Below, in pieces: positions 1-32,000 of a stretch of DNA of 32,000 nt. The notes beneath the pieces are model-generated. The model ran no database searches. It had not been told where the DNA came from and saw only the letters and a program-made list of their open reading frames with translations. Origin of the DNA: Anaerolinea thermophila UNI-1 (GTDB lineage: Bacteria; Chloroflexota; Anaerolineae; Anaerolineales; Anaerolineaceae); the NCBI RefSeq assembly GCF_000199675.1, contig NC_014960.1:435157-467156 (forward strand), in the 5' to 3' direction. A program made the translations under genes and the position numbers. Position 1 is the first letter of the stretch; the number at the start of each line of letters is the position of its first letter.

Positions 1-310
1 CGCTGATGTAGCAGATGACCCTGCGTCCCTGAGCATGCAGTTCGTCAATCACGGCTTGATCCACGTACAGGTCAATATCGTACACATCCACATCAACGCG
101 GGTGTCAATCTCGTTATTGCCAATCTGCCACTGCCAGGTAAGCCCAACCGTGGGGCGCCACCAGTCGGCGGCGGGGTGAGGGGAATTTTCAGAGGACATC
201 TCTGCGGTCTCCGTAAAACGAACAAAGGAAGGGGCTGGCGGGAGCGCGGGGGCACATCCCGCCAGCGCGATGGACAAAATCAACACCAGATGAGCAAATC
301 GCAGGCGCAT
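1..310 (-). CDS. Secreted lipoprotein, GH114-like (endo-alpha-1,4-polygalactosaminidase family); N-terminal part only, gene runs off the left edge
   Basis: Absent from the ORF track because it has no stop in the window. The minus-strand ATG at 310..308 lies 3 nt after the GH4 stop. Translation: MRLRFAHLVLILSIALAGCAPALPP...ADWWRPTVGLTWQWQIGNNEIDTRVDVDVYDIDLYVDQAVIDELHAQGRRVICYIS. It has a signal peptide with an LAGC lipobox, followed by the WQWQ / VYDIDL / G-x-x-VICY-S pattern I associate with the Glyco_hydro_114 TIM barrel. The family call is from memory of the motif. Confidence 0.65.
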   Translation of the reverse strand, partial: MRLRFAHLVLILSIALAGCAPALPPAPSFVRFTETAEMSSENSPHPAADWWRPTVGLTWQWQIGNNEIDTRVDVDVYDIDLYVDQAVIDELHAQGRRVICYIS

Positions 311-313
311 TCC

Positions 314-1645
<1,332 letters not shown>

Positions 1646-1672
1646 AAGAACACTCCTGTAACGAAGATAAAT

Positions 1673-2515
1673 TTAGCGCTTGACGCCGCTCAGGGCAATA
1701 CCCTCAATGAAGAAGCGCTGAGCAAAGAAGAAGACGATGAGCAGGGGCAGGATGCTGATCAGCGCGCCTGCCATTAATACGGTAAAGTTTCCGCCGCGGG
1801 TCATCTGCGTCTGGAAGAGCGCCAGCCCGACCGTCAGGGTCGTGTTCGGCGCGGCAGGCATATAGACCAGCGGGCGAAGCAAGTCGTTCCATGCGCCCTG
1901 GAAGGAAAAGATTGCCAGCGCCGCCAGAGCAGGCTTGGCGAGCGGCAGGTACACCTTCCAGTAGATTTGCGGCAGGGTTGCGCCGTCCACCCGTGCCGCA
2001 TCCACCAGGTCGCGGGGAATGGTGAGGAAGTACTGCCGCAAGAGGAACGTGCCGAAAGCCCCGCCCCAGAAGGCAGGCAACCACAACGGCACACTGGTAC
2101 CCACCAGCCCCAGCCATGAGAAAATGACGAAATTGGGGATAAGGGTCACATGGAACGGAATCAGCAGGGTCAGTAAAAGCAGGGTGAACAGGAAATCTCT
2201 GCCTTTGAAGCGTACCACGGCAAAGCAAAACGCCGCCATGGAGCAGGTGAGCAGTTGCCCAATGGTGGTCAGCAGGGAAATGACCGCACTGTTGAGGAAC
2301 AGCAGGGGGAAACTGATATCGCCGTAGGCAAAGAGCGCCTGAAAGTTTCTCAGGGTAAAGGTAGGCGGAATGAGCGTTTTGGTGAACTGATCGGCGGGCA
2401 GTTTGAAGGACGTGGACACCATCCACAGGAAGGGGGTGACCATGCCTACCGCGCCGATGAGCAGGATGAGGTACGTCAGAGCATCCAATAAACGGGTTTG
2501 TACGCGTTTTCCCAT
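1673..2515 (-). CDS. Carbohydrate ABC transporter permease (CUT1, MalG-like)
   Basis: Multi-TM protein with the binding-protein-dependent transport signature region (AARVDGATLPQIYWKVYLPLAKPAL). Start trimmed from 2545 to the ATG at 2515, which follows a GGAAGGAG SD and avoids a 17-nt overlap with the upstream permease. Confidence 0.9.
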   Translation of the reverse strand: MGKRVQTRLLDALTYLILLIGAVGMVTPFLWMVSTSFKLPADQFTKTLIPPTFTLRNFQALFAYGDISFPLLFLNSAVISLLTTIGQLLTCSMAAFCFAVVRFKGRDFLFTLLLLTLLIPFHVTLIPNFVIFSWLGLVGTSVPLWLPAFWGGAFGTFLLRQYFLTIPRDLVDAARVDGATLPQIYWKVYLPLAKPALAALAIFSFQGAWNDLLRPLVYMPAAPNTTLTVGLALFQTQMTRGGNFTVLMAGALISILPLLIVFFFAQRFFIEGIALSGVKR

Positions 2516-2528
2516 AAAGGTCTCCTTC

Positions 2529-3416
2529 CTACTCATACACCACAAAGCGCTTTTCCAGCCACAGGTACAGCCCCATCAATGCCGCCACGATGAGGGTGAG
2601 TTCGATGGCTTGCGCGCTGGCACCGCCGTAATTGGAGAAATGCCAGGCGTTGCGGTAAATAGAGAACACCACGACTGGAACAGAACTATCGCCCTGCCCG
2701 CGGCGGGTGAGCATATAGATGTAGTCGTATGCCTGAAAGGCGTTGATGGTGGAAATCAGCGTTTGGAAGAAAATGCTGGGGGTGATGAGCGGCAGGGTGA
2801 TGCGGAAGAACTTCTGCAAGCCTTTGGCGCCGTCCATCTCGGCGGCTTCGTAGTACTCGCGTGGGATGGTGGTTAACCCTGCCAGAAAGATAATCATGCC
2901 CTCGCCAATTGCCCCCCAGATGTTGACAATGACCACCGAATAGAGCGCCATATCGGTACACAGCCAGCACACCGGCTGTAACCCGAGGCTTTCCAGAAGG
3001 TAGTTGAGGATTCCCGTATCTTTTCCATAAATCATCTGCCACACCAGCGCGGTAGCCACTGCCGAGGTCACTGCCGGCAGGTAGTAAGCCGTGCGGAAGA
3101 AGGAAATGCCCTTCAGCCCGCGGTTCATCAGCACTGCCACCAGCAGGGAGACGATGACCACCCCCGGCACATACATGGCGGTAAACCGCACCGTGTTCAG
3201 CAGAGAGGTAAGGTTCTTGGGATCTTTGAACAGCGCGATGTAATTGGCAAAGCCAGCCCATTGGGGCGGGGTCAGCAAGTCCCAGCGGGTAAAAGACAGC
3301 GCCAGCGTTGCCAGCAGTGATCCAAAAGCGCTGAAAAACAGCCCGAACAGGGTAGGGGCGAGCATTGCCCACAACCAGAATTTTTCCCGACCAAGAGGTT
3401 TGAGACCGGCTTCCAT
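2529..3416 (-). CDS. Carbohydrate ABC transporter permease (CUT1, MalF-like)
   Basis: Six-TM-type permease with an EAA-like loop (EAAEMDGAKGLQKFFRITLPLITP). Start trimmed from 3545 to the ATG at 3416 (MEAGLKPLGREKFWLW...). The track N-terminus would overlap the binding-protein gene and run through the hairpin at 3433..3473. A GGAG lies 9 nt upstream. Confidence 0.88.
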   Translation of the reverse strand: MEAGLKPLGREKFWLWAMLAPTLFGLFFSAFGSLLATLALSFTRWDLLTPPQWAGFANYIALFKDPKNLTSLLNTVRFTAMYVPGVVIVSLLVAVLMNRGLKGISFFRTAYYLPAVTSAVATALVWQMIYGKDTGILNYLLESLGLQPVCWLCTDMALYSVVIVNIWGAIGEGMIIFLAGLTTIPREYYEAAEMDGAKGLQKFFRITLPLITPSIFFQTLISTINAFQAYDYIYMLTRRGQGDSSVPVVVFSIYRNAWHFSNYGGASAQAIELTLIVAALMGLYLWLEKRFVVYE

Positions 3417-3432
3417 AAAAGTTTGCTCCAAG

Positions 3433-3473
3433 CCTGCCCCCCGCAGAGCAAAACCGTTCCTGCGGGGGGCAGG
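3433..3473 (-). promoter_or_regulatory. Intra-operon 14-bp perfect GC-rich stem-loop between the binding-protein and permease genes
   Basis: CCTGCCCCCCGCAG (3433-3446) pairs perfectly with CTGCGGGGGGCAGG (3460-3473), with a 13-nt loop. There is no clear U-tract after it on the minus strand. Confidence 0.7.
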
Positions 3474-3486
3474 GATAGGGAAAGAA

Positions 3487-4767
3487 TTACCTGTTCTTTG
3501 CCAGCACTTCGTCAGCCTGTTTGACGACTTCGTCCAGGGTGGCATCCAGTTCGGCTTCGCCGGTCCACACCACGCTCATGCCGTCGCCAATCACCGAGGA
3601 CCATTCCTCATAACCCTTGAAGGACGGCTTCATGCGGGCGAACGCCAGCGAATCCAGGAAAACCTGATGGTTGACCTTGACTTCCTGTTCCAGGAAGGCA
3701 GGGCTTTCGGCAACCGACTTGAGCACCGGGCAGGCAAAGCCCAGTTCCGCCAGGCGGGTCTGCCCCTTCTCGCTCAGCACAAACTTGATGAAGTTGAAAC
3801 TTTCCTGCGGGTATTTGGTGGCTTTGGCAACCACAAACCCGGCGCTGTTGACGCTGGTGGCTTGCCCGGCAGGTCCGGCGGGCATGGGGGCAACATCCCA
3901 CTTGAAGGATGCTTCAGCATAGCCGGGGATTGCCCAGTGTCCAATGGTGGTCATGGCGGCAACGCCAGCCAGGAAGGGATCGCCGCCGTACTGCGCCGCA
4001 GTGTTGGCATCGGGCCAGGAACCGTCCACGAAAATCATATCGTGGAAGAGTTGCCAGGCTTTGCGGGCTTCGGGCGTACCGATGAGCGTCTTGGTGTAGT
4101 CGGCGCTGATGACATCGCCGCCGTGCGCCCAAATGCCTTCACCCCAGATGAGTTCCATGTCCCACAAATCGGCGTAGAAGCCGTACTGATCCACCTTGCC
4201 ATCGCCGTTGGTGTCTTTGGTCAGTTTCCTGGCAATCTCGCGCAGGTCGTCATACGTCCAGCCCTGTTGCGGATAGGGGATGCCGGCGGCGTTAAACATA
4301 TCCTTGTTGTAGAAGACCACAATGGTCTGGAAATCGCGCGGCAAACCGAAGTAGCCTTCGGGGGTTTCGTAGGCTTTCAGGGTGACCGGATACAGCCCAT
4401 CCAGCAAGCCGGGGTTGGCATCCAGATAGGGCTTCAGGTTGAGCAGAACGCCGCGGGATTGATAGTCCTTGTAGAGCGGGGCATCAATGGCGAAGATGTC
4501 CGGCGGGGTGTTGGCGGCAAGCAGGGTCTTCAACTTCGTCCAGTACGAATCCCAGTCGGAAACTTCCACGTTCACCTTGACATTGGGATTTTCCTTCTCG
4601 AAGTCGGCGACAATTTGCTTCCACACTTCCAGTTCAGCCGGGTCGCCCCATGCCATGAAGCGAATCTCTGCCGCTCCGCCAGAGGGCGCCGGAGTGCCGC
4701 CCGCCTGCGCGCAAGCCGTCAGCACGATGGTGAGAACCAGAATCAGGGAAAACAGGGTGCGCTTCAT
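3487..4767 (-). CDS. Carbohydrate ABC transporter substrate-binding lipoprotein (SBP family 1)
   Basis: 426 aa. Signal peptide MKRTLFSLILVLTIVLTAC with a lipobox. Typical CUT1 SBP sequence (IRFMAWGDPAELEVWKQIVADFEKENPNVKV). AGGAG SD before the ATG at 4767. Confidence 0.9.
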   Translation of the reverse strand: MKRTLFSLILVLTIVLTACAQAGGTPAPSGGAAEIRFMAWGDPAELEVWKQIVADFEKENPNVKVNVEVSDWDSYWTKLKTLLAANTPPDIFAIDAPLYKDYQSRGVLLNLKPYLDANPGLLDGLYPVTLKAYETPEGYFGLPRDFQTIVVFYNKDMFNAAGIPYPQQGWTYDDLREIARKLTKDTNGDGKVDQYGFYADLWDMELIWGEGIWAHGGDVISADYTKTLIGTPEARKAWQLFHDMIFVDGSWPDANTAAQYGGDPFLAGVAAMTTIGHWAIPGYAEASFKWDVAPMPAGPAGQATSVNSAGFVVAKATKYPQESFNFIKFVLSEKGQTRLAELGFACPVLKSVAESPAFLEQEVKVNHQVFLDSLAFARMKPSFKGYEEWSSVIGDGMSVVWTGEAELDATLDEVVKQADEVLAKNR

Positions 4768-4791
4768 ACAACTTACTCCTTTCTTGAAACA

Positions 4792-5841
4792 CTACAACTT
4801 GACAACGGTATCCAGATGCGTGGGACGATCTGGATTCAACCCTTTGGAAAGAGCCCGTTCGAAGGCAATGCGCTGTCCAACGGGCAAATACAGAATGTTG
4901 CGGATGGCTTCCGAGAGGGGAGCAGGCAGGGTCAGGCGATAGGTGGCTTTTTCCGGGAAGAGGGGAGCATCCGCAAACGCCAGGTCCACCACCCTGCCGC
5001 CCAGCGCCAGCATATCATCCAGCACCGCGCCTTCCGCCTGCCCGTTGCGGGCAGAGCGCAAGCCGATGACCACCGCCGAATCGGTGATCATGCTCTTGGG
5101 ACCATGGCGGAATTCCAGGAAGTGGAAAGGCTCACTGTGGCTCAGGCTCATCTCTTTCATCTTCAGGCTCAATTCGCAAGCCAGCCCGTAGCGCGTACCT
5201 GAACCAAGCCAGTAAAAACGATCCAGGCTGGCGTCCTGTCCCAGTTCGCCTGCCAGTCCCGCCGAGTTTTCCAGCACCTGCGCGCCGGCTTCGGGTAAGC
5301 GGGTCAGCGCATCCAGCAGGTCAGCACGCCCGGACCACTCGCACGCCAGCGCCATCGTCCCCAGGTAGAGGGTGGAGAAGGCGCGGGTTTGTGCCACCGA
5401 TTGTTCCTGACCGGACGGCAGAACCAGGTTGAGCGTCCCCATGCCTGCCAGCGGGGTTTGCGGGTAGCAGGACAGGGTGATCAGGTCGCCGCGTTTCTGG
5501 TCGAGGAAAGCGCGGCAGGCGTGCAGGGTTTCGCTGGTCTCGCCGGAGCGGGAAACCGCCACCAGCAGGGTCTTGCCCCCGGTGTAAACAATGTCCGGGT
5601 TCAGCCAGAGTTCGGAAGCGGGGAAGGCTCGAGCGGGCGCGCCGGTCAGTTCCTGGGTAAGCGCGGCGGCGGAAAGAGCCAGGTAGTAGGTGGAGCCACA
5701 TCCGGTAAAGAGGATTTGGGCATACTCACCGGGCTGAAAACGCCGGATGTCCGCTTGAGAGGCTTTCAAGACATCCAGCGCGCTCGCCCATGCCTGCGGT
5801 TGAGAAAGAATTTCCTGAAGAGTAAACGTTCCATTTTCCAT
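4792..5841 (-). CDS. Two-SIS-domain sugar-phosphate isomerase/deaminase (AgaS / GlmS C-terminal-like)
   Basis: Start trimmed to the ATG at 5841 (MENGTFTLQEILSQPQAW...). Motifs VSRSGETSET, EFRHGPKSMI and C-terminal NPDRPTHLDTVVKL parallel E. coli AgaS (EEIRHQPRAW, GRSGNSPES, FRHGPKSLV, NPDTP...VNRVV) as I recall it. Confidence 0.8.
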   Translation of the reverse strand: MENGTFTLQEILSQPQAWASALDVLKASQADIRRFQPGEYAQILFTGCGSTYYLALSAAALTQELTGAPARAFPASELWLNPDIVYTGGKTLLVAVSRSGETSETLHACRAFLDQKRGDLITLSCYPQTPLAGMGTLNLVLPSGQEQSVAQTRAFSTLYLGTMALACEWSGRADLLDALTRLPEAGAQVLENSAGLAGELGQDASLDRFYWLGSGTRYGLACELSLKMKEMSLSHSEPFHFLEFRHGPKSMITDSAVVIGLRSARNGQAEGAVLDDMLALGGRVVDLAFADAPLFPEKATYRLTLPAPLSEAIRNILYLPVGQRIAFERALSKGLNPDRPTHLDTVVKL

Positions 5842-5845
5842 ATGG

Positions 5846-6883
5846 TCATCCCTGAATACGAAGAATTCGCCGGGCGTTGCCTGCATATACCTTTTCCAGC
5901 ACCTCATCGGGCAGGAAAATGCCGTAGATGTACCAGCGTCCCTGCAGGGGGATTTCGCCCGGATTGTAGTTGAAGTATTCGTCGTCGGTTTCGAGGAAGC
6001 GGTAATAAATGCGGTAGGTCTCCAGGTCGGGACCTACATCTGTACCGAAAAGAATGCGGTCGGCGTATTTCAGAAAGAAACGCCGCGCGGTATAGGGCTG
6101 ACGTCCCAGTTCTCCAATGCGCGCGGCGATATCCACAAAGAAATTGGGGCAATCGTCCAGCACACTGCCCACCCAGGCAAGGTTCTCGGCGTAACAGCCC
6201 ACATGCGCGCCGATGAAGGTAGTCTGCGGATGGCGCTTGACCAGGCGGTGCAGGGCATTGACAATCTCCAGAAACGGCGGGAAGGGCGGGCTGGGGAACG
6301 ACCAGTCGGGGTGCGCCCCCAGTTCTTCCCAGCGTTCGTTGGTCTCATCAATGGGGTCGAAGAAAGCCACCGGGTCGGCGATGTGGATCAGCACAGGCAT
6401 GCCCAGTTCTCCCGCCGTCTGCCAGACGGGGTCGAGGCGGGCGTCATCTACGGCAACCCGCGCGCCGGTATGATCACGCACGTGCAAGCCAAAATGTTTC
6501 CAGATTTTCAAGCCCTCAGCGCCGCGGGCTTTCTGAATGCGCAAACGTTCCGCCGCCCACTCCGGGAAGCGGTTGCCCAGATACTCCCACTGATTCCAGT
6601 CCACGCCGCCAAAGATGGTGAAACGCTCCGGCGCGCGGGCTTTGAAGAGATCCAGGTGGCGGTTGAGAATGTCCTCTCCCCAGCCGCCATCCAGATCCAC
6701 GTAGTGGATGACACCGGCGGCGTCCATGCGGTCCAGCAGTTCGTTGATGGGCTTTTCTTCCCAATCCCCGCCAAAGGGCGGCGCCAGGTGATTGTGCGCG
6801 TCAATGACCGGAAAGCGCGGCTTTTCCACCACGCTTTGCCGTGTGACCAGTTTGGAACGCGGTTTGTAGTGTTCAAGAAGCAT
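5846..6883 (-). CDS. Amidohydrolase-2 family metal-dependent hydrolase (PF04909-like TIM barrel)
   Basis: N-terminal HxH metal motif (VIDAHNHL), late FGTDVGP Asp motif, and a size of about 345 aa. The track start at 6889 is a TTG. I use the ATG at 6883, which is preceded by AAGGAA at 8 nt spacing. Confidence 0.78.
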   Translation of the reverse strand: MLLEHYKPRSKLVTRQSVVEKPRFPVIDAHNHLAPPFGGDWEEKPINELLDRMDAAGVIHYVDLDGGWGEDILNRHLDLFKARAPERFTIFGGVDWNQWEYLGNRFPEWAAERLRIQKARGAEGLKIWKHFGLHVRDHTGARVAVDDARLDPVWQTAGELGMPVLIHIADPVAFFDPIDETNERWEELGAHPDWSFPSPPFPPFLEIVNALHRLVKRHPQTTFIGAHVGCYAENLAWVGSVLDDCPNFFVDIAARIGELGRQPYTARRFFLKYADRILFGTDVGPDLETYRIYYRFLETDDEYFNYNPGEIPLQGRWYIYGIFLPDEVLEKVYAGNARRILRIQG

Positions 6884-6906
6884 GGGCAAATTCCTTGAAA
6901 AAGGAT

Positions 6907-7683
6907 TTATGCCAGCAAGACCCGAACCCCCAGTTCCTGCAGGGCAGAGATGAAACTTTCATCGGCTTCCTGGGTGGTGATGAAGGTGTGCATGCTGGTC
7001 AGGGGAGCAAGGAAGGCAGTGGAGACGCGACAGCATTTGGTGTGATCCGCCACAACGATAACCTCGCGCCCAATTTTGAGGATGGCGCGGTCGGTCATGG
7101 TTTCGGGCAGGTAATCGTTGGTCAAGCCGTGTTCCAGATCCACGGCGCGCACCCCCAGAAAGACCTTATCGGCGCGCACCTCGCTGAGGGCTTGCTCGGT
7201 GATGTGTCCGATGAAGGAGAGTTCGCTGTCGCGTAAAATCCCGCCCAGACACACCACCTGAATATGTTCCATGCCGGCAAACAGGTTGACCACCGGCAGG
7301 GAATTGGTGATGATGGTCAGCCCTTTGCGCTCGCGCAGGTGTTTGGCGATTTCCAGCACCGTCGTTCCCGAGCCAAGGAAGACGGTTTCGCCATCCTGTA
7401 CCAGGGTAGCGGCAAGCCTGCCGATGCGGGCTTTCTCATCCGCCTGCTCATGACTGCGCTCCAGCAGGGGCGGCTCCGGCGCAGCCGGTTGTAGAGGAAT
7501 AGCGCCGCCATGCACGCGCTGAATCAAGCCCTGCGAAGCCAGCGCTTCCAGGTCCCGGCGGGCAGTGGCTTCACTGACGGCAAACTCTTCGCAGATTTGG
7601 GCAATCTTCACCCGTTGCTGGCGCTGAAGCAGTGCCAGGATGGCTTGCTGACGTTCGATATTGGAAAGAGAGGGGATGTCCAT
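6907..7683 (-). CDS. DeoR-family transcriptional regulator (HTH plus DeoR C-terminal sugar-phosphate sensor domain)
   Basis: RQQAILALLQRQQRVKIAQICEEFAVSEATARRDLEALASQGLIQRVHGGA is a classic DeoR HTH, and the C-terminal half is DeoRC-like. The track start at 7692 is a TTG; an in-frame ATG at 7683 is used. Confidence 0.9.
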   Translation of the reverse strand: MDIPSLSNIERQQAILALLQRQQRVKIAQICEEFAVSEATARRDLEALASQGLIQRVHGGAIPLQPAAPEPPLLERSHEQADEKARIGRLAATLVQDGETVFLGSGTTVLEIAKHLRERKGLTIITNSLPVVNLFAGMEHIQVVCLGGILRDSELSFIGHITEQALSEVRADKVFLGVRAVDLEHGLTNDYLPETMTDRAILKIGREVIVVADHTKCCRVSTAFLAPLTSMHTFITTQEADESFISALQELGVRVLLA

Positions 7684-7689
7684 AAATTT

Positions 7690-7757
7690 CAATCACAAAC
7701 AATCAAAATCAATCAGTTTCCATCAATTATTATGGAATATTTTGCGCGAAAATACAA
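7690..7757 (-). promoter_or_regulatory. Candidate deoR-operon promoter with a helically phased pentamer operator array
   Basis: On the minus strand: TTGTAT (7757-7752), a 17-nt spacer, then CATAAT (7734-7729). Downstream of it, GATTG occurs three times at exactly 10-nt spacing (plus-strand CAATC at 7690, 7700 and 7710), immediately before the deoR ATG. Confidence 0.45.
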
Positions 7758-7782
7758 GCCCTCTGGAGGGTGATTTTTGCGC

Positions 7783-7819
7783 GTAAACAATAAAGCGGAG
7801 TCGTTATCGACTCCGCTTT
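7783..7819 (-). terminator. Rho-independent terminator after metG
   Basis: AAAGCGGAGTCG (7792-7803) pairs with CGACTCCGCTTT (7808-7819) around a 4-nt loop. On the minus strand it is followed by TTTATTGTTT. It lies 19 nt after the metG stop. Confidence 0.8.
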
Positions 7820-7838
7820 GAGATGAAAAGAAGCCTTT

Positions 7839-9635
7839 TTACGATTTTCGTTGTGCTCTCAGCCGGGCGCGTTCTTCCTCAACGATGCTGGCATCCAGTT
7901 TCTTGAAGAGCGGCTGGGGTGCCTGCAGAGGTTGTCCGGGCTGTAAGGCGCTGGGTTGCCACTTGCCGGCGGCGTCATCGGGGTCGTAGAGCAGGACGGT
8001 GTGCTCACCCAGCCCATCCTGCACCGTGCGGGTGGCTTGTTTGCCGAAGAGCGGTTTTTCATAGCCGAAGTACTGGTGCAGTTTCTCACTGCTGAAGGGC
8101 AGGAACGGCGAAAGCAGGACGGAGAGGTTGTCAATGCATCGCAGGGCGGTGTAGATGGCCCGCGCCGCCGCCTGACGGTCGGTCTTGATTTCCTTCCAGG
8201 GCGCAGTCTGATCCAGATAGCGGTTGACCTCGGTTGCCAGTGCCATGGCACTGCCCAGCGCACTGCGCAAATGCACGGCTTCCAGTTCTGCGCCTACGCT
8301 CTCAAAGCCACTTTCCACCTTGCGCAGGATTTCCTCGTCCAGTTCGGTCAGTGCGCCGGGCTCGGGGACTTTGCCCTCAAAGTGTTTGACGGCAAACGAA
8401 AGCACGCGGTTTGCCAGGTTGCCCCAGGTAGCCACCAGTTCGTCGTTGTTGCGCTTGTAGAAGTCTTCCCAGTCCCAGTCGGTATCGCGCATCTCTGGCA
8501 TGTTTACGGTCAGGTAGTAGCGCAGGGGGTCGGGGTCGTAACGCGAGAGGAAATCATGTCCCCACACTGCCCAGTTGCGGCTTCCGGAGATTTTATCGCC
8601 TTCCAGATTCATGAACTGATTGGCGGGTACATCGTAGGGCAGTACCAGTTTCTGCCCTTTCTCGCCGGCGAAAATTTCCATGAAGGTTTCGCCCATGCCC
8701 AGCAGTTGGGCGGGCCACCAGGCGGCGTGGAAGAAGATATTATCCTTTCCGATGAAGTAAATGGTGCGCGATTCGGGGTTGACCCACCAGTCCTTCCAGG
8801 CATCGCCCAGCCCGTGCAGGCGCGCCCACTCGATGGGAGCAGACAGGTAGCCGATGACGGCTTCGAACCACACATACAGGCATTTGCCTTCCCAGCCTTC
8901 CACCGGCACGGGAATGCCCCAGTCCAGGTCGCGGGTGATGGGGCGGCTCTTCAGCCCTTCGCTTTCGATTTGCCCCAGCGTCTGGTTGCACACGGTTTCG
9001 CGCCAGTAGTGCTGGCGTTCGCGCAGGAAGCGGGCGACTTCCGGCTCCAGTTTGGAGAGGTCGAGGTAGTAGTGCACGGTTTCGCGCAGTTCGGGGGTGG
9101 AACCATCCACTTTGGAGCGCGGGTTGATGAGTTTTTCCGGTTCCAGCACATTGCCGCACTTGTCGCACTGGTCACTGCGGGCGTGCTCATCGCCGCAGAT
9201 GTAGCAGGTGCCTTCGATGTAGCGGTCGGGCAGGAAGCGCCTCAGCGAGGGCGAATACCACTGCGGACGGACTTCGGTGTACAGGTAGCCGTTCTTCAGC
9301 AGGGCGAGGAACACGCTCTGCGCTACCTTGAAGTGGTTTTCGGTGTGTGTGGTGGTGAAGAGGTCGTAGGTCAGCCCCGCCTTTTGAAACAAATCCAGGA
9401 AGGACTGGTGAAAACGCTTGTACACCTCTTCCACGGGCTTACCCTCGGCATCGGCGCGCAGGGTGACCGGCGTGCCGTGCGAATCGGTGCCGGAGACCAT
9501 TAACACGCGATTGCCCTTGAGGCGGTGGTAGCGGGCGACGATATCCGCCGGCAGGTACGCGCCGGTGATGTTGCCAACGTGAATCTCAGCGTTGGCGTAG
9601 GGCCAGGCAACAGCAATCAGGACAGGTGTGGACAT
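7839..9635 (-). CDS. metG: Methionine--tRNA ligase
   Basis: 598 aa from the ATG at 9635 (MSTPVLIAVAWPYANAEIHVGN..., HIGH-type motif). Zn knuckle CYICGDEHARSDQCDKCG. A KISGSRNW stretch at the position expected for the KMSKS loop. GAGGT SD. The track N-terminal extension to 9689 was rejected. Confidence 0.97.
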   Translation of the reverse strand: MSTPVLIAVAWPYANAEIHVGNITGAYLPADIVARYHRLKGNRVLMVSGTDSHGTPVTLRADAEGKPVEEVYKRFHQSFLDLFQKAGLTYDLFTTTHTENHFKVAQSVFLALLKNGYLYTEVRPQWYSPSLRRFLPDRYIEGTCYICGDEHARSDQCDKCGNVLEPEKLINPRSKVDGSTPELRETVHYYLDLSKLEPEVARFLRERQHYWRETVCNQTLGQIESEGLKSRPITRDLDWGIPVPVEGWEGKCLYVWFEAVIGYLSAPIEWARLHGLGDAWKDWWVNPESRTIYFIGKDNIFFHAAWWPAQLLGMGETFMEIFAGEKGQKLVLPYDVPANQFMNLEGDKISGSRNWAVWGHDFLSRYDPDPLRYYLTVNMPEMRDTDWDWEDFYKRNNDELVATWGNLANRVLSFAVKHFEGKVPEPGALTELDEEILRKVESGFESVGAELEAVHLRSALGSAMALATEVNRYLDQTAPWKEIKTDRQAAARAIYTALRCIDNLSVLLSPFLPFSSEKLHQYFGYEKPLFGKQATRTVQDGLGEHTVLLYDPDDAAGKWQPSALQPGQPLQAPQPLFKKLDASIVEEERARLRAQRKS

Positions 9636-9668
9636 AAGGTAACCTCGACAAAGACATAATTTTTTCAG

Positions 9669-9700
9669 AAATGAAAACCCGGCGGGCACCGCCAGCCGGG
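9669..9700 (-). terminator. Attenuator terminator inside the metG leader
   Basis: Minus strand reads CCCGGCTGGC-GGT-GCCCGCCGGG (9 of 10 bp paired) followed by TTTTCATTT. It ends about 33 nt upstream of the metG ATG. Confidence 0.65.
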
Positions 9701-9720
9701 CTGCAGGTTCGTTCTGTGGG

Positions 9721-9798
9721 CTACGCAGCCAGAACCGGCGGTGAGATGGTTCTCCCGCGCATCATCATGCCACGCATGCCCATAAGTAAGAGTCCCAT
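9721..9798 (-). CDS. Candidate Met-rich leader peptide (25 aa) of a metG transcription attenuator
   Basis: Minus strand: GAGGG SD, 6 nt, then ATG GGA CTC TTA CTT ATG GGC ATG CGT GGC ATG ATG ATG CGC GGG AGA ACC ATC TCA CCG CCG GTT CTG GCT GCG TAG = MGLLLMGMRGMMMRGRTISPPVLAA. It contains 6 Met codons, three of them consecutive. The 3' end of the ORF forms one strand of an antiterminator helix. Confidence 0.5.
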   Translation of the reverse strand: MGLLLMGMRGMMMRGRTISPPVLAA

Positions 9799-9817
9799 GG
9801 TTAACCCTCGTGGGCGT

Positions 9818-9846
9818 ATGATAGCACAAAAGTTATCTCCGGGCAA
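9818..9846 (-). promoter_or_regulatory. Candidate sigma-70 promoter for the metG leader
   Basis: Minus strand: TTGCCC (9846-9841), a 17-nt spacer, then TGc-TATCAT (extended -10; hexamer 9823-9818). The predicted TSS lies just upstream of the leader-peptide SD. Confidence 0.4.
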
Positions 9847-9871
9847 TGAAAACTCTCCATCAATCTTGCGG

Positions 9872-10474
9872 TCATGGGGCGCCAAGGGGAATCCCGAGGC
9901 TTTTGAGCCACTGGAAGAGCGGGTCAAACGCCTGAGGTCCAAAGAATACCAGAATGGCAATGATGGCAATGAAGAGCAAGACCAGGAAAATCAGGGTGTA
10001 GAAGATGAAGTCGTTTTCAAAAAAGCCTTTTTCCGGTTTTTCCTCGGCGCGCGGCTGGGTATTGCGTTCCAGGTAGGCAAATTCATCCCCAGTTCTGGGG
10101 GTGACCGGTCGGGTGGCTTCAGTGGCAATGCGGTATTCCAGCGAGGGTGCGTCTTCTTCTTCCAGTGCGGGCATCATGCCCTTTTCCAGGGCTTGCATGT
10201 CCTCTTCCGGGAAGGGCGGTGGAGTGCCCTCCATATAAGCCGAGCGGTTTTCCAGGGCTTTGAGGGCGGCAATGGCTTCCGGATCTCGAGGATTCAGACG
10301 CAAGACGTTGTCCCAGCATTCGCGGATTTCATCCGGGTTGGTGAGCGCATGTGCCAGTAACCGCCAGGCATGGATATTGTCCATATCCATGCTGAGGATG
10401 CGCTCCAGTTCGCGGGCAGCATTTTCACGGTCGCCCTGTTCCAGATACATGCTTGCCAGATAAAGTTCGCTCAT
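9872..10474 (-). CDS. TPR-like protein with an acidic linker and a C-terminal transmembrane anchor (function unknown)
   Basis: 200 aa. N-terminus is TPR-like (LASMYLEQGDRENAARELERILSMDMDNIHAWRLLAHAL). One hydrophobic helix lies near the C-terminus (FIFYTLIFLVLLFIAIIAILVFF). G-rich SD. Starts 43 nt after the rpoD stop. Confidence 0.6.
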   Translation of the reverse strand: MSELYLASMYLEQGDRENAARELERILSMDMDNIHAWRLLAHALTNPDEIRECWDNVLRLNPRDPEAIAALKALENRSAYMEGTPPPFPEEDMQALEKGMMPALEEEDAPSLEYRIATEATRPVTPRTGDEFAYLERNTQPRAEEKPEKGFFENDFIFYTLIFLVLLFIAIIAILVFFGPQAFDPLFQWLKSLGIPLGAP

Positions 10475-10517
10475 CCCCCCTCCCCTCTCGTTTGCAGTTG
10501 TGTCTTGCTACTCTCTA

Positions 10518-11708
10518 TTATAGATAATCTTTCAACTGGCGCGCACGGCGCGGATGGCGCAATCGCCGCAGGGCTTTATTTTCAATTTGACGGATGCGTT
10601 CGCGGGTCAAGCCAAATTTCTGCCCTACCTCTTCCAGGGTGTAGGTGCGCCCGTTTTCCAGTCCAAAGCGCAGACGCAGAATACGCGCCTCGCGGGCGGG
10701 CAGGGTGTCCAGTACTTCCTGAATCTTTTCGCGCAAGAGGTTGCTATAGGTAGTTTGCATGGGGGAAGGTGTCACCTGGTCTTCGATGAATTGCCCCAGT
10801 TCCGAGTCTTCTTCATCTTCGTTGATGGGACTTTCCAGCGAAAGCGGCAACCATGAGACCCGCATCATCCAGTCCACTTTGGAGGCTTTAATGCCGATGG
10901 CATCCGCCAGTTCTTCGTTGGTCGGGGTGCGCCCCAGTTTTTGCTCCATCTCGTGGGTGGTGCGGTACAGACGGCGGATGCGATCCACCATGTGCACCGG
11001 CACGCGGATGGTGCGCCCCTGGTCGGCAATTGAGCGGGTGATGGTCTGACGAATCCACCAGGTGGCATAGGTAGAAAAGCGAAAGCCGCGCTGATACTCG
11101 TACTTCTCCACGGCTTTCATCAATCCCAGATTGCCTTCCTGAATCAAGTCCAGGAACGGCACCCCCCTGCCGATGTAACGTTTGGCGATGGAGACAACCA
11201 GGCGGGTATTGGCTTTGATCAAATGCTCACGGGCACTTTCGCCATCCTGAATTTGGGCTTCCAGTTCGCCGCGACGCTGAGGGGACAGGCGTGCGCTATT
11301 GCGAGTGAGTTCTTTCTTTGCCGCGCGCCCGCGTTCGATGCGCTTTGCCAGTTCCACCTCTTCTTCACTGGAAAGCAGGGGAACGCGCGACATTTCTTTG
11401 AGATACAGTCCAACGGTATCATCGCTGGAAATGCGGTTAAGGTCAAAGGTCTGTACGGGGTCTTCTTCAATGAAGGCTCCGTCAATGTCTTCATCAGGGA
11501 AGGGGTATTCGTTTTCTTCGGTGTCGTAAATATCCACGCCATGGCGGCGCAGTGCCAGCAGAATGGCTTCAAAGCGTTCATGATCCTCACCGACGTTGGG
11601 ATAGGCTTCCATCAGGTCTTCTGTGGTCAGATATCCCTGTACATCGGCTTTTTCCAACAACATCTTGAGGATCTCGGTCCCCCGTTTATTGCTTCCCGGA
11701 CTTGCCAT
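10518..11708 (-). CDS. rpoD: Primary RNA polymerase sigma factor (sigma-70/SigA)
   Basis: Regions 1.2 to 4.2 are recognisable: [66 protein letters not shown], and [41 protein letters not shown]. Confidence 0.95.
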
Positions 11709-11818
11709 ATATCCGACCCTCCTTGCGATGACAACCCCCGGTAATGCTCATTCGTCATCCTTCCGTGACCGGTAACGATTTGCAGGTTAAGCGCTGTTCA
11801 TGGTGGTAGTTGCATGAA

Positions 11819-12298
11819 TCAGACCTGTGAAGGAAGAATGGAGTGCTCGCAGAGGCGGAGATTGAGATTTTCTCCGCATACCGGGCACAGCCCCTTACAG
11901 TCGGGGCGACACACCGGCGAGATGGGTATTTCCAGAATCAAATACTCCCTTACCAGCGATTCCAACTCCAGATAGCCGTTTTCAGGAAAGAGCAGGTTGG
12001 ACTCGGTGAGGGAACGGCGGTTGAAGGCGTACAGTTCACTGAACACCGTATGAACAAATTGCGGGAAGGGCGAAAGACAGCGCACACACTCCACTTCGGT
12101 GTACCCCTGAAAGTCGCACTGGGATAAAATCCCTTGTGGCGTGCGGCTGACCCTTAACAAACCATTGAATTCGGAAACCAGAAAATCCCCTTCCAGTTGT
12201 ACGAGAGGAAATTCGAAGTGAATATCCCGGCTGTAACCAACAGGGGCGTTGAGCAGGAAACCAACATTAACGCGGAGTGGGTGTCTAGGAAGATTCAC
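11819..12298 (-). CDS. yceD: DUF177/YceD family protein (large-subunit rRNA accumulation protein)
   Basis: 159 aa. N-terminus LRVNVGFLLNAPVGYSR. Two Cys pairs (ECVRC ... CKGLCPVCG) typical of DUF177. GTG start with no SD. Confidence 0.8.
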   Translation of the reverse strand: MNLPRHPLRVNVGFLLNAPVGYSRDIHFEFPLVQLEGDFLVSEFNGLLRVSRTPQGILSQCDFQGYTEVECVRCLSPFPQFVHTVFSELYAFNRRSLTESNLLFPENGYLELESLVREYLILEIPISPVCRPDCKGLCPVCGENLNLRLCEHSILPSQV

Positions 12299-12402
12299 AG
12301 GTGATGATTAGGTAGAAGTTATAATTATACAAAAGCATTATAGCATGTACGTATAGCCAAGTCAAGTTTTTATGATTTTTCTCATAAAAATTCGAGGTTC
12401 AT

Positions 12403-13005
12403 GTGACAAAATTACTCATTGCTTCCACTAACCGCGGAAAATTGCGTGAATTTCAAGCCATTCTCGCCGGTGAACCCTACGAGTTGTTCCTGCCTGCCGA
12501 TTTAGGCATTGCCCTAACGGTAGAGGAAACCGGAGAAACCTACCGCGAAAATGCCGGTATGAAAGCCCGCGCCTATGCCCAGGCCAGCGGCTTAATCACC
12601 CTGAGCGATGATTCCGGGCTGGAAGTTCAAGCCCTCAACGGTGCGCCGGGGTTGCATTCGGCGCGCTATGCCCCTCAAAAAGGTGCTACCGATGCCGACC
12701 GCCGCGCGTATCTGCTGGAAAATTTGCGTGACAAACCGCGTCCATGGCTGGCGCGCTTTGTGTGCACAGTTGCCATTGCTACTCCCCAGGGCGAGGTGTT
12801 CTTTACTGAGGGGGAATGTCCCGGTGAGATTATCCCCGAGGAACGGGGAACGCACGGTTTTGGTTACGACCCCATCTTTCTCTTCCCCGAGCGTGGTTTG
12901 ACCATGGCGGAACTGCCCCCGGAAGAGAAAAACCGCATCAGCCACCGCGCGCGGGCGGTGCTGGCGGCAATCCCTATCCTCCGGCAGTTGCTGGCAGAGG
13001 GTTAA
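12403..13005 (+). CDS. rdgB: Non-canonical purine NTP pyrophosphatase (dITP/XTP), RdgB/HAM1 family
   Basis: 200 aa. LLIASTNRGKLREFQAIL, SGLEV.ALNGAPG..SARY and GFGYDPIF motifs. GTG start 5 nt after GAGG. Confidence 0.9.
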   Translation: MTKLLIASTNRGKLREFQAILAGEPYELFLPADLGIALTVEETGETYRENAGMKARAYAQASGLITLSDDSGLEVQALNGAPGLHSARYAPQKGATDADRRAYLLENLRDKPRPWLARFVCTVAIATPQGEVFFTEGECPGEIIPEERGTHGFGYDPIFLFPERGLTMAELPPEEKNRISHRARAVLAAIPILRQLLAEG

Positions 13006-14765
13006 GCCCGCACCCGTCCGTGCAGGCGGTCCATGGCTTCTTCGGTGAGGGGAATGAAGACCCGAATGCGCGTACCTTTTCCCGGCGCAGAATCCACCCG
13101 TAGTAAGCCGTTCACCAGGTCGGCGCGTTCGCGCAGGTTAATCATGCCCAAACTGCCGCGCCGTTCGTACGAGCCCATCACCTCGTTGACGTTGAAGCCT
13201 TTGCCGTTGTCGCTGATTTCCAAGCCGATGATATCGGTGTAATTGGTGACGTATTTCAGCCGCACGGTGATCTGGCTGGCTTCGGCGTGCTTGCGGGCAT
13301 TGTTCACGGCTTCCTCGCACAGGTAGAAGACCACCGTTTGCTGGGTGGAATCCAGTGCCGAAACAGCCGTTGGGTCCACATCCAGCACCACATTTTGCTG
13401 GTACAGGTCGCGCATCTTTTCCGCCATGGCTTTCAGCGCGGCTTCCAGCCCTTCACTTTCCAGCACCAGCGGGCGCAGGGTGAAGAGCATGTGACGGATT
13501 TCCTGGGTGGTGCGCCGTGCCAGTTCTTCGATTTTTGCCAGTTCTTCCTCGGCGGCAGTGGGGTTTTGATGCAAAAGCCGCCGCGCAATGTTCAGGCGCA
13601 TGGCAATCGAGGAAACCGATTGGGTGGGTCCATCGTGCAGGTCGCGCGCCAGTTTGCGCTGGGCTTCTTCCTGAGTTTGCACGATGCGCTCTTTTTCTTC
13701 CTGCAGGTCGGCAAACAGGCGGGCATTTTGAATGGCGATGACCGCCTGATGCCCGACAATCATCAGATATTCCACCCGTTCGGGAGGGAAGAAGTTTTGA
13801 TCCGGGTGAGCAAAGAGCAGAATCCCGTACACATTCATCCCGCGTAAGAGAGGGATGATCAGCAAAGACTGGCAGGTATGCAGGGCAACCAGTTCGCTTA
13901 GTTCGGGGTCATCACAGGCGCCGTGGTGGATCTGCGGCTCGCCGCTCTGCAAGGCTTTGCGCAGGATGCCTTCCTGGGCTGCCAGTGGCAGGTTTTGATC
14001 CCGTTGGGGGAAGCCCTGTCCGACGACGTAACGCAGGGTATGATCCTCGAACAGGAAGAAAGCCGCCAGCAGGCGCGCGCCTTCTGCCTCGCTCAACCCC
14101 ATGGCTTTGATGCCTGCCTGAATGCCCACTTCCAGCACCCGCTTGTAGTTAAAGGTGGAACTGAAGGTTTCAATCATATCGAAGAAGGCTTGCAGACGCT
14201 CGCGCTCTCTGCGCTGGATGGCAGTTTCGCTCTCGTGCTGTTTGCGCACTAACTCGTGATAGGTGGTGCGCACGCGTTTCATCAGTGGCAGGCTCAGCCC
14301 GCCGAAAACCAATCCAATGGCAAGGTTTAACCCGCCCAGATATTCCACCACCAGCAGGTTGAATTGCGCCGGAAAGAGGAAATACAGAATGCCGGTTTCC
14401 AGCGCTGTTGCCATGACGGCGATGAGCAGAGCACCGCGCAGTTCAAAGTACATGGCAGATGGGGCAATGGCAAGCACACCCACCCACTGAATGGGGGTGG
14501 TGGCAGAGCCGGTCAACCCGAATAGCGTCATGCTGATGGCTAAATCCACCAGGGTATTCAGCGTGCGGTGAGCGGGCAGACGCTGGTTGAACACCGCCAG
14601 CACGGTCATCGTCAGGTTCCACACCAGCGAGCCCGCCAACAGTGCCAGCGGAAGCCATTGCCCGTCCATGTAGAGAATGAGCGAGAACGCCAGGGCGACA
14701 ATCGCCATCCAGCGGAAGGTAATGGCAAACCAGTCGGCAAGATAGGGAAAATCTGCCCGTTTCAT
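13002..14765 (-). CDS. Membrane sensor histidine kinase, multi-TM N-terminus + GAF + HisKA_3 + HATPase_c
   Basis: 587 aa. About five N-terminal hydrophobic helices. H-box LARDLHDGPTQSVSSIAMRL (HisKA_3 type). N and G boxes EAVNNARKHA, DNGKGF and GSLGMINLRERA. No response regulator is adjacent. Confidence 0.85.
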   Translation of the reverse strand: MKRADFPYLADWFAITFRWMAIVALAFSLILYMDGQWLPLALLAGSLVWNLTMTVLAVFNQRLPAHRTLNTLVDLAISMTLFGLTGSATTPIQWVGVLAIAPSAMYFELRGALLIAVMATALETGILYFLFPAQFNLLVVEYLGGLNLAIGLVFGGLSLPLMKRVRTTYHELVRKQHESETAIQRRERERLQAFFDMIETFSSTFNYKRVLEVGIQAGIKAMGLSEAEGARLLAAFFLFEDHTLRYVVGQGFPQRDQNLPLAAQEGILRKALQSGEPQIHHGACDDPELSELVALHTCQSLLIIPLLRGMNVYGILLFAHPDQNFFPPERVEYLMIVGHQAVIAIQNARLFADLQEEKERIVQTQEEAQRKLARDLHDGPTQSVSSIAMRLNIARRLLHQNPTAAEEELAKIEELARRTTQEIRHMLFTLRPLVLESEGLEAALKAMAEKMRDLYQQNVVLDVDPTAVSALDSTQQTVVFYLCEEAVNNARKHAEASQITVRLKYVTNYTDIIGLEISDNGKGFNVNEVMGSYERRGSLGMINLRERADLVNGLLRVDSAPGKGTRIRVFIPLTEEAMDRLHGRVRA

Positions 14766-14833
14766 ACCGATTCAATCATACCCCGAAAATGGCATAAAGA
14801 AAACTGAAAACTTAACAACTGCCTTTCAATTTT

Positions 14834-14866
14834 CTAACAAAAAAGCCCTGTTCATCACAGGGCTTG
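14834..14866 (-). terminator. Rho-independent terminator after clpC
   Basis: AAGCCCTG (14843-14850) pairs with CAGGGCTT (14858-14865) around a 7-nt loop. It is followed on the minus strand by TTTTTTGTT. Confidence 0.8.
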
Positions 14867-14887
14867 TGTCCACCAGAGGAAAGGTAA

Positions 14888-17344
14888 TCAGGGCGTGGAA
14901 GGCTCTCCGGCTGGTTCTTCCAGTTTGCGGAACACCGGGCGTTCGTCCTGAATCTCCACCAGCACGCGGTCGCCGGGTTTGAACTCTCCCGAAAGCAGGC
15001 TGACGGATAGCGGGCTTTCCACGTACTTTTGCAGGGCACGGCGCAGAGGACGGGCGCCGAAATTGGGGTCGTAGCCCACCTTTGCCAGCCAGTTGCGCGC
15101 TTCAGTCGAAAGTTCCACATCCAGCCCATGTTCCTGCAGGCGGGCTCGGATTTCCTGCATCTGCAAATCCACAATCTGCAACATGTGTTCCATGCTGAGC
15201 GGCGAGAAGATGATAATCTCGTCAATGCGGTTGAGGAACTCAGGGCGGAAGGTAGATTTGAGGGCTTTCTCAATTTTGTCATGCGCCTGACGGTCTTCGC
15301 TGTTTTCAGAAGGCAGGAAGCCCAGTGTACCGCCGCGGCGCACAAACTCGGTGCCCAGGTTGCTGGTCATGATCAGCACGGTGTTGCGGAAGTCCACCAC
15401 ATGCCCCTGCCCGTCGGTCAGGCGTCCGTCATCGAGAATCTGGAGCAGGGCGTTCCACACTTCGGGGTGGGCTTTTTCGATTTCATCGAACAGAATTACC
15501 CGGTAGGGGCGGCGGCGTACCGCTTCGGTCAGTTGGCCGCCCTCTTCGTAGCCCACGTAGCCGGGCGGCGCGCCAAACAGGCGCGAGACGGTGTGCTGTT
15601 CGCGGTACTCGCTCATGTCCAGGCGAACCAGGGCGTCTTCATCGCCAAACAGGAACTCCGCCAGGGCGCGCGCCAGTTCGGTCTTGCCCACACCGGAAGG
15701 ACCGATGAAGATGAATGAGCCGATCGGGCGGCGCGGGTCTTTCAGCCCGGATCGGGCGCGGCGGATGGCATCGGCAATGGCGTGCACGGCTTCGTCCTGC
15801 CCGATGATGCGCTCGTGCAGGCGCTCTTCCATCTTGAGCAGTTTCTCGGCTTCGCTTTCCATCATCTGGCTCACCGGGATACCCGTCCACTGGGCAATTA
15901 CCTCGGCGATGTCGTTCTCATCCACCTGTCCGTCCAGTTGATGTTCGGTCTCCCAGCGGATACGCAGTTCGTTGTACTGGCTCTCCAGCCGCAGACGTTC
16001 GGCTTTTTTGATGGCGGCGCGTTCGTAATCGCGTTCCTGTCCGGCTTGCTCTTCCTCGGCTTTCAGGCGGTCGAGTTCGCTCTTCATTTGCTTCAGATCG
16101 GGCGGCAGAGAGTACAGCGCCACACGCAGTTTGGCGGCGGCTTCGTCAATCAGGTCAATGGCTTTGTCGGGCAGGTGGCGGTCGGGTACGTACTGCGAAC
16201 TCAGCCGAGCCGCCGCAACGATGGCTTCGTCGGAGATTTTCACCTTGTGGTGGGCTTCGTAACGGTCGCGCAGTCCTCTCAGCATCTGAATGGTGTCTTC
16301 GACAGAAGGTTCATCCACAAAAACGGGGGCAAAACGGCGTTCCAGCGCGGCATCTTTCTCGATGTATTTCTGGTACTCGTCCAGCGTGGTTGCGCCGATG
16401 CACTGCAGTTCACCGCGCGCCAGCGAAGGTTTGAGCATGTTGCTGGCGTCCATGGCGCCCTGGGCGGCGCCTGCACCCACCACGGTGTGCAACTCATCAA
16501 TGAAGAGGATAATCTCGCCTTCGGAACGCTGGACTTCTTCAATGGCGGCTTTCAGGCGCTCTTCAAACTCGCCGCGGAAGCGCGAGCCGGCAATCATCGC
16601 GCCTAGGTCAAGGGCGATGACGCGCTTGCCTGCCAGAATTTCAGGCACGTCGTTGTTGGCAATCTTCTGCGCCAGCCCTTCGACGATGGCGGTCTTGCCT
16701 ACGCCTGCTTCGCCAATCAGCACAGGGTTGTTCTTGGTGCGGCGGGAGAGGATTTGCATCACCCGCAGAATTTCTTTATCCCGCCCGATGACGGGATCCA
16801 GTTTGCCTTCGCGGGCTTGCTGGGTCAGGTCGCGGGAGTACTTTTCCAGCGTGCGGTAGCGGGTTTCGGCTTGCGGGTCGGAGACGCGCTGACCGCCGCG
16901 CAGAACCTGGATGGCATCGTACACCCGTTCGCGGGTGACGCCAGCGCTTTCCAGCAAACGTGCGGCAGGTGTACTGCGCTCCGAGAGAATCGCCAGGAAG
17001 ATGTGCTCGGTCGAGATGTACTCGTCTTTCATGCGGTTGGCTTCTTCGTTGGCGATGTCAATAATGCGCTTTACCCGCGGGGTGATGAAAATTTGTCCTG
17101 CACCCCCGCCAAAGATGCTGGCTTTGGGGCTGGTGCGCAGAATGTAATCCAGGCGTTCCGCCAGCGCGTTGGTATCCACCTTCAGCATCTCCAGCAGTTG
17201 GGGTACCGCGCCCTGCGGCTGTTCAATCATTGCCAGCAGGATGTGTTCGGTGTCAATCTGGTTATGTCCGTAGCGCTGGATGATTTCAGCGGCGCGCTGT
17301 GCGGCTTCCTGGGCTCGTTCGGTAAAACGGTCAAATCGCATCAT
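14888..17344 (-). CDS. clpC: Class III Hsp100/Clp AAA+ ATPase, ClpC-type
   Basis: 818 aa. Clp_N repeats; two Walker A motifs ([16 protein letters not shown]). A short UVR-like middle domain ([17 protein letters not shown]) rather than the long ClpB coiled coil. A candidate ClpP-docking loop (GGTLGFLPS). The ClpC versus ClpB choice rests on these two points. Confidence 0.88.
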
Positions 17345-17486
17345 ATTGGTTTATCCTTGATGGTCGTTTTCGTCCATCTTTCTATCGGTTTTTCTTAAAA
17401 TAAGCCTTCGCAGTTTGATTATAGCATCAGGGGTATTAGAAAAACAAAGATAGTGTATAAGAGGAATATAAGAACCGTGCTGGCTT

Positions 17487-18542
17487 ATGCTTCAACACGT
17501 GCAAAAAACATGCCCGTTTTTTTCTGCGCTTCTCTGCCTCTGTACTACAATTAAACCTGTGAAGGTGTTCATTCCCGTCAAAACGTCGTCCATCCGCCCG
17601 CTGGATGTCAACCGCGATATGCTGGCTGTGGCGGCGCTGATCGAGGAATGCTTTGCTTCCACCCTTGATCCGGATGGACGGGAGTACCTGTACCACATTC
17701 GCCGCGCTGTGGAGGATCCTGCGCTCATCCGCTGGGTGTGGACGACCGATGAAGAGGTCTCTTCCCCGCTGTTCGGTTATGTCTGGGAAGAAGATGGTCG
17801 CATTGTAGGTAACCTGACGCTCATCCCTGCCCGCAAAGGCAAAGAGTGGGTGTACATCATCGCCAATGTAGCAGTGCATCCCGACTACCGCAGGCGGGGA
17901 ATTGCCCGTCAGTTGACCCTGCGGGCGCTGGATCATCTGCGCCAGCATCACATCCGTTCGGCGTGGTTGCAGGTGCGCGAGGATAACCCCGCCGCCCATC
18001 ATCTCTACCTTTCAGTGGGTTTTGCCGAGCGTTCCCGGCGAGCCTTGTGGCTGTCCTCTCTGCCTGGGGTACGTCCCCCGCACGTGCCGGGAGTCCGGGT
18101 GACGGGGCGCCGATGGCGCGACTGGAAATGCCAGCGCGAATGGCTCCAGCGCACGTATCCTTCAGATGTGCGCTGGAATCTTTCGTTGAGTATTTCCCGT
18201 TTTAACGCCAATCCGTTTTACCAGTTTGTGCAGTGGATGATGGGGAGCAATCAGCGCCACTGGGTGGCGCGTGGTGTCGGAGCAGACCGCAAGCCGTGGG
18301 GTTTCCTCTCATGGGAGCATCTCACCTCGTACATCCAAATGCTCTGGGCGGCGACAAACCCTGCCCACGAAGAAGAAGCTCTGATGGCTCTGCTTCCGCG
18401 GGCACAGCAGGAACTGGCGCATTTGCACCTTCCTCTGGGGGTCAATTACCCCGCCAGCAAAGCCGAAGCCGCCTTTCAGGCATGCGGGTTTCACCTGCAC
18501 AGCGTGCTTATTTGGATGGAATACCGTTTGGAGGGAGAGTAG
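17487..18542 (+). CDS. GNAT-family N-acetyltransferase with an extra C-terminal GNAT-like half (start uncertain)
   Basis: Acetyl-CoA motif A region VAVHPDYRRRGIARQLTLRALDHL. The C-terminal roughly 170 aa end in a GNAT-like beta-strand region. No good SD at 17487; a GTG near 17559 is an alternative start. Confidence 0.6.
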   Translation: MLQHVQKTCPFFSALLCLCTTIKPVKVFIPVKTSSIRPLDVNRDMLAVAALIEECFASTLDPDGREYLYHIRRAVEDPALIRWVWTTDEEVSSPLFGYVWEEDGRIVGNLTLIPARKGKEWVYIIANVAVHPDYRRRGIARQLTLRALDHLRQHHIRSAWLQVREDNPAAHHLYLSVGFAERSRRALWLSSLPGVRPPHVPGVRVTGRRWRDWKCQREWLQRTYPSDVRWNLSLSISRFNANPFYQFVQWMMGSNQRHWVARGVGADRKPWGFLSWEHLTSYIQMLWAATNPAHEEEALMALLPRAQQELAHLHLPLGVNYPASKAEAAFQACGFHLHSVLIWMEYRLEGE

Positions 18543-18634
18543 TCTTCCTGCAACTTTTTCGCCAAATATGCGTAAAAAGAATGAAAGATAAGATCATTGG
18601 GTGTGATCGCGGGGCTTAAAGGAGGAGAAGGAAC

Positions 18635-19036
18635 ATGCAAAAACTCTTAATTCGTCTGGGGATTAATGCGGTGGCACTGTACACCGCCATTTACCTGTTA
18701 AGCGGGCGGGGAATCACCCATCAGTTTGAAAACTGGTGGGAAATTCTCTGGCTGGCGCTGATTTTTGGTTTGGTCAATGCCCTGGTGCGCCCTGTGGTGA
18801 TCGCCATGTCCTGCCCTTTGCTTATACTCACCCTGGGATTGGGTACGCTGTTGATTAACACCCTCATGTTCGTTATAGCAGGCTGGATTGGCACGCAGTT
18901 CGGGGTGGGCTTTGAGGTGGACGGCTTCATGCCCGCTTTCCTGGGAGCGTTGATCGTCTCAGTGGTGAGCGCTTTGCTCAGCCTGTTCTTCCACGACGAG
19001 CCGCGCAAGCACCGCCCGCGCCCTCGGCGAGACTGA
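18635..19036 (+). CDS. DUF360 / phage-holin-4_2 family small membrane protein
   Basis: 133 aa with 3 to 4 TM helices. N-terminus LIRLGINAVALYTAIYLL... and LVNALVRPVVIAMSCPLLILTLGL are typical of this family. Basic C-terminal tail. GGAGGAG SD. Confidence 0.72.
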   Translation: MQKLLIRLGINAVALYTAIYLLSGRGITHQFENWWEILWLALIFGLVNALVRPVVIAMSCPLLILTLGLGTLLINTLMFVIAGWIGTQFGVGFEVDGFMPAFLGALIVSVVSALLSLFFHDEPRKHRPRPRRD

Positions 19037-19060
19037 AGAGGCTCTCCCTCTAGGCAGGGC

Positions 19061-19534
19061 TCAAAGCGCGAGCCGCATTTCGTGCGTGGGATGAAAGCCC
19101 AGCGCGCGGTAGAGCGGCTCGCCCGCTCGGCTGGCGTGTAAATCCACCGAAGAAAAGCCGCGCTGACGGCACCATTCCAGCGCCTGTTCCACCAGACGGC
19201 GGGCATAGCCTTTGCGGCGGTGTTCCGGCAGGGTAAAGACGCTGTGAAGCAGAGGATATTCCATATCCAGCCTGCCGGGTGCAGGCACGCAGGGCAGAAT
19301 GGAAACCGCCGCGCAGGCAACGGGTTGCTGATTTTCCAGCAAAAGCCATGCCGCGGCTTTATCCTGCGCCAGGCGCGTTGCCAGGTACTGCTGGGTGACG
19401 GCGTTCAGCACCAGCATTTCCTGGGGGTTGATTGCCTGCCCTTCCTCTTCCAGCAACTCGATGAACATGCGCACGTGCCAGTCGGCGAGCAGGGGAGCAT
19501 CCTCGTGGGTGGCGGGGCGGATGGTGATCTCCAT
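19061..19534 (-). CDS. GNAT-family N-acetyltransferase
   Basis: 157 aa. Motif A HRRKGYARRLVEQALEWCRQRG. C-terminus LYRALGF. GAGGAAGG SD. Confidence 0.85.
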   Translation of the reverse strand: MEITIRPATHEDAPLLADWHVRMFIELLEEEGQAINPQEMLVLNAVTQQYLATRLAQDKAAAWLLLENQQPVACAAVSILPCVPAPGRLDMEYPLLHSVFTLPEHRRKGYARRLVEQALEWCRQRGFSSVDLHASRAGEPLYRALGFHPTHEMRLAL

Positions 19535-19564
19535 GGCGGTAATCCTTCCTCGGCGAGTGAGATG

Positions 19565-19596
19565 GAAAAAACAGGGCTGTCATTGCGACAGCCCTG
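19565..19596 (-). terminator. Rho-independent terminator after the amino-acid ABC operon
   Basis: CAGGGCTGTC (19572-19581) pairs with GACAGCCCTG (19587-19596) around a 5-nt loop. It is followed on the minus strand by TTTTTT. Confidence 0.85.
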
Positions 19597-19604
19597 AGTG
19601 TATC

Positions 19605-20333
19605 CTACAACACTTTGCTCAGGAAGAGTTTGGTGCGTTCCTGAGTGGGGTTGCTGAAAATGACGCTGGGCGGACCTTCCTCGATGATGACCCCGCCATC
19701 CATGAAGATAACGCGGTCGGCGGCGTTGCGTGAAAAGCCCATCTCGTGGGAGACCACCACCATGGTCATGCCCTCACGCGCCAGCTGGAGCATTACATCC
19801 AGCACTTCCTGAATCATCTCGGGATCCAGCGCGCTGGTGGGTTCGTCAAAGAGCATGATTTTGGGGTTCATTGCCAGGGCGCGGGCAATGGCAACGCGCT
19901 GTTGCTGTCCGCCGGAGAGTTGGGCAGGATAAGCATGGGCTTTTTCGGGAATGCCCACCTTTTCCAGCAAATCCATGGCAATTTTGACGGCTTCGCTGTC
20001 GGAGCGCTTGCGCACGATTTTTTGCGCCAGGGTGATGTTTTCCAGCACGCTCAGGTGCGGAAAGAGGTTGAACTGCTGGAAGACCATGCCTACTTCGGTG
20101 CGCACGGCGTTGATGTTCTCCGCGCTGTCCAGCGGGATGCCATCCACCACGATGCGCCCTTTGTCGAACTCTTCCAGGCGGTTGATACAGCGCAACAGGG
20201 TAGATTTGCCCGAGCCTGAGGGACCGATAATGACCACCACCTCGCCTTTTTGCACGTCCAGGCTGACGCCGCGCAGGGCATGCACTCTGCCAAAATACTT
20301 GTGTACGTTTTCAATGTGGATAATTGGTTCCAT
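19605..20333 (-). CDS. Polar amino-acid ABC transporter ATP-binding protein (PAAT family, GlnQ/HisP-like)
   Basis: 242 aa. Walker [10 protein letters not shown], signature [15 protein letters not shown], Walker [13 protein letters not shown]. Confidence 0.93.
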
Positions 20334-20335
20334 GG

Positions 20336-21160
20336 TTAGCGCTCCTTGCTCATGCGGGCTTCAATCATGGCGACCACCCGCGCGCTCAGCAGGGTCATGA
20401 TCAGGTACATCAGCCCAATCATCAGGTAGATATGCAGGGGCAGGGGGGTGATCGCCTGAAATTCGCGCCCGCGGCGGGTCAGGTCGGCAACTGCCACGGC
20501 ACTGACCAGCGAGGAATCTTTCAGCAGGGTGATGAACTCATTGCCCACCGGCGGCAGGATGACGCGGATGGCTTGCGGCAGGATGATGTAGCGCATTGCC
20601 TGGAAGTAGGTCATTCCCAGACTGCGCGCCGCTTCCATTTGCCCTTTGGGGATGCTCTGGATGCCCGCACGGTACACTTCGGTCATGTAAGCACCGTAGC
20701 ACAGTGTCAGCCCGGCGATTGCCATGACATATGGGTTGGCAACGAAGTTCTTCATGCTTTCAACGTTCCACTGTGTGCCCAGATCGCGCACGATGGAAGG
20801 GAAGGCGTAGTACCAGAAGTACAACTGCACCAGCAGGGGGATGCCGCGCACGACTTCCACATACAGCGTAGCCAGCCCGCGCAGAGGGGCGATGTGGGTT
20901 AGCCGTCCCAGCGCACCGATGATGCCCACGACCAGCACCAGCCCGAAGGTCACCAGCGTCACCATGACGGTGACCCGCAGACCATCCAGCACGAAGCGGA
21001 AGATGCGGTCGAAGGGGTTGCCCACCACCAGCACGAGGATGGCAAGCAGTGCCGAAGCCGCCAGGACTAACAGCCAGCCCGCATCCCAGCGGAAGACGTT
21101 TTCGTTCCCGCGAATGGTGGGAAGATGGGGATCAACTTCAGCAGGGGTTGAGGTACTCAT
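20336..21160 (-). CDS. Polar amino-acid ABC transporter permease (His/Glu/Gln/Arg/opine family)
   Basis: 274 aa. Conserved [35 protein letters not shown] loop. The stop lies 2 nt before the ATPase start. Confidence 0.9.
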
Positions 21161-21207
21161 GAGATTTCAGATGGCTCCAGGTGGGGAAAATCTTGATTTT
21201 ATTATAA

Positions 21208-21235
21208 CAAAAGGTCGGTGTTGCCCGACCTTTTG
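21208..21235 (-). promoter_or_regulatory. Intra-operon terminator-like hairpin between the binding-protein and permease genes
   Basis: CAAAAGGTCGG (21208-21218) pairs with CCGACCTTTTG (21225-21235) around a 6-nt loop. On the minus strand the stem runs into TTTTGTTATAATAAAAT. Confidence 0.6.
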
Positions 21236-21256
21236 TGAAGTCTATCGTTGTGGGGC

Positions 21257-22012
21257 TTACTTTCCCGCCAGCCACTTCTCTTCCAGTTTCTTGATGGTTC
21301 CATCCTCTTTAAGGGCTTTGATGGCGGCGTTCACTTGCGGGATGAGGTCGGCTTTCTTCTTGCAGAAAGCCACGCCGTAATTCTCATCGGTGAAGACCTC
21401 GCCGACCGTCTTGAGTTTGTCGGGGTTGGTGGCGAGGAATGCGAGGGTGGTGGGGTAATCGGCAATCACGGCGTCAATCTGCCCGTTTGCCAGATCAAGG
21501 AAAGCCTGATCGTACGAGTCATAGGTTTTCACTTCGGCGCCTTCAATCTTCTCGGCTTCAATGGCGCCGGTGGTGCCCAACTGCGCGCCGATTTTCTTGC
21601 CTTTCAGGTCATTCTTCCCGCTGATGTCGGTGGTTTCTTTGCGCACGGTGACAATCTGACCGGCGTTGATGTACGGGTCAGAGAAGTCCATCGAGGCTTT
21701 GCGTTCCTCGGTGATGGTAATGGCGGCAATGGCCATGTCGTACTGGCACTCGGCGATGCCCGCCAGCATGGGGTCGAAGCCAACGTTAATCCACTCCACC
21801 TCAAAACCGGCTTTTTGGGCGATGGCGTTCATCAATTCCACGTCAAAACCGGTGAGTTGTTTCGTGTTTTCATCTACCATTTCGAAGGGCGGGAATGTGG
21901 CATCGGTGGCAACACGCACTTTGGTTTTTTCGCTCGGCTGGGCGGGGGTGCAAGCCGAAAACACCAGCGCCATAATGAGCATCGCCCAAAGGATCACAGA
22001 AAAGCGCTTCAT
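21257..22012 (-). CDS. Polar amino-acid ABC transporter substrate-binding lipoprotein (SBP family 3)
   Basis: Start trimmed from 22189 to the ATG at 22012, which follows GGAAGGAG. Signal peptide MKRFSVILWAMLIMALVFSAC with a lipobox. Family-3 core VATDATFPPFEMVDE...GFDVELMNAIA...DMAIAAITITEERK. Confidence 0.9.
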   Translation of the reverse strand: MKRFSVILWAMLIMALVFSACTPAQPSEKTKVRVATDATFPPFEMVDENTKQLTGFDVELMNAIAQKAGFEVEWINVGFDPMLAGIAECQYDMAIAAITITEERKASMDFSDPYINAGQIVTVRKETTDISGKNDLKGKKIGAQLGTTGAIEAEKIEGAEVKTYDSYDQAFLDLANGQIDAVIADYPTTLAFLATNPDKLKTVGEVFTDENYGVAFCKKKADLIPQVNAAIKALKEDGTIKKLEEKWLAGK

Positions 22013-22126
22013 CTTTTGTCTCCTTCCAATTGGCTGGAAATTCATGCAGGATATGGTAATGATTATAGCAGAGATTCTAAATGGCTCAGTCGCCATGTCA
22101 GCCTTTAGAGGAAAGAAGATAAACCA

Positions 22127-22135
22127 TGTTAGAAT
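22127..22135 (+). promoter_or_regulatory. Extended -10 promoter (TGtTAGAAT) placed for a leaderless proline dehydrogenase mRNA
   Basis: TG at 22127-22128 and TAGAAT at 22130-22135. Only 6 nt (AAAAAC) separate the hexamer from the ATG at 22142. There is no SD. Confidence 0.4.
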
Positions 22136-22141
22136 AAAAAC

Positions 22142-23104
22142 ATGTTCAGAGCGTTCTTTGTGTCTCTCTCCCGAGCCACATGGGCTCAAAAATGGATTAC
22201 CCGTCTACCGGTGGCGCGCCAGGCCGCCGCCCGTTTTGTTGCCGGTGAAACGCAGGCAGAAGCCCTGCAGGCAGTGCGTCAACTCAACCAGCGCGGCATC
22301 CTTGCCACGCTGGATCATCTCGGCGAGTCCACCACCCGCGCCAGCGATGCCCAACAGGCGACCGCGGAGATTCTCTCTCTGCTGGATGCCATTCAGCAGG
22401 CGGGGGTGCAAGCCAATGTTTCCATCAAACTCAGTCAAATTGGGCTGGCGGTAGACCCGGCACTGTGTGAAGCCAACCTGTGGAAAATTTTGGAGAAAGC
22501 CAGAGATCTGGGTAACTTTGTGCGCATTGACATGGAAGATTCCTCTCTCACCCAGCGCACGCTTGACCTCTACCTCAAGGCGCTGGTCAGCGGCTTTGCC
22601 GATCATGTGGGCATTGTCCTGCAAGCCTACCTCTACCGCACCGAAGCCGACCTGACCCGCGTGCTGACGGCAGGCGGACGGGTGCGCCTGTGCAAGGGGG
22701 CGTACAAAGAACCGTCCACGCTGGCGTTTTCCCGCAAAGCAGATGTTAACTTGAATTACGATCAACTGGCACTGCAGATGCTGCGCCATACCCTGCGGCA
22801 TGGCACACCGCAGGTCTCTGCCGATGGACGCACTCCGCCCATTCCGGCGCTGGCAACCCATGACCCTCAGCGCATCCGCTTTGCCCGCCAGGCAGTCGAG
22901 GAACTGTATCTCCCTAAACGGGCGGTAGAATTTCAAATGCTTTATGGCATCCGCCGCGATTTGCAGGAAAGCCTTGCCGCCGAGGGCTTCCCGGTGCGCG
23001 TCTATGTGCCTTATGGCACGCACTGGTACCCGTACTTTATGCGGCGTTTGGGCGAGCGCCCTGCTAACCTGTGGTTTTTCGTGAAGAATTTCTTCCAGCG
23101 CTGA
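22142..23104 (+). CDS. Monofunctional proline dehydrogenase (FAD-dependent, PutA PRODH-domain family)
   Basis: 320 aa. RFVAGETQAEALQAVRQLNQRGILATLDHLGE, IDMEDSS, LQAYLYRTE, VRLCKGAYKEP, FQMLYGI and YVPYG..WYPYFMRRLGERPANL match the PRODH barrel pattern. Confidence 0.88.
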   Translation: MFRAFFVSLSRATWAQKWITRLPVARQAAARFVAGETQAEALQAVRQLNQRGILATLDHLGESTTRASDAQQATAEILSLLDAIQQAGVQANVSIKLSQIGLAVDPALCEANLWKILEKARDLGNFVRIDMEDSSLTQRTLDLYLKALVSGFADHVGIVLQAYLYRTEADLTRVLTAGGRVRLCKGAYKEPSTLAFSRKADVNLNYDQLALQMLRHTLRHGTPQVSADGRTPPIPALATHDPQRIRFARQAVEELYLPKRAVEFQMLYGIRRDLQESLAAEGFPVRVYVPYGTHWYPYFMRRLGERPANLWFFVKNFFQR

Positions 23105-24003
23105 TGGAACCCGCCGAAACATCTACCCTCTCTCAACACGTCCTGCGCATTGCCCGACCCTGGGCGCTGGGCTTTTCCCTGTTGACCTATGCGCTGGGCG
23201 GCGGGGTGGCGCACTACCTAGGGGTGACCATCGAGTGGGGGCGCTTTCTGGGCGGTCAACTGCTGGTGTTCATCCTGCTGTTGTGCGGCTTTTTCCTTTT
23301 TGAAACCTTTGAACTTCCTCTGGAATCTGCCGTTCCTGCCCCGGGAGAAAAGCCGCGCCGGTTGTCCCGAATTCAGGCATTGCGCATCAGCGTGATTTTG
23401 CTCACCGGCGGGGCGGCGCTCACCGCTTTATGGATTGCTCAGGGGGTGCTGAACACAGTGGCGTTTCTGGTGCTGGGTATCAGTGTGCTGGTGATGCTGG
23501 CGCTCAGCGTTCCGCCGTTGCGGCTGGCAAATTCTGCCTACCGTGACCTGCTTTGGGGCATTTTGTTCGTGTACCTCATCCCGGCGTTCGCCTTTGCCCT
23601 GCAAAGCGGCGAACTGCACACCTTGCTGGGGTTTATCACCCTGCCGCTCATCTTCCTTTACCTGGCGTCTTCTCTGGCGCTTTCGCTGGAACATTACGCC
23701 AGCGACCTGAAGCAGGGGCGGCGCAACATGCTCAACCGCCTGGGGTGGGAGCGCGCCGTTGGGGTGCATCATTATCTGGTGCTGGTGGGCTTTTTGCTCT
23801 TCCCGCTGGGCAGTTTGATGGGTATCCCGCGCAGTCTGCTCTTCCCCGGTTTGCTGGGCTTGCCGGTTGGGCTGTTTCAGATCTGGCAGTTGATGCGCAT
23901 TGCCGGCGGCGCGCCGCCGCGCTGGCGCTTGCTGATGATCACCGCCGCGGCAACGCTGGTAGTCACCCTTTACGACTTAAATCTCGCTCTCTGGACGGAT
24001 TGA
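23104..24003 (+). CDS. Polytopic membrane protein, divergent UbiA/MenA-like prenyltransferase fold
   Basis: Start taken at the ATG at 23104, which overlaps the PRODH stop (TGATG). About 8 to 9 TM helices. The segment LSLEHYASDLKQGRRNMLNRLG aligns by eye with the MenA second motif NNLRDIETDARAGKRTLAVRLG. The position of the first Asp-rich motif is occupied by ETFELPLE. Confidence 0.5.
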   Translation: MEPAETSTLSQHVLRIARPWALGFSLLTYALGGGVAHYLGVTIEWGRFLGGQLLVFILLLCGFFLFETFELPLESAVPAPGEKPRRLSRIQALRISVILLTGGAALTALWIAQGVLNTVAFLVLGISVLVMLALSVPPLRLANSAYRDLLWGILFVYLIPAFAFALQSGELHTLLGFITLPLIFLYLASSLALSLEHYASDLKQGRRNMLNRLGWERAVGVHHYLVLVGFLLFPLGSLMGIPRSLLFPGLLGLPVGLFQIWQLMRIAGGAPPRWRLLMITAAATLVVTLYDLNLALWTD

Positions 24004-24006
24004 CCT

Positions 24007-25242
24007 ATGCCTGAATTTCTCGAACTGCTCCCTCCCGCACAAGCCTGGGAGGTTTTCCGGAATGCCTTGCCCTCTGCAGTACTCCCTGCAGAACGTCTTG
24101 CTGTCGTCCAGGCGCGCGGGCGGGTTACTGCCGAGCCGGTGGTCTCGCCGGAAAATCTCCCCGCGTTTTCGCGCTCCACGGTGGATGGCTATGCCGTGCA
24201 GGCGCGCGATACCTTTGGCGCTTCGGAAAGTTTGCCTGCCTATCTGAAACTCATTGGCGAAGTGCCCATGGGCGCGGCGCCTTCTTTTTCCATCCGGCGG
24301 GGAGAGTGCGCGCTCATTCATACCGGCGGAATGCTTCCCGAAGGCGCCGATGCGGTGGTCATGCTGGAGCATACCCAAAGTTCCCGCCCCGATGAAGTCG
24401 AAATTTTACGCGCCGTACCGTCAGGCGAAAACGTCCTGCTTGCTGGTGAAGACGTGCGCATTGGTGAGGTGGTTCTGCCTGCCGGGGTGCGCCTGGAGGA
24501 TGCCCAAATCGGCGGATTGACCGCGCTGGGTATTCTGGAGGTGAATGTTGTTCGCCAGCCACGGGTGGGCATCCTTTCCAGCGGAGATGAAGTCATCCCG
24601 CCGGAGCGCCAGCCTCAACCCGGACAGGTGCGCGATATCAACAGTTATTCGCTGAGCGCGCTGGTGGAACGCCACGGCGGGCTTGCTGTGCGTTACGGCA
24701 TTGTTCCTGACCGTCCCGAAGTCCTGCGGGAAACTCTGCGCCATGCCTTGAGCGAATGTGATGCGGTGGTCATCACGGCGGGGTCTTCGGCTTCCACCCG
24801 GGACTTTACCGCCGCGGTAATTAACGAGATGGGCGCGCCGGGCGTGCTGGTGCATGGCGTCAACGTCAAGCCGGGCAAGCCCACCATTCTTGGCGTGTGT
24901 AACGGTAAACCGGTCATCGGCTTGCCGGGTAATCCGGTGAGCGCGCTGGTGATTGCCCGTTTATTTGTTGTGCCGGTTTTGCGTTCTCTGCTGGGGCTTT
25001 CCGGCGAGGTGTGGCAGTCTGCCGTGCGCGCTGTGCTGACCGTCAACCTGGCATCGCAGGCGGGACGCGAGGATTATTTCCCCGTGCAGTTGATTCGCAA
25101 AGGCGAGACTCTGTTTGCCGAGCCCATTTTCTACAAGAGCAACCTCATCTTCACCCTTGCCCGCGCTGATGGTCTGGTCAAAATTCCCGCCAGCGCCACC
25201 GGTCTTGGGGTGGGGGAAGAGGTGGATGTGCAGTTGTTATGA
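24007..25242 (+). CDS. moeA: Molybdopterin molybdenumtransferase
   Basis: 411 aa. MoeA N-terminal motifs (PAFSRSTVDGYAV, RRGECALIHTGGMLPEGADAVVMLE), a MoCF_biosynth domain (PRVGILSSGDEV...DINSYSL...DAVVITAGSSAS) and LPGNPVSA. Confidence 0.92.
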   Translation: MPEFLELLPPAQAWEVFRNALPSAVLPAERLAVVQARGRVTAEPVVSPENLPAFSRSTVDGYAVQARDTFGASESLPAYLKLIGEVPMGAAPSFSIRRGECALIHTGGMLPEGADAVVMLEHTQSSRPDEVEILRAVPSGENVLLAGEDVRIGEVVLPAGVRLEDAQIGGLTALGILEVNVVRQPRVGILSSGDEVIPPERQPQPGQVRDINSYSLSALVERHGGLAVRYGIVPDRPEVLRETLRHALSECDAVVITAGSSASTRDFTAAVINEMGAPGVLVHGVNVKPGKPTILGVCNGKPVIGLPGNPVSALVIARLFVVPVLRSLLGLSGEVWQSAVRAVLTVNLASQAGREDYFPVQLIRKGETLFAEPIFYKSNLIFTLARADGLVKIPASATGLGVGEEVDVQLL

Positions 25243-25249
25243 GGCGGTT

Positions 25250-26182
25250 ATGAGACGCATTTTGCTGGGCTTGCTGGTCATGGCGCTTGCCGGTGCAGTG
25301 GGGTGCGCCACGACCGGCTACGCCGCGCCACTGGATGAGGCGGGTCAAACCCAGGTGGCACAAAAAGTGGAGACCATGCTTGCCACGGCTAACTCGTTCC
25401 CGGCAAACACGCCTTCGCCCGGCTCTTCGGCAACCCTACCCCCCACGTTCACAGCCTCGCCGACGATGACCCTGACCCCCACGTTGACCCCTTCTCCTAC
25501 CTGGAAAAATGTCTTTGCCGGTGAGGTATACGCGCCGATTTTGCTCTATCACCGCGTGGTGGAGGGGCAGGAAAACAACCGCTACGCCGTTTCTCCGACT
25601 GCTTTCGAGGAACAGATGCGCTTTCTGGCGGAGAACGGCTACACCACCATCACGCCGGCGTATCTGGCGCGGGTGATTCTGGTGGGCGGACAACTGCCCG
25701 AACGTCCGGTGCTGATTACCTTTGACGACGGCTATGCCGATACCTACACCAATGCTTTTCCCATCATGGAGAAGTATGGCTTGAAGGGCGCGCTGTATGT
25801 GGTCACTTCAACCGTAGGGGTAGGGGAATTTATCACCATAGAGCAACTGCGCGACCTGGCGGCGCACGGCTGGGAGATTGGTTCGCACACCGTTCGCCAT
25901 GTGGATCTGGTTAAGAACCCGGATCAGGTGGAGAAGGAACTGGAAGACTCCCGCCAGACCCTGCAGGACTGGCTGGGAATGCCGGTATTGACCATGGCGT
26001 ATCCCTATGGCAAAGCCAATGAGTATGTACAGACCAAAACGCGCCTGGCGGGATTCCGTGCCGGATTGAGGATTGGTATTTTCAACCGCCACACGCCGGA
26101 CTCTCTGTTTGAGTTAAGCCGCCGCGAGGTGCGCGCGGAGTACACACTGGAACAGTTCATCGAGTTACTGAGTGTGCCATAA
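25250..26182 (+). CDS. Polysaccharide deacetylase (CE4 / NodB homology) lipoprotein with a Pro/Thr/Ser-rich linker
   Basis: Start trimmed to the ATG at 25250 (GAGG 5 nt upstream). MRRILLGLLVMALAGAVGC lipobox. PTS-rich linker. CE4 motifs LITFDDGY and GSHTVRH. Confidence 0.85.
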   Translation: MRRILLGLLVMALAGAVGCATTGYAAPLDEAGQTQVAQKVETMLATANSFPANTPSPGSSATLPPTFTASPTMTLTPTLTPSPTWKNVFAGEVYAPILLYHRVVEGQENNRYAVSPTAFEEQMRFLAENGYTTITPAYLARVILVGGQLPERPVLITFDDGYADTYTNAFPIMEKYGLKGALYVVTSTVGVGEFITIEQLRDLAAHGWEIGSHTVRHVDLVKNPDQVEKELEDSRQTLQDWLGMPVLTMAYPYGKANEYVQTKTRLAGFRAGLRIGIFNRHTPDSLFELSRREVRAEYTLEQFIELLSVP

Positions 26183-26204
26183 CCCTGAATGGGGAGGAAA
26201 GACC

Positions 26205-28172
26205 ATGTCGGTTTACCTTCACGATATTCCTCTGCCAGAAGCCCAACAGCGTTTGATTCAGGCGCTGGAAGAGGTGGGGCTGGAAAGCGTTCTGGGGGTG
26301 GAAGAAATTCCGCTGGATGAGCGGGCGCTGGGGCGGGTGCTGGCGGAGCCGGTCTGGGCGCGCCTTTCTTCTCCCCACTACCACGCCTCAGCCATGGATG
26401 GCTTTGCCCTGCGCGCCGAAGCCACGGCTGGAGCATCGCCTACCCGCCCGGTGATCCTGCAGGTGGGCGAGCAAGCCGTCTATGTGGATACCGGCGACCC
26501 GCTCCCCGATTGGGCAAATGCAGTGGTGCCGATTGAAAACGTGGAAGCCCTGGATGAGCAGGACATCCCCGCCGCCGATGCCCGTCATCCTTTGAAGATT
26601 CGCCTGCGCGAGGCGCTCCCGCCGTGGACGCATGTGCGCCCGATGGGCGAGGATATTGTGGCGACCGAACTGGTCTTGCCCGCCGGGCATACCCTGCGCG
26701 CGGTGGATTTGGGCGCGATTGCCGCCAGCGGACATACCCATGTGCGGGTTTCCCGTCCGCCGCGCGTGGCAATCCTGCCTACCGGTACGGAACTGGTGCC
26801 GGTAGGTCAGCCCGTTAAGCGTGGGGATATCATCGAGTACAACTCGCTGGTGCTGGCGGCGCAGGTGCGCAGTTGGGGCGGGGAAGCCGTGCGGTTTCCC
26901 ATCACCCCCGACGATTTCGAGCAAATTTGCCAGCGGGTTCAGCAAGCCGCCGATATGACTGACCTGGTCTTACTCAATGCCGGCTCTTCGGCGGGTTCGG
27001 AGGATTTTTCTGCCCGTGCGGTGGAGCGCCTGGGAACTTTACTGGTGCATGGTGTGGCGGTTCGCCCGGGGCATCCGGTCATTATGGGGCTGATTCGCCG
27101 TTCGCAGGGCGGTTGGACACCCATTATCGGTGTGCCGGGTTATCCCGTCTCGGCGGCACTGACCGGCGAGATTTTTGTCGAGCCTCTGCTGGCGCGCTGG
27201 CTGGGCAGGCGTCCCGCCGAACCGCTGGAAATCGAAGCGCAGATCACCCGCAAGGTGACCTCTCCCGCCGGAGATGACGATTATATGCGGGTGGTGGTGG
27301 GTAAGGTGGGCAACCGCGTGCTGGCGGCGCCGCTCTCGCGCGGTGCGGGGGTCATCACCTCGCTGGTGCGCGCCGATGGGATTGTCATCCTGCCGCGCGG
27401 CGTGCAGGGCTTGGAAGCTGGGGCGCCGGTGCGGGTGCGCCTGTACCGCTCTCCCGCCGAGGTGGAGCAGACCATCTTTGCCATTGGCTCGCATGATTTA
27501 ACGCTGGACCTGCTGGCGCAGGCGCTCTCTGCCCATCAGCGGCGGCTGGTCTCTGCAAATGTGGGCAGTTTGGGCGGCTTGGTGGCGTTGCGGCGCGGAG
27601 AAGCCCATCTGGCGGGGGCGCATCTGCTCGACCCGCAGACGGGGGAGTTCAATATCCCGTACATCCGCCAGTACCTGCCCGATACTCCCGTGACGCTGGT
27701 GGAGTGGGTGGGGCGCATTCAGGGTTTGCTGGTGTGCAAGGGCAACCCGCTGAACATCCGCGGTTTGGAAGACCTGGTGCGTGCCGGGGTGCGCTTTATC
27801 AACCGCCAGCGCGGGGCAGGCACGCGCATCTTGCTGGATTATCATCTGGAGCGCCTGGGCATCGACCCGGCAAAGATTCAGGGGTACGACCAGGAAGAGT
27901 ACACCCATCTGGCGGTAGCGGCGGCGGTGGCATCCGGACGCGCCGACTGCGGCTTGGGAGTGATGGCGGCGGCGCAGGCGCTGGATCTGGACTTTATTCC
28001 GCTGTTTACCGAGCGCTATCAACTGGTCATCCCGACGGTGTATTACGAAAGCGACCTGCTGGCGCCTTTACGTGTCCTGATGCAGGATGAAAATTTCCGC
28101 CGCAGTGTACAGGGTTTGCCCGGCTACACGGTGGAAAACATGGGGCAAGTTGTGGCACAATTACCGCAGTGA
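26205..28172 (+). CDS. MoeA-like molybdopterin molybdenum/tungsten transferase fused to a C-terminal periplasmic-binding-protein-like (PBP_like) domain
   Basis: Start trimmed to the ATG at 26205 (GGAGG SD). The N-terminal roughly 410 aa are MoeA-like (SPHYHASAMDGFALRA, PRVAILPTGTEL, LLNAGSSAGSEDF, VPGYPVSA). The C-terminal roughly 240 aa (FAIGSHDLTLDLL...GAGTRILLD...) resemble the PBP_like domain fused to MoeA in archaea and some bacteria. Confidence 0.85.
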   Translation: MSVYLHDIPLPEAQQRLIQALEEVGLESVLGVEEIPLDERALGRVLAEPVWARLSSPHYHASAMDGFALRAEATAGASPTRPVILQVGEQAVYVDTGDPLPDWANAVVPIENVEALDEQDIPAADARHPLKIRLREALPPWTHVRPMGEDIVATELVLPAGHTLRAVDLGAIAASGHTHVRVSRPPRVAILPTGTELVPVGQPVKRGDIIEYNSLVLAAQVRSWGGEAVRFPITPDDFEQICQRVQQAADMTDLVLLNAGSSAGSEDFSARAVERLGTLLVHGVAVRPGHPVIMGLIRRSQGGWTPIIGVPGYPVSAALTGEIFVEPLLARWLGRRPAEPLEIEAQITRKVTSPAGDDDYMRVVVGKVGNRVLAAPLSRGAGVITSLVRADGIVILPRGVQGLEAGAPVRVRLYRSPAEVEQTIFAIGSHDLTLDLLAQALSAHQRRLVSANVGSLGGLVALRRGEAHLAGAHLLDPQTGEFNIPYIRQYLPDTPVTLVEWVGRIQGLLVCKGNPLNIRGLEDLVRAGVRFINRQRGAGTRILLDYHLERLGIDPAKIQGYDQEEYTHLAVAAAVASGRADCGLGVMAAAQALDLDFIPLFTERYQLVIPTVYYESDLLAPLRVLMQDENFRRSVQGLPGYTVENMGQVVAQLPQ

Positions 28173-28193
28173 TTTTTCCAGAGGAGGTTTTTT

Positions 28194-28673
28194 ATGGTGC
28201 TTTCAGCCAATCAACCCGCGCCCGATTTCACCCTTGCCGATGAGACCGGTGCGATGCGTTCTCTCTCCGAGTTTCGAGGCAAACCGGTGGTGTTGTACTT
28301 TTACCCCAAGGACGATACTCCGGGATGCACCACCGAAGCCTGTAATTTCCGCGATGATTACCACGTTTACGCTGAAAATGGAGTAGTCATTTTAGGTGTC
28401 AGCCCCGATTCCCCCAAATCTCACGCCAAATTCAAAGCCAAGTACAATCTGCCTTTCACCCTGCTGGCAGATGAAGAGCATCGTGTGTGCGAGATGTACG
28501 GCGTATGGGGGCGCAAGAAGTTCATGGGGCGCGAGTACGACGGCGTTTTCCGTACTACCTTCCTCATTGACCCGCAGGGGATGATTGTCAAGGTGTGGGA
28601 AGGTGTCAAACCCGAGGGGCACAGTCAGGAAGTGCTGGAAGCCCTGCGCGACTGGCAGGGCGCCAGTGCCTGA
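28194..28673 (+). CDS. bcp: Thioredoxin-dependent peroxiredoxin, Bcp/PrxQ type
   Basis: 159 aa. APDFTL...GKPVVLYFYPKDDTPGCTTEAC active-site motif. GGAGG SD. Confidence 0.92.
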   Translation: MVLSANQPAPDFTLADETGAMRSLSEFRGKPVVLYFYPKDDTPGCTTEACNFRDDYHVYAENGVVILGVSPDSPKSHAKFKAKYNLPFTLLADEEHRVCEMYGVWGRKKFMGREYDGVFRTTFLIDPQGMIVKVWEGVKPEGHSQEVLEALRDWQGASA

Positions 28674-28704
28674 GATTTTTCGCTTTTCACTCGTTTGTTA
28701 AAAG

Positions 28705-28740
28705 CCATCGAGACGCTTTCACCCCAAAGCGTCTCGATGG
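28705..28740. terminator. Bidirectional stem-loop terminator between convergent bcp and rrf2
   Basis: A 15-bp perfect stem: CCATCGAGACGCTTT (28705-28719) pairs with AAAGCGTCTCGATGG (28726-28740), with a 6-nt loop. It is flanked by an A-run on one side and TTTCT on the other. Confidence 0.8.
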
Positions 28741-28770
28741 TTTCTCAGGAGGGGCAGGACATGGACGGGG

Positions 28771-29211
28771 TTAGTTGTTGCGCTCCGCCATGTTTATGGA
28801 TTCAACCGAAAGCAATGCACCCTGAGGGGCTTTCTTTGCCAGTTCGCTCAGGCGGATGCTCGCCAGCGCAGCCACCACTTTTTCCTGCAGTTCTGCCCAC
28901 ACTTCGCGGGTCATCATGCCGTTGCCATTGGATTCGGGGACGATGCGCATGGGACCTTCCAGGGCTTCAATGATTTGCAGGAGCGAAATATTTTCAGGAG
29001 ACTGTTTCAGACGCAAGCCACCTCGTGGGCCGGGTGTGGCGCGGATGTAGCCGCTCTGGATGAGCGAACGACCAATCTGATGCAGGAACGGCAGGGGAAT
29101 GTGCAGTTTTTCTGCCAGCACGGCAGTGGGCACAGGACGTTCCGCCTCGGTTTGCGCCAGGGCGATCATCAACTGGACACCGTAATCAATTCTTCGACTC
29201 ACTCGAAACAT
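28771..29211 (-). CDS. Rrf2-family transcriptional regulator (no Fe-S cysteine ligands)
   Basis: 146 aa. MFRVSRRIDYGVQLMIALA... winged-helix N-terminus and RGGLRLKQSPENISLLQIIEALEG. There are no Cys residues where IscR/NsrR carry their cluster ligands. Confidence 0.88.
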   Translation of the reverse strand: MFRVSRRIDYGVQLMIALAQTEAERPVPTAVLAEKLHIPLPFLHQIGRSLIQSGYIRATPGPRGGLRLKQSPENISLLQIIEALEGPMRIVPESNGNGMMTREVWAELQEKVVAALASIRLSELAKKAPQGALLSVESINMAERNN

Positions 29212-29469
29212 GCTTCACCTCTATTAGAATAGTATGTATGATTGACCAGAATAATAATCAATTGAAAACGTTCTCAAAAGTGACATTTTTTACTTTTTGG
29301 CTTGATAACCATCACAATCATAATCAATTCAGTCCAGAATTGTCCAGTCGAAACAGTTTACAAACAGTTAACAATCTGGCAGGGGGGATGGGCAAAATCA
29401 CCGGAAAGGAGACCCTGTATCACCCGTGACATCCTCTTCCATTAAGAAGAATTAAGACTATAATGAATT

Positions 29470-29485
29470 TGTGAACCAATTCACC
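29470..29485. promoter_or_regulatory. Near-palindromic TGTGA-N6-TCACC site immediately downstream of a TATAAT box (29459-29464)
   Basis: The sequence TGTGAACCAATTCACC matches 9 of 10 positions of the CRP-type consensus TGTGA-N6-TCACA. It lies 45 nt upstream of the cytochrome c ATG. Confidence 0.4.
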
Positions 29486-29529
29486 AAAAACACTCGGCTT
29501 TTGATTTTTGAAGAGGAGGATTGTATCCT

Positions 29530-29961
29530 ATGAAGAAGAGTTTCTGGATTCTTCTGGCTGTTGTGGTGATGAGTGCGCTCGTGCTGGCGGCTTGTGGTGG
29601 TGGGGGTGGTCAGGCGACGGTAGAACGCAAAGCACCGCCACCGGAGTATGCAGGCAAAACCAATCCGTATGCCGGCGATGCTGCCGCGATTGCGGAAGGC
29701 AAAGAACTTTACAATGTGAACTGCGCTACCTGCCATGGTGAAACCGGCGCCGGAGATGGCCCCGCGGGTGCTTCCCTGGATCCCAAACCCGCGAATTTGA
29801 TTACCGCTGCCAAAGAGGCTTCTGAGGATTACGAATTCTGGATTGTCTCCGAGGGTGGGGCTGCGGCTGGGCGCAGTGCTTCTATGGCGGCTTATAAAGG
29901 TGTGCTCACCGAGGATGAAATCTGGAAGATTCTGGCATACACCAGAACGTTCGGAAAGTAG
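29530..29961 (+). CDS. Class I c-type cytochrome, lipoprotein
   Basis: ATG at 29530 (the track TTG at 29521 was rejected), with GAGGAGG upstream. MKKSFWILLAVVVMSALVLAAC lipobox followed by a Gly linker. Single CATCH heme-binding motif, with a distal Met in SASMAAYKG. Confidence 0.85.
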   Translation: MKKSFWILLAVVVMSALVLAACGGGGGQATVERKAPPPEYAGKTNPYAGDAAAIAEGKELYNVNCATCHGETGAGDGPAGASLDPKPANLITAAKEASEDYEFWIVSEGGAAAGRSASMAAYKGVLTEDEIWKILAYTRTFGK

Positions 29962-29991
29962 TCCCCCAAGCAGTTTTGCACAGGGTTAAGC

Positions 29992-30024
29992 AGGCGAGGA
30001 GTCAACTTCCTCGCCTTTTTGTTA
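29992..30024 (+). terminator. Rho-independent terminator after the cytochrome c gene
   Basis: AGGCGAGGA (29992-30000) pairs with TCCTCGCCT (30008-30016) around a 7-nt loop, followed by TTTTTGTT. Confidence 0.8.
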
Positions 30025-30036
30025 TACAATTGAGGT

Positions 30037-31722
30037 ATGTTAACAAACGCGGGGAACGTTCTCGGGTGGATTGTCCTCTGGCTTGCTGTGCTGGCAGGCA
30101 TAGGCATCCTGTTCTGGCTGTTTCGCCGCGAGCATTCCCGCAGAGTTCAATTCCAAACCCGTATCCGACAACTGGAACAGCAACTGAATGCCGTTCTTGA
30201 ACTCAATCGTGCCCTGGCAGAGAGCGAGGACGAGAAGAGCCTCATCGAGACTGCTCTGGCGCAGATCAACCGTTTGGTGGGGGGCATGGGTGCGTCCTTT
30301 GTCCCGTTCGATGCCTGGGGGGAGCCCTTGCCCGCCTTCACCGCAGGCGATTTGCCCGAGCCGGTACTGAAGGGCTGGGCAGAGCATCTCGTCTCTGAAC
30401 AGGTGCGCGGAGCATGTCGCACCTGTGAAATGCTTCAATCTCTGTCCGGGAAAACCTGCCCGTTGCGCTGGGGTCCCATGGGAGCCATGGAGATTTACTG
30501 CTTCCCTCTGGCGTTGGGAGAGCGCCGTTTGGGCATGGTGAATTTGTATCTTCCTTCCGGGTGCTCGCTGGACTCTGCTCTGCATGACTTTTTGCAGGGC
30601 ATTCTTAACGAACTGGCACTGGCGGTGGAAACGGCGCGTTTGCACCGTCAGGAGGTGCTCACCCTGCGGCAGATTCAAGCCCTGCGCCTGCCGCGCCGCG
30701 ATTTGCAAAGCACCCTGAGCGCTCTGCTTCAACGGGTGCGCGATCACCTGGGGTTTGGCACGCTGATTATACAGGTACGTCCGCTTCAGGATGAGCGCCT
30801 TTCTGGGTTGCGCATAGTCGTTGGTGATGTGCAGGCGTATCCTGCAGGCTGGCTGGAAATTCTGCTGGAACAGGCGCTGGTGTGTAAAGAGGCTCGTCAG
30901 CGGCGTGAAGAGTATGGTTGGGTACGCATGTACCCCCTGCAGTTGCCCGATGGGCTCTCGATGGGCTGTCTGGTTCTGCTGGAACCGGTGATGGAAGATC
31001 TCTTGCCTGCCCAGCAAGCCCTGTTGCAAACGGCGGCGGCGCAGGCGGCACTGATGATTGAAAATGAACGCTCCCTGCTGGCACTGGAGTACACCCTTAT
31101 TTTGCAGGAACGCACCCGCCTGGCGCGGGAAATCCATGACGGATTGGCGCAGACGCTGGCATTCCTGAAGATGCAGGTCGCTCAGATGCAAACTGCCCTT
31201 CAACAGGGTGATTTGACGCGCCTGGCGCGCCTGTTGAGCGAGAACAAGCAGGCGCTGGAAGAAGTTTATCAGGAAACCCGTCAGACCATTGATCACCTGC
31301 GAACCCAGCCTGAAGAGGATTTAACCGTATGGCTGGAAGGACTGGCATCCAGTTTTCAGCGCCATACGGGCATCCCCGTGGAAGTGCGCTGGCTGACCCA
31401 GCCGCCCACACTGGCGCCCGAAGTCCAGGTGCAGATGGTGCGTATTCTTCAGGAAGCCCTCAATAATGTGCGCAAGCACGCGCATGCCTCGCAGGTCAGC
31501 ATCACCCTGCGTGAATGGGGCAGGGATGTGGTGATGGAAATCCATGACAATGGGCGTGGATTTGACCCGGAGGATGTGCCGGAGGTGGCGCAGTACGGTT
31601 TACGTGGCATGCGTGAACGTGCGGAGATGATTGGAGCGGAATTGCAAATCATCAGTGCACCGCACCTGGGAACGACCGTGCGGGTAGCCCTGCCCTATCG
31701 TCAGGAGGAAAATGTGGAATGA
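30037..31722 (+). CDS. Membrane-anchored sensor histidine kinase, GAF-like sensory region + HisKA_3 + HATPase_c
   Basis: 561 aa. One N-terminal TM helix. H-box LAREIHDGLAQTLAFLKMQ. N and G boxes EALNNVRKHA, DNGRGF and YGLRGMRERA. A Cys cluster CRTC-x10-C lies in the sensory region. The GAGG sits unusually close to the ATG, so the exact start is uncertain. Confidence 0.85.
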   Translation: MLTNAGNVLGWIVLWLAVLAGIGILFWLFRREHSRRVQFQTRIRQLEQQLNAVLELNRALAESEDEKSLIETALAQINRLVGGMGASFVPFDAWGEPLPAFTAGDLPEPVLKGWAEHLVSEQVRGACRTCEMLQSLSGKTCPLRWGPMGAMEIYCFPLALGERRLGMVNLYLPSGCSLDSALHDFLQGILNELALAVETARLHRQEVLTLRQIQALRLPRRDLQSTLSALLQRVRDHLGFGTLIIQVRPLQDERLSGLRIVVGDVQAYPAGWLEILLEQALVCKEARQRREEYGWVRMYPLQLPDGLSMGCLVLLEPVMEDLLPAQQALLQTAAAQAALMIENERSLLALEYTLILQERTRLAREIHDGLAQTLAFLKMQVAQMQTALQQGDLTRLARLLSENKQALEEVYQETRQTIDHLRTQPEEDLTVWLEGLASSFQRHTGIPVEVRWLTQPPTLAPEVQVQMVRILQEALNNVRKHAHASQVSITLREWGRDVVMEIHDNGRGFDPEDVPEVAQYGLRGMRERAEMIGAELQIISAPHLGTTVRVALPYRQEENVE

Positions 31723-32000
31723 GTGGGAAGTACCGGTTGGTGGTGGTGGATGATCATGCCCTCTTCCGCAGGGGGTTAATCAGCCTGCTGGAAGAAATGC
31801 CTGAGTTTGATGTGGTCGGAGAAGCCAGCGATGGCGAAGAAGCCCTGAAGGTGATTGCTCAGCGCCACCCGGATATTGCCCTGGTGGATGTCAATATGCC
31901 GCGCATGGATGGAATTGCCCTGGTGCAAGCCCTGCGGCGGCAGAAATCTGCCCTGAAGGTGCTGATGCTGACCATTTCGCAGGAAGATCAGGACCTGATC
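31719..32000 (+). CDS. NarL/FixJ-type response regulator, receiver domain (3' end beyond the window)
   Basis: The ATG at 31719 overlaps the kinase stop (ATGA). MSGKYRLVVVDDHALFRRGL...DIALVDVNMPRMDG...VLMLT are receiver motifs with DD, phospho-acceptor D and T. Pairing with a HisKA_3 kinase implies a LuxR-type output domain. Confidence 0.9.
   Translation, partial: MSGKYRLVVVDDHALFRRGLISLLEEMPEFDVVGEASDGEEALKVIAQRHPDIALVDVNMPRMDGIALVQALRRQKSALKVLMLTISQEDQDLI

Follow-up and report, generated by a model that had tools for sequence, protein, structure and literature searches.

The region upstream of metG in Anaerolinea thermophila UNI-1 probably functions as a ribosome-mediated transcription attenuator of this gene that senses charged elongator Met-tRNA, a reading supported by computational analysis of sequence and predicted RNA structure. 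The parts of such an element were present in the window (the whole 32,000-nt stretch of DNA that was analysed), were conserved across the order, were specifically associated with metG and included alternative pairings. The window contained a short ORF with start signals between a promoter and the gene, a cluster of cognate codons and a terminator, and thermodynamic models gave an exclusive antiterminator and the positional logic of an attenuator. The same layout was found in about a hundred related Anaerolineae sequences, which makes it very probable that the element is a methionine-tuned attenuator of the classical type.

Organisation of the metG leader

The features identified, in the order of transcription, were:

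9841..9846, minus strand: -35 hexamer TTGCCC of the candidate leader promoter (promoter scan)
9818..9826, minus strand: extended -10 box TGcTATCAT, with a 17-nt spacer from the -35 hexamer (promoter scan)
9805..9809, minus strand: Shine-Dalgarno GAGGG of the leader ORF, 6 nt 5' of the ATG at 9798
9721..9798, minus strand: leader ORF MGLLLMGMRGMMMRGRTISPPVLAA, 25 codons and UAG (9723..9721), with 6 ATG codons
9783..9781 and 9777..9775, minus strand: further Met codons of the leader
9760..9768, minus strand: AUG-AUG-AUG run, codons 11-13, the proposed regulatory codons
9751..9758, minus strand: segment 1, GCGGGAGA, proposed anti-antiterminator pairing with the 5' part of segment 2 (RNAfold)
9725..9746, minus strand: segment 2, UCUCACCGCC-GGUUCU-GGCUGC, the last 8 leader codons, partner of segment 1 or segment 3
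9687..9704, minus strand: segment 3, GCAGCC-CGGCU-GGCGGUG, antiterminator 3' strand or terminator 5' arm and loop
9669..9700, minus strand: intrinsic terminator CCCGGCUGGC-GGU-GCCCGCCGGG followed by the U tract UUUUCAUUU (terminator scan)
9643..9646, minus strand: Shine-Dalgarno GAGG of metG (sequence)
7839..9635, minus strand: metG, methionine--tRNA ligase, 598 aa, ATG at 9635
7792..7819, minus strand: terminator after metG, 12-pair stem (terminator scan)

The original prediction had proposed a promoter, a Shine-Dalgarno sequence, a 25-codon ORF, antiterminator strands, a terminator, an additional AGAACC and the metG start, and all seven were found on the minus strand where it had placed them. 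The candidate promoter (9846..9818) was the sole minus-strand promoter-like site in the promoter scan within 7500..11000. Its 17-nt spacing was also read in the sequences of the relatives L001 and L013, and the -10 motif TGCTATCAT (TGCTATGAT in L085) was kept in all members of the window's subgroup. Relatives also carried a Shine-Dalgarno sequence at the equivalent place (GAGG in L001 and AAGAGG in L005). The -10 box and the leader ATG of the window were separated by 19 nt, GAGGG included, which gives a predicted 5' UTR.

The identity of the downstream gene as metG agreed with a score of 481 bits for NCBIfam TIGR00398 (cut-off 336), and the alignment with MetRS homologues began at residue 1. 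The closest metG locus among the best hits was that of an Anaerolinea thermophila MAG with 94% identity. The metG ATG was located 33 nt past the U tract with no other promoter-like site between them in the promoter scan. The longest metG ORF, which starts with GTG at 9689, extends into the terminator. The terminator at 7792..7819 indicated that the metG transcription unit is monocistronic. A scan across the window for other attenuator-like leaders (a short ORF with an amino-acid run and then a terminator) found none besides the metG leader.

The terminator stem was formed by 9700..9691 with 9687..9678 around the loop GGU, with 9 pairs, one U/C mismatch and an energy of -16.5 kcal/mol, and was followed by UUUUCAUUU at 9677..9669. 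In the antiterminator, CACCGCC/GGUUCU/GGCUGC (9743..9725) was opposed to GCAGCC/CGGCU/GGCGGUG (9704..9687) and 13 of the 13 proposed pairs were Watson-Crick. A further pairing had been suggested between AGAACC (9753..9748) and GGUUCU; this hexamer exists and could pair, but the predicted and conserved anti-antiterminator was instead the 1:2 helix of GCGGGAGA (9758..9751) with UCUCACCGC (9746..9738).

The window by itself is without statistical support. ATGATGATG was found once in the 32 kb and also in 27 of 100 shuffles, and the whole-leader fold was not unusually stable (z = -1.69 against shuffles). The earlier argument that chance was an improbable source of this arrangement could not be sustained from the window by itself, but it held with the comparative data, which provide the better-than-chance support.

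Recurrence in Anaerolineales metG loci

A total of 158 orthologous Anaerolineales metG loci were taken from the best 80 hits of each collection. A leader, scored as a small ORF before metG in which 8 codons include 3 or more AUG, with a GC hairpin and U tract after it, was present in 96 of the 158 (91 distinct; metagenome loci included), and the small ORF with a Met run anticipated from the window alone was thus conserved. About a dozen further loci had the same layout with just two Met codons. Approximately 45 of the 158, among them Bellilinea, Leptolinea and Thermanaerothrix, had neither leader nor terminator, which indicates that this control is dispensable.

The association of Met codons with metG was examined in the 400 nt upstream of the gene, using a stop-free window of 8 codons with at least 4 ATG. 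This cluster was found in 34 of 79 metG upstream regions compared to 9 of 2094 control segments from the same loci and 2 of 79 reverse complements, and ATG was by far the most enriched codon. Inside the leader ORFs, ATG triplets were distributed over the three frames as 403:22:22, in-frame first. The number of Met codons per leader ranged from 2 to 9 and the residues between them varied freely; peptide conservation was restricted to the Met codons and the stretch encoding the antiterminator. By eye, Met-rich ORFs at other places in the loci lacked the kind of G+C-rich hairpin and U tract that come after the metG leaders.

The spacing of the downstream parts showed two patterns. The leader stop was located 20-32 nt 5' of the terminator stem in 91 of the 96 loci, and the distance from terminator to metG ranged from 22 to 249 nt, with about half of the relatives at 60 nt or less. 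At the 5' end, the leader ATG was 6-8 nt after the -10 box in 53 of 91 leaders compared to 0 of 81 control windows, so by predicted promoter spacing these 53 relatives appear to be leaderless; the alternative was a start led by a Shine-Dalgarno sequence. The frame bias of ATG, the freely varying residues and these start positions are indications that the leaders are translated. The neighbouring gene upstream also varied (rpoD in 12 of 36 loci and the TPR gene in 2 of 36), which shows that the leader element travels with metG.

Alternative pairings and ribosome position

The proposed mechanism would involve translation of the leader ORF, coupling of transcription with translation and termination that responds to methionine. 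Transcription would begin at the promoter at 9846..9818 and the 25-codon leader would be translated as RNA polymerase advances. When Met-tRNA(Met) is scarce, the ribosome would wait with its A site on AUG-AUG-AUG (9768..9760) and cover segment 1 (9758..9751), so that segment 2 (9746..9725) would pair with segment 3 (9704..9687), the terminator would be blocked and transcription would read through into metG. When Met-tRNA(Met) is plentiful, the ribosome would reach the UAG (9723..9721) and cover segment 2, so that segment 3 would pair with segment 4 (9687..9678) and transcription would stop at the U tract (9677..9669). With no ribosome on the leader of the window, segments 1 and 2 would pair and the terminator would form too. 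MetRS synthesis would thereby be under homeostatic feedback from its own product.

A conceptual difficulty is that initiation of the leader itself needs fMet-tRNA, which is made by way of MetRS. A severe MetRS failure could therefore abolish leader translation, and in the window this would favour termination.

Masked folding of the window was in line with the ribosome logic of the original prediction: the antiterminator was the minimum-free-energy fold only with the A site on the AUG run, and the terminator formed with no ribosome or with the ribosome at the stop. When the window was folded from successive 5' ends, free ends at 9753..9744, approximately 13 nt past an A site on AUG 12-13, gave all 13 antiterminator pairs with the terminator absent. 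One isolated upstream free end (9768) gave the antiterminator likewise, and all other free ends tested from 9798 to 9708 gave the terminator.

Among the relatives, a ribosome at the stop left the terminator intact in 88 of 91 loci in the thermodynamic model. With the full terminator present, equilibrium masked folding gave an antitermination window in just 37 of 91 loci because the local terminator hairpin dominates at equilibrium, and the attenuator model thus depends on co-transcriptional kinetics. A second, more favourable model in which segment 4 was not yet transcribed replaced equilibrium folding. In this model the terminator 5' arm was sequestered at one or more Met A-site positions in 83 of 89 loci, and sequestration dropped from 0.82 to 0.34 by the stop codon (kinship between loci ignored in both), a drop that is partly trivial since less upstream RNA is left for pairing as the ribosome advances. 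The same model predicted the antiterminator even without a ribosome in 66 of 89 loci, and for many relatives no 1:2 helix was predicted.

Comparative support for the alternative helices was obtained from alignment A1, which comprised the window's own subgroup of 7 sequences from about 4 independent lineages. The structure with 1:2 and 3:4 was 92.1% paired compared to 32-54% when the partner was slid, with 3 pairs changed on both sides; in helix 1 the paired share was 94.6%, and 2 pairs had changed on both sides. The 2:3 structure had 92.3% of cells paired compared to 22-49% with the partner slid, and its changes were C:G to U:A at columns 32:77, which is compensatory, and C:G to U:G at 31:78. 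Compensatory changes, proposed earlier as a check on the two helices, were thus present in both structures. The covariation score of the A1 antiterminator was reached by 66 of 500 column shuffles, and covariation by itself provides modest support for the antiterminator.

Beyond this subgroup, the 3' codons of the leader carried a copy of the terminator 3' arm, by which the antiterminator could form. At least 7 contiguous bases complementary to the terminator 5' arm were found in the leader 3' codons of 54 of 89 loci compared to 13 of 89 control flanks, and the mean duplex energy between these codons and the terminator arm was -13.6 kcal/mol compared to -8.2 kcal/mol in control flanks (kinship ignored in both comparisons). 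The leader 3' codons also preferred their own terminator arm over arms of other classes, with the observed value reached by 0 of 5000 permutations (kinship again ignored). At single loci the shuffle z-scores of the antiterminator duplex were weak (mean -1.5; below -2 in 13 of 37), so the permutation between loci and the flank control were used instead. With MAFFT and RNAalifold, too many gaps in the alignments of the GCTGCC and GCTGTC classes prevented a consensus structure. In the GCTGGC class, a conserved hairpin spanned the leader stop and no clear antiterminator was recovered; the putative antiterminator of this class is short (about 6 bp) and lies inside the loop of the conserved hairpin.

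The element may also be a real translation-dependent attenuator that responds to a signal other than charged elongator Met-tRNA, such as general translation capacity, the status of initiator tRNA or its formylation, or arrest by a Met-rich nascent peptide. This is unlikely. Most relatives are leaderless by prediction, and this mode of initiation is sensitive to both initiator tRNA and IF2; a leader ribosome slowed for any reason would shift the balance to the antiterminator, and the ribosome-free antiterminator predicted in the segment-4-absent model fits such a signal as well. However, across all classes only Met-codon number and clustering were conserved, the gene under control encodes the enzyme that charges tRNA(Met), and the unconserved peptide context of the Met codons argues against a specific arrest peptide.

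Other explanations and known regulators

The Met-rich ORF could instead be a small gene in its own right, complete with promoter and terminator, adjoining a separately promoted metG and encoding a peptide with a function of its own, e.g. metal binding via MxM motifs. Promoter, ORF and terminator do form a complete unit, and the 100-249 nt between terminator and metG in many relatives leave room for a second promoter. Nevertheless, we consider this very unlikely, as the 33 nt between U tract and metG ATG in the window contain no promoter-like site, the distance is 60 nt or less in about half of the relatives, and the peptides are unconserved save for the Met codons and the antiterminator-encoding stretch. 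An independent gene would need neither the fixed spacing from stop to terminator nor an ORF 3' end complementary to the terminator arm.

Still less probably, the region is an RNA switch that is not translated, such as a riboswitch, a protein-binding leader or a divergent T-box-like element, and the AUG repeats would be an RNA motif rather than codons. Terminator/antiterminator alternatives are typical of riboswitches and T-boxes too, and in other phyla aminoacyl-tRNA synthetase genes are under T-box control (PMC1262725, PMC9413887). The original prediction had suggested searching Rfam for such an element, and at gathering thresholds no relevant match to T-box, SAM or any other family was found in the window, in 40 leader-negative loci or in 20 leader-positive relatives. 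The sole Rfam match among the searched loci was an unrelated cobalamin riboswitch in L077. T-box RF00230 was not detected at its gathering threshold in the window or the 60 loci, nor at E ≤ 10 in 9550..9950, where that level yielded only Transposase-2 (E 2.2) and isrG (E 5.4), two irrelevant hits whose scores fell far short of the gathering cut-offs. The SAM and other methionine-related riboswitch aptamer models in Rfam gave no match in the window or the region, and neither did the leader-peptide families (Trp, His, Thr, Leu, Phe and others), to none of which the metG leader belongs although it is functionally alike. In addition, the AUG triplets were concentrated in one frame of stop-free ORFs with start signals and a positioned stop codon, and the AUG-rich stretch was conserved in neither sequence nor length apart from its Met codons, unlike a ligand-binding aptamer.

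The least credible explanation, a chance juxtaposition of the ordinary terminator of the upstream rpoD/TPR unit with a spurious ORF, is compatible with the shuffle frequency of ATGATGATG, the fold z-score and the lack of a terminator between the TPR gene stop (9872) and the leader promoter, but is contradicted by the recurrence of the arrangement in 96 loci with differing upstream genes and by the Met cluster counts (34/79 versus 9/2094).

The original prediction was made with no known Met-codon leader peptide at metG. No description of a leader-peptide attenuator with Met specificity and metG as target was found in the literature, where the survey most relevant to attenuators of synthetase genes, Lopatovskaya et al. 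2010 (Mol Biol 44:128), may contain a prior description. The case is less isolated than had been thought: leader-peptide attenuators have been described for pheST, trpS, leuS, alaS and thrS (PMC1262725, PMC8079986), and metNIQ is reportedly preceded by a putative 'metL' peptide (PMC8079986).

The E. coli pheST (pheM) system shares with the metG leader a short ORF rich in cognate codons, antiterminator and terminator hairpins, a synthetase gene as target and feedback by charged tRNA (in part from PMC1262725). It differs in its Phe codons and gamma-proteobacterial host, whereas the metG leader has Met codons and occurs in Chloroflexota, and the two have no sequence or Rfam relationship. E. coli trpL has the same four-segment 1:2 / 2:3 / 3:4 layout; its regulatory codons immediately precede segment 1, its stop codon falls at or within segment 2, and when untranslated it gives the terminator, as predicted for the window. 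It precedes a biosynthetic operon and uses Trp codons, whereas the metG leader precedes a synthetase gene; the many metG-leader relatives with no predicted 1:2 helix also differ from trpL, as their ribosome-free default would be read-through. The T-box (RF00230) likewise senses tRNA charging with terminator versus antiterminator as output, but it binds uncharged tRNA directly and is untranslated.

Outside proteobacteria, the Streptomyces trpS and leuS attenuators (PMC1262725) also consist of leader peptides before synthetase genes, and the leuS, trpS, alaS and thrS leaders of S. lividans are leaderless (PMC8079986), like the 53 of 91 metG-leader relatives by prediction. S. lividans 'metL' before metNIQ (PMC8079986) is also a proposed methionine-related leader peptide. 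None of these Streptomyces leaders precedes metG (PMC1262725, PMC8079986). In 'metL', Met codons occur internally just twice, amid Cys codons, and a clear terminator is missing (PMC8079986), whereas metG leaders contain as many as 9, are followed by a clear intrinsic terminator and are kept in about 100 loci. The mycobacterial polycysteine leaderless short ORFs (bioRxiv 10.1101/834739) are also rich in one amino acid and act as amino-acid-responsive attenuators, but with Cys codons and in actinobacteria. Their position at the transcript 5' end is also predicted, from promoter spacing, for the apparently leaderless relatives, while the leader of the window has a 5' UTR bearing a Shine-Dalgarno sequence.

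Overall, the balance tips slightly towards the view that Anaerolineales carry an undescribed, order-wide family of AUG-keyed attenuators controlling the methionyl-tRNA synthetase gene, and these would be the first well-supported attenuators to use the start codon as sensor codon. If so, the leader would depend on the enzyme it controls for its start (fMet-tRNA) as well as for its continuation (Met-tRNA), which raises the design question of an AUG-codon sensor that needs the same synthetase for its own initiation. In most members the leader ORF would lie on a leaderless transcript, as predicted, and in the many without a 1:2 helix a failed initiation would default to read-through, avoiding a self-defeating 'superattenuation'. 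Nature provides about a hundred versions of the leader, which differ in Met codon number (2 to 9), in the type of start (leaderless or Shine-Dalgarno-led) and in the presence of the 1:2 helix, and these offer material on how an attenuator is tuned. In practice, an unannotated small ORF and a premature terminator, both missed by annotation pipelines, are flagged upstream of metG. Finally, if the attenuator reading is true, classical attenuation would extend to methionine as a sensed amino acid and to metG as a controlled synthetase gene, and Anaerolineae (Chloroflexota) would use ribosome-mediated attenuation where Firmicutes use T-boxes.

Leader region and metG in the window

The minus strand of 9871..9636 carried the promoter, Shine-Dalgarno sequence, 25-codon ORF, AUG run, terminator and metG start that the original prediction had described. 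The features of the metG unit were as follows.

9846..9841, minus strand: leader promoter -35 box TTGCCC (sequence, promoter scan)
9826..9818, minus strand: leader promoter -10 box TGcTATCAT, 17-nt spacer from the -35 box
9809..9805, minus strand: leader ORF Shine-Dalgarno GAGGG, 6 nt 5' of the ATG at 9798
9798..9721, minus strand: leader ORF MGLLLMGMRGMMMRGRTISPPVLAA and stop, AUG-AUG-AUG at 9768..9760
9700..9678, minus strand: leader terminator hairpin, 9 pairs, -16.5 kcal/mol, then UUUUCAUUU to 9669
9635, minus strand: metG ATG preceded by GAGG, 598-aa ORF
7819..7792, minus strand: second terminator, 3' of metG (terminator scan)

The leader promoter was the sole minus-strand promoter-like site in 7500..11000, and the promoter scan gave no second candidate between the U tract and metG, where the 33 nt leave no room. 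The second terminator closed the metG unit as monocistronic, and the 5' neighbours of the leader were a small TPR-like gene and rpoD. The metG ORF scored 481 bits against a cut-off of 336 for the metG equivalog-domain TIGR00398, and homologues aligned from its ATG (9635; 598 aa). The longest metG ORF (7839..9689, minus strand, 616 aa) had a GTG start at 9689 within the terminator stem. The exact 598-aa MetRS product was absent from the gene-position collection, for which annotation pipelines calling the longer start may be the reason.

Rfam 15 gave no match in the whole window at gathering thresholds and only two irrelevant matches in 9550..9950 (E above 2). Neither a T-box nor a SAM riboswitch, the known RNAs against which the prediction was to be checked, was found in the window; no Rfam family explains the leader RNA, and the metG leader element is outside every Rfam family. 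A related locus had a cobalamin riboswitch (L077:2209-2356, minus strand; RF00174, 61 bits) that adjoined metG upstream on the opposite strand and presumably controls a divergent gene, not metG.

The arrangement had been judged unlikely to occur by chance; the window alone gave no statistical support for this. ATGATGATG occurred once in the window and was also contained in 27/100 shuffles, and the whole-leader fold stability against shuffles gave z = -1.69. Taken alone, the window makes the attenuator case only suggestive. No further attenuator-like leader was found by scan anywhere in the 32-kb window. A terminator at 19594..19574 (minus strand; GGGCUGUCGCAAUGACAGCCC then U's) ended an amino-acid ABC transporter operon at 22189..19605 (SBP_bac_3, permease, ATPase), and its stem resembled the GCUGUCC class of relatives' leader terminators.

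Alternative folds and ribosome position

At minimum free energy, the full leader folded into the terminator and a long helix, in which the Met-codon region and GCGGGAGA (9758..9751) paired with UCUCACCGC...GGCUGCGUAGCCC. Folding from successive 5' ends with the 3' end fixed at 9669 mimicked free RNA ahead of a ribosome. At free 5' ends 9753..9744, a 13-pair antiterminator (CACCGCC:GGCGGUG and GGCUGC:GCAGCC) replaced the terminator, in agreement with the predicted competition between the two. The isolated upstream free end 9768 also gave the antiterminator, and all other free ends tested from 9798 to 9708 kept the terminator. Toeprinting and footprinting place ribosome protection at about 13 nt past the first base of the A-site codon. 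The leading edge thus lies at about 9752..9749, within the antiterminator range, when the second or third AUG of the run occupies the A site. With the A site on UAG, GGCUGC would be covered and the terminator would be free to form. The predicted AGAACC:GGUUCU pairing was present in the sequence, but the pairing supported by folding or comparison was another.

The window's own subgroup was aligned as seven sequences (A1; window, L001, L005, L013, L014, L020 and L085), with anti-antiterminator 1:2, antiterminator 2:3 and terminator 3:4 formed by leader segments 1 to 4. The 1:2 plus 3:4 conformation had 92.1% of cells paired compared with 32-54% with the partner slid, and three pairs were changed on both sides (two G:C to A:U in helix 1:2, one A:U to U:A in the terminator stem). 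The 2:3 conformation had 92.3% of cells paired compared with 22-49% when slid, with changes at columns 32:77 (C:G to U:A) and 31:78 (C:G to U:G). The compensatory changes sought were found in both helix sets. A1 comprises about four independent lineages, which leaves the covariation statistics weak; for the antiterminator, 66/500 shuffles reached the observed covariation score.

Distribution and conservation among Anaerolineales

Related metG loci comprised a genome set (best 80 Anaerolineales loci by MetRS protein, 68-94% identity) and a metagenome set (best 80 loci by MetRS N-terminal 250 residues, 75-95% identity). A Met cluster, i.e., 4 or more ATG among 8 consecutive codons without a stop, within 400 nt 5' of metG, was found in 34/79 metG upstream regions compared with 2/79 reverse complements and 9/2094 other segments of the same loci. 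In codon enrichment upstream of metG, ATG was far ahead of every other codon. The two sets together contained 96 loci (91 distinct) in which a short ORF, with 3 or more Met within 8 codons, preceded a G+C-rich hairpin with U tract, as the original prediction anticipated. About 12 further loci had the equivalent layout with just two Met codons, so the regulatory codon number in the family spans 2 to 9. The two-Met loci (L021, L048, L098, L100, L110, L119, L133, L134, L140, L146 and L153; e.g., LMAMP, MRIMG, MCLMG) shared the terminator spacing. About 45 loci, including Bellilinea, Longilinea, Leptolinea, Levilinea, Ornatilinea and Thermanaerothrix, had neither leader ORF nor terminator, and no Rfam element either. 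Judged from this comparison of loci, the metG leader is conserved over much of Anaerolineales. The gene 5' of the leader varied: of 36 leader-positive loci in the genome set, 12 had rpoD there and 2 had the TPR gene. Met-rich ORFs elsewhere in the loci were few and, by eye, lacked a 3' G+C-rich hairpin and U tract like those of the metG leaders. The leader was specifically associated with metG. In L095 (about 640-700), the leader ORF was shortened to MRMMGVI and stop, 58 nt 5' of the terminator, where relatives have MRMMGFIQRAWATN..., and metG had GTG instead of ATG at the aligned start; the copy may be mis-sequenced or in decay.

Several features pointed to translation of the leader ORFs. ATG triplets within them numbered 403, 22 and 22 in frames 0, 1 and 2. 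ORF lengths and the residues between Met codons varied widely among loci; the leader stop lay 20-32 nt 5' of the terminator stem in 91/96 loci, and the terminator-to-metG ATG distance ranged from 22 to 249 nt. Leader starts were of two kinds. The first (window's subgroup, GGCUGCC class) had a -10 box followed by about 20-27 nt with a Shine-Dalgarno sequence. The second had a -10-like box (TAAACT, TAAAAT, TACACT or TATCAT) ending 6-8 nt before the ATG in 53/91 distinct leaders compared with 0/81 control windows, often with TTGACA 17-18 nt upstream; this spacing predicts a leaderless transcript. Predicted leaderless loci were L013, L019, L032, L034, L038, L043, L045, L047, L058, L060, L063, L064, L066, L069, L072, L078, L080 and many of L090-L160, unlike the window, with 19 nt and a Shine-Dalgarno sequence between -10 box and ATG. 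In the leader ORFs of most loci, an Arg codon, usually CGC, almost always came 1-3 codons after the Met cluster (MMMRG, MMCR, MSR, MPR; 9759..9757 in the window); it may serve as a slow codon or contribute to the pairing of segment 1 (CGCG or GCGG).

Terminator stems fell into four sequence classes (CCGGC..., GCUGUCC, GGCUGCC and GCUGGC), and the last leader codons copied the terminator 3' arm of their own class (GGRCAGC, GGCAGCC, GCCAG or CCGCC...GGCUG). The stretch from the last Met codon to the leader stop had at least 7 contiguous bases complementary to the terminator 5' arm in 54/89 loci compared with 13/89 equal-length flanks, and mean duplex energy was -13.6 compared with -8.2 kcal/mol. 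Leaders paired better with their own terminator arm than with those of other classes (0/5000 permutations reached the observed value); these statistics treat loci as independent of phylogenetic relatedness. With segment 4 omitted, as while polymerase is still transcribing, the 5' arm was sequestered at one or more Met A-site positions in 83/89 loci, kinship ignored, and its paired fraction was 0.82 with the ribosome at the last Met codon but had dropped to 0.34 at the stop. When the terminator was included in full, it stayed intact in 88/91 loci with the ribosome at the stop. The GCUGGC class (L035, L041, L045, L058, L063, L064, L108, L115, L116, L121, L122, L126, L131, L137, L141, L145, L149, L152, L156 and L158) had a strongly conserved 9-bp hairpin, UUGCAGUUC-NNNGCCAGAU-GAACUGCGG, over the last leader codons and UGA stop, its loop containing the stop codon and a short antiterminator-like GCCAG, with a conserved GGGACGGUU...GCCGCC 3' of it.

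Probable mechanism and relation to known attenuators

The comparative and folding computations support the attenuator interpretation overall: they showed the leader parts and how these are conserved, the positional logic, and the specific association with metG. The element is very likely a classical ribosome-mediated attenuator that senses Met-tRNA(Met) before metG. A ribosome stalled on the AUG run would expose segment 2, which would capture segment 3 and prevent termination, and an unhindered ribosome would reach UAG, cover segment 2 and allow termination. We infer that the ORF is translated, that transcription and translation are coupled, and that the leader responds to methionine.

The metG leader would work like the E. 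coli trp and pheST/pheM attenuators and those upstream of Streptomyces trpS and leuS (PMC1262725). Leaderless leader peptides precede leuS, trpS, alaS and thrS in S. lividans, where a weak 'metL' 5' of metNIQ has two internal Met codons and lacks a clear terminator (PMC8079986), and leaderless polycysteine ORFs serve as attenuators in mycobacteria (bioRxiv 10.1101/834739). No description of a leader peptide for metG was found in full-text literature including Weinberg et al. 2017, with partial coverage of attenuator surveys. The specificity for Met and the metG target appear to be undescribed, for a kind of regulator already known.

A caveat peculiar to methionine is that initiation at the leader likewise needs a MetRS product. 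In the ribosome-free fold of the window the terminator still formed, so the control could defeat itself under extreme MetRS failure. In 66/89 relatives, the ribosome-free fold (segment 4 omitted) sequestered the terminator arm, which would make read-through the default.
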